Shown: positions 1 to 64,000 of the stretch, piece by piece
How the letters are laid out: every line of letters begins with the position of its first letter
How positions within the stretch are numbered: the stretch's first letter is position 1
Source of the DNA: an uncultured Nitrospira sp.
Lineage (GTDB): Bacteria > Nitrospirota > Nitrospiria > Nitrospirales > UBA8639
Reading direction: 5' to 3'
NCBI RefSeq assembly: GCF_902500695.1
Contig: NZ_CABVRQ010000005.1
Location: forward strand, 14,390-78,389
Length of the DNA stretch: 64,000 nt
Made by a program: the position numbers and the translations under genes
Notes under the pieces: generated by a model
The model's database searches: none
What the model saw: only the letters and a program-made list of their open reading frames with translations
What the model was told of the DNA's origin: nothing

Positions 1-1093
1 TGGCCCGGCGAATACGGGACCGTTCGCCGATTTTGACATTTTCCATGATGACGGAGTCGCGGACTTCGGCATGAGGCTCGATGCGGACATTTGGTGAGAG
101 CACACAATTTTGCACCAGACTTCCGGAGATAATGCAGCCTCCTGAGACAATAGAATCCAGTGCCATGCCTCTGCGCCCTCCCGTGAAGTCATCGGCGAAG
201 ACAAATTTGGCTGGCGGGTATTGGCCCTGATACGTGCGAATTGGCCAGGCCTCATCATAGAGGTTGAGGTGGGGATCAACCCCGACGAGATCCATGTTGG
301 CTTCGTAGTAAGCGTCCAGGGTACCAATGTCCCGCCAGTACTTGACTTGTTTTTTGTTTTTATCTTCAAAATTATAGGCGAAAACTTTTTTGTTGTTTTG
401 AATCATGTTGGGAATGATGTTTTTCCCAAAGTCATGGGCCGTGGCCATTTCGGAATCTTTTCGCAATTCCTCATAGAGGTGGTCTGTGCGAAAAAGGTAA
501 ATGCCCATGGAAATAAACGCATGCGTTGGATTCTCAGGTAGGTGAAACGGGTTGGCCGGCTTTTCTTCAAATCTGGTGACACGGTTGGATGCGTCTACCC
601 CAAGGACCCCGAACTGCCGAGCTTCTTCGACCGGCCATTCAAGCGCGCCCACGACGGCATCCGCCTCCGTCTCCTGCATGAACCTGAGCATGTCAGCATA
701 GTTCATTTTGTAAAGGTGATCTCCGGCCAGCACCAATAAAAACTTCGGGCGTTCCTGTTCCAGCAGAAACAGGTTTTGATGGACTGCGTCGGCTGTGCCC
801 CGGTACCATTCGGCGCTGATACGTTGTTGCGGTGGGATGGAAAAGATGAATTCCCCCAGCTCCGGGTTGAAAATCGACCAGCCTCTTCGGATGTGGCGGT
901 CTAATGAGTGGGATTTATATTGAATGAGCACGGCAATTTTGCGAAGCCCCGAATTGAGGCAATTGCTCAAGGTCACGTCGATGATGCGGTATTTGCCTCC
1001 AAAGGGCACTGCAGGTTTGGCGCGGTGTTGGGTGAGCGGGAGGAGTCGTTCGCCGCGACCACCGGCAAGGATCATGGTATAGATATCAAGCAT
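1..1093 (-). CDS. glgC: glucose-1-phosphate adenylyltransferase (partial; C-terminus runs off the window start)
   Basis: Absent from the ORF track because it is open at the window edge. Reverse-complement translation from the ATG at 1093-1091 gives [44 protein letters not shown]..., which carries the GlgC ILAGGxGxRL and [14 protein letters not shown] motifs. The + strand ORFs 221-541, 542-739 and 908-1105 are antisense shadows. Confidence 0.85.
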
Positions 1094-1212
1094 GGGGGAC
1101 TATGATATCAAATGGCCCGGATGGAAGGAATGGGTTTCGTACTGGCTGTTGCCTGGCGCGCAAGCCAAGGGCTGTCAATGGAGGTTAGATTAGCCGGAAG
1201 GGTCTCAGTAAC

Positions 1213-1713
1213 TTATGCCGGCTTTGCCGGAGTATTCAGAAGTGCCTTGATGGCCGACTCGAGGTCTGAGGGTTTCGTTGCCGGGGCATAGCGTTCTTTG
1301 ACTGCACCGGTTTGGTCCACGAGAAATTTCGTGAAGTTCCACTTGATGGCTTCTGATCCAAGCACTCCCGGTGCCTCGGCTTTGAGATGTTTGAAGAGGG
1401 GATGGGCATCCGGCCCATTGACGTCCACTTTGGCAAACATGGGAAAGGTTACTCCATAGTGTGTTTGGCAGAAGGTGAGGATTTCTTCGTTCTCCCCCGG
1501 GTCCTGACTTCCAAACTGGTTGCAAGGAAATCCAAGAATTTCCAGGCCCTGGGCCTGATATTTCTGATAGAGATCTTCGAGCCCCTGGAATTGAGGGGTG
1601 AACCCGCATTTGGAGGCCGTATTGACGATCAGTAAGACCTTGCCCTTATTCGTGGCAAGGATTTCATCCTTTCCCTGGATGCTCTGGCAGGAGATGTCGT
1701 AAATGGTGCTCAT
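1213..1713 (-). CDS. gpx: glutathione peroxidase (Cys-type)
   Basis: 166 aa. Contains [15 protein letters not shown] (active-site Cys, not Sec), [11 protein letters not shown] and KWNFTKFLV, the classic GPx/BtuE signatures. Confidence 0.9.
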
Positions 1714-2049
1714 GGGTTTTGTTCCTTTAACATTATGGAGTTCGAGTGACTGAAATGAGGCAGTGTTTCACTCTACTCGGTTCATTGGTCCGAGATCGTA
1801 TCATTTGGATATAGGTTTGGCCATGCGATGTTATGGTGAAGGCAAATTTGACAGGATATGGATTGTCCTGTAATGTGTGGTCTGTTCATGTCGATTCGGT
1901 CCGACGACGGGAACATCCTACAATTCTTCGGGCCCCGCGATCGTATCGCGACCAGATCCTGCTCGGAGCGGACTACCCACCTACTTCTGCTTCACTCGGT
2001 TTTCTGACCCCGTGTATATACGATCCTTGTAACAAAAGGAATAGTTTTT

Positions 2050-3321
2050 ATGTCTGCAACTGCGTTGTCACAGTTTGGTGCGCTTGGTGTGTCTGCTACC
2101 TTGGTTGGGGTTTTGAATAAACTCGGTATAACTGAACCGACTCCGATTCAAGTCCAGGCCATTCCCCCGGCTTTGGAAGGTCGGGATATACTGGGTTGTG
2201 CCCAAACCGGCACTGGAAAGACTGCCGCCTTTGTCATTCCGATAATTGAACGATTGGCAGATGGTCTTAAGGGCCATCCGCGTGCGATGATTTTAGCGCC
2301 AACCCGGGAATTGGCTTTTCAAATTCAAGAAACAGTTGATAAGTATGGGCGCGTGCGCGGGATTTTTGCGACCACCCTTGTGGGTGGCGCTGATATGCAT
2401 GCGCAGGTCCGCGGGTTACGGCAGCGTCCGGATATCATCGTGGCCACGCCGGGTCGTCTGCTTGATCATATGTGGCAGGGAACGGTTTCCTTTGCCAAGC
2501 TTCAGATGGTGGTTCTGGACGAAGCCGATCGGATGCTTGATATGGGGTTTGCCCCTCAGCTCAATCAGATCATTGAGGCCTTACCGGAAACCCGGCAAAC
2601 CTTACTCTTCTCGGCCACGATGCCAAGTAACTTGGCGGATTTGGCGCGCATGTCTCTCAACGATCCGTTTAAAGCCTTGGTGGCGAAATCGGCCACACCG
2701 GCTGAAGGGGTCACCCATACCGTGCATCACACGGCCAATTCGGATAAAACCTCCCTCCTGCTCTCTATTTTAAAGGAGACAGAAGGGTCGGTCCTCGTGT
2801 TTACCAGGACCAAGCATCGAGCTGACCGGATCGGGGAAACTCTGGAAAAGGTCGGTTGTCGTGTTGCGGTGTTGCATGCCGGACGACGGCTGCCTCAACG
2901 CCGCGCCGCGCTGGAAGGGTTTCGCCGTGGACGTTTTGAAATCTTAGTCGCGACCGATATTGCGGCCCGTGGGTTAGACGTGGACAATATTCAACACGTG
3001 ATTAATTATGATTTGCCTCATGTGCCGGAAGATTATATCCATCGTATTGGTCGGACGGCGCGTAAAAATACCACAGGTTGGGCCACCAGTTTTGTGACCG
3101 GTGAGGATAACCGTTCATTACGAATGATCGAAAAGTTGCTGGGGAAGGCGGTTCCCTGCGCCCCTGGAAGCCGGCCGCCAATGCCGGCCACTTCACCCGA
3201 GAGACGTGGGCCTCGGCCAAATTCGGGAGGGAGGGGCTTTGGCGCTTCACGATCTGGGAGCCCGGCTCGGCATGACCGACCGGCTGGCCGCCGACCGCGT
3301 CCATCCACCTTAGCTTCCTAA
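2050..3321 (+). CDS. DEAD-box ATP-dependent RNA helicase (RhlE-like) with basic Arg/Gly/Pro-rich C-terminal tail
   Basis: 423 aa. Motif I AQTGTGKT, motif II VLDEADRMLD, SAT, and HRIGRTAR. The C-terminal tail reads RRGPRPNSGGRGFGASRSG. Confidence 0.9.
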   Translation: MSATALSQFGALGVSATLVGVLNKLGITEPTPIQVQAIPPALEGRDILGCAQTGTGKTAAFVIPIIERLADGLKGHPRAMILAPTRELAFQIQETVDKYGRVRGIFATTLVGGADMHAQVRGLRQRPDIIVATPGRLLDHMWQGTVSFAKLQMVVLDEADRMLDMGFAPQLNQIIEALPETRQTLLFSATMPSNLADLARMSLNDPFKALVAKSATPAEGVTHTVHHTANSDKTSLLLSILKETEGSVLVFTRTKHRADRIGETLEKVGCRVAVLHAGRRLPQRRAALEGFRRGRFEILVATDIAARGLDVDNIQHVINYDLPHVPEDYIHRIGRTARKNTTGWATSFVTGEDNRSLRMIEKLLGKAVPCAPGSRPPMPATSPERRGPRPNSGGRGFGASRSGSPARHDRPAGRRPRPSTLAS

Positions 3322-3373
3322 CCCCTCACACGTAGCCTCTTTATCTTCATAAAGGGCATCGCGGGTTTTTCTT

Positions 3374-3410
3374 GAAGCCCGGATCTTTTGGTCCGGGCTT
3401 CCTTGTTTTT
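3374..3410 (+). terminator. rho-independent terminator after the helicase gene
   Basis: GAAGCCCGGA (3374-3383) pairs with TCCGGGCTTC (3392-3401) and is followed by CTTGTTTTT. Confidence 0.7.
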
Positions 3411-3685
3411 AAATGGTCTCTGTCTCTCCATATCCCTTTCCTTCTCCTTTTATTCCAGGTTATGACTCCACGTTGTTCGTGGGATTTTTGGCTGATTCGA
3501 TAAAGACCTGCGTTACCTTTTCCCGTATGAAAAATTACAGAGGTTGTGCCTCGCACTGTGGCGATCGTGGTTCTGGGCTCAAAGGTGAAACGTGAATTGT
3601 TCGGCGTTCGAAATTCTGTTGGACAAGTGGTCAGAATTGGTGGGTATCGCTTTCGGGTCGGGGTGTCACGGAATCTCAAGCTTAG

Positions 3686-4309
3686 GTGTTAGGTTTTGAC
3701 CTTAACGATTCCGTGTATGCTTCGGTGGCGAAGGGGATGGAGATGTTTAATGTTGACGAGGTGGTTGAAATTGGTGTGGTTCATGACTCGGTCCAGGTGG
3801 TGCCCTGGTGGTCGTTGAGATCAGGCCGTTACTCACTAACCAGCATCGGGAAACGAAAGATTTTATCTTCACCACTCTATCCAGCCAAATTGAAGGTGCT
3901 AGATGACCTTATGCGGGTGCCAATCGGGTCTACGCGTCAGGCAATGCAAAGATTTTGCTCATCGCGAGTTAGCTAGAAGGAGGTACCCATATTCGGACCC
4001 TTATGGGGGATCACTATGGAAGAGCGATATGCAACAAAAAACTTGTTGCGCACCATCGGAGGCAGGCCTTTTCGAATCTTTCTATTTGAATCAATGATTC
4101 GTGCCATATGTGGAGGAGGGTTTGGCGTGATCTTGGGGTCCCGGGAGCGTAGCTGCTAAAGATCGTCCTCGGGGTTTCCGGTTTAGGTTGATGAGCAATA
4201 GCTTCTTGTTGGTCTTCTTGTAGCCATCGCGACCAACTTGCTTTTCAGTGTGACTTGTGTTCGACGCGCGATCCGGATTAACCCGGTCGAAGCTCTCCAT
4301 GTCGAATAA
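3686..4309 (+). pseudogene. decayed MacB/FtsX-family ABC transporter permease (C-terminal part; may extend 5' to ~3413)
   Basis: A single reading frame (positions = 2 mod 3) reads ...VPIGSTRQAMQRF..S*KEVPIFGPLWGITMEERYATKNLLRTIGGRPFRIFLFESMIRAICGGGFGVILGSRERSC*RSSSGFPV*VDEQ*LLVGLLVAIATNLLFSVTCVRRAIRINPVEALHVE*. The xERxxExGxxxxxGxxxxxIxxxFLxExxxxxxxGGxxGxxxG block and the terminal RxxRINPVEALxxE are the hallmark FtsX-domain ending. In-frame stops lie at 3974, 4157, 4184 and 4199, with more upstream at 3593 and 3683. Confidence 0.55.
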
Positions 4310-4431
4310 TGGCCGTTTGGGAAGGGCCTGTGTCCTGGATTATTGAAGAATGGGGACGAAACCATCCATTTTGCACTAGAATTCGGTGGTAGTGAAATAT
4401 TTTCATAACATTATCTATGGAGGTGGTGACG

Positions 4432-4839
4432 ATGCGTGTACCATCCTGGATCTCTCGGCTCACTATTGCCCTATTGTGCATGGGGCTCATGGCGGGTTGT
4501 GCTTCCTATTCAACTGGTACGGTCAATCCACATGTGGCGGAAGCATTAACGCATGCACAGGAAGCGGTAGATCATGGTGGCATGGGGCATGCCGAGGTGA
4601 TTGTGACGCATGCGGAAGCTTCCCTTCAACATGCGCAGGCCGCGAAAAACGACATGAATAATCCTCACCTTGATGCGGCGATTACCGAGTTAGGGGAGGC
4701 CATTACCCATGGCAAAGCCGGCCATGCTGATGTGGCGACCGATCATGCCAAATCTGCCACAATGCATTTAAAAGAAATTGATGGAATGATCCCTATAAAA
4801 GAAAGTAATGAAGTGACGCCCTCATCGGGGTATTATTGA
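4432..4839 (+). CDS. small His-rich metal-binding lipoprotein (SmbP-like)
   Basis: RBS GGAGGTGGTG precedes the ATG at 4432. Lipoprotein signal MRVPSWISRLTIALLCMGLMAGC. The mature part is made of His-rich helical repeats (HVAEALTHAQEAVDHGGMGHAEVIVTHAEASLQHAQAA / HLDAAITELGEAITHGKAGHADVATDHAKSATMHLKE) resembling the Nitrosomonas SmbP family as I remember it. Confidence 0.55.
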   Translation: MRVPSWISRLTIALLCMGLMAGCASYSTGTVNPHVAEALTHAQEAVDHGGMGHAEVIVTHAEASLQHAQAAKNDMNNPHLDAAITELGEAITHGKAGHADVATDHAKSATMHLKEIDGMIPIKESNEVTPSSGYY

Positions 4840-4891
4840 AGGGGCTCTCTGCAGGATGTTTCTGGGAGAGGTGATGGTGGGCCGGGGAAAC

Positions 4892-4927
4892 AAGAACCCC
4901 GCCTGAATGGGCGGGGTTCTTATTTGT
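4892..4927. terminator. bidirectional hairpin terminator between convergent genes
   Basis: A 12-bp perfect stem AAGAACCCCGCC (4892-4903) / GGCGGGGTTCTT (4910-4921) with a 6-nt loop, followed by ATTTGT. It sits between the ends of the 4432-4839 (+) and 4943-5494 (-) genes. Confidence 0.65.
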
Positions 4928-4942
4928 GATATTCCCGTAACT

Positions 4943-5494
4943 TTAGTGGGCAGTTTTAACGTCCAATATTTTTACGTCAAAGTAGAGTGTTTTTCCCGCT
5001 AAGGGGTGATTGAAGTCTAAGACGACCACTTGTTCTTTCACTTCCGTCACGGTCGGGGTGACCATTCGCCCCTGGCCATCTTTTCCTTGTAATTTTACTC
5101 CGACTTTTCGTGCATCAGTGGGAATTTGATCAATAGGGACTTCTTGGATGGCCTGAGGGTCGATAGTGCCATATCCCTCTTCCGGGGAAACCTTCACCTG
5201 TTTACTTTCGCCCGCCTTCATGCCATCCAGGGCAGTTTCCAGTCCAGGAATGATTTGGTGGGATCCCTGGGTAAATGTCAACGGTTCTCCGCCCACGTTG
5301 CTGTCAAGCACCTCTTTGTTTTCCAACGTCAAGGTATACTCCATCGAGATGGATTTTCCTTCGGAAACGGTCATGGGTGAGCCTCCCTCTTGTGATTCTG
5401 CCTGTGCAGATGCGGCCATTCCTGAGGCCACCAACAAGGAGCAACAGACAATCCGAGCCAATACATGCAGTGCCATGAGACTGATCCTCCGCAA
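4943..5494 (-). CDS. FKBP-type peptidyl-prolyl cis-trans isomerase, secreted
   Basis: 183 aa with an N-terminal signal peptide (...LLVASGMAASAQA). FKBP/SlyD-like core: FTQGSHQIIPGLETALDGMKAGE...VLDFNHPLAGKTLYFDVKILDV. Confidence 0.8.
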   Translation of the reverse strand: MRRISLMALHVLARIVCCSLLVASGMAASAQAESQEGGSPMTVSEGKSISMEYTLTLENKEVLDSNVGGEPLTFTQGSHQIIPGLETALDGMKAGESKQVKVSPEEGYGTIDPQAIQEVPIDQIPTDARKVGVKLQGKDGQGRMVTPTVTEVKEQVVVLDFNHPLAGKTLYFDVKILDVKTAH

Positions 5495-5884
5495 AAATTA
5501 TTGCTGATATAACAGTTGGCTGGAAATGGGGGCGGTTTAGAACGGGATGGGGAACAACCGTTTGCTTCCAGACTGTTGGTGAACGAATGCAATAATCTAT
5601 CAGAAATTTTTTTTCTTGGCTATGTGATCAGGGAATATTCTGCTGCTAGGGGAAAAAGATGGCTGAGATTCATGAAAACCTCTAAAGTTGTGAACTGAGG
5701 AAGACCAGAGAGTCGGATGGTTCGGGGGAGCCTCCTAGCCTGGCTCTCCTCCTTCGACTATTCCTGGCCTGGGAACCTCGCTATACTAGGCCGAACAGTG
5801 TTTTGTCGTGATCTTTCGTTTGCGAGTAGGATGTTTAGTTCCCTTTAAGATTTCTCTCTTGGACCGGAGGAGGAAAGGCCCAAA

Positions 5885-6529
5885 ATGGAACCCAACGAAC
5901 GGATGGTGAAAGCGAAACAACAGGTCTCCCAACATCGGCGGGAGTTCTCCTGTCGGGAGGTGGATGAACCTCAGGATGACCGTGTTCCGCCCGGGCAACA
6001 TGTGGTGAATAATTTTCCAGTCCTTGATTTAGGCTGTAAGCCGGAGATCGTGTTGGCGGAATGGGCCTTAAGTATTGATGGATGCGTGGCCAATCCGTTG
6101 ACCTGGGATTGGGAGGCATTTCAACGACAACCCCAGGTGCAGCTGACCGCTGACTTTCACTGTGTGACGTCCTGGAGCATGCTGGATAATGAGTGGGGTG
6201 GTGTGAAATTTCAACATCTGTTGGATTTGGTTCGTCCCTTGCCGGAGGCGAAGTACGTGTTATTCGAAGCCTTTGATGAATATACGACCAATGTTTCTCT
6301 TAAGGTCTGCAATGATGATGATGTGCTTTTGGCCACCCATTGGAGCGGGAGGCCATTGACCAGAGATCATGGTGGTCCGGTACGGGTGATTATTCCCAAA
6401 CGTTACGGATGGAAAGGGGCAAAGTGGGTCAAAAAAATTACCTTTTCCGAGTGTGACCAAAAGGGGTTTTGGGAAGTGCGGGGGTATTCCAATACCGCGC
6501 TTCCATGGGACAACGATCGTTATGGTTGA
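5885..6529 (+). CDS. sulfite-oxidase-fold molybdopterin-dependent oxidoreductase, short cytoplasmic form
   Basis: 214 aa. FHCVTSWSMLDNEWGGVKF, HGGPVRVIIPKRYGWKGAKWVKKI and GFWEVRGY are typical of the Moco-binding SUOX/YedY(MsrP)-like domain. No signal peptide. Confidence 0.8.
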   Translation: MEPNERMVKAKQQVSQHRREFSCREVDEPQDDRVPPGQHVVNNFPVLDLGCKPEIVLAEWALSIDGCVANPLTWDWEAFQRQPQVQLTADFHCVTSWSMLDNEWGGVKFQHLLDLVRPLPEAKYVLFEAFDEYTTNVSLKVCNDDDVLLATHWSGRPLTRDHGGPVRVIIPKRYGWKGAKWVKKITFSECDQKGFWEVRGYSNTALPWDNDRYG

Positions 6530-6600
6530 GCGTGAGGTTCGGCTTCCTGTAATCAAGCGTTTTCCTTTCTTTTCTGTGCATTCTCCCTGTAGTTATTCCG

Positions 6601-7707
6601 GTGCGTGATCCTTTTTGTATTACCAAAGTTGAAGCGTGGCCAATCGCCTTGCCGCTCCTGGCCCCGTTTGTCGTGGCATCAGGAGCCATGACGGTGGCTC
6701 ACAATGTATTTGTCCGTGTCACGCTTCGCAACGGGGCGTACGGTTTTGGGGAAATGGCACCGTTTCCTGATATTTCAGGTGAGGATCAGGCGAGTTGCTT
6801 GCGAGTCTTTCCTCTTGCAGCCAAGGCATGTCTGGGACAATCTGCCACTCATTTCAGGAAAATAGCACAGCAGCTTCGTGAGGTGGCCACCCAGACTCCT
6901 GCTGTTCGATGTGGTCTTGAAACGGCCCTCCTTGATGCGTGGTGTCGTGGCATGGGTATTCCATTGTGGGGACTGTGGGGAGGGGCGGATGTGCGACGAC
7001 AGCAAACCGATGTCACGTTGCCTATTGGACTACTCGACCAGGTTGTTGACACCGCCCGAGCATGGTATGCGAGGGGATTCCGGATATTTAAAATGAAAGT
7101 CGGTTTGGAGGTGGATGAGGATATCCGGCGAATTGAGGCCGTGTGTGCCGCATGTCCCGATACGAAGCTTGTGCTTGATGCCAATCAAGGTTTTTCATTG
7201 GAGCAGGCAAGTGAGTGCATAAGAGCAATAGAGCGATTGCATCTACCTGTGATGTTATTCGAACAACCGGTCGCCCGGGAGGATGTTGAGGGATTTGTGG
7301 CCTTGCGACGGACAGGAACGATTCCTCTTGCCGCTGATGAATCGGTTCGATCCGTCGAGGATGCCCGACGATTGATTGAACAAAATGCAGTGGATGTGTT
7401 GAATCTCAAAATTACGAAGTGCGGGGTGGTGGAGTCCATGGATATTGCCGGGTTGGCCCGCGCCTCAGGACTCAGGCTTATGATTGGTGGCATGGTAGAA
7501 AGTCGTGTGGCGATGGGCTGTTCCTGGAGTCTGGTGTTGGGATTGGGAGGATTTGAATTTTTAGATCTTGATATGCCGCTCCTGTTGTCAGATGATCCGG
7601 TTCAAGGCGGGTATGCGTATAAGGGATCGGTCTTGGAGCCATGGGAAGAGTCCGGGCTTGGGATGGAGATGAGGGAAGAGCCCTCATCGGTGATCGTTCT
7701 TGAATAG
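6601..7707 (+). CDS. enolase-superfamily dipeptide (L-Ala-D/L-Glu) epimerase / muconate cycloisomerase-like protein
   Basis: 368 aa with a GTG start. FKMKVG, LVLDANQGF, FEQPV, PLAADES, NLKITKCGG-like and MIGGMVES blocks of the MR/MLE subgroup. Confidence 0.8.
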   Translation: MRDPFCITKVEAWPIALPLLAPFVVASGAMTVAHNVFVRVTLRNGAYGFGEMAPFPDISGEDQASCLRVFPLAAKACLGQSATHFRKIAQQLREVATQTPAVRCGLETALLDAWCRGMGIPLWGLWGGADVRRQQTDVTLPIGLLDQVVDTARAWYARGFRIFKMKVGLEVDEDIRRIEAVCAACPDTKLVLDANQGFSLEQASECIRAIERLHLPVMLFEQPVAREDVEGFVALRRTGTIPLAADESVRSVEDARRLIEQNAVDVLNLKITKCGVVESMDIAGLARASGLRLMIGGMVESRVAMGCSWSLVLGLGGFEFLDLDMPLLLSDDPVQGGYAYKGSVLEPWEESGLGMEMREEPSSVIVLE

Positions 7708-7720
7708 GGGGAGGGTTGAG

Positions 7721-7889
7721 CTAGGAGCCTGTCGGACTTAGGATGAATCGGCTGCAAAAGTGTCTAAGCGGTCCATATTTCGCCGCTTTCTTGGACCATA
7801 GTCCCACTATGGGCCAGCGAAATCGTCAAAATCTGGCCTCGCTCAGCCGCTTTTTCGCTCTCGATCCCCTAAGTCCGACAGGCTCCTAG
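7721..7889. repeat. 169-bp MITE-like palindromic element with 22-bp perfect terminal inverted repeats
   Basis: CTAGGAGCCTGTCGGACTTAGG (7721-7742) is the exact reverse complement of CCTAAGTCCGACAGGCTCCTAG (7868-7889). The interior is itself an imperfect long palindrome centred on GGACCATAGT-CCC-ACTATGGGCC (~7800-7822). Confidence 0.7.
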
Positions 7890-8164
7890 AATGCCAGCAG
7901 CATTTTCATTCCTTGGTTGTGCACAGAAATCTCCATCGCACGGGCGGCGGTCCAATTGTTAAACGCTTTTTTTTGATTAGATGAGGACCAGTCTTTCTTG
8001 CCGCAAGTCTCAAGACACGTTTGGCAATCCCTTTTCACATGGGCAGGTGTCGTAATGATGGAATTTCCGGATTCAAGAGTGGGTTGCTTGCCAGAATTCT
8101 CATTTACTGGGTAGGATTATTTAATGTTCGGATTAGAGATGTTGCTTAAACAGGATGGTGAATA

Positions 8165-9724
8165 ATGGGAATCGGTAAACGAATGATGGGATGGAGCAAG
8201 ACCCTCGGACTTGTGGGGCTGGTGTGGTTCGTCAGCGGAGGGATAGTGTTTGGTCAGGATCTGGCCTCCTTTGAGCAACGTGTGACCCGGCATACGTTAA
8301 AGAACGGGTGGACCTTCATTATTGTGGAACGTCCAGTGGCCCCTGTCTTTGCCTTCATGACGCGAGTCAATGTGGGATCGGCTCAGGAAATCATGGGGCA
8401 AACGGGACTGGCGCATATGTTTGAACATATGGCGTTTAAAGGAACACCTCACATTGGAACGACCGATTACGATGCAGAAAAGGTTGCGCTAGAGGCATTG
8501 GAAGAGGCTTACCAGGCCTATCAACAGGAAAAGTTTGCTTCCGTCTCTGATCCGGAGACGGTGGATCGCCTGTATACCGTTTTTAAAGAACGACAACAAG
8601 AGGCTTCTGCCTATGTGGTGAAAAATGAGTTTGGTGATATTATTGAACGGGAAGGTGGGGTAGCCTTAAACGCGTTCACCGGCGCTGATGTGACCGGGTA
8701 TTTTTATGCCCTTCCGGCCAATAAAGTCGAATTGTTTGCCTATCTGGAGTCTGAGCGGTTTCTGCACCCGGTCTTTCGGGAATTTTATGAGGAACGGGAC
8801 GTGGTCATGGAAGAGCGTCGAATGCGGACGGAAAGCCAACCCTTCGGCCGGTTGCTCGAACAATTTGTCGCGACGGCCTATATGGCTCATCCATATCATC
8901 ATCCGGTGATTGGCTTTGCCAGCGATATCCAATCCTACACGATGACCGATGCGAAGAAGTTTTATGATGCGCAGTATGTTCCTACCAATTTGGTGACGGC
9001 GATCGTCGGGGATGTGAAAGCGGAGACGGTTATTCCGATTCTCGAAAAATATTTTAATCGAATCCCCTCTGCACCCTCGCCCCCACCGCTTCGAATCGTT
9101 GAGCCTCCCTCCATCGCAGAAAAAATTGTAAAGCTGCAGGATCCTTCCCAACCGTTATATATCGAGGGTTATCATAAGCCCCCTGTGACTCATGCCGATC
9201 AACCGGTGTACGATGCGATCGACGATATTTTGACGAACGGGCGGACGTCCCGGTTGTATCGATCGCTGATACGGGACAAACGCATCGCGGTATCGGTCGG
9301 AGCCTATGGGGAATATCCTGGTGACAAGTATCCGCATGTGTGGATGGCCTATGCTGTTCCCGGCCGGGGCGTGACGAATCAGACGGTGCAACAGGCCTTA
9401 CGAGAAGAATTTGACCGGCTTAAAACACAGGACGTCTCCGATGAGGAGTTGGCTCGATTTCGCACCAGGGCGAAAGCCGGGCTTGTCAGGGCCTTGAATA
9501 ATAACCTGGGCATGGCGATGTACCTGACTGATTATCAGATGTTGTTTGGAGATTGGCGCGAGTTATTCCGGTCCATTGATCGGTTGGATCAGGTGACCAA
9601 GGCCGAAATTCGTCGGGTCGCCAACACGATGTTTCAATCGACGAACCGAATCGTGGGCATGATTGAAACGGTGCCTCCTGCCGGTAGTCCTCAACCAGTC
9701 ACTTCCGGGGAGGGTCAATCATGA
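8165..9724 (+). CDS. M16 (pitrilysin/insulinase) family zinc peptidase, catalytic subunit, secreted
   Basis: 519 aa with an N-terminal signal-like segment. Inverted zinc motif HxxEH is present (HMFEHMAFKGT). Confidence 0.85.
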   Translation: MGIGKRMMGWSKTLGLVGLVWFVSGGIVFGQDLASFEQRVTRHTLKNGWTFIIVERPVAPVFAFMTRVNVGSAQEIMGQTGLAHMFEHMAFKGTPHIGTTDYDAEKVALEALEEAYQAYQQEKFASVSDPETVDRLYTVFKERQQEASAYVVKNEFGDIIEREGGVALNAFTGADVTGYFYALPANKVELFAYLESERFLHPVFREFYEERDVVMEERRMRTESQPFGRLLEQFVATAYMAHPYHHPVIGFASDIQSYTMTDAKKFYDAQYVPTNLVTAIVGDVKAETVIPILEKYFNRIPSAPSPPPLRIVEPPSIAEKIVKLQDPSQPLYIEGYHKPPVTHADQPVYDAIDDILTNGRTSRLYRSLIRDKRIAVSVGAYGEYPGDKYPHVWMAYAVPGRGVTNQTVQQALREEFDRLKTQDVSDEELARFRTRAKAGLVRALNNNLGMAMYLTDYQMLFGDWRELFRSIDRLDQVTKAEIRRVANTMFQSTNRIVGMIETVPPAGSPQPVTSGEGQS

Positions 9725-11208
9725 ATCGCATCATGTCTCATCAGCCTGCGATGTGTGGAGGAGCCCGATGGTCAATCCTGAGAATGGGATTGGTCGTCTT
9801 CGTCATGGTTTGTGTACCAGTTTGGGTGCAGGCGCAAGTGACTAAAGTCGAGGAGTTGCATTTTCCACCCTTGCCGGAACTGGTCATTCCTGAACCTGAA
9901 CGCGTGGTTCTGGATAATGGACTGGTGGTCTTGTTGATGGAAGACCATGAGTTACCGTTGGTGGGTGTATCAGCCATGATCAAAACGGGTTCCCGATTGG
10001 ATGCTCAGGAAACGATTGGGTTGGCTTCCTTAACGGGAACCGTGCTTCGCACAGGCGGGACAAAAGGTCTGAGTGGAGATGCGCTGGATGAGTATTTGGA
10101 GGGGAAGGCTGCCGCGATTGAAACACATATTGGGGACTCGTCAGGAACCGCATCGATGGGTTCTCTCGCTGAAGATTTTCCGGATGTGTTGAAAATATTC
10201 GGGGATGTGTTGCGGTTTCCGGTGTTTGACCCTGAGAAGTTAAAGATTGCTCAAAATCAGGTGATGGCGGGGATTTCGCGTCAAAACGATGATCCCGATG
10301 AGATTACGTCACGAGAGTTTAAGAAGTTAATTTATGGGAAAGAATCACCCTATACATGGGAGCCGACTTACGCCTCCGTGGGATCTATCACGCGAGAGGA
10401 TGTGATCCGGTGGCATGCGACATACTTTCATCCTAATCGCATCATTGTAGGTGTGAGTGGCGATTTTGAGCGAGAAAAGACGCTGGCGCTCATTCAATCG
10501 ATTTTTGGTGACTGGCCCAAAGGTCCGGAGGTACCGGATGCTCCCGTCGGCATTCAGGCAAAGATTCCGGCTGGTGTGTTTTATGTTGAAAAAAACGATA
10601 TGACCCAAGCAAAAATTGCTATGGGACATTTGGGAATTCGTCGGGACGATCCCGATTATTATCCATTGGTGATCGTCAATCAAATTCTTTCGGGGTCATT
10701 TGGTGCCCGATTATTTTATAACATCCGGTCCAAGCAAGGGCTGGCCTATGATGTGCACGGTGGCGTTGGCTTGCAATGGGACTATCCAGGCATGGCCATG
10801 CTCTCGATGTCGACTAAAACGGAAACGACGGGGAAGGGAATTGATGCGTTAATTGCTGAAGCTCGGAATATGGTCGCTGAGCCTCCTACGGATGAAGAAG
10901 TAACGAGCGCGAAGGCCAGCATTTTAAATTCCTTTGTCTTTTCCGTGGATTCTCCCACGAAAGTACTTGGTAAATACCTCACATACGAATATTATGGCTA
11001 TCCCTCGTCCTGGCTGAGAGAATTTCGCCAGGGCATTGACAAGGTCACCACGGCTGAAATCCGAATGGCTGCACAAAAACATTTGCGACCGAAGGAGTTT
11101 GCGATTCTGGTGGTGGGCCCCCGTGCAGGCACCAAACCGGCATTGGCTCGCTACGAGAAAATTCAGGAATTGGACATCGGCATTCCAGAGCCTTCTGCCG
11201 GAATGTAG
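9721..11208 (+). CDS. M16 family peptidase, non-catalytic partner subunit, secreted
   Basis: 495 aa with 4-nt ATGA overlap with the upstream M16 gene. M16 fold blocks are present, but no HxxEH at the equivalent position (LASLTGTVLRTGGT). Signal peptide ...VPVWVQAQ. Confidence 0.8.
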   Translation: MNRIMSHQPAMCGGARWSILRMGLVVFVMVCVPVWVQAQVTKVEELHFPPLPELVIPEPERVVLDNGLVVLLMEDHELPLVGVSAMIKTGSRLDAQETIGLASLTGTVLRTGGTKGLSGDALDEYLEGKAAAIETHIGDSSGTASMGSLAEDFPDVLKIFGDVLRFPVFDPEKLKIAQNQVMAGISRQNDDPDEITSREFKKLIYGKESPYTWEPTYASVGSITREDVIRWHATYFHPNRIIVGVSGDFEREKTLALIQSIFGDWPKGPEVPDAPVGIQAKIPAGVFYVEKNDMTQAKIAMGHLGIRRDDPDYYPLVIVNQILSGSFGARLFYNIRSKQGLAYDVHGGVGLQWDYPGMAMLSMSTKTETTGKGIDALIAEARNMVAEPPTDEEVTSAKASILNSFVFSVDSPTKVLGKYLTYEYYGYPSSWLREFRQGIDKVTTAEIRMAAQKHLRPKEFAILVVGPRAGTKPALARYEKIQELDIGIPEPSAGM

Positions 11209-11278
11209 ATGGTCCGCTGCATGTAGCAGGAGCTGGATGCCTCTTTGTGCTCTATGCTGAATTCAGAGAGGTTGTGAC

Positions 11279-12196
11279 ATGCTAATATTGTGGTGGGCCA
11301 TCAGAGTGCGCACGGGCGTATTCTGTGCACTGTTCCTGAGTATTCTGGTCTCAGGTTGCCAGACCAATCCCTATACGAATCGCTCTCAATTGCTACTGAT
11401 GCCGTCAGGGCAGATGAGTCAAATGGGGGCTGCCCAGTATAGTGACGTTTTGCAGGACCCAAAGGTCATCATATCCAAAGATCCCAAAGAAATTGAGCCG
11501 GTTAAGCGGGTCGCAGCTCGTATTATTGAGGCGGCCAAGCGTTCTAAATACGCGGATGTGGCGAAAGGATTTGATTGGGAAGTGACCGTCATTAAAGATG
11601 ACAATACGAAGAATGCCTGGGCTCTGCCTGGAGGCAAAATTGCGGTCTATACCGGAATTTTCCCCATGGCCAAAAATGAGGCAGGATTGGCGGCCATTAT
11701 GGGGCATGAAGTGGTTCATGCATTGGCGGAACATGGAGGTGAACGGATGAGCCAGGGACTGGTGGCTCAATTTGGAATGACCGCAGCGGCGATTGTGCTT
11801 TCGACCCAAGGTCAAAATCCGGCATTAAACGCGTTAGCTATGCAGGCGATGGGGCTTGGGGTGCAGACAGGAGTTCTGCTACCGTTTAGCCGAAAACACG
11901 AATCAGAAGCCGATTATATCGGCATCTTGCTTGCCGGCGATGGGGGGTACGATCCACGGGAAGCGATTCATATTTGGGAACGGATGGCAGCGACTTCTGA
12001 TGGCGCTCCACCGGAATTTTTATCCACCCATCCAGCGCATGAAACCCGGATTGCCGATCTCACGAAATGGATGCCTGAGGCCATGGTTCTGTATGAAAAT
12101 GCTTCGAAGGCACCTGTGTTCAATCTGCCCTTCATTAAACCTTCTCCTGCTCAACGTACTTCACAAGAACCGAACGGGGCTCGTTTCCGTCAATAG
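11279..12196 (+). CDS. M48 family metalloprotease lipoprotein (YcaL/BepA-like)
   Basis: 305 aa. Lipobox ILVSGC, HExxH zinc site (MGHEVVHALAEH) and downstream ESEADYIG. Confidence 0.85.
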   Translation: MLILWWAIRVRTGVFCALFLSILVSGCQTNPYTNRSQLLLMPSGQMSQMGAAQYSDVLQDPKVIISKDPKEIEPVKRVAARIIEAAKRSKYADVAKGFDWEVTVIKDDNTKNAWALPGGKIAVYTGIFPMAKNEAGLAAIMGHEVVHALAEHGGERMSQGLVAQFGMTAAAIVLSTQGQNPALNALAMQAMGLGVQTGVLLPFSRKHESEADYIGILLAGDGGYDPREAIHIWERMAATSDGAPPEFLSTHPAHETRIADLTKWMPEAMVLYENASKAPVFNLPFIKPSPAQRTSQEPNGARFRQ

Positions 12197-12270
12197 AGAT
12201 TGTGAAAAGTGCCCAAATTGGTCTTCAAGTCTCTCTGTCTTTTCCTGAGAAGCCGGTAAATAGTAATTCA

Positions 12271-13323
12271 ATGCACGGTATGATCGTCAGTCTCGGTCTA
12301 TTTTGGCCAACAGTGGTTGCCTGCATGATGTTGGCTGGCTGTGGGAAAAGTGAGGCGGTGGTGGAAATCGCCCTTCATCCCACAAACCCCAAAATTATTT
12401 ACCTGGCTACCAACGACTATATTTATAAATCCCGGGATGGAGGAATGATCTGGCAGAACATGTCTGCAGGTATGACCCATTCTCGCGTCATTGCCCTGGC
12501 CATTGATCCCTTGTTTCCAGCCAATATTGTCGCCGGGACTAAAGGGGATGCGGTGTATAAAAGTTATGATGGTGGCCAACGATGGGTATCACGACGGACG
12601 GGATTGGATGATGTGACGATTTCTTCGGTGGTCCATCAATTGGTCTTTGCTCCAGGATCCAGTGCCCATATTTTTGCCGCCACCTCATTAGGCGTGTTTG
12701 AATCAGACGATGGCGGGGAAACTTGGAGCAAACGGATGGAGGGCATGAAAGAAGTTCTTATGGTGGTGACGCTTGATTGCGATCCCCGTCAGCCCCAAAC
12801 GCTTTATGCGGGAACAAGTGGAGGAGTCTATAAATCCATTGATGGCGCCCGCAGCTGGAGGATGGTCAATAATGGGTTGGTGGCCTCTGACGTGCTGAAA
12901 TCTTCCAGGGCATTGGGGGTCACTCGAATCAAGGTTGACCCTCGTGAATCCGATACGGTGTATACTGCGACTCTGAGTGGATTGTACGTCACCAAGGATG
13001 GAGGTCAAGCCTGGACTCGCATTGGAGATACGCTCTCCGATCAAATGTTGAGCGATCTCATTCTCGATCATACCCACCCCCATGTCGTGTATGTGACCAA
13101 TCGTGACGGCGTCTTTAGGAGTGAAGATGGAGGAATAACTTGGGAAGCTCGAAGTGCGGGCTTGACGAATGTTAATATTCGAGCTTTAGCTATGAGTGCG
13201 GTCGATTCCGATATGCTCTATGTGGGCACGAATGGAAAAGGACTTTTTCGGACGGTGGACCGAGGAATGTCATGGAAGGCTGTGCCGCTGGTTGTGGCGG
13301 AATCCCTGGAAAGTTTATCCTGA
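12271..13323 (+). CDS. BNR/Asp-box repeat beta-propeller lipoprotein (Ycf48/sialidase-like fold)
   Basis: Start moved to the ATG at 12271 (MHGMIVSLGLFWPTVVACMMLAGCG lipobox). Seven SxDxGxxW-type repeats: YKSRDGGMIW, YKSYDGGQRW, FESDDGGETW, YKSIDGARSW, YVTKDGGQAW, FRSEDGGITW, FRTVDRGMSW. Confidence 0.75.
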   Translation: MHGMIVSLGLFWPTVVACMMLAGCGKSEAVVEIALHPTNPKIIYLATNDYIYKSRDGGMIWQNMSAGMTHSRVIALAIDPLFPANIVAGTKGDAVYKSYDGGQRWVSRRTGLDDVTISSVVHQLVFAPGSSAHIFAATSLGVFESDDGGETWSKRMEGMKEVLMVVTLDCDPRQPQTLYAGTSGGVYKSIDGARSWRMVNNGLVASDVLKSSRALGVTRIKVDPRESDTVYTATLSGLYVTKDGGQAWTRIGDTLSDQMLSDLILDHTHPHVVYVTNRDGVFRSEDGGITWEARSAGLTNVNIRALAMSAVDSDMLYVGTNGKGLFRTVDRGMSWKAVPLVVAESLESLS

Positions 13324-13436
13324 AAGGGGGATGATTTGATATCCTTCCTCTTGAAGATTAAGATCTTCCTTATCATGGATGAGTGAACGCACCTATTTGA
13401 TTGATATCTGACGAAGAGTAAGGAAAGGTAACTGCT

Positions 13437-14717
13437 GTGGCTTTTTGGGATTCGAAGCAAGGACGAAATCGTGCGGATGCGGTCTGCTCATTTTGTGGTC
13501 GGGCAAAACCTGGAGCAACGAATTTGATCCAGGCCCCGACGAAACTGGCCTGTACGCAATGTCAGGCACCAGGGTCGGTGTTGATTTGTGCGGATTGCAT
13601 CCAACAATGTTCAAAGTTTTTATCAGGCCATACCGAAGGTCAGTCCGCCATAGAGCCGCCAGCGGGTCCCTTGCCGACCCCTCCTGAAATCAAAGCGGTG
13701 CTTGACCAGTATGTGATTGGACAGGACCGTGCCAAAAAAGTTTTGTCGGTCGCCGTCCACAATCATTATAAACGTGTGTTTAGCGGCAAAGACTTGCCTG
13801 ATGTGGAATTAGAAAAAGGGAATGTGATGTTGATCGGGCCGACTGGAACCGGCAAGACCTTACTGGCAAAAACCCTAGCGAAAATTTTGCATGTGCCCTT
13901 TGCCATTGCTGATGCCACCACGGTGACGGAAGCGGGATATGTCGGCGAAGATGTGGAAAATGTAGTCTTGAAGTTGTTGCAGTCGTGCGATTTCAATATG
14001 GCCAGAGCCCAAGTGGGCATTATCTATATCGATGAAATTGATAAGATTAGCCGGAAATCTGAAAGCGCATCTATTACGCGGGATGTCTCTGGGGAAGGTG
14101 TCCAACAGGCATTGCTAAAATTGGTGGAAGGAACATTATGTAATGTGCCTCCCAAGGGGGGTAGAAAACATCCTGAGCAGGAATTTCTTAGAGTGGATAC
14201 GACCAATATTCTCTTTATTTGTGGCGGTGCGTTTGTCGGAGTGGAGGATATTATTGCTCAACGGACCAATCAGAAGCGAATGGGTTTTGGGGCAGTTTCC
14301 ACTAATGGTCAGGGATTGACCTCTGATCAATTAATGGGAAAACTCAAGCCGGAGGATCTTTTGAAGTATGGACTCATCCCTGAATTTGTGGGCAGGTTTC
14401 CGATTCTGGCCTCTCTGAATGATTTGCGCGTGGAGGATATGGTTCGAGTCCTACAAGAACCGAAAAATGCTCTGCTGAAACAATATCAAGCGTTATTTCA
14501 ATTAGATGGGGTGCAGTTGGATTTTACCCCTGAGGCGGTTCAGGCCATTGCCACCAGAGCCTCGTCAATGAAAACCGGAGCCAGGGGATTGCGTTCTATT
14601 CTGGAGGAAGTCATGCTGGATTTGATGTATGATGTTCCAGCCCTGAAAGACATTAAGCGAGTTGTGATTACCGAAGACGCCATTGATGGAAAGGGTGTTC
14701 CCCAATTAATTTCCTGA
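13437..14717 (+). CDS. clpX: ATP-dependent Clp protease ATP-binding subunit ClpX
   Basis: 426 aa. N-terminal Cys-cluster zinc-binding domain, Walker [39 protein letters not shown]. No clpP is adjacent. Confidence 0.95.
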
Positions 14718-14998
14718 AAATAATGCTCTAGAGTAGTGGTTTCCCACCTGGGGTCTGTTGCATTCTTTCCCATTCTGACTTATGCTACTTAAAAGAAATT
14801 CATCACGACATTCGGGCCACGTGGTGGATGTTTGAGTGACGGGCCCATCACTGATGTTGTTTTGCCAAGGAATCCGCAAGGAGTCTGATTGGAAGTTAGT
14901 CCTAAGTCGCCATCTGGTTTGCGTTCTCGGGCCGTTCCTTCCCTTCTCTTTTCTTCGAACCATGCAAAACAATATCGCATTTAGAAGGAGGGACCCCG

Positions 14999-15331
14999 AT
15001 GGGTTCAAAGATCTATGTGGGTGGCCTGCCGTATTCCACGGCGGAGCAGGAATTGGCTGACCTTTTTGGGCAGCACGGCGCCGTGACGTCGGCTAAAATT
15101 ATTACGGACAAGTACACCGGGCAGTCTCGGGGGTTTGGTTTTGTGGAAATGGCCTCAGATGCTGAAGCCAAGGCCGCGATCGAGGCGCTGAACGGGACCG
15201 AAATGGGAGGGCGTACCCTGACGGTCAATGAAGCAAAGCCCCAAGCGCCACGAACCGGATTTGGTGGTGGCGGTGGTGGCGGAAATCGTGGCGGCGGCGG
15301 AAACCGTGGTGGCGGTGGAGACCGTTGGTAA
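14999..15331 (+). CDS. RRM-type RNA-binding protein with Gly/Arg-rich tail
   Basis: 110 aa. RNP2 KIYVGGL, RNP1 RGFGFVEM, and the C-terminal tail GGGGGGNRGGGGNRGGGGDRW. Confidence 0.9.
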   Translation: MGSKIYVGGLPYSTAEQELADLFGQHGAVTSAKIITDKYTGQSRGFGFVEMASDAEAKAAIEALNGTEMGGRTLTVNEAKPQAPRTGFGGGGGGGNRGGGGNRGGGGDRW

Positions 15332-15365
15332 CTCACTAAGTCACTAAAGGTTACTTTTCAATAGA

Positions 15366-15401
15366 AGCAGGGGATCCGGTAACGGATCCCCTGCTTTTTT
15401 T
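15366..15401 (+). terminator. rho-independent terminator
   Basis: A 13-bp perfect stem AGCAGGGGATCCG (15366-15378) / CGGATCCCCTGCT (15383-15395) with loop GTAA, followed by a run of T to 15401. Confidence 0.9.
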
Positions 15402-15406
15402 ATACC

Positions 15407-15436
15407 TTGGGTAATGGTCAGGAAACATTGTAGAAT
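15407..15436 (+). promoter_or_regulatory. candidate sigma-70 promoter for the mpa operon
   Basis: TTGGGT (15407-15412), an 18-nt spacer, then TAGAAT (15431-15436). It lies just after the terminator and ~85 nt upstream of mpa. Motif match only. Confidence 0.3.
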
Positions 15437-15520
15437 GAAATGGCAACTGTCGCCCAAGATGACTCGTCAGTGGTTTTAATGTGTATCACGGCTTTCATGT
15501 TCCAATTGAACTAGAATGGA

Positions 15521-17314
15521 ATGACATATACGATGAGCGATTCTTCAGAATTTTCTTACTCCCAGGATTCTTCTCCGTCGGCTGGTTCCTCATTTTCAAA
15601 ATCATCCCGTCAGTCCGGGGATTCTCCATTAGCACTCATTGACCAATGCTTGGCATCTTTGCCTGAAGGGGATCAACGAATTCCCTTGCTCTATCAACTT
15701 CGACACCGGCTTGTTGAACAAACGACGGTTTCCCAACAACAGGAAGCCGACATGAAAAAACTCCAGGGGGTGCTTGAAAAACTAACGGCCCCGGCGAATC
15801 GAATCGGGACGTTGTTGGGTCAGCCTGATAAGGGCGTAGCCAGAATCATGGTTGGTGGGGCGGAATACTATGCCAATGTCGATCCGAGGCTCGAGAGGGA
15901 TGGCTTTAAGGTTGGACATCAGATTTTGGTGAATGAGGCGTATGTCGTCATCCGGTCTCTCGGGTATGACCGGAGTGGCCCGATCGTAAAAGTTCGCGAG
16001 ATATTAGGTGATGGGCGTCTTCGTATTGACCAAGAGGCTGGCAGACAAGGCATTCTTATTCAACGGGCTGATGATCTTGCCTCTGCGGACCTGAAGGTTG
16101 GCGACGAGGTTCGATTGGACCCGACTCACAGGATTGCCATTGAACGTTTGGAGAATTCCCAAGGCCAATCGCATCTTTTAGCGGAGTTGCCAACTGTGCG
16201 GTGGGAGCATATTGGTGGCCAGCAGGAAGCCATTGGGGCCATTCGCCGGTCAATAGAATACCCGCTCCTGCATGAAGGATTATTCTCACGGTATCAATTT
16301 CAGCAACCCAAGGGGTTTCTGCTGTATGGCCCCCCGGGGTGCGGAAAAACGTTGATCGGTCAAGCCACGGCTGCAAGCCTTGGGCAACTCTTAGCGCAAG
16401 AACGCGATACCATCACGCCCATTGTTGGGAATCAGGGGCAAGATTCTCTTTCACAGCTTCCACCGATCGAGGGCGGGGTGTTTCTGCATGTTAAAGGTCC
16501 GGAAGTCCTGAATATGTGGGTCGGGGAATCAGAACGAATCATCCGGGATTTATTTCTCCAAGCCCGGCAACAACGACAGGCCGGAAAGTTACCGTTTATT
16601 TTTATCGATGAAGCGGAATCCATTTTAGGGACGAGACGGGCGGTGCGATCCTACAATGTCTCCAACACCCTGGTGCCGATGTTTTGCGCCGAACTCGACG
16701 GGATTGAAAGCCTTTCCCAGGTGGTGGTGATTTTGGCCTCGAATCGTCCGGATATGATTGACCCGGCAGTGCTGCGTCCTGGAAGAATTGATCGAAAAAT
16801 TAAAGTTGGCCGACCTGGGCGAAATGATGTTGGGGAAATTTTGCGTGTCTATTTGACGGCTGATCTTCCGTACGAAACGAAGAAAGGTACTGGCAGCATA
16901 GAAGATGAAGGGATGCCGGTGTCGCGCATCATCGACGGACTGTTAGAGAATCTCTTTCAGCGGAGCCAGGAGAATCGAGTGTTGGCTATTCGATTGCGTA
17001 ACGGACGGCGAGATATTCTCTACCGTCGGGATTTATTGAGTGGAGCGGTGTTGGCGGGAATCGTCCGTCGTGCCAAAGAACGGGCCATTGAACGGGCGAT
17101 TCAAGCGGGTGACCAGGAACCATCGGGGCTGAGTCTTGATGATTTACTCATTGCCACCAATGAAGAATTCAAGGAGAGTGAAATATTTCCCCCAGATGAT
17201 TCAGCTGAGGAATGGTTGAAACTCTTGGATTATCACCCGGACCAGGTTGTCGGAGTGTCCTCCCTTCAGTCAGGAAAGGACGGAGAAGAGCATCGGACCT
17301 CTCAAATTGTTTAA
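15521..17314 (+). CDS. mpa: proteasome-associated AAA+ ATPase (Mpa/ARC)
   Basis: 597 aa. Ser-rich N-terminus, coiled-coil segment and OB-like region. AAA module with Walker A GPPGCGKT, Walker B FIFIDEAES, and RPGRIDRKI. It lies directly upstream of dop. Confidence 0.9.
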   Translation: MTYTMSDSSEFSYSQDSSPSAGSSFSKSSRQSGDSPLALIDQCLASLPEGDQRIPLLYQLRHRLVEQTTVSQQQEADMKKLQGVLEKLTAPANRIGTLLGQPDKGVARIMVGGAEYYANVDPRLERDGFKVGHQILVNEAYVVIRSLGYDRSGPIVKVREILGDGRLRIDQEAGRQGILIQRADDLASADLKVGDEVRLDPTHRIAIERLENSQGQSHLLAELPTVRWEHIGGQQEAIGAIRRSIEYPLLHEGLFSRYQFQQPKGFLLYGPPGCGKTLIGQATAASLGQLLAQERDTITPIVGNQGQDSLSQLPPIEGGVFLHVKGPEVLNMWVGESERIIRDLFLQARQQRQAGKLPFIFIDEAESILGTRRAVRSYNVSNTLVPMFCAELDGIESLSQVVVILASNRPDMIDPAVLRPGRIDRKIKVGRPGRNDVGEILRVYLTADLPYETKKGTGSIEDEGMPVSRIIDGLLENLFQRSQENRVLAIRLRNGRRDILYRRDLLSGAVLAGIVRRAKERAIERAIQAGDQEPSGLSLDDLLIATNEEFKESEIFPPDDSAEEWLKLLDYHPDQVVGVSSLQSGKDGEEHRTSQIV

Positions 17315-17373
17315 ACCTCTCTTTCTCGAAAGCTTTACCAAATGGGGCACCCTCAGCTGAAAGACTGGAAGAT

Positions 17374-18903
17374 ATGAACCCGATTCGCCTCTTTGGTATT
17401 GAGACCGAGTACGGGATTGCGCGGGAGGATGTCGTGACAGCCGATCCTGTGGTGGAGTCCATGGAGTTGGTGCGGGCCTATCTTGACGGACATTTTACCC
17501 GACGCTGGGATTATCGAGGCGAGCATCCCCATGAAGATCAACGGGGGTTTCGTGTGACCGAGTTAGCTCAGGATAAAGAAGAGGACCTGTTCGCGGAGCA
17601 GGATGCCCATCGGCCTTTTTCATTCCACGAAATGAAAAGTGACCTTGTCCTCCCCAATGGTGCACGATTTTATAATGACCACACCCATCCGGAATATTCT
17701 ACGCCGGAATGCCGGTCTCTCAAGGATATGGTCGCGCATGACCGGGCTGGGGAACGAATCCTTTGGATGGCAGCGCAACGCCGAAACAAAGATCTTGGTG
17801 GCCCAATGGTTCAGCTGTATAAAAACAACACGGATTTTCATGGGCATAGTTATGGCTGCCATGATAATTATTTGGTCTCGCGCGCACTCAATTTTGAAAA
17901 TTTGACTCGTGGACTCATGCCTTTTCTGGTCAGCCGACAATTGATTGCCGGCGCAGGCAAGGTCGGTCGGGAAGCGCAAGAGCGCGGGTTTGTGCCGGGT
18001 GGATTTCAATTGTCCCAACGCGCAGATTTTATGGAGGCCGAGTTGGGCGTAGATACCATGCATAACCGCCCCATTCTCAACACACGAGACGAACCGCATG
18101 CGAATCGCGAGCGCTATCGACGCCTCCATCTCATCGTGGGCGATGCCAATATGTGTGAGTATGCCACAGCCTTGAAGATAGGCACGACACGGGTGGTGTT
18201 GGATATGATTGCGGGAGGGCTCTTGCTGCCCTGTGAATTAGACTCTCCGGTGCAGGCGATTCAGGCGCTGTCCCGTGATCCTGAATTGAACACACTTGTG
18301 AAGCGGAAAGCTGGGGGCATGATTTCCGGGCTGGATATTCAACGGGAATATTTGAATCTGGCCGGGAAATTTTTCATCGAAATGGATGAAGAGACGACCT
18401 GGATTCTTCAAGAATGGGAGCATGCGTTAGACCTTCTCGAACGGGATCGATTGCAGCTTGTGGGGAAAATCGATTGGGTGACAAAATGGTGGTTACTCGA
18501 AACATTTAGACAGGCCGAGCACATCGGCTGGGACGATCCTTGGCTGGCCAGCCTGGATCTGGAATATCATAATCTGGATCCCGAGCGCGGTCTGTTTTTC
18601 GGGTTAGAAGCTGAAGGGCGAACAACCCGGGTGAGTCAGGAGCAGGAGATTCAGAAAGCCATGAAGCATGGACCGATCGATACGCGTGGAGGGATTCGGG
18701 GATTGTGTGTGCAACGATTTGAAAAAGACATTACATCGATACAATGGGAAGGGGTTCATTTCCAGGGTCACAATGGAGGACTGCATCTTGACCTGCTGGA
18801 TCACCTTGAGCCTGTGTCGGTAGCTCAATGTCGGTCCGTGATTGAGCATGCCAAGACTCCCTTTGATCTAATGGAATCCATGAAAGTGGAGAATTTCCCT
18901 TAG
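17374..18903 (+). CDS. dop: Pup/UBact deamidase-depupylase (Dop)
   Basis: Start set at the ATG at 17374 (MNPIRLFGIETEYGI), because the track ORF from 17212 overlaps mpa. Carboxylate-amine ligase fold shared with PafA. It has a ~35-40 aa insertion (WDYRGEHPHEDQRGFRVTELAQDKEEDLFAEQDAHRPFSFHEMKSD) before NGARFYNDHTHPEYSTPEC, at the place of the Dop-specific loop, and sits in the mpa-dop position. Confidence 0.8.
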   Translation: MNPIRLFGIETEYGIAREDVVTADPVVESMELVRAYLDGHFTRRWDYRGEHPHEDQRGFRVTELAQDKEEDLFAEQDAHRPFSFHEMKSDLVLPNGARFYNDHTHPEYSTPECRSLKDMVAHDRAGERILWMAAQRRNKDLGGPMVQLYKNNTDFHGHSYGCHDNYLVSRALNFENLTRGLMPFLVSRQLIAGAGKVGREAQERGFVPGGFQLSQRADFMEAELGVDTMHNRPILNTRDEPHANRERYRRLHLIVGDANMCEYATALKIGTTRVVLDMIAGGLLLPCELDSPVQAIQALSRDPELNTLVKRKAGGMISGLDIQREYLNLAGKFFIEMDEETTWILQEWEHALDLLERDRLQLVGKIDWVTKWWLLETFRQAEHIGWDDPWLASLDLEYHNLDPERGLFFGLEAEGRTTRVSQEQEIQKAMKHGPIDTRGGIRGLCVQRFEKDITSIQWEGVHFQGHNGGLHLDLLDHLEPVSVAQCRSVIEHAKTPFDLMESMKVENFP

Positions 18904-19140
18904 GGGGTAGTCTTCTCATTTTGAGAGAAATCTTACCTTCACCTTGAAATTTTTTCATCAAATCTTTGGTTTGATTCGTATGCCAGCTTAGGAGCAATTT
19001 CTCCATGAAATGGTTGGTGATCTTTATGGCGAATAAGTTGGTGTTGGTGAAATGAACGAAGGGCAGCCGCCCCGAATTTCACAAAAGGAAGAAGGGAATT
19101 TTGAGAATTGTTAGTTGATCTAAGAACAAAAAAGGAAGTA

Positions 19141-19875
19141 ATGCCTAACTCCTTTACCTTCCTTGAAAAGAATAGAGTTGTTAGACTCACTGATGGCGGG
19201 TTCTGGCTTTCTGATGAAAAAAAGATATACGAGTATCAACGGTTCACCGCACTCATTAAGGACCTTCAGAGGGAAAAAATAAAAATACTTGATGTAGGAT
19301 GTGGTAAGGGGCGCGTACCAAGAACATTGGTTGAAGATTCACATATTAATGTCGAATTCGAATATTCTGGTTTTGATGTGGATCAAAATGACATTCATGA
19401 AAACATTACGTTCTTTCAGTTTGATAAACGATTCACATTTAACCATATTGATTATATGAATAAAATGTACAGCCCAAACGCTTCGACAAAGGAGCCCGTT
19501 TTTGACTTTTTAGGCGATTCATATGATTTGATTTGGGCATGGAGCGTTTTTTCTCATCTGGACATAAAAGATTTTGAAATGTATATGAGCCTCATTTCTG
19601 ATAAATTGGTAAAAAATGGTTTTGCTTTTTTTACATGTTTTAGCAGATATGAGGCAAAACACAATCCCGAATTTACACCAAATTATATTTTTTTAGAGAA
19701 TAGTGATTTACCTGCTAACGGTGGCAAGCAAAATAATAATGATTTAACTGCTGTTTGCTACCACCCCGGTTGGATTGATGATTTGTTAATGAAGCTAGGG
19801 TTAGAGGTCATTCTGTCCTGCTATCCCGTTTATGGTGGGAATTTTCAAACAGGTATTTATTTAAGAAAAGTGTAA
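19141..19875 (+). CDS. class I SAM-dependent methyltransferase, compositionally foreign (very A/T-rich)
   Basis: Start at the ATG at 19141 (MPNSFTFLEK). Motif I ILDVGCGKGRVP, then YDLIWAWSVFSHL and LVKNGFAFF. The DNA is visibly far more A/T-rich than the flanking dop and UBact genes. Confidence 0.75.
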   Translation: MPNSFTFLEKNRVVRLTDGGFWLSDEKKIYEYQRFTALIKDLQREKIKILDVGCGKGRVPRTLVEDSHINVEFEYSGFDVDQNDIHENITFFQFDKRFTFNHIDYMNKMYSPNASTKEPVFDFLGDSYDLIWAWSVFSHLDIKDFEMYMSLISDKLVKNGFAFFTCFSRYEAKHNPEFTPNYIFLENSDLPANGGKQNNNDLTAVCYHPGWIDDLLMKLGLEVILSCYPVYGGNFQTGIYLRKV

Positions 19876-19973
19876 TAGAGAAAGCTCTGCAATTTCGAAC
19901 GTCAAAATACCCTTTAACCAAATCATTCTATTTCGGCCAGAAAGCCAAAAAGCTTATGTGGAGGATGAGATTT

Positions 19974-20189
19974 ATGAGAAACGAATGTGAGTATATCCAA
20001 ACGGGTGGAGGGCTTGAACGAAAAGAGCGGCCGGTTGAACCACTTTCCAGGCCATCGGGACCTGGTGACCAGGAATCAGGTCCTAAACGACCGGAAACTG
20101 ATTCCCCATCCCGTGATAATCTCATGAAACGCATGCGAAAGGTGGATCCCAAGCAGGCGGAAAAGTATCGTCAACGGACCGGGGAATAG
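19974..20189 (+). CDS. ubact: UBact (Pup-homologous small protein modifier) ending in -RTGE
   Basis: 71 aa from the ATG at 19974, 9 nt after GGAGG. Sequence: MRNECEYIQTGGGLERKERPVEPLSRPSGPGDQESGPKRPETDSPSRDNLMKRMRKVDPKQAEKYRQRTGE. It is predicted disordered and Pro/Gly/Ser-rich, has a C-terminal Gly-Glu, and its stop codon ends at 20189, directly before the prcB start at 20191. Confidence 0.75.
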   Translation: MRNECEYIQTGGGLERKERPVEPLSRPSGPGDQESGPKRPETDSPSRDNLMKRMRKVDPKQAEKYRQRTGE

Positions 20190-20190
20190 G

Positions 20191-20982
20191 ATGGGACAAC
20201 AGGGAGATTTCCTTCAGGTTCTCCGAGAACGTGGTTATGCGGTTGACGACCTTCGTCAGTCAATCAATGGCAGCGTGCCATCCGGCCATATAGGGATTAC
20301 CAGCGGCACGACGGTCTTTGCTATCAAGTATGCGGATGGCGTGCTTGTGGCTGGTGACCGCCGGGCAACGGCCGGAAATGTCGTGATGTATGATCGGACT
20401 GATAAGGTATTGGAATTGGATCGTTTTTCCGTGTTAGCCATTGCAGGGGTTCCTGCTACCGCGTTTGAAATGGCCAGAATATTAGAGCATTCCTTTAAGT
20501 ATTACCGGAGAAGCCAATTGCAGGATTTGAGTTTTGAGGGAAAGTTACGAGCTTTATCCACGTTGTTGAAAAACAATGCACCTGCAGCGTTGGCAGGAAC
20601 GGGAACCGTGGCGCCAGTTTTTGCAGGGTATGATCAACTTGAAGGATGCGGAAAGATTTTTTTCTACGATATCTTAGGAGCTGAGTTTGAGGCGGTGGAA
20701 TATGCGGTTTCTGGCTCGGGATCTTCCACGATTCGGGGGATTTTGTTTTATATGAATCGGTGGGGAAATGGTCCCGTTGCCGAGATGAATGAAGAAGACG
20801 CCCTGACATTCGTGCTCCGTCTTATGACCAGTGCGGCAGAGTTCGATTCCGCCACCGGTGGAGTGGACGCCCAGGCCCAACTGTATCCAGTCGTCAAGCG
20901 CATTTCAGCCGAGGGGGTGAGAACCATTCCGGCCGAACGGTTGAAGTCGCTGTTTTCAGAAAAGGTGTTGAACCATGTATGA
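20191..20982 (+). CDS. prcB: 20S proteasome beta subunit
   Basis: 263 aa. Propeptide followed by the catalytic Thr context ITSG/TTVFAIKYADGVLVAGDRRATAG, plus SGSGS. Confidence 0.9.
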   Translation: MGQQGDFLQVLRERGYAVDDLRQSINGSVPSGHIGITSGTTVFAIKYADGVLVAGDRRATAGNVVMYDRTDKVLELDRFSVLAIAGVPATAFEMARILEHSFKYYRRSQLQDLSFEGKLRALSTLLKNNAPAALAGTGTVAPVFAGYDQLEGCGKIFFYDILGAEFEAVEYAVSGSGSSTIRGILFYMNRWGNGPVAEMNEEDALTFVLRLMTSAAEFDSATGGVDAQAQLYPVVKRISAEGVRTIPAERLKSLFSEKVLNHV

Positions 20983-21793
20983 AGAACCCTATCGATGGAT
21001 TGAAGCCGTCGCCAATCGGCGAAATTATCTTGACGATCAATTTACGCAAGGCAATCCGTTAGTCGGCGTCTCCTTTGCGCAAGGGATTCTTCTGTTGACC
21101 TTTAATCGGGGAACGGAAAAGATCTATGAAATTTACGATCGCATCGCCTTAGGAGGCATGGGACATCCGGCGGATCTGGAGAAGCTACGGTATAGCTTAT
21201 TGGATATGGCTCACGTCGAAGGATTTCAACGGTCACCGGCGGATGTCACTGCTTCCCGCCTGATGAAAAATGGTCTAGCCCCTGCCATTAAACAGGCCTT
21301 TGAAGAAATTTTCAAGGCACCGTACATTGCTAAAATTTTGCTGGCAGAAGTCGGGGCTACTCAGGATCGTGACCGTTTGTTCAGCATCAACTATGATGGC
21401 ATGTTCGAGGAACAACGGGAATTCGGGGTGCTGGCGGCCTCCCCATCCATCCGTGGGCTTCTCACTCAGGAATGGAAAAGCCATAGTCCTCTCTCTTCTT
21501 TGCAGTCTGCGGTGGAGGTGAGTCTCCGACTGTGGGGGATTGCGAGTCATCTCCAAACCTCGACTCCCTCTCCCGATACGGAAGAGGAAGGAACCACCTC
21601 TTTACCAGCCACTTCCATGTCCACCATTCCGGACGATGAGGCGATTGCTTCACGAATTCGTGAAACGCTGTCCAAAGAATCACTGGAATGTGTGTTGCTG
21701 GATCGGGAGAGCGGGAAGATGGAAACCTATCGTGCTCTGAGTCCGTCGGAACTTCAGTCCTTCATTCCTTCGGTGTTTCAACCTGCCACCTAA
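20975..21793 (+). CDS. prcA: 20S proteasome alpha subunit
   Basis: 272 aa with 8-nt overlap with prcB. IYEIYDRIALGGMG, APYIAKILLAEVG and FSINYDGMF align with bacterial PrcA. Ser/Thr/Pro-rich C-terminal extension. Confidence 0.85.
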   Translation: MYEEPYRWIEAVANRRNYLDDQFTQGNPLVGVSFAQGILLLTFNRGTEKIYEIYDRIALGGMGHPADLEKLRYSLLDMAHVEGFQRSPADVTASRLMKNGLAPAIKQAFEEIFKAPYIAKILLAEVGATQDRDRLFSINYDGMFEEQREFGVLAASPSIRGLLTQEWKSHSPLSSLQSAVEVSLRLWGIASHLQTSTPSPDTEEEGTTSLPATSMSTIPDDEAIASRIRETLSKESLECVLLDRESGKMETYRALSPSELQSFIPSVFQPAT

Positions 21794-21815
21794 TTCCTGG
21801 CAGAGTGAGGTCCCC

Positions 21816-23348
21816 ATGCATAATCGAATCTTCGGCATTGAAACCGAATATGGCCTGCTCATAAAGGCCGATCAACCGGACGTGTCTCCTCCCTGGGTTG
21901 CACGCCGGATCATTGAACATTTATTTGGACAGAAAAAACATGGCGTGATTGATTGGCATTATCGTGGGCATGATGAACCTCCAGGCAATGGAGGATTTTT
22001 GCTCAATGCAGGCCGGATGTATGTGGATATGGGGCATCTTGAATATGCCTCGCCGGAATGCCATTTGTTGTGGGATTTAGTGGCTGTGGACCGTGCAGGA
22101 GATTGGCTGTTGCAGGACTGTTTAGAAGAGCTTGGCCTCTCAGAACAGGTGTCGATCATTAAAAACAATATTGATCATGAGACAGACGCAACATTTGGCT
22201 GCCATGAAAATTACCTGGTCACCAGGGATTTTCCCTTTACCTACCAAGGGTTGGGGTTGCTCATGCCGTTTCTGGTGACACGCCAGGTCTTTACCGGGGC
22301 CGGCCGAATCGGGATGGCGCGTTCCGTGGACGGCTGGATTAGCCTGGACGATATTGAAGGACGTGGGGGAGACCGGTCACGGGGATCAGTGGGAGAGGGG
22401 GTGATCTATCAAATTTCCCAGCGCCCGGATTACATCGTCAACGATTTTTTCGAATGGGTCCAGCACAACCGGGCTATTGTGAATACCCGGGATGAACCCC
22501 TGGCTGATCCAGAGCGATTCCGGCGGTTGCACCTGCTCATGGGCGATTCGAACATGGCCGAGGAAGCGACCTTATTGAAAATGGGCACGACCGGGCTGGT
22601 TCTCCAGTTGATCGAAGAAGGCTATGCTCCGCAAGGGTTGGATTTCGATGATCCCGTCCAGACCCTACGCGCCATCTCTCACGACCCTCAGCAAAAATGG
22701 ATGGTTACCCTATCAACCGGCCGGCGCTTTTCAGCCTTGGATATTCAAGAGCAGTTTTGGGAAGCCGCGAACAAACAGTATGCCGGACAGGATGAGGAAA
22801 CAGACTGGGTCCTAGCCCATTGGGAATCGGTAGTGAAGGATTTACGAAAAGGTTATCATGCCGTGGTTGGCCGGGTTGACTGGGCTTCTAAGCTTTCGTT
22901 GTTGGAAGCCTTTCGGGAAGCGGAGAAGTTAGATTGGGACGATCCCTGGTTAAAAAGTCTGGATTTGGAATATCACAATGTCGATCCACACGCAGGGCTG
23001 TATCATGGCATGACAGAGGAAGGCGATGCGCCGCGCTTTACGACGAATGAACTGGTCGAGTTGGCGAAAGGTCAACCACCACGAAATACCCGTGCATTTG
23101 GGCGATCCGAAGTCATTCGCCATGTCGTTAGGGAAGGGTGGGCGGATTTTTTAGAGAAGGCGTCCGGCCATCATGATCCGCGTCGCCCCCCCTATGTCAT
23201 CAATTGGTCGGTTTTGCAACTTCAGGGAAGTCCGGCTTTTGTCATGGCCGATCCCTTTCGCAGCTATGTGCAGGAAAGCCGCGATTATTGCAAAGAATGG
23301 TCCTCTCGCCCCTCCCTGGAATCCCTCCCTAATAAACAAAAGACCTAA
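21816..23348 (+). CDS. pafA: Pup/UBact--protein ligase (PafA)
   Basis: 510 aa. MHNRIFGIETEYGLL, GHLEYASPEC and FGCHENYLV. It lacks the N-terminal Dop-type loop present in the 17374 paralog, and it is positioned after prcA as in the canonical cluster. Confidence 0.8.
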   Translation: MHNRIFGIETEYGLLIKADQPDVSPPWVARRIIEHLFGQKKHGVIDWHYRGHDEPPGNGGFLLNAGRMYVDMGHLEYASPECHLLWDLVAVDRAGDWLLQDCLEELGLSEQVSIIKNNIDHETDATFGCHENYLVTRDFPFTYQGLGLLMPFLVTRQVFTGAGRIGMARSVDGWISLDDIEGRGGDRSRGSVGEGVIYQISQRPDYIVNDFFEWVQHNRAIVNTRDEPLADPERFRRLHLLMGDSNMAEEATLLKMGTTGLVLQLIEEGYAPQGLDFDDPVQTLRAISHDPQQKWMVTLSTGRRFSALDIQEQFWEAANKQYAGQDEETDWVLAHWESVVKDLRKGYHAVVGRVDWASKLSLLEAFREAEKLDWDDPWLKSLDLEYHNVDPHAGLYHGMTEEGDAPRFTTNELVELAKGQPPRNTRAFGRSEVIRHVVREGWADFLEKASGHHDPRRPPYVINWSVLQLQGSPAFVMADPFRSYVQESRDYCKEWSSRPSLESLPNKQKT

Positions 23349-24440
23349 TGCTCGGAGCGAGTATAGCCGGGTGACTCAGTCTGCCGTTTTCCAGTAGGGA
23401 TAATTTTAACTTAATAGGGGAAGTCAAATGGACAAATGTATAGTTGAATCAAAACTTTTTTCAAACGAAATCAGCTCTAGACTACCTGAATTTCCAGAAT
23501 TGTAACTCCAAGTGACAACCTAATATCTCTAGAGTCTCATCTTTTCGTGGTTTCGTGGCGGATACCCGTGTTATATCGTGGCATTCCGGCACAAAGATTT
23601 GTTGTTGAAAAGACGTCCCAAAATTTCAGTCGCTTTATTGGAAATTTCAAGTAACCCGCCGATTAGACCTTTGCTTCATGATTTGCGATCTATTAGGCGG
23701 GGATGAATTCCTTCTTTTTGTACTGTATTGCCTAGGAAAGGCCTGGGAAGGCATAATTTTAGATAACAATGGATGAGGCAGGGTGTTTGTGCTCTCCCAG
23801 GCTTTCAGAAATTCGAAACTTAAACGAAGATAACTGAGGACTTTGTTTTTATGGACCGAATAGACTTATAGGTCTATTCTGTGACTAGGGCTGGGAGGAC
23901 AGAATTTCCAGAGAGAATTTGGTAACTGTCAATCCGGATGAATTCTATGACGCCTACGTTTTGTCATCAAGCGGGCTTTCTTTTATTTCAGAGATAACCC
24001 GTTGTCTGTCATTGCAGAAACTTTTTTGGACTCACGTTCAGGAAGGCAGGTCCCGGTGCGGAATAAATTCCTAGCATTGAGCGCTATTGCGTTCTTGGGG
24101 ACTCCGGTAGTTAGGAATGGATATGCCTCCCTGTACTCAAATCGACATGGTTTTAATTTGAGGAATTGATTTTTTTCTTGCTGAGCTCTCCATATCTGTA
24201 CCCAAAATATATCAACGCCTGTATTCTTTAAGTTATGGGATAACCGACCTCTTCCACTTATTTAACTTAACAGGATTGGGTTCTGTTCCTTCCTATCAAA
24301 GGTGGTATTTGGTGTGTACCACGATTTTTTTTGACGCTGAAGAGTATCTCTGGATGGAAAGTCATCATCTGTAATCGACTGAAAAATGTGAGCACACTTC
24401 GATCCATTGTTCAAAATTTCACTTGGAAAAAGTACTCAAA

Positions 24441-25535
24441 ATGAAAATTAGCCCAGTACTATTTATTTCAGTCTGTTTACTCACGGTAGCCTGCACCTAT
24501 AAAAAAGAAACTGAAATTATTGATACTCATAAGGTGATTTATCCAGTCGTAGAAGACGCGGAGTATAGCAGCAAATATGTCGCCCAAATTCAATCGGTCA
24601 ATTATGTGGAGATACGAAGCAGAATTAAAGGGTATATTGAAAAAATTTATGTGGATGAAGGGCAGCCGGTCAAAAAAGGGCAGTTGCTGTTTTCTCTGAT
24701 CTATAACGTTTTTGAAAAAGAATTGCAAAAAGCGAATGCGGCGTATAGAAGTGCACTGGCAGATTTAAAGGTTGCGCAAGTTGAAATGGCAAACGTGAGA
24801 GTGCTGGTAGAAAAAACCATTGTGTCCAAAACGGAGCTGGATGTCATTCAAGCAAAGGTTGATGCCTTGAAAGCCGACGTGGAAGAAGCGATGGCAAACA
24901 AAGAGCAGCAAGCCTTAAATCTTTCATTTTCAAAGATACGAGCCCCCTATGACGGCTTTATTAACCGTATTCCAAACAAGGTGGGAAGCTTGATAGCCGA
25001 AGGAGACATCTTGACCTCTCTTTCTGATAATCGGGAGGTCTTCGCCTATTTCAATCTTTCGGAAGTCGATTACCTTAATTACATTGCCTCTGGCGAACGA
25101 GGGACCAATGTGGTGAACTTTGAACTCGCCAACCATGCCCTGTATGGGTATGAAGGGACCATAGAAATGATTGAAAGTGAATTTGACAGTTCGACGGGGA
25201 ATATTGCGTTTAGGGCCAGATTCCCCAACCCTGATGGACTGTTAAAGCAAGGGGCCAATGGGAAAGTCATTGTCAATAAAATCCTGAAAAATGCCTTGCT
25301 CATCCCTCAAAAATCAACATTTGAAATTCAAGATCAAATGTATGTGTACGTGGTGAATCAAGAAAGTGTGTTAGAGCAAAGGAATATTGTCTATAAAATG
25401 CGATTGCCAAATTTTTACGTGGTGGAGTCCGGATTATCAAAGGACGAACAAATTCTGTTCGAGGGGGTAGAGAATGTGATGAATGGGGACAAGGTGCATC
25501 CTGTTCATGTTGAGATGGCCAAGGCCATGCCGTGA
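24441..25535 (+). CDS. RND efflux periplasmic adaptor (HlyD/MFP family) lipoprotein
   Basis: ATG at 24441 (MKISPVLFISVCLLTVAC lipobox). VEIRSRIKGYIEKIYVDEGQPVKKGQLLFSL lipoyl-like hairpin, coiled-coil segment, and IRAPYDGFI. A/T-rich. Confidence 0.9.
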   Translation: MKISPVLFISVCLLTVACTYKKETEIIDTHKVIYPVVEDAEYSSKYVAQIQSVNYVEIRSRIKGYIEKIYVDEGQPVKKGQLLFSLIYNVFEKELQKANAAYRSALADLKVAQVEMANVRVLVEKTIVSKTELDVIQAKVDALKADVEEAMANKEQQALNLSFSKIRAPYDGFINRIPNKVGSLIAEGDILTSLSDNREVFAYFNLSEVDYLNYIASGERGTNVVNFELANHALYGYEGTIEMIESEFDSSTGNIAFRARFPNPDGLLKQGANGKVIVNKILKNALLIPQKSTFEIQDQMYVYVVNQESVLEQRNIVYKMRLPNFYVVESGLSKDEQILFEGVENVMNGDKVHPVHVEMAKAMP

Positions 25536-25566
25536 ATCAGTCAAGATTGAGGTACATGAGATCCCT

Positions 25567-28500
25567 ATGACGGCCATATTTATTCATCGTCCCGTTCTAT
25601 CCATTGTTATATCTCTGTTCATCACATTGCTGGGCTTGTTGTCCTTTACCCAGCTTCCTGTTACCCAGTTTCCCGAGATTACTCCTCCCGAAGTCACTGT
25701 GACAACAAACTTTATTGGTGCGAATGCCGAAGCTGTGGTCAAGGCGGTTGTGACGCCACTCGAACGAGCCGTGAATGGTGTCGCTGGCATGGCTTACATG
25801 TCGTCCGTTTCCGGCAATGATGGGAAGAGCATTATCCAGATTATTTTTAAGGCCGGGACCGACCCGGAAATCGCCGCTGTGAATGTTCAGAACAGAGTGG
25901 CTTCCGCGTTGGACGAGTTGCCCCCAGAGGCGATTAAATCCGGAGTGATCGTCGAGAAGGTACAAAACAGTATGTTGTTGTATATCAACATACTCAGTCT
26001 GGATCCGACGATAGACGAAAAATTTCTCTACAATTTCACCGATATTAATATCCTGAAAGAGCTGAAAAGAATAGATGGTGTAGGTTTTGCGGAGATTATG
26101 GGGTCAAGGGAATATGCCATGCGTGTGTGGCTGAAGCCCAATAAATTGGTTATGTACAACATTTCAGCTCTTGAGGTCATCGAAAAAATAAAAGCTCAGA
26201 ATATAGAGGCCGCGCCGGGTAAAATTGGTGAAAGCTCAGGTAAGGATAAGAACGCCCAGGCCCTTCAGTATGTGTTGAAATATACCGGCAAACACAATAC
26301 ACAAGAAGCCTATGAAGAACTTGTGTTAAGCAGTACGGATGATGGGGAAATTGTACGACTCAAAGATGTGGCGGAGATTGATTTCGATTCCCAGGATTAT
26401 GGAGTTCTTTCTAAGGAGAACGGGCAAGCTTCTGCGGCTATTGTGTTAAAACAGCGCCCGGGCAGCAATGCCCAGGAGGTGATCAATAGGATCAAGGAGA
26501 AAATGGAGGAAATTAAATCGGCGTCATTTCCTCCAGGGATGGATTTCAGCCTCAGTTATGATGTTTCTGAGTTTTTGGATGCGTCCATTGACCAAGTTCT
26601 GACAACCCTGCTTGAGGCATTTCTTCTGGTATCTCTGGTGGTCTTTATCTTTTTGCAGAATGTACGGCTCACCATCATTCCCATTCTGGCCGTACCTGTT
26701 TCGCTGGTCGGTACATTTTTTTTCATGCATATGATGGGTTTTTCCCTGAATCTCATCACGCTATTTGCGTTGGTTCTTGCCATCGGGATTGTTGTCGATA
26801 ATGCGATCGTGGTGATTGAAGCCGTTCATGCCAAAATGGAGGATTCAGGAATTGGAGCCCAACTAGCCACGGAACAAGCCATGCATGAAATTAGCGGAGC
26901 CATTGTGGCCATTACCCTGGTCATGTCGGCGGTGTTTTTGCCCGTGGCCTTTATGGATGGCCCAACGGGAATTTTTTACAGGCAGTTTTCTTTGACTATG
27001 GCCTGTTCTATCGTTCTTTCAGGGGTAACGGCCCTCACTCTGACCCCCGCCCTTTGTGCCGTGTTTCTTAAAAATACCCACAACAGCCAACATCCTCAAC
27101 AATCGCGGCTTCAGAAATTATTTGATGGATTCAATCGTTGGTATGACAAACTTTCTAGTAATTATAAAAAACTTATTAGCGCGATAGCGAACAGAAGGAT
27201 GATCACTTTTGGGATCCTGCTTGGTTTTTCCGTGAGCACCGGTTTGATCGGGGCGTTTGTTCCTTCGGGTTTTATTCCGAATGAGGACCAAGGGACGATC
27301 TATGCCAATGTCACTGCTCCAACAGGTGCGACTCTTGAACGTACGGAAAAAGTTGTCGATGAGGTGCAACGTATTGCATCAGGATTAGAGACTGTTACTT
27401 CCGTCTCAAGTCTGGCCGGGTTCAGCATCCTGTCTGAAGGAACGGGTGCCGTCTATGGAATGAATCTGATCAGTTTGAAAAATTGGAATGAACGAATGGC
27501 TTCTGATAATGAAATTATCAGGGTTCTTGAAGAAAAAACCCAACATATTAAAGATGCCAGCATTGAATTTTTTACCCCTCCCCCTGTGCCGGGTTATGGG
27601 AATTCCAGCGGTTTTGAAATGCGGTTGTTAGACAAAACCGGTTCGGGCACCCTTGAGGAATTGCAAAAAACGGCGGATGACTTTGTCGATGACCTCAATA
27701 AGCGGCCGGAAATCGCTAATGCCTTTACCACATTCAATGCACGCTTTCCTCAGTTTATGCTCCATATTGATGGCGATAAGGCCGGTCAGAAGGGAGTCAC
27801 TGCTGAGAATGCGATGAATACCCTTCAAGCACTGATTGGCAGTGTGTATGCGACCAACTTCACCCGCTTCGGCCAGATGTATAAAGTCATGGTCCAGGCG
27901 CTTCCCGAATTTCGTGCGGAACCTGACGACCTGATGAAGTTATATATCAAAAATGACGAAGGGGAAATGGTTCACTTTTCCTCTTTTCTTCGCATTGAAA
28001 AAATTTATGGTCCTGAGCAGGTGACCCGTTACAATATGTACCCCTCAGCCATGATCAATGGGCAGCCTGCCAAAGGGTACAGCAGCGGGCAGGTTATTAC
28101 GGCCATCAAAGAGGTGGCTGCCAGTAAATTGCCGAAAGGGTTTGGGTACGATTGGGCAGGGTCATCCCGAGATCAGGCTAACATGGGAAATCAGGCCATT
28201 TATATTTTTCTGATTTGCTTATTATTCGTGTACCTCCTCCTGGCCGCACAATATGAGAGTTTTCTGCTGCCCATGGCGGTAATTCTTTCTCTACCAATTG
28301 GGATATTTGGTGCCTTATTTTTTCTGTTGATTATGGGCTTGGAAAATAATATCTATGCTCAAATCGCGATGGTTATGTTAATTGGCATTCTCGGCAAAAA
28401 TGCCATTTTGATCATCGAATTCGCATTATTGCAGCGTAGAATAGGTAAAACACCGTATGAAGCGGCGATTGAAGGGGCGGCGCTTCGTTTGCGCCCTATA

Positions 28501-28776
28501 TTGATGACATCGTTTGCATTTATTGCCGGTCTCCTTCCCCTCATGTTTGCCTCGGGTGCAGGTGAGATTGGAAATAATACCATTGGCTCGGCGGCGGCGG
28601 GAGGTATGTTCTTCGGGACAATTTTCGGCGTGATTCTTATCCCGGGTTTATATGTGGTATTTGCAACCATGGGTGAGACTCAAAAACGTGAGGAAAGATC
28701 AAAAACAGGGAAAGCTTCCCGTTTGAGTTTCAAGTCTCGGTTTAAACTTGCACGCAGGTTGGCAAAACTCCAATAG
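25567..28776 (+). CDS. RND (AcrB/HAE1-type) inner-membrane efflux pump
   Basis: Start set at the ATG at 25567 (MTAIFIHRPVLSIVISLFI), the standard AcrB N-terminus. ~1070 aa with 12-TM architecture and two large periplasmic loops. VDNAIVVIE and ILGKNAILIIEFA motifs. Confidence 0.95.
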   Translation: MTAIFIHRPVLSIVISLFITLLGLLSFTQLPVTQFPEITPPEVTVTTNFIGANAEAVVKAVVTPLERAVNGVAGMAYMSSVSGNDGKSIIQIIFKAGTDPEIAAVNVQNRVASALDELPPEAIKSGVIVEKVQNSMLLYINILSLDPTIDEKFLYNFTDINILKELKRIDGVGFAEIMGSREYAMRVWLKPNKLVMYNISALEVIEKIKAQNIEAAPGKIGESSGKDKNAQALQYVLKYTGKHNTQEAYEELVLSSTDDGEIVRLKDVAEIDFDSQDYGVLSKENGQASAAIVLKQRPGSNAQEVINRIKEKMEEIKSASFPPGMDFSLSYDVSEFLDASIDQVLTTLLEAFLLVSLVVFIFLQNVRLTIIPILAVPVSLVGTFFFMHMMGFSLNLITLFALVLAIGIVVDNAIVVIEAVHAKMEDSGIGAQLATEQAMHEISGAIVAITLVMSAVFLPVAFMDGPTGIFYRQFSLTMACSIVLSGVTALTLTPALCAVFLKNTHNSQHPQQSRLQKLFDGFNRWYDKLSSNYKKLISAIANRRMITFGILLGFSVSTGLIGAFVPSGFIPNEDQGTIYANVTAPTGATLERTEKVVDEVQRIASGLETVTSVSSLAGFSILSEGTGAVYGMNLISLKNWNERMASDNEIIRVLEEKTQHIKDASIEFFTPPPVPGYGNSSGFEMRLLDKTGSGTLEELQKTADDFVDDLNKRPEIANAFTTFNARFPQFMLHIDGDKAGQKGVTAENAMNTLQALIGSVYATNFTRFGQMYKVMVQALPEFRAEPDDLMKLYIKNDEGEMVHFSSFLRIEKIYGPEQVTRYNMYPSAMINGQPAKGYSSGQVITAIKEVAASKLPKGFGYDWAGSSRDQANMGNQAIYIFLICLLFVYLLLAAQYESFLLPMAVILSLPIGIFGALFFLLIMGLENNIYAQIAMVMLIGILGKNAILIIEFALLQRRIGKTPYEAAIEGAALRLRPILMTSFAFIAGLLPLMFASGAGEIGNNTIGSAAAGGMFFGTIFGVILIPGLYVVFATMGETQKREERSKTGKASRLSFKSRFKLARRLAKLQ

Positions 28777-28841
28777 TCTCGAAATCGTCAGGGAGCCCCA
28801 TCAAATTTCAACGAACGTTAGCAGCCCTTCGCTCATATCCC

Positions 28842-30272
28842 ATGAACAATAAACTGTATTCTAACCTTGTTGTTTTTGTTATTGTCGTCACGTTCAGTGG
28901 TTGCACAGGCCTGAAAACCGACTTGGCCATTCCGGAAAACGAAATACCAACAACCTTTAAGGACAAAACAGATACCACGAATATTGCTGACATCCAGTGG
29001 AGAGATTACTTTGTCGATCCGCTCCTCCATAAATTAATTGATACCGCCATAGAGAATAACCTTGATTTGCAAATGGCGTTGCAGCGAATTGAAAATTCGC
29101 GTTCAAGTGTCAGAGCAGCAACCGGTGCCCTGATGCCGACGATGGGTTTGGGTGTAGGAACCGCTATTCGCCGATACGGAGACTACACCATGGATGGGGC
29201 AGGGAACGCGACGACCGACTTTAAATCCGGTCAAACCATTCCCGCTAATTTACCGGATCTTTTTGTGGGCTTACAGTCATCATGGGAAGTTGATATTTGG
29301 GGCAAGTTGCAAAATCAGCGCAGTTCAGCCATTTCGAAATTCCTGGCCAGTATCGAAGGGACGAGCTTTGTCGTGTCAAATCTTGTTGCCGATGTAGCAA
29401 TTTATTACAACGAATTGCGGGCTTTGGATAATGAGTTGGATATCATCAGGCAAACCCTTCACACACAGTACGAATCGTTGGAGGTGGTTGAACTGCAGAA
29501 GGAAGCCGGCAGGGCAACTGAATTAGCCGTGGAGCTATTCAAGGCTCAAGTGCTCAATACCAGTATTTTGGAAAAAGAGGTCCTTCAACAAATTGTTGTC
29601 ACTGAAAATCATATTAACTTTCTGTTAGGGCGCTTTCCACAGCCCATTGAACGGACCAAAGGCCAATATTTCACAGAAATTCTACATGAGATTTCATCGG
29701 GTGTTCCTTCACAATTATTGGCAAACCGCCCGGATGTCCGTGAAGCCGAATTTCAGATCAAGGCCAGTAAGTTCGATTTGAAAGTAGCCAAGGCCTCTTT
29801 TTTCCCAAGCTTTAATATCACAGCAAGTTTTGGGTTTCAGGCATTCAATCCCGATTTTTTATTTGTGGCGCCTTCCTCAATTGCCTATACCGCGGTAGGC
29901 ACGTTGGTCGCCCCACTTATTAATAGAAACGCGTTACACGCACAGTTCAATAATGCCGAAGCCAATCAGTTGACTGCCATGTATCAGTATCAGAAAACAA
30001 TTTTGAACGCCTATGTTGAAGTGGCCAATGAACTTTCTAATATTCATAACTTGCGAAAAATCAATACTCTGAAAAAGCAACAAAACGAAGTATTGCAACA
30101 ATCTGTTGAAACATCACACTTACTCTATAGATATGGCAGGGCAAGCTATCTTGAGGTTCTCATTGCACAACGGAATGCCCTGCAATCCAATCTCGAATTA
30201 ATTAATTTTGCCAAGCAACTTCGTATCGCGGCAGTGAAAATCTACAAGGCATTAGGCGGCGGATGGAAATAA
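28842..30272 (+). CDS. outer-membrane efflux factor lipoprotein (NodT/TolC family)
   Basis: 476 aa. Lipobox VTFSGC, duplicated TolC-type helical repeats, and the typical C-terminal ending KALGGGW. Confidence 0.9.
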   Translation: MNNKLYSNLVVFVIVVTFSGCTGLKTDLAIPENEIPTTFKDKTDTTNIADIQWRDYFVDPLLHKLIDTAIENNLDLQMALQRIENSRSSVRAATGALMPTMGLGVGTAIRRYGDYTMDGAGNATTDFKSGQTIPANLPDLFVGLQSSWEVDIWGKLQNQRSSAISKFLASIEGTSFVVSNLVADVAIYYNELRALDNELDIIRQTLHTQYESLEVVELQKEAGRATELAVELFKAQVLNTSILEKEVLQQIVVTENHINFLLGRFPQPIERTKGQYFTEILHEISSGVPSQLLANRPDVREAEFQIKASKFDLKVAKASFFPSFNITASFGFQAFNPDFLFVAPSSIAYTAVGTLVAPLINRNALHAQFNNAEANQLTAMYQYQKTILNAYVEVANELSNIHNLRKINTLKKQQNEVLQQSVETSHLLYRYGRASYLEVLIAQRNALQSNLELINFAKQLRIAAVKIYKALGGGWK

Positions 30273-30364
30273 GAGCCCTGTATGTTGGAATCATTCTTGG
30301 ATTAAGTTGAAAAAAACGGTAGGGGATGGACATTTTTCATCACCTTTGATCCGGAATATAACGC

Positions 30365-30700
30365 ATGAGAACAGGGGCGGTGTTTTTTGGATTTATATTT
30401 GGGTTGATGGTCTTCACGGGACCGGCCTTGGCCGATCTGTTCGAAGTCAAAGAAGCCGTGGAAGGGGCCATTTGTCGAAAGTTGGCCACGGATTATGCCG
30501 ACGATCCTACCACCCTTACTATACAAGCAATCGCGCAACTGCAAATCTGTCTTGCTCAAACCTTGAAAAGTACTGATTCGCCAGCATTAACAAAAAAATT
30601 TGATATAGGACCTCCTCGCCCATCGACAGGTATGGTCGAGACCATTTTACCTACCCCACCAACCCCTCCAACACCCCCCAAGTCCCTGAAGATTCGATGA
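30365..30700 (+). CDS. small secreted hypothetical protein with PTPP repeat tail
   Basis: 111 aa. Signal peptide MRTGAVFFGFIFGLMVFTGPALA and C-terminal PTPPTPPTPP. No recognisable family. Confidence 0.5.
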   Translation: MRTGAVFFGFIFGLMVFTGPALADLFEVKEAVEGAICRKLATDYADDPTTLTIQAIAQLQICLAQTLKSTDSPALTKKFDIGPPRPSTGMVETILPTPPTPPTPPKSLKIR

Positions 30701-31194
30701 GGATTGCCTTGTCGCTTTTTTCTTGAAGAACCGTCTAATTAGCAAGATACATTAAGAAGGTGAATGGAAATGGTCGTGCAAGCTTCCCCCCTTTTTGCTG
30801 TCGTGTAGTGCTCCCCCGAAATCAAGCCACCAATGAGCCTTGTTTCCCCTAATATTGATAATGATTCAGGGATTGCAACCCTTGATGGGGTCGCTCCTCG
30901 TTGTGCCATCGGATCCATCCATCTTTAAGATCTGGGTTAGGTCTTAAAGGTGGTCTCACTTTCAAGGGGGGACAGTATAGTCGGCTCATCCATCTGGTAA
31001 AGGTCTATTGCTTCAGTCCTCACTTCGGACTGGTTTCTTAAATGGATGGCGGAGTGACAAAAGAATGGGAAAGGGGTTCCAGGCGAACCCTTAAACGGCT
31101 CGGGGATCCCTCCACCGGATTTTGGTATTGAATAGAGTTGTCTCTGGAATTATCGGTTTTGTGCCAGTAATTTCGGCGATCGTCTCGAACTTGG

Positions 31195-32385
31195 TCAGGT
31201 ACCGGTCGCGGTATTCTCTTCTCGATTTCCATATCCAATCAACAGCGATTTGACCATTTCATAAAAGCCACTCACGGCAACCAGGATCGTATCGTCGCAG
31301 AACTCATAATCCGGCTGATGGAGGCCTGGTGCATGCTCACCAATGCCGAGTCCGAAATGAAGGATGGGGCAAATATCGGCAAAATGCCCAAAGTCCTCTG
31401 ACCAGCGGAAAGGTTTGGGAATTTCAATGGCCACAATTCCCGTATCCAGACATACGCGCTCCAAGGTATCCACCAAGGCATCATCGTTCACAGTCGCCGG
31501 AAAATCCTGCACCCACTCGACTTCTGCAAAGAGTCGTTCCGCTGCGGCACAATCGCGAACACACTGTTCAGCTTCGCGTTGCAAGGTTCGAAGGCTTGCC
31601 GCGGAAGCTGCACGCAGCGTGGCACACACGGTCGCTTCTCCCGGTGTAAGCCCAAACGACATAAGCCCCAGCTGGGCATGGGTCAGCGTGAGCATACAAT
31701 AGGGATTGTCCGTGATTCTGCTCAATCTGGGAAGCTCAGCTAGTAGCTGTCCTACCGCATTGGCAGGAGACCGAGCTTGTTCAGGCTCGGCCGCGTGGGA
31801 CGCTTGCCCAAGGAGACGAACTCTCATTCCGACAGATGCACTGGCAAATGTCCCCCGTCGATAGATGATATGTCCCCTGGGAAAGCCTGGTAGATTATGC
31901 AGAGTTATGGCGTAGTCCGGCCGGATCTTCTCAAAATTTGGATCATCGATAATCGCCCGTGCGCCTGCCCCTGTTTCCTCTGCGGGCTGGAACAATAGCA
32001 CCACTCGGCCACAGCTTGGCGACGTGCGATGAAGCAGTGGTGCCAGGCCCGCTACGATGGCCATATGTCCGTCATGCCCGCAGCGGTGGGCGATGTTGGC
32101 TCCGGGAACGAGCCATTGATTTTTGTCTGCTTCTTCTACAGGAAGGCCATCCAGTTCACACCGTATCATCACCGTTGGCCCAGGATGTTGTCCTTCATAC
32201 ACCGCTGCGATCCCATAGCCACCGAGATGGGTCAATAATTTGTCCGGTGCATAGGAATGCAGAAAGTTTGCGATAAGAGTTGAAGTCATGACTTCTGATC
32301 CGGCCACTTCTGGACAAGCTGCTAGGGAGCCGCGAAGCGTGACTAAAATGCCTTCAAGTATGTGGTCATGACGAATGTTCTGCAT
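31195..32385 (-). CDS. M20D family amidohydrolase (aminoacylase/hippurate hydrolase-like)
   Basis: 396 aa. HRCGHDGHMA, VLLFQPAEE and HNLPGFP blocks of the M20D peptidase family. Confidence 0.85.
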   Translation of the reverse strand: MQNIRHDHILEGILVTLRGSLAACPEVAGSEVMTSTLIANFLHSYAPDKLLTHLGGYGIAAVYEGQHPGPTVMIRCELDGLPVEEADKNQWLVPGANIAHRCGHDGHMAIVAGLAPLLHRTSPSCGRVVLLFQPAEETGAGARAIIDDPNFEKIRPDYAITLHNLPGFPRGHIIYRRGTFASASVGMRVRLLGQASHAAEPEQARSPANAVGQLLAELPRLSRITDNPYCMLTLTHAQLGLMSFGLTPGEATVCATLRAASAASLRTLQREAEQCVRDCAAAERLFAEVEWVQDFPATVNDDALVDTLERVCLDTGIVAIEIPKPFRWSEDFGHFADICPILHFGLGIGEHAPGLHQPDYEFCDDTILVAVSGFYEMVKSLLIGYGNREENTATGT

Positions 32386-32561
32386 GTTTTTATTTTATGG
32401 TGGGAAGGTGTCTCTGTCCACTTCTCCCAGATTAGTTGCGTTCGGAGCTTTGGCGATATGTGGACTTGTTGAGTCCCCGTTGATGTGTCCGAACAGGATC
32501 AGGAGAGGACATGTAAGGGGGAACAGATTTCGCGAAATCGATCAACCTCATGATCCGTGAT

Positions 32562-33578
32562 TCACTTGGCAAGGTCGAAATGAAAACGGAAATAGGCGAT
32601 GGCTTTTTCAAGGCCTTGTTTCAGTGTAATCTGAGGTTCCCATTTGAGAAGGGTTTTTGCCTTCTCAATATTGGGTCGGCGCACTTTAGGGTCGTCGATT
32701 GGAAGAGGGTGTTGCGTAATCGTGCTCGATGAGTTGGTGAGTTTGATCACTGTTTCTGCAATATCCATAACAGTGAGCTCTTGGGGATTGCCGATGTTAA
32801 CTGGGTCATGGATAGATCCGAGGTTAGCTTGAGTTAATCCGAAACGTACTGAGTCCTGAAATTCTTGATTCTTACGAAGTTCGTCTGCCGGGGCGTGGAG
32901 GAGAGCAATAATTCCCGTGACCAGATCATCGACGTAACAAAAGCTACGGGTCTGAGACCCATTGCCATATACAGTTAATGGATGGCCTTGTAACGCTTGT
33001 ACGATAAAATTGGAAACCACCCGCCCATCCTTTGGGCGCATCCGTGGACCATAGGTATTGAAAATTCTGACGATTCGGGTATCGAGACCATGAAACCGGT
33101 GATAGGCCGTGGTTAATGCCTCCGCAAATCGTTTGGCTTCGTCATAGACGCCACGCGGACTAATGGGATTGACGTTTCCCCAATAGGTTTCAGGCTGTGG
33201 GTTGACCAGTGGATCCCCATACACTTCTGAAGTACTGGCTAGGAGAAATCGCGCCTGTTTCGCCTTGGCTAAGCCCAGGGCTTTGTGCGTGCCTAACGCG
33301 CCGACTTTCATTGTGGCGATGGGAAATTCCAGATAGTCCTGTGGACTCGCCGGTGATGCAAAATGCATGACAGCATCGACTGGTCCGTCGACATGAAGGT
33401 AATCGCAGACATTGTAGTGAATAAATGAGAACTTCGGATGGCCCATGAGTGCACCGATATTCTCTGTACGTCCGGTAAGGAGATTGTCCAGGCAAATGAC
33501 TGTATGTCCTTGAAGAATCAGCGTTTCACATAAATGGCTTCCTAGAAATCCGGCGCCTCCGGTTATGAATATCCGCAT
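32562..33578 (-). CDS. UDP-glucuronate decarboxylase (UDP-xylose synthase) / SDR epimerase-dehydratase
   Basis: Start moved to the ATG at 33578 ([18 protein letters not shown] Rossmann motif). STSEVYG, YDEAKR catalytic YxxxK, and [10 protein letters not shown] are typical of UXS. Confidence 0.85.
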
Positions 33579-33667
33579 GCGATTTATCCCTCTATACTTG
33601 TGAATTTGTGTAATCGAATGAACGGGACATCTTGTCCAAGGCTGCAAGAGTATAAGATAATAGGGTA

Positions 33668-34705
33668 ATGTCTATGCCCTTTTCAAACGATTCTCCCTTT
33701 TCTTTTCCTCTGACTCGTCGGGCTCTCTTCAAGCTTGGGGGACTGGCTTCCCTCGGCCTAGGACTTCCTGGATGCGATATGGGTTCGATGTTTGCCGTTC
33801 CTCCACGGGAGACCACGTATTTTACCTCGAACGACAAATTTTATACCGTGAATTTCATGGATGCTTCCTACAACTTTACGCGTGACCTGGATGTGGAGCA
33901 ATGGAAAATGGTGGTCAAAGGGGAGGTGGAACGCCCTGTGGTCATGAAATGGCGTGATCTGCTCAACCGGGAATCCTTTGATCAGGCTGTGACCCTGATG
34001 TGCATTGATACGCTTCCAGGGGGGAGTAGCTTGGGGACCGCCATGTGGCGAGGGATTTCCCTCAAAAAACTTTTGCAAGATATCGGAGTTGATGAAGACA
34101 CCGCCCGTGATGTGATTTTTCGAGCGGCGGACGGGTATTCCGACAGTATTCCATTTGCCAGGGCCATGGAAGATGATGTCATGTTGGCCTATCTGATGAA
34201 TGGGGAGAAACTTCCTAAGGATCACGGCTTTCCCGTTCGCCTGATTGTTCCAGGTCTCTACGGGATTAAAAATGTGAAGTGGATTACGGAAATCGAAGTC
34301 TATAACGGGGATTACCTGGGCTACTGGCAGCAAAAAGGTTGGACGGATGACGGGACCATTCATGTATTTTCCCGCATTGATAGCCCGGGGCATTATCAGT
34401 CTTTACAAGGGCTTCGACAACGCTTGCGGGGGATTGCCTACGGGGGACCTGAGAGCATTAGTGAGGTTCAACTGAGTTTTGATCAGGAGAAAACCTGGGT
34501 GTCTGCCGAAATTGAACCACCCCTGTCTCCTTTAACGTGGGTGATCTGGAATTATGATTGGAGTCCCCCAAAGCCTGGTAAACACATGGTATTTGTCAGG
34601 GCTATTGATACAAAAGGAAGGATCCAAACTTCGGAAATTACCAGACCCCAACCGGCTGGCGCGACGGGTTTGCATTCCATTATACTGGATGTGCTGAACG
34701 CTTAA
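33668..34705 (+). CDS. Tat-exported sulfite-oxidase-family molybdoenzyme (Moco + dimerisation domains)
   Basis: 345 aa. Twin-arginine signal [53 protein letters not shown], and a C-terminal Ig-like dimerisation domain. Confidence 0.85.
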
Positions 34706-36498
34706 AGCGGGCTATCAGCCTTTTTAGCCGTTGTGCGAATAGCGAGTTCCTGGAGTTGTTCTGGTGTGACTGTGGATGGCGCTTCGGTCATGAGGCATTG
34801 AGCCTTCTGTGTTTTTGGAAACGGGATCACTTCCCGAATTGATTCCGTCTTGCCGAGTAACATCACTAATCGATCAAGTCCCAGTGCGATGCCTCCATGC
34901 GGCGGTGCCCCTGATTCCAAGGCATCTAGGAGAAATCCAAATTTTTCACGAGCCTCCGTTTTGGAGATGTTGAGTAAGTCAAAGACTTTTGACTGAACTT
35001 GTGGCGCATGAATTCGAATACTCCCTCCTCCTAACTCAAAGCCATTCAAAACCAGGTCATAGGCTTGCGTTCGAATCTGGAGAGGATCGGTTTCCATAAG
35101 CGGGATATCCTTTGGGTGAGGAGCCGTAAACGGATGGTGCAGGGCAACATACCTTTTGGCAGCATCGTCATATTCAAACATGGGAAAATCCATGACCCAC
35201 AAAGGTTCCCACCGGTTTCGGTCAATCAATTGAAGCTCCTCTCCCAGCAGTAAGCGAAGTCGGCCCAAGACTTGATGGACGGTAGTAGCCATATCCGCGA
35301 TAAATATTAGCAGGTCCCCGGGATGGGCCGATGGAAGGGCCTCACGTAAGGCTTGAGCCTTGAAGAATTTGGCAATTGAGGAATCCAGATTGCCCTCTTC
35401 ATTAATTTTGACCCAGGCCAATCCCTTGGCCCCGAATTCTTTTGCCGTATCAATCAGATTGTCTATCCGGTTTCGGGTAAAGGCGTTTCCCCCAGGAATG
35501 ATGAGGGCTTTCACTATCCCCCCGTTTTCCACTGCACTCCGAAAGACTTTAAAATCACAGGTCGCGGCAAATTGACTCAGGTCTTGCAGCTGAAGATCAA
35601 AGCGAAGATCCGGTTTGTCCGTTCCATAACGTCCCATGGCCTCTTCAAAGGACAGCCGAGGCAGTGGGGTGGGGAGATCAATGCTCTTGGTCTCTTTAAA
35701 GACCAGTCTGACCATCTGTTCGATCAGGTTCATGATATCCTCCTGATCCACGAACGACATTTCCACATCAATTTGCGTAAATTCGGGTTGTCGATCCAGC
35801 CGAAGGTCTTCATCGCGGAAGCATCGGGCCAGTTGATAATAGCGATCCGTTCCCCCGATCATGAGAATCTGCTTGAAGAGTTGCGGCGATTGGGGAAGGG
35901 CAAAAAATTCGCCTGGGTTGACTCGACTCGGTACGAGATAATCTCGTGCGCCTTCTGGCGTGCTTTTCGTTAAAATCGGCGTTTCGACTTCTATGAATTG
36001 ATTGGCGTGAAGGTATTGTCGTACGAGATGCGACACCTGACTGCGGAGTTGAAGGAGTTCTTGCATCCTTGGCCGTCGAAGGTCCAGGTACCGGTGCTTT
36101 AAACGAAGGGTTTCTGAGGTGGTGATGGTATCGTCAAGTGCAAAGGGGAGGGGTTTGGCTTCATTGAGAATGATGAGTGATGTTGTTCGTATTTCTATGG
36201 CACCGGTCGGGATGTGGGGGTTTGCTGATCCCTCAGGTCGTAGCGTCACCTCACCGGTGACGGTGACAACGTACTCATTGCGCAGACGATCGGCTAGTTG
36301 ATGTACCTTGGGCTCATGCTCCGAATCAAACACGATTTGTGTGAGTCCGTAGCGGTCGCGAAGATCAATAAACCTCACTCCGCCATGGTCGCGACGGCTG
36401 GCCACCCAGCCGGCCAAGGTAACGGTTTGGCCCACGTGATCCAAGGAGAGTTCACCGCAATGATGTGATCGTTTCAACTGTAGGATCCTTTCCAACAC
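34702..36498 (-). CDS. aspS: aspartate--tRNA ligase
   Basis: 598 aa, bacterial type. OB anticodon-binding N-terminus, class II motifs (FRDEDLRLDRQPEFTQID, GGGSIRIH, GIALGLDR) and the bacterial insertion domain. Confidence 0.95.
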   Translation of the reverse strand: MLERILQLKRSHHCGELSLDHVGQTVTLAGWVASRRDHGGVRFIDLRDRYGLTQIVFDSEHEPKVHQLADRLRNEYVVTVTGEVTLRPEGSANPHIPTGAIEIRTTSLIILNEAKPLPFALDDTITTSETLRLKHRYLDLRRPRMQELLQLRSQVSHLVRQYLHANQFIEVETPILTKSTPEGARDYLVPSRVNPGEFFALPQSPQLFKQILMIGGTDRYYQLARCFRDEDLRLDRQPEFTQIDVEMSFVDQEDIMNLIEQMVRLVFKETKSIDLPTPLPRLSFEEAMGRYGTDKPDLRFDLQLQDLSQFAATCDFKVFRSAVENGGIVKALIIPGGNAFTRNRIDNLIDTAKEFGAKGLAWVKINEEGNLDSSIAKFFKAQALREALPSAHPGDLLIFIADMATTVHQVLGRLRLLLGEELQLIDRNRWEPLWVMDFPMFEYDDAAKRYVALHHPFTAPHPKDIPLMETDPLQIRTQAYDLVLNGFELGGGSIRIHAPQVQSKVFDLLNISKTEAREKFGFLLDALESGAPPHGGIALGLDRLVMLLGKTESIREVIPFPKTQKAQCLMTEAPSTVTPEQLQELAIRTTAKKADSPL

Positions 36499-36543
36499 CT
36501 GTCAGCTTGTGATGGGAGAACATGAAAACAAGAATACTGAAGC

Positions 36544-37812
36544 TCAAGTTTTAAACTTGAATCGACTTTTTGATGTGACGCCTGGTCGACGAGGCCGTGC
36601 CTTGCTTGTTGTGCCAGAAGTCGAAATCGTCTTCTTGCGCCTGGTGGGTTTTGGATTTCCCTGGCGCGGCCAAAACTGACCAGCAGGTCCCGATTTAGGC
36701 AAATTTTCCGTTCTTTTGATCGGCTGATCTTTGGATTCGTGGCGCTTTCCTTGGCCGGTCGTTCCCACGGGCGCTGGCGTGCTCTTCCTTCTGATGGAAT
36801 CCGGGTTTGGTGAGGGTGGCCGTGAAGGAGCTGTCGGTCTGGCCGTCGGTCTGGATGAAGGGGCTTTTTCAACTTTCTGAATAGGCTGACGAGTGGAGAG
36901 CCATGGCCGAGATTTCCCCGTCGATTCCGAAGGAGATGGGGTGCTGTTACTTCTCATGGAATTCGTGATTGCCGAACGTGGCCGTAACTGCCCTGCAGGT
37001 CTGAATGCCGGAAACTTTTCGGTTCTCTTAATCGACTGCCGGATAGCCGGACGTGGCGATTCAGGTGCGATGAGTAAATGGCGCAGGTCATTCGCTTCCT
37101 TATCTGTCAAGTATCGCGTCTGACCTGGAGGAAGGGTTCCAAGGTTCAAAGGCCCAAACTGAACACGTTTTAACCGGATCACGGGATGGCCAATTTGCTC
37201 AAACATGCGTTTGACTTGGTGCTTACGTCCTTCATGAATGGTAATTTCTACCCAGGAATTGGCTGCCGCTTTTCCAGCTTTTTTTACTTTTGCGGGAGCT
37301 GTGGGCCCGTCCTCCAACATCAGTCCATGTCGAAGGTTTTGAATTTCTGGTTCTTCTAAGATACCCTTGATTTTCACGAGATATGTTTTATGGACATGAT
37401 GTGCGGGGTGAAGGCAGGCTTGTGCAATATCACCATTATTGGTAAGCAGGAGCAAGCCTTCACTATCATAGTCCAAACGTCCGACGGGAAATAACCGGAT
37501 GGAAGGTTTCGGAACCAAGGCTTTAATCGTAGGGCGACCCGCGGGATCATGTAACGTGGAGATATATCCCAACGGCTTATTGAGCATGAGAAACATATCG
37601 GGAGGGCGGGACTTCAGGTGGCGTCCTTCGACCTTGATGTGGTCAATCGCAGGATCGACTTTGGTCCCTAGCGTCATGACCGTTTCCCCGTTGACGGTGA
37701 CCAGACCATGTTGGATAAGTTCTTCAGCCTTGCGTCTGGAGGTGAAGCCGGAACGGGCGATAATTTTTTGTAAACGAACTGTTTTCTCTGCCTGAGCCAT
37801 AGCTATTCCCAT
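36544..37812 (-). CDS. rluB: 23S rRNA pseudouridine synthase RluB-type with long basic C-terminal tail
   Basis: 422 aa. S4 domain ([20 protein letters not shown]), RsuA/RluB catalytic motif [17 protein letters not shown]. The ~170 aa Pro/Ser/Arg/Lys tail has an internal repeat. Confidence 0.85.
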
Positions 37813-39359
37813 TCGATCGTTGCTGGGGGTTTTGAGCTAATGTCATACACCACACGGTTGACCCCTTGCACTTCATTGATAATTCGATTGGACATTTTGC
37901 CCAATACCTCTGGGGGAATTACGCCCCAGTCCGCAGTCATGCCGTCCGTACTGGTGACGGCACGAATGGCGACCACCGATTCGTAGGTCCGTTGGTCGCC
38001 CATGACGCCCACAGTCTGGATTGGCAGTAGGACAGCGAACGATTGCCAGATGATCCTTGATAGTCCGGCTCGTTCGATTTCATCACGGACAATGGCATCC
38101 GCCTCACGAAGAATGGCCAGGCGCTGGGCGGTCACGGAACCAATGATGCGAATTGCTAAGCCCGGACCGGGAAAGGGTTGTCGCCAAACAATGTCATCCG
38201 GCAGACCTAATTCCAATCCCAATTGACGAACTTCATCTTTGAACAATTCTCGAAAAGGCTCAATCAGTTTGAATTTCATGCGTTTCGGTAAGCCACCGAC
38301 ATTATGATGTGTTTTGATTGTTGCCGATGGCCCTTTCACGCTCAGACTTTCGATCACATCAGGATACAGTGTCCCCTGAACGAGAAATCTGACCGTGCCT
38401 AAAGAGACCGCTTCCTGTTCGAAAACTTTGATGAATTGACGACCAATGATTTTTCGTTTGCGTTCCGGGTCTGTTGTGCGTCCCAGTGCTGACAGAAAAG
38501 TGTCTCCATGGTCAGCAATGCGAACCTTCAGATGATAGGCGGAATCAAAAGTCGTTTGTAATTGTGCCACTTCATTCTTTCGCATAAGGCCATTGTCAAT
38601 GAAGATGCAGGTCAATTGGTCTCCGATTGCCCGGTGAGCCAGGACAGCGGCCACTGTGGAATCCACTCCCCCGCTGAGTGCACAAATGACCTTCCCGCTG
38701 CCGACAGTCTCCCGGATGTCTGTCACGGCTTGTTCGATGAATGATCCCATGGTCCAAGTTGGCTCGCAGCGGCAGATATGACGTGCAAAGTTTTGAAGAA
38801 TCGTTGTCCCGTGAAGGGTATGGATGACTTCAGGATGAAACTGGATCCCAAAGAGCTGTTGTGTATTTTGGGAGGATCTCATCGCGGCGATCGGGGCATG
38901 GGCCGTGTGGGCGATCGCATGAAATCCTGGTGGAAGTTGTTGAACGGAATCCCCATGAGACATCCAGACAGGAAATGCGGTTGACGGATCAAGGCCAAGA
39001 AATAAATTCGTGTTGTCGTCAATGGTCAGATCGGCTCGACCGAATTCACGATGGGGTGTGGGGTTGACGGTTCCGCCACATTGATGGGCGAGTAATTGCA
39101 TGCCGTAGCAGATGCCCAAAATGGGTATGGCAAGGTCAAAAATTTGGCTGTCTATTTTCGGGGCATGGGCCTGAGTAACGCTGGCCGGTCCTCCGGAGAA
39201 AATAACCCCTTTGGGGTGGTAGGCAAGGATATCCTGAACCGTCGCCTGCGAGGGGAGGATGACAGAGAAAATGTGGAATTCGCGTATCCGCCGTGCGATG
39301 AGTTGCGTATACTGCGATCCAAAATCCAGAATGACAATGGTATCGTGTTGCGAGTGCAT
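37803..39359 (-). CDS. guaA: GMP synthase (glutamine-hydrolysing)
   Basis: 518 aa. GATase domain (GICYGMQ, HPE), ATP-PPase loop SGGVDSTV, and the conserved C-terminal ...KPPATIEWE. Confidence 0.97.
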
Positions 39360-39418
39360 GAGCCTGCGAGTTAATTTGTCAACGCGGGAACTGACTGACT
39401 GTAGGGCAGAACCAGATC

Positions 39419-40882
<1,464 letters not shown>

Positions 40883-41061
40883 TTAGGCCTTGTATCCTGT
40901 CCATTGCCGAATTGGGTATGCGGAAAAGTCTTTCATCATAATTTTCTTTTAAAAGTCAGTCAATGTCCTTCTTGGTATACCAGATGGGGTTGGGAGAACA
41001 CACACCACCCAGGATCAGCAGCTAGCTGTATTCCAAGCCAAGAAATCGGGTGCGGCCTTAG

Positions 41062-41101
41062 ATAGATGCCAAAGGGTACAGGGCCTCCCGTTGGCATCTA
41101 T
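41062..41101 (-). terminator. strong hairpin ~50 nt downstream of the NHL-repeat gene (possible terminator, no U-tract)
   Basis: An 11-bp perfect stem ATAGATGCCAA (41062-41072) / TTGGCATCTAT (41091-41101) with an 18-nt loop. There is no clear T-run on the minus strand, so function is uncertain. Confidence 0.3.
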
Positions 41102-41149
41102 GGTCAATGTGGGTGGTTGTTTCCTGGGGATCCTACTAGAACTATGTGG

Positions 41150-44092
41150 CTATTCCGCTGCTTCAGGAATAAAGGCCATCGTTTCTTCTTCTTGGAAATG
41201 ATCTTCGGCTTCCTCTGCCTGCATGAATTCCTGAACTCGCATATTGCCGCTATCAACGGAATAAATGTGTCCTCTGGAGTCAGCCCCTATTCCATAGGGA
41301 AAGTTGAATTGGCCATCCTGGGAGCCGAAGCCGCCCCATTGGGTAATAAAGTTACCGTCTCGATCAAACTTTTGGAGGCGTTGGTTGCCGGTATCACTGA
41401 TAAATACGTCGCCTGATTCGTCTACAGCCACACCCCAGGGCGATCGGAATTGTCCCGGTTCTTGTGCCTGAGCGCTGCTGGCATGGCCAGGCCCAATGCC
41501 GCCGCCCCACTTGGTGAGTAATTGGGGGAGGACGTTTGAGCTGGTATCAAATTTTTGAATCCGATGATTACCCATATCAACCACATAGACGGTTCCGTCG
41601 GTTTGATCCACCGCAATACCTCGCGCAAAATAAAACTGCCCGTCCCCATTCCCAAAGCTTCCCCACTGCATGATAAATTCCCCGGTTTCATCAAATTTTT
41701 GAATCCGAAAGTTCGCACTATCGACGACATACAGGTACCCGCGGACCCGGTCTACGGCTACACCCCATGGAGCATTAAACTGTCCTTCGCCATTACCACG
41801 GGATCCGAGCTTCATCATGTAATGCCCTAATTTCCCATCAAACTTTTGAATACGATGGTTATTAGTGTCTGCCACATACACATTGCCATTCGCATCACAT
41901 GCGATACCGGTTGGGTTATTGAAACCGCCATTAGCGGAACCGAAACTTCCCCATAGTAGGATGAAATTGCCATTACGGTCGAATTTCTGGACTCGGTTGT
42001 TTCCGTTATCAACCACAAACAATGATCCTTGGCGATCAATCGTCAGCCCGTATAAAGGACTAATGAATTCTCCTCCATGGAGTAGCGAGGCTCCACGGCC
42101 TGGTTTTCCCCACTTTGTGGCACAAATATACCCGGACGTGTTGAGAAGGATATGGGTGCTGGCAGGAACAGAAACGTTATTGTTGGCATCTTTAAACCAA
42201 ACGTAGACGGTTTTTGTGCCATCGGTTGGAGAGGTGGTAAAAGGAATCGTGGCTCCAAATTTTTGTTCCGGCTCCACCTCAACCCACCCAGGCATGGTCC
42301 CGCTTGGGGTCATGGGATTTTCAGAAATGAAGTAGGCGGCCACTCCGCTATCTACGTCTTTAGCTGAGATGGTGGCGACCATGTCAGGACTATTGGTCAT
42401 GTAAGCCCCATGATTTATGACGATGTCAGGATTTTGAGGTGCAGAAATGTCGATCAGAACCGGGATAGCGGTTTGTTCTTCAGAAATCCGGCTTTCTGCT
42501 CCTTCTTCAGTGACTGAGGTCATGGCATAAAAATATGCCGTGTCATTCGTGAGGCCACTATGAATATAGGGGGTGGTCACGCCTTCAATCTTTGTGGAGG
42601 TATCTGTAGATATATGTGGTTCGGTACTGAAATAGAGGTTGTAACTGATGGCATTGGGAACTTCGAGCCAACTAAGGATGTTTTCCGTATCTCCGGGTTT
42701 AACGGCAAGGTTGATGGGGGCGGTAAGATCGCTGGAAACCCGTTTTTCTTGTTTGCCTCGATTGAGTTCTTCTTCTGTTGGGGCAAACTTGGTTAAACGA
42801 TGGTTGCCGCTGTCTATCACGTACACATATCCCTCTTTGTCTACTGCAATTCCTGACGGGAAATTCAGCTGCCCTTCGGTTAATCCCCGATTTCCCCAGG
42901 AAGTTAGATAAGTTCCGCTAGAATCAAATTTTTGGACGCGGTGATTTCCGCTGTCGACAATATAGACATATCCCAACGGGTCGCAGGCGACTCCCCATGG
43001 GGCTTTGAATTGGCCTGGGGCATTACCTTCCTTTCCCCACTTCAAAAGAAAGTTCCCACGTGCATCAAATTTTTGGATCCGATGGTTCCCCTCATCGGCA
43101 ATATAAATATTCCCGACAAAGTCAACTGCGAGGCCCCGAGGATAAAAGAACGCGCCGTCATATCCCCCGTCACGGCCCCACTTAAGCACAGGGGAGCCGT
43201 TTGGCAGGAATTTTTGAATTCTTGCATTGCTGGTATCAGAGACAAACAGATTGCCTTGAGAATCCGTGGTAATACCCCAAGGGACATCAAACTTCCCTGC
43301 TTCGGCCCCCCGCCAGGCAAAACCAAATTTTCCCCATGCGTTGATAATATTTCCTTCGGAATCAAATTTTTGGATGCGATTGTTCCCACTGTCGGCCACA
43401 TACACCTCTCCTTCTGGTGAGGTGGCGATGCCCCGTGGGTAGTAAAATTTTCCTTCGGTTGAGTCGGGTTCGTCTCCCCAACGTGCAAGAAATTTTCCCG
43501 ATCGGTCAAATTTCTGAATCGAATGATTGTCTGTGTCGCCGACATAAATATTTCCATCTTTATCAATAGCAATGCCGGTTGGTGATTTGAATTCTCCATC
43601 GTCGACACCTTCACACCCGATTTGCATGACGGAGAGGTAGGGAGAGGGAATGGACATCACTTCCTCGGACAATAGACTTTCACCTTCTTCTGTGACCACA
43701 GAGATGGCATAGTGGTAACAGAAGTTATTGGCCAAGTCGTTATGTTCGTAGGGAGATATCGCTCCTTCAATATAATTGGCTTTTTCTTTTGTAATCCCAA
43801 CTTTTGGGATGAAATCCTCATGTCCTGCTACTGGTCTCGTCAGCTCATTGGGCTTAATTTGAACGCCTTTGGTTGTCATGAAATACACGTTGTAGTACAG
43901 GGCTTCAGGGACAGGATCCCATGTGAGAGTAATGCGCGTATGATCAGGGATAGCACGTAAGTTGTCTGGTGCCTGTGGAATATTGGCATCCTGGTCTTGT
44001 CCTGCTCCCCAGTCCTCCCCCCCACTTTCTACGGTCAACATGTTTCGAGAAAGCGGATATTCATAAAATAAGGCATCGAGAAGTTTTGTCAT
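41150..44092 (-). CDS. large FN3 + NHL-repeat protein (two six-bladed NHL beta-propellers)
   Basis: 980 aa. Two modules, each with an FN3-like segment (ITLTWDPVPEALYYNVYF / ILSWLEVPNAISYNLYF) followed by six blades ending in N[HN]R[IV]QKFD-type strands, 12 in total. No N-terminal signal peptide is visible. Confidence 0.85.
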   Translation of the reverse strand: MTKLLDALFYEYPLSRNMLTVESGGEDWGAGQDQDANIPQAPDNLRAIPDHTRITLTWDPVPEALYYNVYFMTTKGVQIKPNELTRPVAGHEDFIPKVGITKEKANYIEGAISPYEHNDLANNFCYHYAISVVTEEGESLLSEEVMSIPSPYLSVMQIGCEGVDDGEFKSPTGIAIDKDGNIYVGDTDNHSIQKFDRSGKFLARWGDEPDSTEGKFYYPRGIATSPEGEVYVADSGNNRIQKFDSEGNIINAWGKFGFAWRGAEAGKFDVPWGITTDSQGNLFVSDTSNARIQKFLPNGSPVLKWGRDGGYDGAFFYPRGLAVDFVGNIYIADEGNHRIQKFDARGNFLLKWGKEGNAPGQFKAPWGVACDPLGYVYIVDSGNHRVQKFDSSGTYLTSWGNRGLTEGQLNFPSGIAVDKEGYVYVIDSGNHRLTKFAPTEEELNRGKQEKRVSSDLTAPINLAVKPGDTENILSWLEVPNAISYNLYFSTEPHISTDTSTKIEGVTTPYIHSGLTNDTAYFYAMTSVTEEGAESRISEEQTAIPVLIDISAPQNPDIVINHGAYMTNSPDMVATISAKDVDSGVAAYFISENPMTPSGTMPGWVEVEPEQKFGATIPFTTSPTDGTKTVYVWFKDANNNVSVPASTHILLNTSGYICATKWGKPGRGASLLHGGEFISPLYGLTIDRQGSLFVVDNGNNRVQKFDRNGNFILLWGSFGSANGGFNNPTGIACDANGNVYVADTNNHRIQKFDGKLGHYMMKLGSRGNGEGQFNAPWGVAVDRVRGYLYVVDSANFRIQKFDETGEFIMQWGSFGNGDGQFYFARGIAVDQTDGTVYVVDMGNHRIQKFDTSSNVLPQLLTKWGGGIGPGHASSAQAQEPGQFRSPWGVAVDESGDVFISDTGNQRLQKFDRDGNFITQWGGFGSQDGQFNFPYGIGADSRGHIYSVDSGNMRVQEFMQAEEAEDHFQEEETMAFIPEAAE

Positions 44093-44386
44093 GCTGTTCC
44101 CCTGAAATTGATGAGTCAGTTGTGTTGAATATGAAAAATTTGCAATAAATACAATGACTTACGAGAAAAGTCTACCAGGAGAAAAATAGGGAAGTCAAGG
44201 AGAGCTTAGCAGGCTATTTACCTCTTAACATTCTTTGACAGTAAGTCATATGGTAAGGGATGCAGATCAATGAATACTCTTACCTTATTCTTTTTGAAGA
44301 AAAATTGAGCCATAGTGGCCAAAAAACTTTACACCCATTTTATCATCAGCAAATATAAAGGTAAGAATGCGACAGAAATTCAGCAT

Positions 44387-44608
44387 TTAAGAGGGTTGGC
44401 CAATTCCGGATTTTGTGACGTTGGCAGCCTGCGGACCCTTAGCTCCTTCTACCAGGTCAAATTCTACGGATTCTCCCTCTTTTAGGGATTTAAATCCGTC
44501 TTCTTGAAGGGCAGAATAATGGACAAATACGTCCTGCCCACCTTCAACTTGAATGAATCCAAAACCTTTTCGATCATTAAACCATTTTACCGTTCCCTTA
44601 CTTCTCAT
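44387..44608 (-). CDS. cspA: cold-shock protein (CspA family)
   Basis: Start set at the ATG at 44608 ([20 protein letters not shown]), preceded by AAGGAGGAG. RNP1 KGFGFI, RNP2 VFVHY. The track ORF from 44710 is an upstream extension crossing a terminator. Confidence 0.9.
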
Positions 44609-44666
44609 GATGGCCCTCCTCCTTAAAGTACTTGTGGATATATATTGTAGGAAATTGTGCATGCCT

Positions 44667-44707
44667 AAAAAAAAAGCCGAAAAAGGAGTCCATTCCTCTC
44701 TCGGCTT
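44667..44707 (-). terminator. strong intrinsic terminator located in the csp leader (~58 nt upstream of the csp ATG)
   Basis: The minus strand reads AAGCCGAGAGAGGA-ATGGAC-TCCTTTTTCGGCTT followed by U9. This is a 14-bp stem (two G.U pairs), a 6-nt loop and 9 consecutive T. Confidence 0.75.
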
Positions 44708-44916
44708 CACGGCGTAATATTCTTCTCACTTCTTTACCCATATACCAAAACGAGAATGATGTAGCACAGTTTGAAGAATCTGTCAATAAATGACAGAAGG
44801 AAATTCATTCCCTACTATCTCGCCTGTAGGGTATTTGTCTCAGATATTTAATTGATAATGGCCGAGGGGGCCATGCTGGTCATCCAATATTTTTTATCAC
44901 TTTTTATTTATCTGTA

Positions 44917-46014
44917 TTGTCCAAGCCGTTGATCAGACTACTTGATCGGTACATTTTTTTTGAGTTGCTCCCCCCGTTTTTGACCAGCCTGACCGGATTG
45001 TGTTTCATCATTTTTACCAAGGAAATGCTACGGCTGGTGGACTTAGTGGTATCCCGAGGGATTAGCTTGGCCGCCTTGGGTTCAATTGTGCTGCATTTGC
45101 TTCCTTCCTTTTTAGTCCTGACCTTACCAATTGCCTGCTTGATTGCCTCAATTTCGGCATTTAATCGCCTGTCGTTTGATAATGAGGTGATTGCCATTCG
45201 AGCCGCTGGGGTCAGTTTCTGGCGAATCAACCTTCCTGTAGTGGTCTTTTCCGGTATCGTATTTCTCTTAACCGTGTATCTTTCTCAATGGGGCCAACCG
45301 TGGGCCAATGTTTCATTGAAGACTTTGGCCCTGAGTGTCATCGAAGATGAGTTGACTCTTGCTGTTGATTCGGGTGTGTTTAATGAACCGATTCCCGGAC
45401 TCATGGTGTATGTGCCTCACTCGGAGAATGCCTCCGGCCATAAGGGCGTATTTATTTCTGATCAGCGTAATCGGGAGCAACCCTTGATTATTGTGGCGGA
45501 GAATTTTCAAATGTTGAAACAGAGCGAACGTCAGCAGTTTGGCATTCGCCTGTTTAGGGGGGCTATCCATCAAATCCCCAAAGATGCCAATAGTTTTCAT
45601 CGGGTCACCTTTGATACCTATGATTTTTGGCTTTCTTCACCATTTACGTCAGTGAAAGAAAAGACCAAACGGAAAACCTACGAAGACCTCACGCAACAAT
45701 TGGAAGAATCAGGTGGATCGGATGCTGGTGCCCTTCGTCGATTAATAGAGTTTCATAAAGACACGGCCTTTCCGGTCGCCACCTTTGTGCTGGGGTTATT
45801 GGGCGTCCCAATCGGAATTGTGTCGAAGCGGTCGGGCAAAGCAGGAGGGTTTGCGATTGGGGTTCTCGTGGTCATCGGGTTTTATCTATTAAATGTGTTG
45901 GGAGAGTTTCTCGTGACGACTTTGGTGATTTCTCCATTTGCCGGCGCGTGGATGCCTAACATCGTCCTGGCCTGCCTGACAGGATTTTTATTTGTTCAAG
46001 CCCGAAAACAATGA
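44917..46014 (+). CDS. lptF: LPS export ABC permease LptF (YjgP/YjgQ family)
   Basis: 365 aa with a TTG start. LLDRYIFFELLPPF N-terminus, six TM segments around a periplasmic beta-jellyroll region, followed by its paralog. Confidence 0.75.
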   Translation: MSKPLIRLLDRYIFFELLPPFLTSLTGLCFIIFTKEMLRLVDLVVSRGISLAALGSIVLHLLPSFLVLTLPIACLIASISAFNRLSFDNEVIAIRAAGVSFWRINLPVVVFSGIVFLLTVYLSQWGQPWANVSLKTLALSVIEDELTLAVDSGVFNEPIPGLMVYVPHSENASGHKGVFISDQRNREQPLIIVAENFQMLKQSERQQFGIRLFRGAIHQIPKDANSFHRVTFDTYDFWLSSPFTSVKEKTKRKTYEDLTQQLEESGGSDAGALRRLIEFHKDTAFPVATFVLGLLGVPIGIVSKRSGKAGGFAIGVLVVIGFYLLNVLGEFLVTTLVISPFAGAWMPNIVLACLTGFLFVQARKQ

Positions 46015-46042
46015 TCAAGATTTTTTTCAAACAGATTCGATC

Positions 46043-47131
46043 ATGAAAAAAATTTCTTGGTATGTGTTTGGGAAATTCAGCCGGGCTTTCCTGATGTGTC
46101 TTGTAACCGTACTGACGATTTATCTCGTCGTGGATTTTTTCGAAAAATTAAGAAAGTTTTTGAAATATGATGCAGATTTAACGGTTATTTTCAGCTTTTT
46201 TGTCTATCGAATTCCTGAAATTGCCTTTTTACTGGCCCCACTGGCAGCGCTGATGGCGTCAATTTTGACCGTTGGTGGGCTGAATCGGACTCGTGAAATC
46301 ACGGCGATGCGTAGTTGTGGTTTAAGTTTTTATCAAATTGCCATTCCCTTTTTTGTCTTTGGTGCGCTCGTGAGTGTCGTGGGTCTGAGTTTGACGGCTG
46401 TGTTGATTCCCCTGGCCAATATCAAAGCCGAATATGTCCAATCGGTCTTGATCCAAAATAAACCAGAGCCCCTCTTACTCACTCCTGAACGTTTGTGGCT
46501 CCGAGTGGGACGAAATCACCTTTTGCGTATTGATTCGGTGACAGAGGATGGATTTCGTTTGAATGGTATTCATCAGTACACACTTGATGATGGCTTCAGT
46601 CTCAAGGAAATCCTTGAAGGGGAATGGGCAGCATTTGTCGATGAGGAATGGGTGATAGAGCATGTGATTGAGCGAACATTTCAAGGGGAAGATCGCATGC
46701 AAGTGAAGGGGAGGCCACGGCAGGTGTTGTCCCTTTCCCTCACGCCTGAAGATTTTCAGAATTGGCTATCTCAGTCTCCAGAGCATATGTCGTTGTATCA
46801 ATTGCATGACTATATTCAGCGAGTAATTGAAGATGGCCATAGTCCTCATCGTTTTTTAACTGATTATTGGGCTCGTTTTGCCTACTCCCTCGTTCCTCTG
46901 GTGATGACACTGCTAGGGATCTCGGTAAGTCTTCGAGGAAGTGGTGAGCGTGGGGTTGGAGTCGCAAAGGGGCTTGGGCAAACTCTGGCAATTGGGTTTT
47001 TCTTCTGGGCGGCGCATTCGGTGGGTATTGTCTTAGGACGCAATGGAGCGGTGTTGCCGATCATTGGTAGCTGGATTGCCACAGCCATGTTTTTGATCAT
47101 CGGGATTAATCTTTTTTTAAAGCTAAAATGA
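46043..47131 (+). CDS. lptG: LPS export ABC permease LptG (YjgP/YjgQ family)
   Basis: Start at the ATG at 46043 (MKKISWYVFGKFSRAFLMCL...VVDFFEKLRKF), YjgP/YjgQ architecture, in the lptF-lptG tandem order. Confidence 0.75.
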   Translation: MKKISWYVFGKFSRAFLMCLVTVLTIYLVVDFFEKLRKFLKYDADLTVIFSFFVYRIPEIAFLLAPLAALMASILTVGGLNRTREITAMRSCGLSFYQIAIPFFVFGALVSVVGLSLTAVLIPLANIKAEYVQSVLIQNKPEPLLLTPERLWLRVGRNHLLRIDSVTEDGFRLNGIHQYTLDDGFSLKEILEGEWAAFVDEEWVIEHVIERTFQGEDRMQVKGRPRQVLSLSLTPEDFQNWLSQSPEHMSLYQLHDYIQRVIEDGHSPHRFLTDYWARFAYSLVPLVMTLLGISVSLRGSGERGVGVAKGLGQTLAIGFFFWAAHSVGIVLGRNGAVLPIIGSWIATAMFLIIGINLFLKLK

Positions 47132-47429
47132 GGGATTCGCGATTTCCTTGAAGATCGATCCAATGAATGCGTGATTGGGAATTTTGTCATCGGTTGCTCG
47201 CTACCATTAGTGTTTGTTTTTGATGCTGTGCAATGTATGAATTTGTCAAATATTCTCACGAACACGCAAGGTTATTTCTTAACTCCCCCTGACTTGGATC
47301 CGATAACATCTGCACAGAGATGGAGTTCGAAGGGTAGAGCGATCCAAAGCAGCCAGGCAGTCAGTTGATAGGAAAATTCCCAAAACTCATCACTTACATA
47401 AGGTTGTGGTTATCGGATAAAAAATTTAA

Positions 47430-47525
47430 CAGGTGACAAGGGCAAACTATCCGTGAGGGTAGGGCGCAAAGCCAAGAAACCCTGAGAGCGTGGTTGTGTC
47501 AGGGTTCGTCTGGTTACCGAACTGT
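47430..47525 (+). promoter_or_regulatory. c-di-GMP-I (GEMM-I) riboswitch aptamer
   Basis: GGUGAC-AAGGGCAAAC-UAUCC-GUGA-GGGUA-GGGCGCAAAGCC-AAG-AAACCCUG..CAGGGUU-CGUCUG-GUUACC-GAAC. This has the P1 helix GGUGAC/GUUACC, a GNRA-capped hairpin, a 7-bp P2 helix, and the conserved GGGCAAAC, CGCAAAGCC and GGUUACCGA blocks as in V. cholerae Vc2. Confidence 0.8.
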
Positions 47526-47550
47526 GTTGGTAGGTCCATGCGTTCGTTCA

Positions 47551-47584
47551 TGCGCCCATTCCCTGGAATCGGGCGCTTTTTTTT
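47551..47584 (+). terminator. intrinsic terminator (riboswitch expression platform)
   Basis: GCGCCCATT..AATCGGGCGC hairpin followed by T8 (47577-47584). It lies 24 nt before the sigma-factor ATG and just upstream of the AAGGGAAAGG RBS. Confidence 0.8.
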
Positions 47585-47607
47585 GGTCACAAGGGAAAGG
47601 CCGAAAT

Positions 47608-48486
47608 ATGAACGAAGACGCGCAACATTTCACAGAGCCAGCAGTTGGTGTCGAAGAACTCGACTCGTCTTGTCTTGGCTCAGTTAGATATGCCAAAGAA
47701 GAACAGACGGAGGTACAGGACCAGCTCGGGCAGGAACATGTTACCCGGATTTTATTGGAGTTTCTCCCGACCATTCGCCGGATGGCTGGAATCATGGCGT
47801 TCAAGAATCCCTTTTCCCTGGATGTCGAGGATTTGACGAGCGCAGGGGCTATGGGTCTGTTGTCGGCGTTAAAGCGCTATGATCCCACACGGGATGTCAA
47901 ATTTCGAACATTTGCCGAATATCGAATCCGTGGCATGATGTTAGATGAAATTCGGGCCATGGATTGGGTTCCTCGGTCCGTTCGATCTCGCCGAGATCAA
48001 GTGCGACAGATTGTTGAAGAGCATCTTCAGAAAAACGGTAAGCCACCGACTACACAGGAATTGGCCACGCTATTGGGCGTTCCTATTGATGAAATAGAGG
48101 GAGTGGGAGGGTGTGATCCTCGTTTAATTAGTCTGGATGAGCCGGTTGGTCAGGGGGAAGATGAATGTACGCTTCGTGATGTTTTGCCGGATGTTAACCA
48201 TCTGGACCCTTTTGTGGCCTGTGCGGATGCAGAAATGAAGGCGGCATTGGCAGCGGCGCTTGAGACATTATCGGCACGCCAGCAAGAGGTACTTCAATCC
48301 TATTATCACAACGGATTGACGATGAAAGAAATTGGTTACCAAATGGGTCTTACTGAATCTGGCGTCTGTCGGGTGCATTCCGGTGCACTCCGACATTTAC
48401 GCATAGAGTTGAAACGTATTGAGGATGGGGGACCCAGTGCCCCTCGTCCTAAGAATTTACGAAAAACGCGTGTAGCTGATGACTAG
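47608..48486 (+). CDS. fliA: RNA polymerase sigma factor, FliA/WhiG (sigma-28) family
   Basis: Start set at the ATG at 47608, after the RBS and downstream of the terminator. GLLSALKRYDPTRDVKFRTFAEYRIRGMMLDEIRAMDWVPRSVR (region 2, FliA-typical DWVPRS), region 3, and region 4 LTMKEIGYQMGLTESGVCRVHSGALRHLR. Confidence 0.85.
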   Translation: MNEDAQHFTEPAVGVEELDSSCLGSVRYAKEEQTEVQDQLGQEHVTRILLEFLPTIRRMAGIMAFKNPFSLDVEDLTSAGAMGLLSALKRYDPTRDVKFRTFAEYRIRGMMLDEIRAMDWVPRSVRSRRDQVRQIVEEHLQKNGKPPTTQELATLLGVPIDEIEGVGGCDPRLISLDEPVGQGEDECTLRDVLPDVNHLDPFVACADAEMKAALAAALETLSARQQEVLQSYYHNGLTMKEIGYQMGLTESGVCRVHSGALRHLRIELKRIEDGGPSAPRPKNLRKTRVADD

Positions 48487-49056
48487 TTAAATGGTGTGCT
48501 TATTGAAGAATTCGTGTCCGCCAATTTTGGCGACTTTGCGGTTGACCTGAGCCCAACGGGGAGTTTTGACTAGTTGGGGATTATAAAACAGCACAGCCCC
48601 ATCCACCACCTTCCGACCGTCTTGCACAAGCCTCCAGGCTAACAAACTTTCTTGCATGATTCGATTCGTTTGATCAAATTTCACTTCCTCTGGATTCCGC
48701 CCCATCCATGGTTCAAACTGTTTGGCACGAAGAACCGTGCCCTTAACCGTGCCATCGCTGTGGTATTTGTGAGTCATCCGGTTCCGAATGACGGCTGCCA
48801 CGGCTAACTTTCCAGCAAAACTTTCCCCACGGGCTTCCAGGTAGATAGTTAGGGCGGCTAATGTGTCGTCGCTGTGGGTGGAATCTTTTAAGTGGGTCAT
48901 TTCTAGCGGTAATGGTGATCCAAGCGTAGAAGACGAAAGAACCCATGCGATATCAGCCGAATTTACGTGAGTAGGTGAGACAGGGATTAAGCATAAGGAG
49001 AAGGTTTCAATACCGATGATGAGGATAAAAGACAAAAGTGTTTGGTTTCGTTTCAT
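48487..49056 (-). CDS. secreted cell-wall hydrolase (SleB/Hydrolase_2 domain)
   Basis: 189 aa. Signal peptide, then LTIYLEARGESFAGKLAVAAVIRNRM, QFEPWM, LFYNP and GGHEFF, typical of the SleB-type lytic domain. Confidence 0.75.
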   Translation of the reverse strand: MKRNQTLLSFILIIGIETFSLCLIPVSPTHVNSADIAWVLSSSTLGSPLPLEMTHLKDSTHSDDTLAALTIYLEARGESFAGKLAVAAVIRNRMTHKYHSDGTVKGTVLRAKQFEPWMGRNPEEVKFDQTNRIMQESLLAWRLVQDGRKVVDGAVLFYNPQLVKTPRWAQVNRKVAKIGGHEFFNKHTI

Positions 49057-49497
49057 TTTATCCCTTTTGGTAGTGATGGGTTTAAAGTTATTGCTTGTTG
49101 TTTTTTTGGTAAAATGAAGGTGACAAGTTCAATGAAACGCTTCTTGGACTAGGTCTTTCGCAATGTATATGCCATTGATGTTTTAGATTGTTCATTGGCC
49201 TGTTTTTATGGGAGTCTTGTGTTGTAGGGGGGAGTTTGGTGTTAGGATTTTTGTGTTTTTATAAATAACAGGTGGCCTCCATTCAGCATTGTGTCGTGGT
49301 TCCGGGACATCAAAGACAAGATAAAACGGGTTTTTTGATATAGGCATTGGAAACAGGAAGATTTCGAGATGCTCGTACTGATCAAAAATCTGACAATTTT
49401 AAAACTGGGTTAAGCGAATCAGCGAAATATGGACTGAACGACCCGGGAATCTATAGAGGATGGTGCCTATTCCACGATTTTAGTGATGGAGGAGATC

Positions 49498-50058
49498 ATG
49501 AGGGTTTCGTCGGCGAGCGAAAGAGCATGGGAAAAGATGGTTCGTTTCGGAGTGGGAGTATTTTTTCTGGTTACGTTACCGCTTTCCAATGGTTGGGCTC
49601 AGTCAGACCAGATATCTATCCTGCCTATTAAACCTCTCGCTCACGCTAAAGTGTATTTGATGGCCGGAGATTACCGGCGGGCGGTGGAGGCTTGCCAAAA
49701 AAATATTGACCGCGATCCCTCGGTTGAAGCGTATGTTTATTTGGCCTACGTTTATCAGGCAATTGATGGTTATTTAGGATCATTAGCGAAGCAGGAGGAT
49801 TATGTAAAAGTGGAGCAATTGGCGCTGAATTTGACCACACGGAACATCCTTGATCTCATTGATCCGCCCAATGTCATGCCACGTATGGCGCAGGAGCTTA
49901 TTCATGAAGGCCTTCGGCAACAATTTGACTTGACCGCAGCGATGGCCAATCGATTGAGTCGGACTAGGACGGATGAATTGTGGGCACAACAAACCCGGTG
50001 GCGTGAATTGAAGCCTGATTCCTGGTGGACAGGCGCACCGGATGAATGGCAGTGGTGA
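49498..50058 (+). CDS. secreted hypothetical protein (TPR-like helical)
   Basis: ATG at 49498 after GGAGGAG. Signal peptide VGVFFLVTLPLSNGWAQ. The helical repeat region (YLMAGDYRRAVEACQKNIDRDPSVEAYVYLAYVYQAI) resembles a TPR. Confidence 0.5.
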   Translation: MRVSSASERAWEKMVRFGVGVFFLVTLPLSNGWAQSDQISILPIKPLAHAKVYLMAGDYRRAVEACQKNIDRDPSVEAYVYLAYVYQAIDGYLGSLAKQEDYVKVEQLALNLTTRNILDLIDPPNVMPRMAQELIHEGLRQQFDLTAAMANRLSRTRTDELWAQQTRWRELKPDSWWTGAPDEWQW

Positions 50059-50223
50059 ATTCTGTTCCTGCCTTTCTTGGGAGTGGAGAGGTCCAGCAGA
50101 TCACAGGGGGAGCCCTCATTAGCCAGCTAACCGTGTATGAGTGAGTTGACAGTCCGACAAGAGCGGTTTTAGGATGCCAGCATAGCCTGGGCATTTTGTC
50201 GTATTTATCCAAGGAGGCAGTCA

Positions 50224-50571
50224 GTGTCTGATTTAGTGGCCAAAGCCGATGCAACTAACTGGGATGGGGAAGTGCTGAAATCTTCAGAGGTGGTGATGGT
50301 GGATTTCTGGGCAGTCTGGTGTGGACCCTGTCAAATGGTGGCCCCAATCGTCGATGAGCTCGCACAGGAATATCAAGGCAAGCTTAAAGTCATGAAGCTC
50401 AACACCGATGATGCCCCAGAAGTTGCGGGACAATATCAAATCATGAGTATCCCCAGTATTCTCTTTTTCAAGGGTGGTCAAGTTGTCGAAAAAATTGTTG
50501 GTGCAAGACCAAAGCAACAATTTAAACAAATCATTGACTCGCTCCTGGCTCAATCCACTTCCCCTGCCTGA
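50224..50571 (+). CDS. trxA: thioredoxin
   Basis: 115 aa with a GTG start. VDFWAVWCGPCQMVAP active site and the MSIPSILFFKGG block. Confidence 0.95.
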   Translation: MSDLVAKADATNWDGEVLKSSEVVMVDFWAVWCGPCQMVAPIVDELAQEYQGKLKVMKLNTDDAPEVAGQYQIMSIPSILFFKGGQVVEKIVGARPKQQFKQIIDSLLAQSTSPA

Positions 50572-50596
50572 TCAGCAGGGCTGATGACTCGGTGTT

Positions 50597-52327
50597 ATGC
50601 TGACCGAGCTGCGTATTTCCAACTTTGCCCTCATCGATCAACTCCATCTGGAACTCCCCCCTGGGTTTCTTGTTTTGACGGGGGAGACCGGAGCTGGAAA
50701 GTCTCTTCTCATTGATGCTCTGGTGCTACTCACCGGCGGACGAGCCTCTGCTGAGCATATTCGTTTTGGTGCTGACGAAGCCCTGCTAGAAGCCTGTTTT
50801 ATTATCTCCCCCACTCACCCTCTTACGATCAGGTTACAACGGGACGGATACCTCCTACCCGATCAACAGGACCTTATCGTTCGTCGGATGTTGTCGCGGT
50901 CCGGAAAGAACCGCAATTTCCTCAATGGACAACTCGCTTCCCTTCAGACGATTCAAGACATCGGTCCGCAGTTGGTAGATATCCATGGTCAACATGACCA
51001 GCAATCACTGCTATCCCCTAAGACCCAGCTCAAAATGCTAGATGCGTTTGGTAATCTTGAGGATGTCGTAGATCGCTATCAGCAGATGCACCGGGAATGG
51101 TTCGAGAAAAAGGCGGCTCTGGATGAATACGTGGTGAGGCTACGGGATCAAGCCAATAGGCAGGACATCCTTCAATATCAATATGACGAGTTGGTCAAGA
51201 TGCAGTTGCAGTCTGGAGAAGAAGAGACGCTCAGCCAGGAATACCATCGGCTGAAACATAGCGGTCGATTAGGAGAGTTATCGAATCAAGCCTTTACTGC
51301 GTTACATGAAGGAGAGCGATCGGTTCTGGATCACTTGGGTGAAGTGACGGAGTGGGTACAAGAGCTTGCGAAAATAGATGCGCAAGGTGAACCATGGGTC
51401 CCATTGGTGGAAGCTGCGACGGTGGCGTTGCGTGAGGTGACTGATAACCTTCGGGATTATCGGACTCAGATAGAGTATGACCCGGAGCGAATGGATCGGA
51501 TTGATAGTCGGTTGGCCGGTCTTCAGCGGCTTAAAAAGAAATATGGAAAGCCGATCGAAGATTTAGTGGAGCTTACCCAAATCCTGAAGCAAGACTTGGC
51601 GTTACTCCAAAATGGAGAAGAGCAAGTGGCGCATTTGCAAGCAGAAGTGACCAGTCGATATGAATCGATGAAGGCCTTGGCTGAAGAATTGTCGGACCGG
51701 CGGAAAACCGTTGCGAAGCATTTGGTCAAGGAGATTAAGCGGGAATTAGCGGCTCTGAAAATGTCGACAATGGAGGTGGAAGGTAATATTGAAATGGCCA
51801 ATGGGGATAATCGATTTGGTTTGACAGGAATGGATCGTGTTGAGATCCTCCTGGCTCCCAATCCGGGAGAACCGCTCATGCCATTGGGCCGAATTGCATC
51901 GGGTGGAGAATTGTCTCGAATCATGTTGGCCTTAAAAACCGTGTTTGCGGAAAATGATCAGACTCCCGTCGTGATTTTCGATGAAATTGACAGTGGTATT
52001 GGTGGGGAAGCGGGAATGGTCATGGGGAGTCGTTTGCGTCAATTGGCTCAATTTCATCAGGTGTGTTGTATCACTCATCTCCCACAAATTGCCTCGCAGG
52101 CTCATGCACAGTTTGTGGTTGAGAAAACCACGCTAGATGACCGAACGCTGACGAAAGTACACGAAGTCACTGGAGTTCATCGGGAAACTGAAATTGCTCG
52201 CATGTTGGGTGGTGGCACGCTGACTCCAACCATCAGAAAAACCGCCGGTGAAATGCTGGATCGAGGAAGCAGCCCTCACGTGGGCGCCAGTCTCCAGAAG
52301 CCAAAAAAGAAGCCTGCCAAGACCTAA
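50597..52327 (+). CDS. recN: DNA repair protein RecN
   Basis: 576 aa. LTELRISNFALID..LTGETGAGKSLLIDAL Walker A, long coiled coil, SGGELSRIMLALK signature, and VIFDEIDSGIGG Walker B. Confidence 0.95.
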   Translation: MLTELRISNFALIDQLHLELPPGFLVLTGETGAGKSLLIDALVLLTGGRASAEHIRFGADEALLEACFIISPTHPLTIRLQRDGYLLPDQQDLIVRRMLSRSGKNRNFLNGQLASLQTIQDIGPQLVDIHGQHDQQSLLSPKTQLKMLDAFGNLEDVVDRYQQMHREWFEKKAALDEYVVRLRDQANRQDILQYQYDELVKMQLQSGEEETLSQEYHRLKHSGRLGELSNQAFTALHEGERSVLDHLGEVTEWVQELAKIDAQGEPWVPLVEAATVALREVTDNLRDYRTQIEYDPERMDRIDSRLAGLQRLKKKYGKPIEDLVELTQILKQDLALLQNGEEQVAHLQAEVTSRYESMKALAEELSDRRKTVAKHLVKEIKRELAALKMSTMEVEGNIEMANGDNRFGLTGMDRVEILLAPNPGEPLMPLGRIASGGELSRIMLALKTVFAENDQTPVVIFDEIDSGIGGEAGMVMGSRLRQLAQFHQVCCITHLPQIASQAHAQFVVEKTTLDDRTLTKVHEVTGVHRETEIARMLGGGTLTPTIRKTAGEMLDRGSSPHVGASLQKPKKKPAKT

Positions 52328-52828
52328 CTAATTTCGAATGAGCCGGTACATACAGGTAGCCATTTATGAACGGGTGGATAGCTTATTGTCTGCATTAGAG
52401 AGTTGTTAAAATCCGGCTTTCAAAAAACACCACCACAACCATTAGCTTTGAAGCTAACGCATAGTCCCAGCCAAAAAACCCGGTAACAAAATGGATGAAA
52501 AGTAATTCGTTGGGATGATGCAAGCGGTAAAAAGGTGAACAACATTCTCCACGATATCGACGGCGACGGTCCTCTCAGTATCGTGGACCTCGATCCGTTT
52601 AATCCGAAGATTCTGGTCTTCCATCAAGGCAAAGCGCGTTCCCTCGATGCCTTGGATGCAGGGTATGATGTACCGCAAAACGTTGGTCAGTGTGGGATGA
52701 TGCCGAAGTTATTGTTTTATCGTTTCGTGAAAATGTGGCGGAAGTCATGTTAAACTATGGTTAATTATGGCAGTGAAGAAAGGGATAGGCGTAAAGTTTG
52801 GAGAGTGGAGGAATGAAGGAGATTGCAT

Positions 52829-53569
52829 ATGCTCAATCCAACGGTAAATGACATTGATCAACTGTTGACCGACACGATTCAGACTCTCAAGCTTGAGGAG
52901 GTCACGCCTCAGTATTGGGAGCAGGGTGAGTTTTTAGTCTTAGAGCATTTCATGCCCACTCAGGTTGTTCAGGAGTTTATGCGGGAAGTCGAGCACGTGC
53001 GGCCTCAGATCAATCGAAACTTTATACCAGGGCATAAAAAGGGGGGAAGTGTCAGCTTTTATCTTCTGCAGCAATCTGCTCCCGCAATTCTTGCGTTCTA
53101 TCAGCATCAGGGATGGATCAACCTCCTGAGCCAGATTGCCGGAGTTCCGTTAATGCTGTGTCCTGAAGAGGATCCCCATTCCTGTGCGCTGTATTTTTAT
53201 ACCGAGGCGGGAGATCATATCGGGTATCATTATGACACCTCATATTACAAGGGCGAACGATTTACGGTATTACTGGGTTTGCAGGATCAATCCAGCAGTC
53301 GACTGGTCTGCCGTCTCCATACCAAGGAACAGGGTCGAGAGGTTAAAGAACTATCCCTCAGGACTGACCCCGGCACATATATTTTCTTTAATGGCGATAA
53401 ATTGCATCATGCCGTGACGCCGCTTGGGGCTGGGGAAGAGCGGATTGTGCTTACGCTTCAATACGTCACGAATCCGTCAATGGGGGTAGCCCAACGGTGG
53501 TTTTCGAATATGAAAGATGCGGTGGGATATTTTGGATGGTCGGCCATGTTTCGAAAACCTCACCGTTAA
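52829..53569 (+). CDS. probable 2-oxoglutarate/Fe(II)-dependent oxygenase superfamily protein
   Basis: ATG at 52829, 7 nt after AAGGAG. Candidate facial triad H-x-D ... H (GYHYD ... KLHHAVTP) followed by RIVLTLQY (a possible 2OG-binding Arg). The family assignment is tentative. Confidence 0.5.
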   Translation: MLNPTVNDIDQLLTDTIQTLKLEEVTPQYWEQGEFLVLEHFMPTQVVQEFMREVEHVRPQINRNFIPGHKKGGSVSFYLLQQSAPAILAFYQHQGWINLLSQIAGVPLMLCPEEDPHSCALYFYTEAGDHIGYHYDTSYYKGERFTVLLGLQDQSSSRLVCRLHTKEQGREVKELSLRTDPGTYIFFNGDKLHHAVTPLGAGEERIVLTLQYVTNPSMGVAQRWFSNMKDAVGYFGWSAMFRKPHR

Positions 53570-53590
53570 AGGTTGGTTCCATATTCTTCC

Positions 53591-54370
53591 TCAGCGCAAC
53601 CCAATTAACACCACCGTCGTATTATCTTCTCCACCTAATTGGTTGGCAGTCGCCACAAGTGTTCGACATATGGCTTCAGCGTGCGGAGCTTCCTGGCCGA
53701 CAATAGTTTGAATCTCCTGATCAGTCAGCATTTTGGTGAGCCCGTCTGAACAAAGCAGAATGAGATCTAAGGGTTCAAGCGGGTAGGTCTGAACGGTGGG
53801 TTGTGCCTCAGGATCGATTCCCAGGGCTTTGGTCAACACATGACGAAGAGGGTGTGTGCGAACCTGTTCAGGGGTGATGAGATTGAGGGCCAACCGCTCC
53901 TCCATGAGGGTATGATCTTTTGTCCAGAGCGAGAGCGAACCCTGTCTGAAGAGATAGGCCCGGCTGTCGCCCGCGTGAGCTACACTTGCCTGAAACCCTC
54001 TCGGGGAACGACTGATTGCCACCACGACAATGGTTGTCCCCATTCCCTTCAGTCGTTCATGTTCCGCAGCTTCTTGTCGAATACTTTCATTCGCGGACTC
54101 AAGGCCTTGATTCAGCAGCGATTCTAATTTCTCAGGTTGAACGTATACAGAGGTTTCAGTCGCGAGTTGGGTTCGAATGACATCGGGAATGGTTTTAACT
54201 GCAATTTGGCTGGCCAATTCTCCCCCGGCATGTCCACCCATTCCATCTGCCAATACCCATAGTTGTAGGGTGTTATCGATCGAAAAAGCGTCCTGGTTTA
54301 GTTTTCTAACCAGACCAATATCCGTCAGTCCTATGCCAGTCCACTTGTCAGATTGTTGCGCTGATGTCAT
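53591..54370 (-). CDS. PP2C-family Ser/Thr protein phosphatase
   Basis: 259 aa. NQDAF, LADGMGGHAGGELAS, LLCSDGL and GGEDNTTVVLI motifs. Confidence 0.9.
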   Translation of the reverse strand: MTSAQQSDKWTGIGLTDIGLVRKLNQDAFSIDNTLQLWVLADGMGGHAGGELASQIAVKTIPDVIRTQLATETSVYVQPEKLESLLNQGLESANESIRQEAAEHERLKGMGTTIVVVAISRSPRGFQASVAHAGDSRAYLFRQGSLSLWTKDHTLMEERLALNLITPEQVRTHPLRHVLTKALGIDPEAQPTVQTYPLEPLDLILLCSDGLTKMLTDQEIQTIVGQEAPHAEAICRTLVATANQLGGEDNTTVVLIGLR

Positions 54371-55140
54371 AGGGATGCAATGAATTCCGGGAGTCCCTGA
54401 CGTTGAGCCAGACGGTTGTAAATAAGGTCGGCCAAAGGCTCAAGATTTTTGCAATCTGCTTCGTTATATTGGATAAGCACTTCTCTAGAGTCCGCTTGTC
54501 CGAGTTGCCATTCTTCCCACAGACGGACTGCATCCCACCCCGTGAGTCCTTCAAGCGAAGTCGGGCGATAACAGCCTATTTCCGTCTCAATCGCCTTCAG
54601 TCCACCTTTTAATCCAAGGCGTCTGGCCGCAAAACACAAGTCGATATGGGGATGGTCAAGCATCAAGTCTGGATATTTGGCCTTCAAAAATGGCAGGTCA
54701 AAGCCTGAGCCAAAGAAGGTCACGAGAAGATCGTATGAGGCAAATTCGGCTTGCAAACGCTCCCCGGATAAATTTTCTCCCTGAATGAAGGTTGTCATGC
54801 GACCTCTTCCGTAAATGCCCACCACCGTAATCTCGCCATCGGGCAACGGGATTCCATTTGTCTCAATATCCAGAAACGCAGCCTGAGATCGAAAGTTAGG
54901 ATAAAGGCGCCAGTGGTCGCGTGCTTTCAAGATGTGGGTGAAGAAACGGGAATTCTGCACCTTCCACTGTTTTTGCGCTTCCAGAATGGTCTCATCGTAT
55001 TGCGCTTTACGAAACGAAGAAATGCGGGGAGCGATAGTTTTCTCGAGAAAAGCGTCCCATGTGCCAATCCCATCCTCCCACCAGAGGCGTTCGGTGGATT
55101 CTCCAATGCCAGATAAAAAAAGAAATGTGGATTGTAACAT
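54367..55140 (-). CDS. RNase H-like fold / predicted 3'-5' exonuclease domain protein (YprB/COG3359-like)
   Basis: 257 aa. FLDIETNG (DEDD-type first acidic motif), VTFFGSGFDLPFL and YNEADC. Its TGA stop overlaps the PP2C ATG (ATGA). Confidence 0.6.
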   Translation of the reverse strand: MLQSTFLFLSGIGESTERLWWEDGIGTWDAFLEKTIAPRISSFRKAQYDETILEAQKQWKVQNSRFFTHILKARDHWRLYPNFRSQAAFLDIETNGIPLPDGEITVVGIYGRGRMTTFIQGENLSGERLQAEFASYDLLVTFFGSGFDLPFLKAKYPDLMLDHPHIDLCFAARRLGLKGGLKAIETEIGCYRPTSLEGLTGWDAVRLWEEWQLGQADSREVLIQYNEADCKNLEPLADLIYNRLAQRQGLPEFIASL

Positions 55141-55250
55141 GAGTCTAAACAGGAAAAGAGCTTAATTCTAACCTTGATTTCATCAGGAGGACAAGCTACA
55201 TTCGAAGCAATCTTTAGATCGTGTTTCATTCGAAACCTAAGCGGGAATAT

Positions 55251-55646
55251 ATGGAATTCAGTCCACAGAAAATCAAAATGACCATCGGTGGGATACAGGT
55301 CATTGCACAACTGAAGCCGAATCGAACTGCTCAGGCTGTGGTGGATGCTCTCCCTGTTGAGGTGCCCGTGAATCAATGGGGAGAAGAGTTTTATTGCAAC
55401 ATGCCTGGGGTCAAAGATTATCGGGAGGTTGCCACCACACAGGTCAAAGTTGGAGATGTGGCTTTTTGGGGAATGGGGGGAATGTTGGCCGTCTTTTTTG
55501 GGCGTACTCCCATGAGTCTCGGCGATGATCCGGTTCCTGCTGATCGGGTGAATGTCATTGGAAAAGTGATAGGTGATCCGAGAGTGTTGATGGAGGCCAC
55601 AGGGGCGTCCCTTATGAAAGTGGAACGGCTCCCTGAAGGAACCTGA
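55251..55646 (+). CDS. cyclophilin-like fold protein (TM1367-type)
   Basis: ~131 aa from the ATG at 55251. IKMTIGGIQVIAQLKPNRTAQAVVDALP ... GDVAFWGMGGMLAVFFGRTP ... NVIGKVIGD resembles the small cyclophilin-like family. The start codon is uncertain (GTG at 55221 is possible). Confidence 0.55.
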   Translation: MEFSPQKIKMTIGGIQVIAQLKPNRTAQAVVDALPVEVPVNQWGEEFYCNMPGVKDYREVATTQVKVGDVAFWGMGGMLAVFFGRTPMSLGDDPVPADRVNVIGKVIGDPRVLMEATGASLMKVERLPEGT

Positions 55647-55927
55647 TGCGTCTCAATAAAGTTCGTGTGCATCAGATGGCCGTCTCAGTTATTGAACGAT
55701 TACAGTCAAGTGGATTGCTGGAAATTCAGGGAAAACCTGAAGTGGTCATTCAAAAATTGGAATCAGCCATTGTATCCGAGTTGCAGGTGGAAGATCGGTT
55801 GAATGCGGATGTTCGGGACATGTTGAAACAATTTGAACGAGAGTTTTCAGAAGGTCGAGCGGACTATCAGAAAATGTTTACGATGGTGAAACAAAAGCTC
55901 ATCAAAGAACGCGGGGTTATTTTATAG
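55646..55927 (+). CDS. DUF507 family protein
   Basis: 93 aa. The pattern SELQVEDRLNADVRDMLKQFEREFSEGRADYQKMFTMVKQKL is typical of DUF507 as I recall it, and the gene is paired with a second copy. Confidence 0.6.
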   Translation: MRLNKVRVHQMAVSVIERLQSSGLLEIQGKPEVVIQKLESAIVSELQVEDRLNADVRDMLKQFEREFSEGRADYQKMFTMVKQKLIKERGVIL

Positions 55928-55973
55928 GGCAGACAGAAGAATGTAATCTGAGGCCCGTACGACTGGATTGACG

Positions 55974-56261
55974 ATGAATACTCCCATCCTTAGCGACGAA
56001 AAACAGACACATCTTGCACATGTGATTTTGACCAATGTCGCAGGAATGTCCGAGGTGAAGATCATAGGCGATTCTGCTCACGCCCTTCGTGAAGTGAAGC
56101 GCGTGCTGGCCGAGCACATGAAAGCTGAGGAGGAACTGGTTCAAAAGGTTCGGAGTCGATTGCAATCTTATGCACGGCAGATTCCAGAAGGTTCTCAAGA
56201 GTGGGATGTCCTCTATCAAAAAACCTACCAGGAAGAATTACGTAAGCGGAACCTAAGCTGA
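55974..56261 (+). CDS. DUF507 family protein (second paralog)
   Basis: 95 aa from the ATG at 55974. LSDEKQTHLAHVIL...VKRVLAEHMKAEEELVQKVRSRLQSY, in the usual tandem DUF507 arrangement. Confidence 0.55.
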   Translation: MNTPILSDEKQTHLAHVILTNVAGMSEVKIIGDSAHALREVKRVLAEHMKAEEELVQKVRSRLQSYARQIPEGSQEWDVLYQKTYQEELRKRNLS

Positions 56262-56390
56262 AAAATTCCTCTTCCCCCCCCCTCCAGATTTTTTATGTTC
56301 TGTGAGTGTGCCTCAATCCTTTTTTAGCGCAGATTCTTATCTCTGGAACTCTCCCGAAGGCCAATGGTATGGTTTGGTAAGGGGATCTTG

Positions 56391-56630
56391 ATGAATAATC
56401 GTGAAAAGACCATGCATGCTCTTGGAGCCGCCACCCTCTCCATTTTACCGGGGATCGGTCATCTGTATTTGGGGGTCAAACGCGGGAATATTTTCCTTGT
56501 CTGTGGGATTCTTTTAATGATCATTTCCAAGCTTTTCTGGCCGACAGGGTGGTTATTTTACATGCAATTTGCCATTTTTGCTGGCTTCGATGCTTTTGCA
56601 TTTGGTAAGCGCGGGAGAGGATTGTTTTAA
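56391..56630 (+). CDS. small two-TM membrane protein
   Basis: 79 aa from the ATG at 56391 after AAGGGGA. Two hydrophobic segments (ATLSILPGIGHLYLG..IFLVCGILLMIISKLFW / LFYMQFAIFAGFDAFAF). Confidence 0.5.
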   Translation: MNNREKTMHALGAATLSILPGIGHLYLGVKRGNIFLVCGILLMIISKLFWPTGWLFYMQFAIFAGFDAFAFGKRGRGLF

Positions 56631-56658
56631 CATCTGCTAGGTATATGGAGACCGTAGA

Positions 56659-57525
56659 ATGAAGCAAGGCGATCGTCACTTGGTTATCTTTGTGATATTA
56701 AATTTGGCTTTGAGTCTTTTGGTGACCGTGACAGGTTTGAAGGTCTCGTTGGCTCAGGCGGCTAATTTATCAGTGACCGATTTACTCACATCTCCAGGAA
56801 AGCCCATTCAATTACAGGCACGCTTAACTAATTCTGAGGCAGAAGGGGAAATTGGTTTGCCGGATCAGCCCCTGGAATTTATTGTTCATGGCCGGACAGT
56901 GGGCCAGGCGAATACCGACGCGAAAGGGTGGGCTCGGATTGACTTTGCTCCCAGTATGCGGGGGAATTTACCAATCATTGTAAAAGTAGTGACGTCATCG
57001 AAAGTGGATGCCATCGAAGGAAAAGGGGTCCTCTTATCTTGGGAACGCCGCCGCCCCATATTGCTGATTGACCTGGCGGTGTTAGTGGAAGGGGAACTGG
57101 TCACGGATCAGCCTCCGCCTGAACTCTATGAGGATCCCGGGCTAATATTAGGAGATGCCCATCCCGCAGCTGCGGCAGAATTGGGCAAGCTAGCTGAATT
57201 TTATTACAACCTTGTCTATCTGGACTTGACCGGGCGAGGGCATCTTGAAGATATTCAGGATTGGCTGCGCGAACATCAATTTTCCCCAGGAATGATTAGA
57301 ATCCTTCCGAAGACGCCCACGGCATTGATCGATCTCATACACGATCTGAAAACAGAGGGTTGGGAAAAAGTAAGTGGTGGCATTGGGCGCACGGCAGATT
57401 TTGCGGAGGTTCTCGTTCAAAATCGCTTACAAACCGTGATTTTACCCCTACCACAGACAGAGGATCGGTTTCCACGCAGGGCCATTGTCCTCAATGATTG
57501 GTCACGTGTCCGACGGCATCTTTGA
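56659..57525 (+). CDS. secreted hypothetical protein
   Basis: 288 aa. Signal/anchor segment LVIFVILNLALSLLVTVTGLKVSLAQA. No family that I can name with confidence. Confidence 0.5.
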   Translation: MKQGDRHLVIFVILNLALSLLVTVTGLKVSLAQAANLSVTDLLTSPGKPIQLQARLTNSEAEGEIGLPDQPLEFIVHGRTVGQANTDAKGWARIDFAPSMRGNLPIIVKVVTSSKVDAIEGKGVLLSWERRRPILLIDLAVLVEGELVTDQPPPELYEDPGLILGDAHPAAAAELGKLAEFYYNLVYLDLTGRGHLEDIQDWLREHQFSPGMIRILPKTPTALIDLIHDLKTEGWEKVSGGIGRTADFAEVLVQNRLQTVILPLPQTEDRFPRRAIVLNDWSRVRRHL

Positions 57526-57637
57526 TGAAGACATTCAGCAAATTGCAGACGGACGAATGGTCCGACGATGAAGGTTTATATTTCGCCATGCCATATAATT
57601 TTCTGCTCATGTGATAAATAGTAGGGGAGATGTTTTG

Positions 57638-59017
57638 GTGAAGGCCGTACGACCTAAAACCCGTTTTGTGTGTCAGGAATGTGGACATCAAGGCGTCCGC
57701 TGGAGCGGACGGTGTCCTGAATGCGCGCAATGGAATTCCTTACGGGAGGAGGTTGATCGAGATCTTTCAACTCTCCAACAGCGAAGTGTCGCCGGGGGAA
57801 CACCAGAGGCTGTTCCCATCAGCTCCATCGTGCAGACACAGGAGTTTCGTCTTCAGGCTGGTATTGAGGAATTGAATCGAGTGCTTGGTGGGGGAGTGGT
57901 TCCAGGATCGGTGATCTTGATTGGAGGCGATCCTGGAATTGGTAAAACGACACTCCTGCTCCAAACCCTGGCCTCATTGGGAACGGCCAAACAGGTCGGG
58001 TTGTATGTATCGGGAGAAGAATCTCCTCAGCAAATTAAAATGCGGGCGGATCGCATAGGTATTCAATCGCCCAACCTGTATGTGGCTGCTGCGACATCCC
58101 TGGAAGAAATTTTCAAAGTGGCTGAGCAGGTGAATCCCGGTGTCATCGTCGTCGATTCTATTCAAACGGTCTTTACTCAGGAACTCACATCAGCGCCCGG
58201 TAGTGTCAGCCAGGTTCAGGAGGTTGGCTGTCGCCTGATGTGGTATGCCAAGCGGACGCATGTCCCTATCTTTATTATCGGGCATGTGACGAAGGAAGGC
58301 GTGATTGCCGGGCCAAGGCTACTGGAGCATATTGTCGATACGGTGTTGTATTTCGAAGGAGATAAAGGACAGAGCTATCGTATTCTTCGAGCGGTGAAAA
58401 ACCGGTTCGGGCCGACCAATGAAATCGGGGTCTTTGAAATGAAGGATGAGGGGCTGACCGAGGTTGGGAATCCATCAGAACTGTTTTTGACGGGGCGAAT
58501 CGGACATGGCGCCGGATCTGTTGTCGTGTCGAGCGTGGAAGGCTCTAGGCCTTTATTAGTGGAGTTGCAGGCACTGGTGGCGGAGACGACCTATCCTATG
58601 CCGAAACGTATGGCCAAAGGTGTAGAAGTGAATCGGGTGTCGTTGTTGTTGGCCGTTCTGGAAAAGCGACTCGGGTTGCACTTTGCCGGGTACGATGTGT
58701 ACGTGAATGTGGTGGGGGGGCTTCGGATCGATGAGCCAACGGTGGACGTGGGCATCGTCTGTGCTGTGCTTTCGAGCTTTCGAGAATTGGCCTTGGACCC
58801 AAGATTGGTTGTGATGGGAGAGGTCGGGTTAGGCGGAGAAGTCCGGCCGGTACAGCATGCGGACCTGCGTATTCGTGAGGCGATGAAATTGGGGTTTCAA
58901 CGTTGCGTGGTGCCTGAGCCGAATCTGAACCAATGGAAACCTGTGGCTGGCATGGAAGTCGTGGGGATTCGTGACATTGGCGACATTTGGGAAACGGTTG
59001 TCAGTCATGCCTCATAA
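57638..59017 (+). CDS. radA: DNA repair protein RadA/Sms
   Basis: GTG at 57638 after TAGGGGAGA. Zinc finger FVCQECGHQGVRWSGRCPECAQWNS, Walker A GGDPGIGKTTLLLQ, KNRFG, and a Lon-like C-terminal domain. Confidence 0.93.
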   Translation: MKAVRPKTRFVCQECGHQGVRWSGRCPECAQWNSLREEVDRDLSTLQQRSVAGGTPEAVPISSIVQTQEFRLQAGIEELNRVLGGGVVPGSVILIGGDPGIGKTTLLLQTLASLGTAKQVGLYVSGEESPQQIKMRADRIGIQSPNLYVAAATSLEEIFKVAEQVNPGVIVVDSIQTVFTQELTSAPGSVSQVQEVGCRLMWYAKRTHVPIFIIGHVTKEGVIAGPRLLEHIVDTVLYFEGDKGQSYRILRAVKNRFGPTNEIGVFEMKDEGLTEVGNPSELFLTGRIGHGAGSVVVSSVEGSRPLLVELQALVAETTYPMPKRMAKGVEVNRVSLLLAVLEKRLGLHFAGYDVYVNVVGGLRIDEPTVDVGIVCAVLSSFRELALDPRLVVMGEVGLGGEVRPVQHADLRIREAMKLGFQRCVVPEPNLNQWKPVAGMEVVGIRDIGDIWETVVSHAS

Positions 59018-59827
59018 ATGGCGCGTGCAGGCGGACTATTTACGATGAATGCTGCAAGTCGATGGGCTCTGTTGCCGGTGGTGTTGCTCGTCGGATGCGC
59101 CGGAATGTTACAAGAATCGTTACGACCGCTTGAAGACGGGCAAGAGCAGCAGGTACTTCAATCCTTGCGTCAAAAGGAGTTGACCATTCTCACTCTACGA
59201 GGATTATTTCACGGGTCAATTTCCGGTTCCGGCGTTCCTTTTTCCCAAAATATTCTTGGGACAGTTTCGTACGTGCGACCCGATGTCTTGGACTTGAAAG
59301 GCTTTATTCGAATGGGTGTGCCCGTGATGGATTTTCATCGCAAGGGGAACGAGTATGAACTGAATTTTCCCGCTGAAGGTAAGGTGGTCACCGGAAAAAT
59401 GGAGGAAACCCAGGAGCGTACAGCATGGGATCACACTGTGATGCTGAGTATTCGTGCCCTGGATGCCGTGTTGGGAAAGATTTCCGGGGGATCAAGTAAA
59501 GAAGCCCGCGTGTGGAAAAGTAACGAACGTTACCGCATCGATCTGCCTCAAAACCCATCCTCAGCCACGGCATCTCCAGACGATTTTACCGTCAGGACCT
59601 GGGTGGATGCCCAGACCATGGACCTGATATCGATTGAATATCGACGCTCGTTTGATGATATCGTCGTATCCGTGGAATGTGAAGATTATCGAGAGGTGCC
59701 AGTTACCACTGCCGAAGAGAGCTCACCGGTTCGATTGCCGTTTCTGGTTCGGGCGACAGACTATCGACCCAGCGGAGGATCCATTACCCTGCATTTCAAG
59801 GAATTTATCGTCAATGCGGCCTCCTAG
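59018..59827 (+). CDS. hypothetical lipoprotein (possibly LolA/LolB-like fold)
   Basis: 269 aa. Its ATG immediately follows the radA TAA. Lipobox VLLVGCAG. The fold assignment is speculative. Confidence 0.45.
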   Translation: MARAGGLFTMNAASRWALLPVVLLVGCAGMLQESLRPLEDGQEQQVLQSLRQKELTILTLRGLFHGSISGSGVPFSQNILGTVSYVRPDVLDLKGFIRMGVPVMDFHRKGNEYELNFPAEGKVVTGKMEETQERTAWDHTVMLSIRALDAVLGKISGGSSKEARVWKSNERYRIDLPQNPSSATASPDDFTVRTWVDAQTMDLISIEYRRSFDDIVVSVECEDYREVPVTTAEESSPVRLPFLVRATDYRPSGGSITLHFKEFIVNAAS

Positions 59828-59882
59828 TTGTCCTTATGCGTCAAGCCACCACTAATCAGCATGTTGGGAGTCAAGAACCTCT

Positions 59883-60578
59883 ATGCTGTTTTTAGCTCTA
59901 GAGTCCGCCACCTCTCATCAGAGTGTGGCCGTGTTTCGGGACCAACAGCTGTTAGGCAGTCTGGACTGTGAGTCAGGGCGGCCTCTGACCCCACAACTCA
60001 TTCCCACAATCGATAGGCTGTTATCTTCGGTCTCTTTGCAGTTATCAAATCTTGAAGGTTTGGTGGTGTCTATTGGTCCGGGGACTTTCACCGGATTACG
60101 AGTGGGACTAGCGACAATGACAGCCTTTCGGCTGGCTTTCCAGATTCCTTTGGTTGGAGTTTCCACACTCGAAGGGCTTGCCTGGAATCATCCTGTTACC
60201 GATCTCCCTCTGCTCAGCACTATCGGTATTCGCCAGGGAGTAGTGTATTGGGCACTGTTCCGTTGGGAGAATCAACAGATCGTGTGCGTGAAAGAGTCTC
60301 AAATCGGGGACATCATTGACGTCTGTGGTGCCCTGTCCGAACCGACCATTGTGCTCGGAGATGGGTGGATACAGAACCGGGAGACTCTCCTTTCAAAAGG
60401 GTTCTCTTTTGCCGAAGCTCCTGCTGAGGAGCAATGGCCATCGGCCAAAGGGACCGGCATGGCAGGACGGGTATTGCTGGAACGAGGGGTTCTCCTTCCT
60501 CAAGGCTGCACCCCACATTATATTCAGCCATCGTATGCAGAAATATCAAACACTAAAAGCTTGAATCCCATCGGGTGA
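59883..60578 (+). CDS. tsaB: tRNA t6A37 biosynthesis protein TsaB (YeaZ)
   Basis: 231 aa. LALESATSHQSVAV and VVSIGPGTFTGLRVGLATMTAF motifs, followed by rimI as is typical. Confidence 0.85.
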   Translation: MLFLALESATSHQSVAVFRDQQLLGSLDCESGRPLTPQLIPTIDRLLSSVSLQLSNLEGLVVSIGPGTFTGLRVGLATMTAFRLAFQIPLVGVSTLEGLAWNHPVTDLPLLSTIGIRQGVVYWALFRWENQQIVCVKESQIGDIIDVCGALSEPTIVLGDGWIQNRETLLSKGFSFAEAPAEEQWPSAKGTGMAGRVLLERGVLLPQGCTPHYIQPSYAEISNTKSLNPIG

Positions 60579-60619
60579 GACTTCTTGGTACCTGTTCGTG
60601 TGACATAGAGGAGTGAAGG

Positions 60620-61165
60620 ATGTTCACAAAGGACCGTGTCGTGGATACTGATCCATTTCACATTGAGGCCATTCGATTGGCCACATTGGCTGATCTGGAC
60701 GCATTGGTGAGTCTGGAAGAGTCCTGCTTTGCTGTTCCCTGGTCAAGAAAAAGCTTTGAAGCTGAATTGCACGGGAATTCCTTCAGCCAAATTCTTGTCA
60801 TTCCGGGTCCAAAGGAACAACCGGAAATTCCCTTGCTGGCCTATATCTGCGTGTGGGTGATCTTTGAAGAAATCCGCTTTTTAAATCTGGCGGTTCACCC
60901 TCATTTTCGTAGAAATGGGTTGGGTAAACAGTTAATTCTACAAGCATTATGCATTGGGAGTGCTCAAGGATGTTGTCGGGGGATGTTGGAGGTTCGGGAC
61001 TCCAATCAGATGGCAAAACAACTCTATGAGTTCTTTAAATTTAAGGAATATGGCAGAAGAAGCTCCTACTATACGAATCCTAGCGAGGATGCTATCCTTA
61101 TGATCCTGGAGCCTATTTCCAGGCCAATTTCTGTCGAAAATGATCTAGAGGAAGTCCAGGTCTAA
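60620..61165 (+). CDS. rimI: ribosomal-protein-alanine N-acetyltransferase (GNAT)
   Basis: 181 aa. LNLAVHPHFRRNGLGKQLI acetyl-CoA-binding motif, LEVRDSNQMAKQLYEFFKFKEYGRRSSYY, and the tsaB-rimI synteny. Confidence 0.8.
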   Translation: MFTKDRVVDTDPFHIEAIRLATLADLDALVSLEESCFAVPWSRKSFEAELHGNSFSQILVIPGPKEQPEIPLLAYICVWVIFEEIRFLNLAVHPHFRRNGLGKQLILQALCIGSAQGCCRGMLEVRDSNQMAKQLYEFFKFKEYGRRSSYYTNPSEDAILMILEPISRPISVENDLEEVQV

Positions 61166-61224
61166 TGCAAAGAGGAGACGCTTACCAGTTCAATATTCAC
61201 TACTAACACAGGAGGGCACCGAAA

Positions 61225-61467
61225 GTGACGGACGAACAAATCGCCGAAAATTTGCGGGCATCCAATGTGGAGTATCAGGAGTTGGAGGAATCCCATCACC
61301 GGTTGGATCTGGAACTCCAGCAGGTATTGAAACACCATGTGTTGACTCCTCAGGAAGAAATTCTTAAAAAACATTTGCAAAAAGAAAAACTTGGCAAGAA
61401 AGATCGAATGGCTGCTCTTATTCGTGAACATCGTGCCTCATGTGATAATGCCAAAACATCTGGATAA
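61225..61467 (+). CDS. DUF465 (YdcH-like) family protein
   Basis: 80 aa with a GTG start. YQELEESHHRLDLELQQV...TPQEEILKKHLQKEKLGKKDRMAALI matches the DUF465 pattern. Confidence 0.65.
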   Translation: MTDEQIAENLRASNVEYQELEESHHRLDLELQQVLKHHVLTPQEEILKKHLQKEKLGKKDRMAALIREHRASCDNAKTSG

Positions 61468-61505
61468 TCCGAACGGTTGCTTCGCACGCTAAGCCCCACT
61501 TTCTA

Positions 61506-62306
61506 ATGGCTGCTTTTTCCCCTACCATGGCCATGAATGCGGTGGTGCATCCCCTTCAGCGCCACATTCGTGATATTAAACGCCGGTTACTGATCGTGGG
61601 AGCCACGATCATGGTGTTTTTTGTTATAGCGTTTTCCTATTCTTCCATTCTGATCGACTGGTTCAAGCGGCCCTTTGAAGATGATCTGATTTTTTACGCC
61701 CCGGCTGAGGCATTATTTGCCTCCATAAAAATTTCTTTTATGGCGGCGGTGATTGCCAGTGTCCCTATCATTCTGTACCAATTTTGGAAATTTATTGAGC
61801 CCGCATTGCTTCAGAAAGAACAACGATGGGCGGTGCCGCTTTTCTTCCTGGGGTTGGGATTTTTCCTTTTGGGGTTGGCCTTTTGCAATATGGTGATCCT
61901 GCCGTTGGTCATCGACTTTTTTGTGACGTTTGGCATGGATCGGGCGATTACTCCAGAATTAGCCGTCGGAACCTATGTCGACTTTAACGTCAAGTTTCTC
62001 CTGGCATTTGGCTTTGCGTTTGAAATTCCACTGGTCATTTCTCTTCTGTCTCGTGCCGGGGTCATTCAGGCGTCTGCCCTCATTCGCTTTCGCAAGCATG
62101 CTGCTCTGGTGTCGTTGATACTTTCAGCCGTGATCACGCCGGATGCGACAATGTTCACCATGTTGTTAATGGCTGTCCCGTTGATCCTCCTGTATGAAAT
62201 AGGCATTTTAGGCGCAAAGGTCTTTGGACGTGTTTCTCAGCCGGCGGGGGAAAAAAGTCAAACGACTGAGGGGAATGAGGAAGTGGCTGATGAAGAAAAA
62301 GACTAA
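61506..62306 (+). CDS. tatC: twin-arginine translocase subunit TatC
   Basis: 266 aa with six TM segments. HLRDIKRRLL-type N-terminus, YQFWKFIEPAL, FGFAFEIPLV, and SAVITPDAT(MF). Confidence 0.9.
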   Translation: MAAFSPTMAMNAVVHPLQRHIRDIKRRLLIVGATIMVFFVIAFSYSSILIDWFKRPFEDDLIFYAPAEALFASIKISFMAAVIASVPIILYQFWKFIEPALLQKEQRWAVPLFFLGLGFFLLGLAFCNMVILPLVIDFFVTFGMDRAITPELAVGTYVDFNVKFLLAFGFAFEIPLVISLLSRAGVIQASALIRFRKHAALVSLILSAVITPDATMFTMLLMAVPLILLYEIGILGAKVFGRVSQPAGEKSQTTEGNEEVADEEKD

Positions 62307-63432
62307 ACGGATGGGGTCAGGTACCCGATGGACACGAATGCAGGGGCCTCTATGGAATTGTCTTTTCAGCACGGTTGCGTCGATCTGGCTTATGGGGTTT
62401 TCCGGACTTGGAGACAGCCGTCCTCCGTTATCGTCGCTATATCCGGTATCAAATATTCCCTCTCTTCATCCTGATGACTCTGAAAATACCCACAAAGGGT
62501 TTGCCCCTAGTATTCAAACCGTTGTGGTGACTCCAGACGGAGTGGTCTATGCCGGGTCATTTGGAATGGGGCTATTTCGGAGCCAGGATAAGGGGAAGTC
62601 CTGGGAGGCGTTGAATCGAGGCTTGACGGACCCATTTTTGCTCTGTCTTGCCGTGATTCCCGGGAAGCACCTCTATGCCGGGACGATGCGTGGCGGAGTA
62701 TATCGTCTTGGGCTCAAGGGTACGACGTGGGAATCGATTGGAACAGGATTAAATGAGGCGGAAGTCAAATCATTCTTGGTTCACGGGGATGCCCTATATG
62801 CGGGAACAGGAATCGGGGTGTACCGGTGGGTAGAAGGCGAACAACAGTGGGTTATCGTCGGAGCCGGATTGGATCGGATTCTGGTTCCCGGTCTTGCGAT
62901 CATGGATGATGGGAAACTTTTTGCGGCGACTTCCGGCAAAGGTCTCTTTCATCTGGAGACTCAACACGCTTCTCCCTCTAAATGGGTGGACTCTCAATCC
63001 ATATTTGTCGATCCACGGGAACGGTTGCCACATCGCTATCTTCGAGTCATTGCCGTCAATGAAGCGCAACATATTTTTTTAGGAACACAGGATGGGGGGA
63101 TTTTCCGGAGTACGGATCGTGGCCAATCTTGGTCGTCTCTCAGTCGGAATCTCCCCAATGATTCAATTAGAAGCATTCTCCCGGATCATAAAGATATTAT
63201 TGTGGCGACCGGAAACGGAATTTTTCGGTGGAAGACTGATCAGCAAGAATGGATGGGCATGAATACCGGGTTGACTAACCTGGCTATTCAAAGTCTCACG
63301 ATATCGGATGCCGGTGAGTTATATGCCGGAACCAGTAGTGGAGCATTCCGAAGTCAAGACGGGGGTGCGCATTGGACGAATATTAGCCAAGGGTTGGGTA
63401 TCCAGTTGGTTCCCAAGGGCCCTTATGAATAA
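62290..63432 (+). CDS. BNR/Asp-box repeat beta-propeller protein (paralog of 12271-13323)
   Basis: Repeats LFRSQDKGKSW, IFRSTDRGQSW and AFRSQDGGAHW, plus degenerate blades. The start is uncertain: ATG at 62290 overlaps the tatC end, and ATG at 62311 is an alternative. Confidence 0.7.
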   Translation: MKKKTKRMGSGTRWTRMQGPLWNCLFSTVASIWLMGFSGLGDSRPPLSSLYPVSNIPSLHPDDSENTHKGFAPSIQTVVVTPDGVVYAGSFGMGLFRSQDKGKSWEALNRGLTDPFLLCLAVIPGKHLYAGTMRGGVYRLGLKGTTWESIGTGLNEAEVKSFLVHGDALYAGTGIGVYRWVEGEQQWVIVGAGLDRILVPGLAIMDDGKLFAATSGKGLFHLETQHASPSKWVDSQSIFVDPRERLPHRYLRVIAVNEAQHIFLGTQDGGIFRSTDRGQSWSSLSRNLPNDSIRSILPDHKDIIVATGNGIFRWKTDQQEWMGMNTGLTNLAIQSLTISDAGELYAGTSSGAFRSQDGGAHWTNISQGLGIQLVPKGPYE

Positions 63433-63457
63433 ATCCTGGTAACGGAAAGGACGGGAG

Positions 63458-63979
63458 ATGAGCGACGCAACTCAGAAAGATCAGGCAACCACTATTCACA
63501 TTCAGGTGAACGGCGAGTCCTGGGGTGACATCCACTTAAGGCTTTTCTCGGATGTCGCGCCCCATCATGTTCAGAATATGCTGAAACTAGCCAAAGACAA
63601 GTTTTATGACGGCACGACTTTTCATCGGGTGATCCCCAACTTTATGATTCAAGGGGGAGATCCCAATAGTAAGGATCAGGATCGGTCACGCCATGGAATG
63701 GGAGGGCCGGGCTATCGGGTCAATGCGGAATTTAGCTCCAAGCCTCATAAACGAGGGACGCTCTCGATGGCGAGATCGCAAGATCCCAATAGCGCGGGCT
63801 CCCAATTTTTTATATGTGTAGCGGATTCGAGTTTTTTAGATGGTCAATATACGGTGTTTGGTGAGGTGGTGAGTGGCATGGAGACCGTTGATCGAATCGT
63901 CAATGCCAAGCGGGATGGTAATGATAATCCTACTGACCGGATTGAAATGACCATGAGTGTCCCTGAAGCGAATGCCTAA
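63458..63979 (+). CDS. ppiB: cyclophilin-type peptidyl-prolyl cis-trans isomerase
   Basis: 173 aa. FHRVIPNFMIQGGDP, GTLSMARSQDPNSAGSQFFI and VFGEVVSGMETVDRI. Confidence 0.93.
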   Translation: MSDATQKDQATTIHIQVNGESWGDIHLRLFSDVAPHHVQNMLKLAKDKFYDGTTFHRVIPNFMIQGGDPNSKDQDRSRHGMGGPGYRVNAEFSSKPHKRGTLSMARSQDPNSAGSQFFICVADSSFLDGQYTVFGEVVSGMETVDRIVNAKRDGNDNPTDRIEMTMSVPEANA

Positions 63980-64000
63980 GAAATGGTGGTGGGGCTGGCC

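Follow-up and report, generated by a model that had tools for sequence, protein, structure and literature searches.

A gene for a class I SAM-dependent methyltransferase (MTase), much poorer in GC than the genome around it, lies between dop and UBact in the mpa-dop-UBact-prcB-prcA-pafA operon of this Nitrospira. Its horizontal origin is supported by its composition, its codon use, a distribution restricted to one subclade of the genus, and ongoing amelioration. We regard as probable a single old foreign insertion, dispensable, whose alleles were later redistributed and whose MTase would be a passenger unrelated to UBact tagging. An earlier note on this DNA had read the segment as a recent horizontal insertion; composition, one-subclade distribution and amelioration agree with the horizontal part of that reading, while the junction shared by the carriers and a synonymous divergence equal to that of the neighbouring genes contradict its recency.

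Layout and composition of the insert

All genes of the operon lie on the + strand of the window, the whole stretch of 64,000 nucleotides that was analysed. The first encodes an Mpa/ARC-like proteasomal AAA ATPase (15521-17314, +; Pfam AAA 9.8e-29, Prot_ATP_ID_OB_N/C 1e-16 and 2e-13) and is followed by a dop-like gene of the Pup_ligase family (17374-18903, +; E 9.8e-162). To the right of the insert come the UBact modifier gene (19974-20189, +; 71 aa, C-terminal RTGE; PF20513 E 1.7e-19, above cut-off), prcB (20191-20982, +) and prcA (20975-21793, +), with Pfam Proteasome matches of 8.3e-24 and 2e-07, and a pafA-like ligase gene (21816-23348, +; Pup_ligase 7.6e-129), the identities of the two Pup_ligase genes as Dop and PafA being assigned by position only. 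This anatomy of ORFs and Pfam domains confirms that a co-oriented MTase segment splits dop from UBact, as had been claimed. Where the site is empty, no more than 5-21 nt separate the dop stop from the UBact start, and the insert adds ~1.07 kb.

The insert itself consists of a fast-evolving 5' non-coding part of 204 bp with a GC content of ~38% and no ORF shared by the orthologues (18904-19107, +), the MTase CDS of 255 aa with a TTG start (19108-19875, +) and a 3' non-coding part (19876-19955, +). In orthologous inserts the mean pairwise identity is 0.8-0.98 along the CDS, 0.49-0.68 in the 5' flank and 0.39-0.47 in the 3' flank, which is mostly deleted in G055, where the MTase gene is retained. 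A left copy of a duplicated dop terminus (aaagtggagAATTTC in this genome, acagtggagTAGTTY in orthologues; 18883-18897, +) precedes the insert, and the 3' part ends in a right copy (gccaaaaagctt; ~19941-19955, +), a relic of the native dop terminus with homology to the end of dop in empty alleles. The native spacer between dop and UBact (19956-19973, +) follows undamaged, with the ribosome-binding site of UBact, ATGTGGAGGATGAGATTT; it is the same sequence that precedes UBact in nearly all empty-site genomes, both inside and outside the subclade.

The GC content of the MTase ORF is 35.0% and that of the whole segment 18904-19973 is 36.3%, against a genome mean of 50.05 +/- 3.7% in 768-bp windows (z = -4.06; 6 of 10610 windows are equally low) and 51-52% in the neighbouring dop, prcB, prcA and pafA. 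Third codon positions follow suit (GC3 0.333 versus 0.533 +/- 0.061, with lower values in just 3 of 2094 long ORFs), and the Karlin codon bias B of 0.427 places the gene in the top 2.1%. The composition thus differs significantly from that of the neighbours and the codon use is an outlier, bearing out the claims that the insert is much more A/T-rich than dop or prcB and that it has a different codon style; both A/T runs quoted in support are present. Among singleton changes, AT-to-GC outnumber GC-to-AT in the MTase (81 versus 35; binomial p = 2e-5) and are outnumbered in the neighbour genes (309 versus 421; Fisher test against the MTase, p = 4e-8), and the equilibrium GC3 implied by the substitutions of the MTase is 0.45, compared with a current 0.30. 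The excess of AT-to-GC changes therefore indicates a gene still drifting towards host composition.

The methyltransferase and its relatives

The MTase had been described as a protein of 244 aa, a length that counts from an internal ATG at 19141; most likely translation starts at the upstream codon 19108, giving 255 aa. Six orthologues have ATG at this codon, against TTG in this genome and in G055, the position of the internal ATG is occupied by ATT in G057, an in-frame TGA lies upstream of the TTG (19102-19104), and sequence conservation across orthologues jumps at 19094. Counted from the TTG, the 5' flank measures 204 bp and not the 237 bp first given.

The glycine-rich, SAM-binding motif I (E/DxGxGxG) was quoted correctly as ILDVGCGKGRVP and corresponds to ILDVGCGKG at residues 60-68, of which D62, G64, G66 and G68 are invariant in nine sequences down to 32% identity; the acidic residue after strand 2, which in this class contacts the ribose hydroxyl, is D90 in GFDVD, also invariant, and ends a predicted strand at E83-90. 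The protein matches Pfam Methyltransf_23 with 44.1 bits (cut-off 27), its AF2 model has a pTM of 0.79 and a predicted seven-strand alpha/beta fold, and Foldseek gave a probability of 1.0 to class I methyltransferases. There were 885 PDB matches at E <= 0.001, and the best 50 of these are all SAM-dependent methyltransferases or methyltransferase domains. Motif I, the acidic residue and a Rossmann-like fold and profile are therefore all found here as in class I Rossmann-fold SAM MTases (Pfam Methyltransf_23/12/25, clan CL0063); unlike curated members of the class, however, the protein has only NCBIfam matches far below cut-off and no equivalog, and it differs from them in an N-terminal helix region specific to its family and in residues 180-218, a disordered insert in the AF2 model.

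Close relatives are few. In a search of 1.84 billion representative proteins just two matches reached E <= 1e-30: the cluster of the MTase itself and a fragment 54% identical to it (this homologue, L070, is on a 1.5-kb contig). A metagenome scan with the family alignment gave, among the matches listed, relatives of at most 42% identity (at most 33% where more than 50 residues aligned). Among outside relatives P0004 (253 aa; 34% identity in the search, 32% in the alignment) is the nearest of full length; it can be aligned from end to end, including the C-terminal YHPxWI...YP...N(F/Y)QTGxYL block. The MTase would belong to an almost orphan subfamily of class I SAM-dependent methyltransferases. 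The gene of P0004 has a GC content of 42%, compared with 35% for the Nitrospira MTase, and lies in a run of FkbM-type and Methyltransf_23 methyltransferase genes with an adjoining, convergently oriented NAD-dependent epimerase gene, a context typical of glycan or small-molecule modification and not of a proteasome.

Sequence and fold searches of the PDB for a substrate gave generic class I MTases only, with Foldseek TM values of ~0.5 to enzymes acting on very different substrates, including the protein N-terminal and lysine methyltransferases NTMT1/NRMT2 and PKMT1. Judging from the distant relatives, of which the 34% one is by its context a weak guide, the substrate would most likely be a small molecule, lipid or glycan, unrelated to UBact tagging. 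We also considered a DNA methyltransferase, and rejected it: the 255 aa contain neither a (D/N/S)PP(Y/F) motif IV nor PC/ENV motifs, and no such family appeared among the Pfam, NCBIfam and PADLOC matches. Searches for a defence-system or phage family returned generic methyltransferase matches only, and a phage or plasmid origin was discarded, there being no phage match and plasmid-record matches of just 27-30% identity.

Distribution, junctions and age

Of the genus's 50 species genomes, 7 carry the MTase, as do two metagenomic lineages; these roughly nine lineages all belong to one subclade, which has 17 members. None of 16 genomes sampled from the order's other families has the gene, so that it is not conserved across distant UBact clusters and does not co-occur with the UBact/Pup cluster across lineages as a core or accessory component of it would. 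The same junctions and homologous coding and non-coding parts were found in G000, G055, G048, G061, G057, G011, G018, the P0002 contigs (L003-L008), which come from sediment samples, and L009. In trees built from two loci only (prcB-pafA and, independently, rpoB), all filled genomes fall within one clade with 100/100 support. Within it about half of the carriers' closest relatives are without the gene, and sister pairs have opposite states (G055, G011, G018 and G000 filled; G008, G050, G042 and G023, respectively, empty), which requires 4-7 changes. Genomes empty at the site have no MTase copy elsewhere, and since the empty state is also seen in the closed genomes G041 and G042 it is not an assembly artefact.

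At the edges of the insert the earlier note had found no repeats and no mobility gene. Neither a mobility gene nor a convincing terminal inverted repeat was found here either; the inserts of several orthologues, though, are bounded by a short and imperfect direct repeat, TAGTTY, with one copy per end. Of this direct repeat 6 nt are certain, and the left copy holds the stop codon of dop, which would be under selection in any case. In this genome the repeat has degenerated to AATTTC (18892-18897) and AAGCTT (19950-19955), and because the TAG of the left repeat has mutated to AAT, the last three dop codons (18892-18900) are an extension, as seen in the junction alignment of eight filled alleles.

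Several kinds of element were looked for in the insert. An IS or transposon seems unlikely, with neither a transposase nor a conserved terminal inverted repeat found beside the TAGTTY direct repeat; the lone inverted repeat that flanks the ORF (13 nt, 19092-19104/19902-19914) is poorly conserved and deleted in G055. An integron cassette was rejected: the poorly conserved 98-bp 3' flank holds no notable or attC-like palindrome, and a 204-bp 5' non-coding leader would be atypical. A second gene in the 5' flank was dismissed as well: two minus-strand ORFs, 18939-19190 and 18731-19006, lack conservation in orthologues, nothing but a short peptide patch (QLIRHxDHQPFHG) recurs, and that in different frames, and the flank has no Pfam, NCBIfam or Rfam match. 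Nor was there any Rfam match at E <= 1 for an RNA element in either flank.

Empty alleles of the subclade have the native dop end gtattaaaaaaaTAGTTC, which matches the right-hand relic of filled alleles and not the left copy. Between filled G011 and empty G050 the difference is 2-5% in dop and prcB..pafA, and rises to 10-19% in a tract that reaches from ~200 bp left to ~375 bp right of the site; in G023 the tract at the site most resembles that of empty G045, while G000 is the nearest match for the remainder of its dop. For G018/G042 no foreign tract is visible (4.5% versus 2.6-3.5%). The divergent tracts in some sister pairs point to allele exchange by homologous recombination. No haplotype structure linking the carriers was seen, distances within carriers, within non-carriers and between the two groups being about equal up to the junction. 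The same dop|UBact junction holds a multicopy REP/MITE-like hairpin element in G021, G015, G006 and G001.

The dS of the MTase is 0.493, compared with 0.45-0.54 for mpa, dop, UBact, prcB, prcA and pafA, and its tree is compatible with that of the flanks, with (G000,G055) at 100/99. With a shared junction and a flank-like dS, 'recent' is therefore not supported, and the insertion would date to about the base of the carrier subclade. A dN/dS of 0.153 indicates that the MTase is under purifying selection where it is present. Co-directional embedding for a dS of ~0.5 under purifying selection also fits a functional accessory of the pathway.

Explanations and comparison with known systems

In the explanation that we favour, a foreign low-GC piece of ~1.05 kb with one gene would have inserted once, right behind the stop codon of dop. 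The recipient would have been the ancestor, or one of the early members, of a single Nitrospira subclade from marine and sediment habitats. Target bases, TAGTTY and possibly up to ~15 nt, would have been duplicated on insertion, so that dop would have retained a stop codon and UBact an undamaged ribosome-binding site. The MTase would then have diverged at the pace of the operon, dispensable yet maintained by purifying selection in the species that carry it, and the native empty allele would have persisted beside the filled one. Lineage sorting may have redistributed both alleles, together with homologous recombination in the conserved dop and prcB sequences on either side, and the patchy distribution would be the consequence. 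Since there is no intrinsic + strand terminator in either flank, transcripts from the operon promoter probably run on through the MTase gene, which would have a ribosome-binding site of its own for translation. Most likely, then, the gene is an accessory passenger expressed by read-through, and the dop|UBact junction may be a permissive landing site.

The patchy distribution, together with a strongly atypical GC content and codon use that have not yet ameliorated, might suggest a recent insertion, specific to this genome or acquired independently by each carrier. However, all carriers have the same junctions and homologous non-coding flanks, the dS of 0.49 equals that of the flanks, the closest pairs agree between the MTase and flank trees, and amelioration is under way in every lineage, which leaves this reading barely credible. 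Tree parsimony also allows one gain and many losses, and the insert could have been fixed in the ancestor of the subclade and then removed by at least seven independent in-situ deletions, without recombination or a lasting empty allele; such excision could be mediated by the direct repeat on either side, and the lack of a foreign tract in G018/G042 fits it. We find this distinctly unlikely: after excision at TAGTTY, dop would end in the left copy, acagtggagTAG, whereas all nine empty alleles of the subclade have the native-type end, six of the nine have a derived VLK(K/N) tail in common, and the divergent tracts in G011/G050 and G023 indicate allele replacement.

More consequential would be a role in the pathway. 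That the MTase is a functional UBact-proteasome accessory, tuning tagging or degradation by methylating UBact, target lysines, Dop/PafA or a proteasome subunit, accords with its co-orientation between dop and UBact without terminators, with purifying selection at this exact place in at least eight lineages, with its never being elsewhere in these genomes, and with a weak likeness to protein N-terminal MTases (Methyltransf_PK E 0.0012, below cut-off, besides the NTMT1/NRMT2 and PKMT1 Foldseek matches). Against this, 43 of the 50 species of the genus, including the carriers' sisters, and all 16 other-family genomes do without it, the conserved C-terminal half of UBact is the same in both states (the last 35 residues are identical, and no co-varying residue was seen between carriers and non-carriers), small-molecule enzymes (BioC, FPP methyltransferase, O-methyltransferases, CFA synthase) give matches that are as good or better, the distant homologue in a methyltransferase/epimerase cluster has no proteasome nearby, and the junction also takes unrelated repeat elements. 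We therefore consider an accessory role unlikely. The narrower proposal of a lineage-specific regulator of UBact tagging, methylating acceptor lysines, the UBact terminus or the ligase/deligase, is in our estimate highly improbable; if it were true, carriers would run a methylation-gated bacterial proteasome pathway, and the long-lived presence/absence polymorphism would amount to balancing selection on the control of proteolysis. Methylation of UBact or of substrate lysines, about which the earlier note had speculated, finds no support in an unchanged UBact, generic fold and family matches, and closest relatives half of which lack the gene; its other suggestion, an unrelated passenger, fits better. 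The insert might instead be mainly regulatory, uncoupling UBact-prcBA-pafA from mpa-dop through a promoter, lost translational coupling or partial termination, with the MTase of minor importance. The short dop-UBact spacing of empty alleles makes coupling plausible, and four sigma-70-like matches on the + strand lie inside the A/T-rich ORF. Promoter-like matches over the region are nevertheless at chance level for A/T-rich DNA (15 versus 9.9 +/- 3.1 in shuffles), so that, the flanks being free of terminators, we rejected an operon-splitting terminator or promoter; the flanks are moreover the least conserved parts and the CDS is constrained, which argues for selection on the protein, and G055 kept the gene while losing most of its 3' flank. 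A mainly regulatory insert is thus very unlikely.

Taken as an old passenger insertion, the insert would represent ordinary genome dynamics, well resolved: one foreign gene where a conserved proteasome operon suffers no break, compositionally foreign through a dS of ~0.5 and shuffled among sister species as a presence/absence allele. It cautions that low GC does not equal recent transfer, marks the dop|UBact junction as a permissive site, and provides a natural experiment on operon insertion tolerance and amelioration rates, in which sister Nitrospira species differ in having or lacking a gene embedded in an operon. Its importance would be much greater only if the MTase acted on the UBact pathway.

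All core genes of canonical Pup/UBact-proteasome clusters are matched in this operon, as are their order and orientation. The accessory genes known in Pup-proteasome neighbourhoods include FKBP-type isomerases and a DeoR regulator in actinobacteria, and a methyltransferase is mentioned 0 times (Iyer et al. 2008, PMC2588565). Our search of the literature on UBact, the proteasome and Nitrospira found no paper on an MTase in such an operon. Compared with the canonical clusters, the extra MTase gene is lineage-restricted and dispensable.

Unlike typical genomic islands, the insert carries just one gene and lacks an integrase, tRNA or IS, and it lies within a conserved operon and not in a typical island hotspot. 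Lawrence and Ochman reportedly described a model in which horizontally acquired accessory genes, or genomic islets, undergo amelioration. The MTase resembles such islets in its atypical GC and codons, restricted phyletic range, AT-to-GC substitution bias towards the host and presence/absence polymorphism in close relatives; with a dS of ~0.5 it is old, yet still 15 GC points under the host.

The methyltransferase gene and its limits

The window (contig C5:14390-78389 of a 4.28 Mb assembly with 50.1% GC) carries a complete UBact-proteasome cluster on its + strand, with genes for an Mpa-like AAA ATPase (15521-17314), a dop-like Pup_ligase protein (17374-18903; E 9.8e-162), a methyltransferase (19108-19875), UBact (19974-20189; PF20513, E 1.7e-19), prcB (20191-20982), prcA (20975-21793) and a pafA-like ligase (21816-23348). 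An earlier note made from the sequence alone had correctly placed a methyltransferase between dop and UBact: the ORF matches Methyltransf_23 at 44.1 bits (Pfam cut-off 27) and contains the motif ILDVGCGKGRVP. Start codon and junctions were judged from an alignment of eight orthologous inserts. Another start codon lies 33 nt 5' of the ATG chosen in the note; six orthologues have it as ATG, G000 (the genome of the window) and G055 as TTG, with an in-frame TGA immediately 5' of it; the internal ATG is ATT in G057, the outside homologue P0003 (54% identical) likewise begins MLMD..., and conservation among the inserts increases sharply at 19094. For these reasons we place the gene at 19108-19875, encoding 255 aa rather than the 244 aa proposed, so that of the two non-coding flanks the 98 bp stands and the 237 bp becomes 204 bp.

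Foreign composition and age

The compositional contrast of the gene is real and far past chance. The ORF has 35.0% GC, against 50.05 +/- 3.7% in 768-bp windows of the genome (z = -4.06; only 6 of 10610 are as low) and 51-52% in the adjoining genes. Its GC3 is 0.333 (0.533 +/- 0.061 in long ORFs, of which only 3 of 2094 lie below it), and Karlin's codon bias (0.427) falls within the top 2.1% overall, or within the top 3.5% when only size-matched ORFs are compared. The A/T-richness and deviant codon use remarked on before are thus borne out, and so is a horizontal origin, since polarised singletons in the gene run 81 AT-to-GC against 35 GC-to-AT, whereas the neighbouring genes have 309 and 421, respectively (Fisher p = 4e-8). 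Per-site substitution rates are equal in both, and the changes imply an equilibrium GC3 of 0.45, where the present value is 0.30. This bias is the mark of foreign DNA with amelioration still under way, and it also dates the acquisition to around the base of the subclade, not much earlier.

The insertion had been called recent, which the divergence data do not support. Among seven intact orthologues, dS is 0.493 for the methyltransferase and 0.45-0.54 for mpa, dop, UBact, prcB, prcA and pafA, with dN/dS of 0.153 and 0.07-0.13, respectively. The closest pairs (G000-G055 and G061-G057) are identical in the methyltransferase and flank trees, and identity within the insert is 0.8-0.98 in the CDS and 0.39-0.68 in the non-coding flanks. 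Equal dS, low dN/dS and matching closest pairs show co-divergence with the operon and purifying selection on the protein.

Insertion site and patchy presence

The native site reads ...aaaaaaTAG TTC ATGTGGAGGATGAGATTT ATG(UBact). In filled alleles (those with the insert) the right end, ...aaaTAGTTC ATGTGGAGG..., survives as a relic of the original dop end, and the left end reads ...acagtggagTAGTTY tcttagggg. The insert is therefore flanked by a direct repeat, TAGTTY at the least and perhaps ~15 nt long if mismatches are allowed, although none had been noticed previously. In G000 the two copies are degenerate (AATTTC and AAGCTT), which makes Dop three codons longer. The insertion supplied dop with a stop codon and did not disturb the ribosome-binding site of UBact. 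The last ~8 codons of Dop (18844-18903 and orthologues) are highly variable across the genus, with the stop shifted by changes in poly-A length (as in the KNSSCGG* tails of G045 and G050), and this tail appears free of constraint.

Among 5.8 billion proteins, a word-indexed search returned only two clusters (85% and 78% identity). Scanning 1.84 billion representatives in full with HMMER brought in P0003 (a 54% fragment) and P0004 (34%, full-length), the remaining matches being generic methyltransferases (E >= 1e-18). The order dop-methyltransferase-UBact occurs on every contig with the 78% protein and on the 85% contig. Seven of the 50 species genomes of the genus (G000, G011, G018, G048, G055, G057 and G061) carry the gene at this junction; in the others UBact follows dop by 5-21 nt, and no copy was found elsewhere in the non-carriers. 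In other families of the order the gene is absent from all 16 genomes compared, a distribution at odds with an ancestral component of the UBact cluster, the alternative raised in the earlier note. The G011 orthologue (L061/L027) has its frame broken by two single-base deletions in poly-A runs of the 5' region, which may be sequencing errors (the contig is listed with ~1x coverage) rather than a pseudogene. In G048 (L064) an extra ~100 bp with two hairpin-like GC-rich repeats (ccccgtagcttgctacgtggg and ccccgtcagcttgctgcgggg) lies between the methyltransferase stop and UBact, apparently a further small insertion inside the insert.

All carriers fall within one 17-row clade of the prcB-prcA-pafA tree (100/100), interleaved with nine non-carriers, which requires seven state changes; an independent rpoB tree confirmed the clade and requires four. 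Three sister pairs of unlike state are upheld by rpoB (carrier first: G055/G008, G011/G050 and G018/G042), and the pair G000/G023 is supported by the operon tree alone, G023 having no rpoB match. The empty state is no assembly artefact, since it is found in closed genomes. Repeated in-situ excision of the insert could produce such a pattern, but repeat-mediated excision would leave the left copy as the dop end, whereas the empty alleles of the clade have the native-type end seen in the right-hand relic, and a derived VLK(K/N) tail is common to six of these nine alleles. Also against excision, divergence between G011 and G050 is 2-5% in dop and in prcB..pafA but 10-19% from ~200 bp left to ~375 bp right of the site, and the junction tract of G023 is nearest to that of G045 (also empty) while the rest of its dop is nearest to that of G000. 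The simplest reading is that two allele classes have coexisted and have been swapped through homologous recombination or distributed by lineage sorting, though no imported tract is visible in G018/G042.

In four other species (G021, L037; G015, L040; G006, L041; G001, L044) the same junction holds an unrelated 100-130-bp element with the hairpin CCCTCCTTTGTAAGGAGGGG, which looks REP/MITE-like and has 4-16 hairpin copies in each genome; neither the reversed control pattern nor G000 gave a match. Insertions have thus landed repeatedly, and been tolerated, at the dop|UBact junction, as a passenger gene would require. No intrinsic terminator was predicted in either flank of the methyltransferase, and promoter-like matches are no more than expected of A/T-rich DNA; putatively, the gene is expressed by operon read-through.

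The operon varies elsewhere too. Right after pafA, GC falls to 38-46% for ~7 kb (23349-30272), a region with an ORF-poor 1.1-kb tract followed by an RND efflux adaptor and pump; this downstream edge is also variable, since L003, a locus of a relative, has different genes there (DUF2442). The end of prcB in G017 (L069/L038) lies ~210 bp before prcA, against a few-base overlap in all other genomes, which suggests another small insertion. Outside the window, G000 has a paralogous cluster, mpa2-dop2-prcB2-prcA2-pafA2 (C48:2708-8979, - strand), whose genes are 33-39% identical to those of the window, with no modifier ORF visible in the gap of ~40 nt that separates dop2 from prcB2; a PrcB paralogue of this type occurs in almost every one of the 50 genomes of the genus.

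Function of the enzyme

An AF2 model (pLDDT 75, pTM 0.79) has a Rossmann methyltransferase fold with a disordered segment at 180-218. Foldseek and PDB sequence searches gave only generic class I enzymes (TM about 0.5), including BioC, cap-N7 methyltransferase, NTMT1/NRMT2, FPP methyltransferase, O-methyltransferases and CFA synthase; NCBIfam, PADLOC and PHROGs yielded no specific family, and the sequence contains no DNA-methyltransferase motifs. The P0004 gene comes after two other methyltransferase genes and adjoins a convergently oriented NAD-dependent epimerase, and the C-terminal 35 residues of UBact do not differ between carriers and non-carriers. Generic matches, P0004 context and an unchanged UBact C-terminus make an accessory enzyme with no part in UBact tagging the favoured reading, leaving a role in the UBact pathway as an improbable, minority possibility. 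P0003, the only moderately close outside homologue, ends early at residue 202 beside an rve_3 integrase fragment, and a perfect 33-bp inverted repeat (1-33 and 841-873 of L070) brackets it, reflecting either IS-mediated disruption or assembly fold-back.

Searches of the literature on UBact, proteasomes and Nitrospira, and of the text of Iyer et al. 2008 (PMC2588565) by term, gave no mention of a methyltransferase in such clusters. The gene is best described as foreign, yet old, common to several lineages and dispensable, in partial agreement with the earlier note. It belongs to an orphan class I subfamily and is an ameliorating accessory gene, both of known kinds.

Follow-up and report, generated by a model that had tools for sequence, protein, structure and literature searches.

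A second sigma factor gene of the FliA/WhiG family in a Nitrospirales bacterium is probably governed by a class-I c-di-GMP riboswitch that works as a transcriptional OFF switch. The aptamer and its intrinsic terminator are conserved across the order, as is an alternative pairing that joins the aptamer core to the terminator 5' arm. High c-di-GMP would lead to less of the sigma factor, a predicted direction like that of the Cd1 riboswitch. We refer to the whole 64-kb stretch of DNA that was analysed as the window; in its coordinates, the features of the locus are as follows.

44917-46014: lptF, upstream of the sigma gene
45992-47131: lptG, upstream of the sigma gene
47280..47306, plus strand: candidate sigma-28-type promoter, with -35 TAAC (47280-83), a 15-nt spacer and -10 TCCGATAA (47299-306)
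47400..47420, plus strand: proximal conserved block, with (G/A)AGGT at 47400-04 and TnGnATAA (here TCGGATAA) at 47413-20
47431..47521, plus strand: c-di-GMP-I (GEMM-I) aptamer, matched by RF01051 and with covariation in the leaders
47518..47546, plus strand: linker hairpin P4, in which CGAAC (47518-22) pairs with GUUCG (47542-46) in MFE folds
47551..47557, plus strand: predicted switching (T) strand UGCGCCC, the terminator 5' arm plus the preceding U
47552..47584, plus strand: intrinsic terminator, with stem GCGCCCAUUC / GAAU(C)GGGCGC, loop CCUG, then U8
47585..47590, plus strand: GGTCA(C) box right after the U-tract, kept by about 30 of the 36 aligned leaders
47591..47600, plus strand: ribosome-binding site AAGGGAAAGG, read from the sequence; GGAAAGG in most leaders
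47608..48486, plus strand: FliA/WhiG-family sigma paralog of 292 aa, with Pfam Sigma70_r2, r3 and r4
48487-49056, minus strand: Hydrolase_2 gene, convergent with the sigma gene; recN lies beyond

Reading the sequence confirms the 476-nt gap between lptG and the sigma gene, the ribosome-binding site at 47591-600 and the ATG at 47608 as an earlier note on this DNA gave them. Its description of the sigma gene as monocistronic is also borne out: the next gene is convergent, and no co-directional gene follows downstream.

By sequence and structure the aptamer is a canonical c-di-GMP-I element, and it would be expected to bind c-di-GMP. The window was scanned on both strands against 4227 Rfam families, and the only match was to RF01051 (c-di-GMP-I) at 47431-47521 (+). 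This match covers the full model (positions 1-87 of 87) and, at 58.8 bits, lies above the gathering score of 35 (E = 6.2e-09), in agreement with the class to which the earlier note had assigned the element. GEMM-I elements are recognized by 2-bp and 6-bp stems, a 3-nt internal loop, a GNRA tetraloop and an AAA linker (PMC1950547). In P2, the pairs G47442-C47467 and C47443-G47466 are followed by CUAUCC/GGGUAG capped by a GUGA loop, making a first hairpin of 2-bp and 6-bp stems around the 3-nt internal loop AAA (47444-46). A further AAA, at 47468-70, links the two hairpins. The first-hairpin elements and this linker are invariant or compatible in 36 leaders. P3 pairs 47470-84 with 47500-15 around a 15-nt loop (47485-99), its outer part being formed in the Rfam alignment by AGCC (47470-73) and GGUU (47512-15). 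Alignment to RF03167, whose model includes P1, pairs 47432-35 with 47518-22 (G47435-C47518, U47434.G47519, G47432-C47522) and leaves A47516 and C47517 unpaired.

Most of the structure first proposed for the aptamer survives this comparison. The string quoted for it agrees base for base with the plus strand, from GGUGAC at 47432-37 to GAAC at 47519-22, and the 7-bp AACCCUG/CAGGGUU helix is as described. The GUGA-capped hairpin is present too, on a stem of 6 bp where 5 bp had been counted. The exception is the proposed closing helix, GGUGAC/GUUACC, which differs from P1 of the bound state. This 6-bp pairing shares G47513-U47515 with the Rfam P3 and takes C47517, which we take to be the equivalent of C92, pairing one ligand guanine and so having to stay free; we reject it because of both overlaps. 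G47513-U47515 covary as part of P3, with G.U replaced by G-C in L037, L038 and L040, a change that would make an A.C mismatch in the rejected helix. In the alignment of 36 leaders the paired fraction of cells is 96.1% and 10 pairs show double-sided changes, a result reached by 0 of 500 shuffles. Such changes occur at 4 of the 14 P3 pairs (95.8% of cells paired) and at 6 of the 10 terminator pairs, and the covariation of P3 and terminator together exceeds that of 500/500 shuffles and of all slid controls.

Relatives of the sigma protein were sought in one genome per species, which gave 78 loci, essentially all from Nitrospirales or Nitrospira MAGs and isolates. Orthologs of the gated sigma factor (L001-L051) have 51-97% identity to it, and a second paralog (L052-L078) has 40-45%; at least 21 assemblies give one locus to each group. 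The aptamer lies about 165 nt upstream of the ortholog at 48 loci found by pattern search and at L050, which the regular expression missed and Rfam recovered. Of the 50 orthologous loci with upstream DNA, 49 thus have it, including orthologs with as little as about 51% protein identity; L049 alone lacks it. The leaders of L037, L039, L043, L046, L047, L048 and L050, each scored by itself, exceed the Rfam thresholds (47.9-64.6 bits). The gene order lptF-lptG-[riboswitch]-sigma-<hydrolase-orf191-recN is kept down to about 50% protein identity, and lptF-lptG-sigma in 44 of 51 loci. Judged from these comparisons, riboswitch and sigma gene have long been paired in the order Nitrospirales and have been inherited together vertically.

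The gated gene is, by sequence comparison, an additional, divergent FliA/WhiG-family paralog and not the FliA of the flagellar cluster. Its product is extended at the N terminus by about 45 aa, passes the FliA/WhiG model TIGR02479 marginally (196.2 bits vs a cut-off of 189.6) and fails the FliA model PRK06986 / NF005413 (187.1 bits vs a cut-off of 201), as does the L035 ortholog (195.3 bits). The flagellar-cluster paralog passes both TIGR02479 (266.3 bits) and PRK06986 (248.3 bits, cut-off 201). This second paralog is encoded within flhB-flhA-flhF-flhG-fliA, and genes for response regulators, an MCP and a CheY-like protein come after the cluster; the surroundings of the gated gene are non-flagellar (lptF, lptG, the convergent Hydrolase_2 gene and recN). 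The canonical cluster fliA is also carried by at least 21 assemblies having the gated gene, and 23 flagellar-cluster loci (about 253 kb in total) contain no Rfam family of any kind and no riboswitch. The earlier note had placed the global motility sigma factor itself under c-di-GMP control. A FliA-type sigma gene does stand behind the riboswitch, but the role of global motility factor falls away, given the separate, higher-scoring fliA in the flagellar cluster.

Compared with the flagellar-cluster FliA of one related genome, the gated sigma factor is 44% identical overall and nearly identical in region 2.3-3.0, and the -10-recognising segment is almost unchanged between the paralogs (29 residues compared). 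It therefore probably reads sigma-28-like promoters. The best solved-structure match is WhiG (6PFV/6PFJ, 141.7 bits; E. coli FliA, 6PMI, gives 124 bits), a likeness that reflects general family similarity and gives no evidence of orthology. Both WhiG structures are of the RsiG-(c-di-GMP)2-WhiG complex (PMC7005675).

The intrinsic terminator claimed to follow the aptamer is real: a 10-bp stem with a bulged C (47552-76, -15.1 kcal/mol) precedes U8 at 47577-84. It begins 30 nt beyond the aptamer end and does not overlap the aptamer. A simple promoter/terminator scan missed it, probably because of the bulged C, and found no sigma-70 promoter; after this the region was worked out by hand and by folding. 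Of 49 leaders, 47 carry a hairpin followed by six or more U in a row. At L048 the aptamer is present and the U-tract terminator absent, so the expression platform is not universal. In the linker, the 5' strand of P4 overlaps the P1 3' strand; the P4 pairs form in 88.6% of cells across 36 leaders, with no double-sided changes. The GGTCA(C) box is complementary to the aptamer 5' end and pairs with 47433-37 in one full-length fold.

What links aptamer and terminator is the T strand. UGCGCCC (47551-57) is the exact complement of GGGCGCA (47462-68) in the aptamer core, a segment that spans the two G-C pairs at the first-hairpin base and the intercalating A, and the resulting 7-bp helix is the predicted antiterminator. 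This helix is 97.6% paired in the 36 leaders. A compensatory change from G-C to A-U is found in L039, L041 and L042 (core GGACGC, T strand GCGUUC); it amounts to one event in one clade, and both strands are otherwise nearly invariant, so that support for the antiterminator comes mainly from asymmetry of conservation and from energy models. In 29 of 36 leaders the T strand has the same sequence, whereas the terminator 3' arm is less conserved (GGGCGC, GGGCG, GGGCGU, GGACGC, GGGCAU and AGGCGC all occur). The terminator has a mismatch in L016 and a bulged G in L038 while the T strand is unchanged. In many orthologs the 3' arm is only GGGCG and so does not require the whole T strand.

The energy models point the same way. 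When prefixes of the window ending at 47558-47570 were folded ligand-free, the antiterminator formed with a probability of 0.4-0.5. For 47 orthologs at the decision point, a median of 5.96 of 7 core/T-strand pairs is expected to form, whereas shuffling of the T strand lowers this to 0.34. The antiterminator is less populated at this point, at about 40%, in the window and the loci most closely related to it, where 2.7 of the 7 pairs are expected. In the fold the antiterminator closes a three-way junction with P3 and P4, with linkers of 1, 2 and 4 nt. The terminator dominates the folds once the 3' arm is present, and the full-length MFE structure holds aptamer and terminator even ligand-free; therefore the switch must be kinetic. 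Folding for an antiterminator, which the earlier note had recommended, has thus turned up the core/T-strand pairing in ligand-free folds. Its view that ON or OFF could not be read from the sequence was too pessimistic, as the comparative and folding evidence point to OFF.

We picture the switch as follows. Transcription would start upstream of the aptamer, most likely at the sigma-28-type promoter about 125 nt upstream and possibly at the proximal element too. At low c-di-GMP, the core GGGCGCA would pair with UGCGCCC as the latter emerges, and the three-way junction of antiterminator, P3 and P4 would occupy the terminator 5' arm, allowing RNA polymerase to enter the sigma gene. At high c-di-GMP, the ligand would lock the core into the P1/P2/P3 aptamer, leaving the 5' arm free to pair with GAAUCGGGCGC. 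The terminator hairpin and U8 would then stop transcription at about 47584, and less of the paralogous sigma factor would be made.

The sigma-28 promoter consensus is TAAA-N15-GCCGATAA. The element at 47280-47306 comes close to it, and we infer that it is a sigma-28-type promoter. Of the 48 leaders with upstream DNA, 41 carry a CTTAAYTC...YCCGATAACA motif 96-143 nt before the aptamer; its spacer and flanks diverge across leaders, and the full motif occurs once only in the 64-kb window. In the flagellar-cluster loci, sigma-28 motifs of this kind are few (similar sites in L053 and L074, and in L054 and L078), too few to give a FliA promoter for the lineage. If the distal promoter works, a FliA-type sigma factor would drive the gene and c-di-GMP would gate it, in a cascade from flagellar FliA or in an autoregulatory loop.

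Nearer the aptamer, comparison of 42 leaders shows 70-90% conservation for the columns of the block at 47400-20, which is free of indels relative to CAGGTGAC and keeps a fixed register to the aptamer. This block could be the -10 region of a second promoter (a TAGAAT-like hexamer) or a leader element; the 42 leaders have no conserved -35 at sigma-70 spacing. Sigma-54, sigma-28 and small-ORF readings of the block were rejected, as none fits across the orthologs. Folding of the long leader (47314-47612) revealed no significant extra structure (z = -1.6). A promoter between terminator and ATG was rejected as well: the interval is 23 nt only, and TTGGTCA...TATGAA would start inside the ORF. The earlier note had named transcription of the sigma gene from a promoter downstream of 47584 as evidence that would count against the switch, and the 23 nt from U-tract to ATG make such a promoter very unlikely.

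The direction of the switch could be the reverse of that described, although we regard this as unlikely. If c-di-GMP favoured read-through, the sigma factor would be made at high c-di-GMP, perhaps serving a sessile or biofilm programme and not motility. Many GEMM-I elements are ON switches (PMC1950547), and repression of motility by c-di-GMP is a rule that need not extend to the gated sigma factor, since this is distinct from the FliA of the flagellar cluster. Given the overlap of P4 and P1 strands, ligand could in principle release GUUCG for other pairing, and sequence inspection shows that an upstream repeat copy, GCGUUCGUUC, pairs weakly with the terminator 3' arm. That pairing, however, would still leave a hairpin before the U-tract. 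Arguing further against an ON switch, the terminator hairpin is self-contained, 30 nt past the aptamer, and its 5' arm has only one strong alternative partner, the aptamer core, which ligand would sequester. The strand logic of an OFF switch of this type ([PA][TH] vs P[AT]H) has been demonstrated experimentally for Cd1 (PMC9262584, PMC5386303).

A different ligand, or a different transcript, would alter the picture in other ways. Alignment to RF01051 and RF03167 puts the predicted ligand triad at G47441 (G20), A47468 (A47) and C47517 (C92). We take G47441 to be G20, at model position 11, partly on the basis of the Vc2 sequence and numbering. The G20- and A47-equivalents are invariant in the 36 aligned leaders (CGCAAAGCC). 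In class-I aptamers G20, A47 and C92 contact the ligand, and a G at position 20 specifies c-di-GMP where an A specifies cGAMP (PMC6140456). GEMM-Ib (Geobacter, cGAMP) and RF03167 have the same fold as the element described here and belong to the same Rfam clan, CL00126; GEMM-Ib has A at position 20 and RF03167 has G at 47, whereas our element has G and A. We rejected a GEMM-Ib identity because position 20 is G47441, not A, and is G in all 36 leaders. The c-di-GMP-I-GGC family RF03167 was rejected on score (57.1 bits for the window, under the gathering score of 59) and on CGCAAA in place of the consensus CGCGAA. Recognition of another cyclic dinucleotide, whether 3'3'-cGAMP or the ligand of the GGC variant, gains something from the closeness of that score and from three divergent orthologs that match RF03167 slightly better (59.4-64.6 bits), yet these have A at 47; L046 has U at the C92-equivalent. 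With G20 and A47 retained in the window and in every aligned leader, and A at position 20 in cGAMP-class aptamers (PMC6140456), we see hardly any chance of it. It is also improbable, if a little less so, that the riboswitch mainly gates read-through from lptFG, as a conditional 3' end of lptFG transcripts and not as the leader of a monocistronic sigma gene. The simple scan detected no intrinsic terminator from the lptG stop (47131) to the aptamer, and the lptF-lptG-sigma order is widely kept (44/51). Yet the 476-nt spacer holds the conserved sigma-28-type promoter motif and the second conserved block, and aptamer and sigma gene stay together without upstream lptFG in L043, L046, L047, L048 and L050.

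The OFF switch that we favour has its closest counterpart in Cd1 of C. difficile, a class-I c-di-GMP riboswitch before the flgB operon, which includes sigD (PMC5386303, PMC9262584). The two share the aptamer class and an intrinsic-terminator output of the OFF type, here predicted. In both, the terminator 5' strand pairs with an aptamer strand when ligand-free, and c-di-GMP lowers a sigma-28-family factor at the RNA level, again by prediction in our case. RNA-level wiring of the sigma-28 regulon to c-di-GMP, as the earlier note proposed for this locus, is therefore a concept already known from the Cd1/sigD operon (PMC5386303). The target of Cd1 is a long flagellar structural operon of a Firmicute in which sigD is one of many genes, whereas the Nitrospirales element precedes a single sigma gene, a paralog outside the flagellar cluster. 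The antiterminator strand also differs, being the conserved core GGGCGCA (3' side of P2/J) here and the aptamer-closing strand in Cd1. Cd1 is experimentally validated, whereas the Nitrospirales switch is a prediction.

With Vc2 of V. cholerae and RF01051 our element shares a full-length model match, a GNRA-capped first hairpin, the AAA linker and the G20/A47/C92 triad. Unlike them, it has a GYRA-type tetraloop without an obvious 11-nt receptor and GGC as its internal-loop triplet, where the consensus is GAC; its expression platform and downstream gene are unrelated. A protein-level parallel is RsiG-(c-di-GMP)2-WhiG, an anti-sigma switch of Streptomyces and Rubrobacter (PMC7005675, PMC8325347). 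There, as predicted here, c-di-GMP negatively controls a FliA/WhiG-family sigma factor recruited away from flagella. The control by RsiG is post-translational, through an anti-sigma protein, whereas in Nitrospirales it would be co-transcriptional, through RNA.

As an aptamer the element is unremarkable, one of a very large family that has been studied in depth, and its OFF-terminator platform has a validated precedent in Cd1. The element leaves existing knowledge of the GEMM-I mechanism unchanged and would not surprise a riboswitch specialist. What appears to be undescribed is the combination of a dedicated switch on a single sigma gene, a second paralog as its target, an upstream sigma-28-type promoter and order-wide conservation. 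Among the genes named in the original GEMM survey are flagellar, chemotaxis and signalling genes, but no sigma factor (PMC1950547). Literature searches for such riboswitches in Nitrospira, or for any sigma gene with a riboswitch of its own, gave nothing relevant, although coverage was incomplete and such absence is weak evidence. If the proposed control is true, the element would be the first riboswitch to be described as serving one alternative sigma-factor gene alone. It would also offer a compact natural OFF-switch platform in which the predicted antiterminator is built from the conserved aptamer core and not from P1, of use for work on natural riboswitch platforms as well as on nitrifier lifestyle control. 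A practical consequence is that automated 'FliA' annotations in Nitrospirales genomes conflate two paralogs under different regulation.

Flocs and biofilms are the main habitat of Nitrospira-type nitrite oxidisers, in wastewater plants, soils, sponges and oceans. To our knowledge, what decides between their attached and free-swimming modes of life is little understood. We tentatively suggest, as a possibility short of an even chance, a two-tier sigma-28 system in which the sigma-28-type promoter and the c-di-GMP OFF riboswitch jointly decide whether the second FliA/WhiG-like sigma factor is made. Flagellar FliA, the paralog or the two together would recognise the promoter. If so, the leader would act as an AND gate at the RNA level, requiring FliA-type activity as well as low c-di-GMP, or, alternatively, as part of a positive feedback loop gated by c-di-GMP; in either case a separate regulon would be controlled, and the Nitrospirales would possess an RNA counterpart of the protein-level RsiG-c-di-GMP-WhiG switch.

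Downstream of the c-di-GMP-I aptamer, the leader of the gated FliA-type sigma gene carries a near-repeat and a short box:

47538-47561, + strand: near-direct repeat CATGCGTTCGTTC / CATGCGCCCATTC
47585-47590, + strand: GGTCA(C) box directly 3' of the terminator U-tract, kept in about 30 of 36 leaders

The first repeat copy, UGCGUUC, could also pair with the aptamer core via two G.U pairs. In the clade of orthologous loci L039 and L041, the terminator 5' arm consists of a single GCGUUC copy. Taken together, the near-repeat copies and this single-copy arm suggest that the expression platform may have been born from duplication of the switching strand. The GGTCA(C) box is complementary to the 5' end of the aptamer (UGAC, 47434-37), and in L002-type leaders GUCACCCUG is able to pair with CAGG-UGAC over 8 bp with one bulge. 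The box might serve transcripts that pass the terminator, for example in their translation or stability.

Two orthologous leaders stand out. At L046 (3063-3235) the equivalent of the ligand-contact residue C92 is U rather than C (GGTTATCGAAC), and ligand specificity might be altered. L048 (5663-5850) has a good aptamer (64.6 bits to the GGC variant model RF03167) and no U-tract terminator between aptamer and RBS; thus its platform may be of a different kind, perhaps translational. A loose pattern search also returned GGCAAATCTTAAGTG...GAATGCAAAAC in the lptF region of L009 (1148-1189) and L010 (2731-2757), probably by chance.

Several genes surround the leader and sigma gene in the window:

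48487-49056, - strand: SleB-like cell-wall hydrolase (Pfam Hydrolase_2), tail-to-tail with the sigma gene, stop codons abutting
41150-44092, - strand: NHL-repeat beta-propeller protein of 980 aa (ScyF-like PEP-CTERM model NF035926, 390 bits)
39419-40879: guaB, just beyond the NHL-repeat gene
37803-39359: guaA, likewise, with guaB

Of 51 loci, 48 keep the sigma and Hydrolase_2 genes paired, and loci with no upstream lptFG are among them. In the related genomes, the canonical flagellar FliA gene is the last of flhB-flhA-flhF-flhG-fliA (L054:449-11431; L052-L078 generally), followed 3', again generally, by genes for response-regulator-PP2C (SpoIIE-type), response-regulator-HATPase, MCP and CheY-like proteins. 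In both L054 and L078, the cheY-like gene is directly preceded by the motif CCCGATAACA.

Upstream of the aptamer are two conserved elements:

47280-47306, + strand: sigma-28-type promoter motif TAAC-N15-TCCGATAA, about 125 nt 5' of the aptamer
47400-47420, + strand: block (G/A)AGGT ... TnGnATAA, in fixed register directly 5' of the aptamer

The proximal block has no -35 element at sigma-70 spacing; within it, for the window as for its nearest relatives, the minus strand (47417-47410) reads TCCGATAA. Given that no intrinsic terminator was detected on the 3' side of lptG (47131-47280), lptFG transcription may run on into the riboswitch leader. Of 48 orthologous leaders, 41 have the sigma-28-type motif, although its spacer and flanks diverge. 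As a candidate promoter, the motif implies that this FliA-type paralog would itself be transcribed by a FliA-type sigma, in a cascade or an auto-loop.
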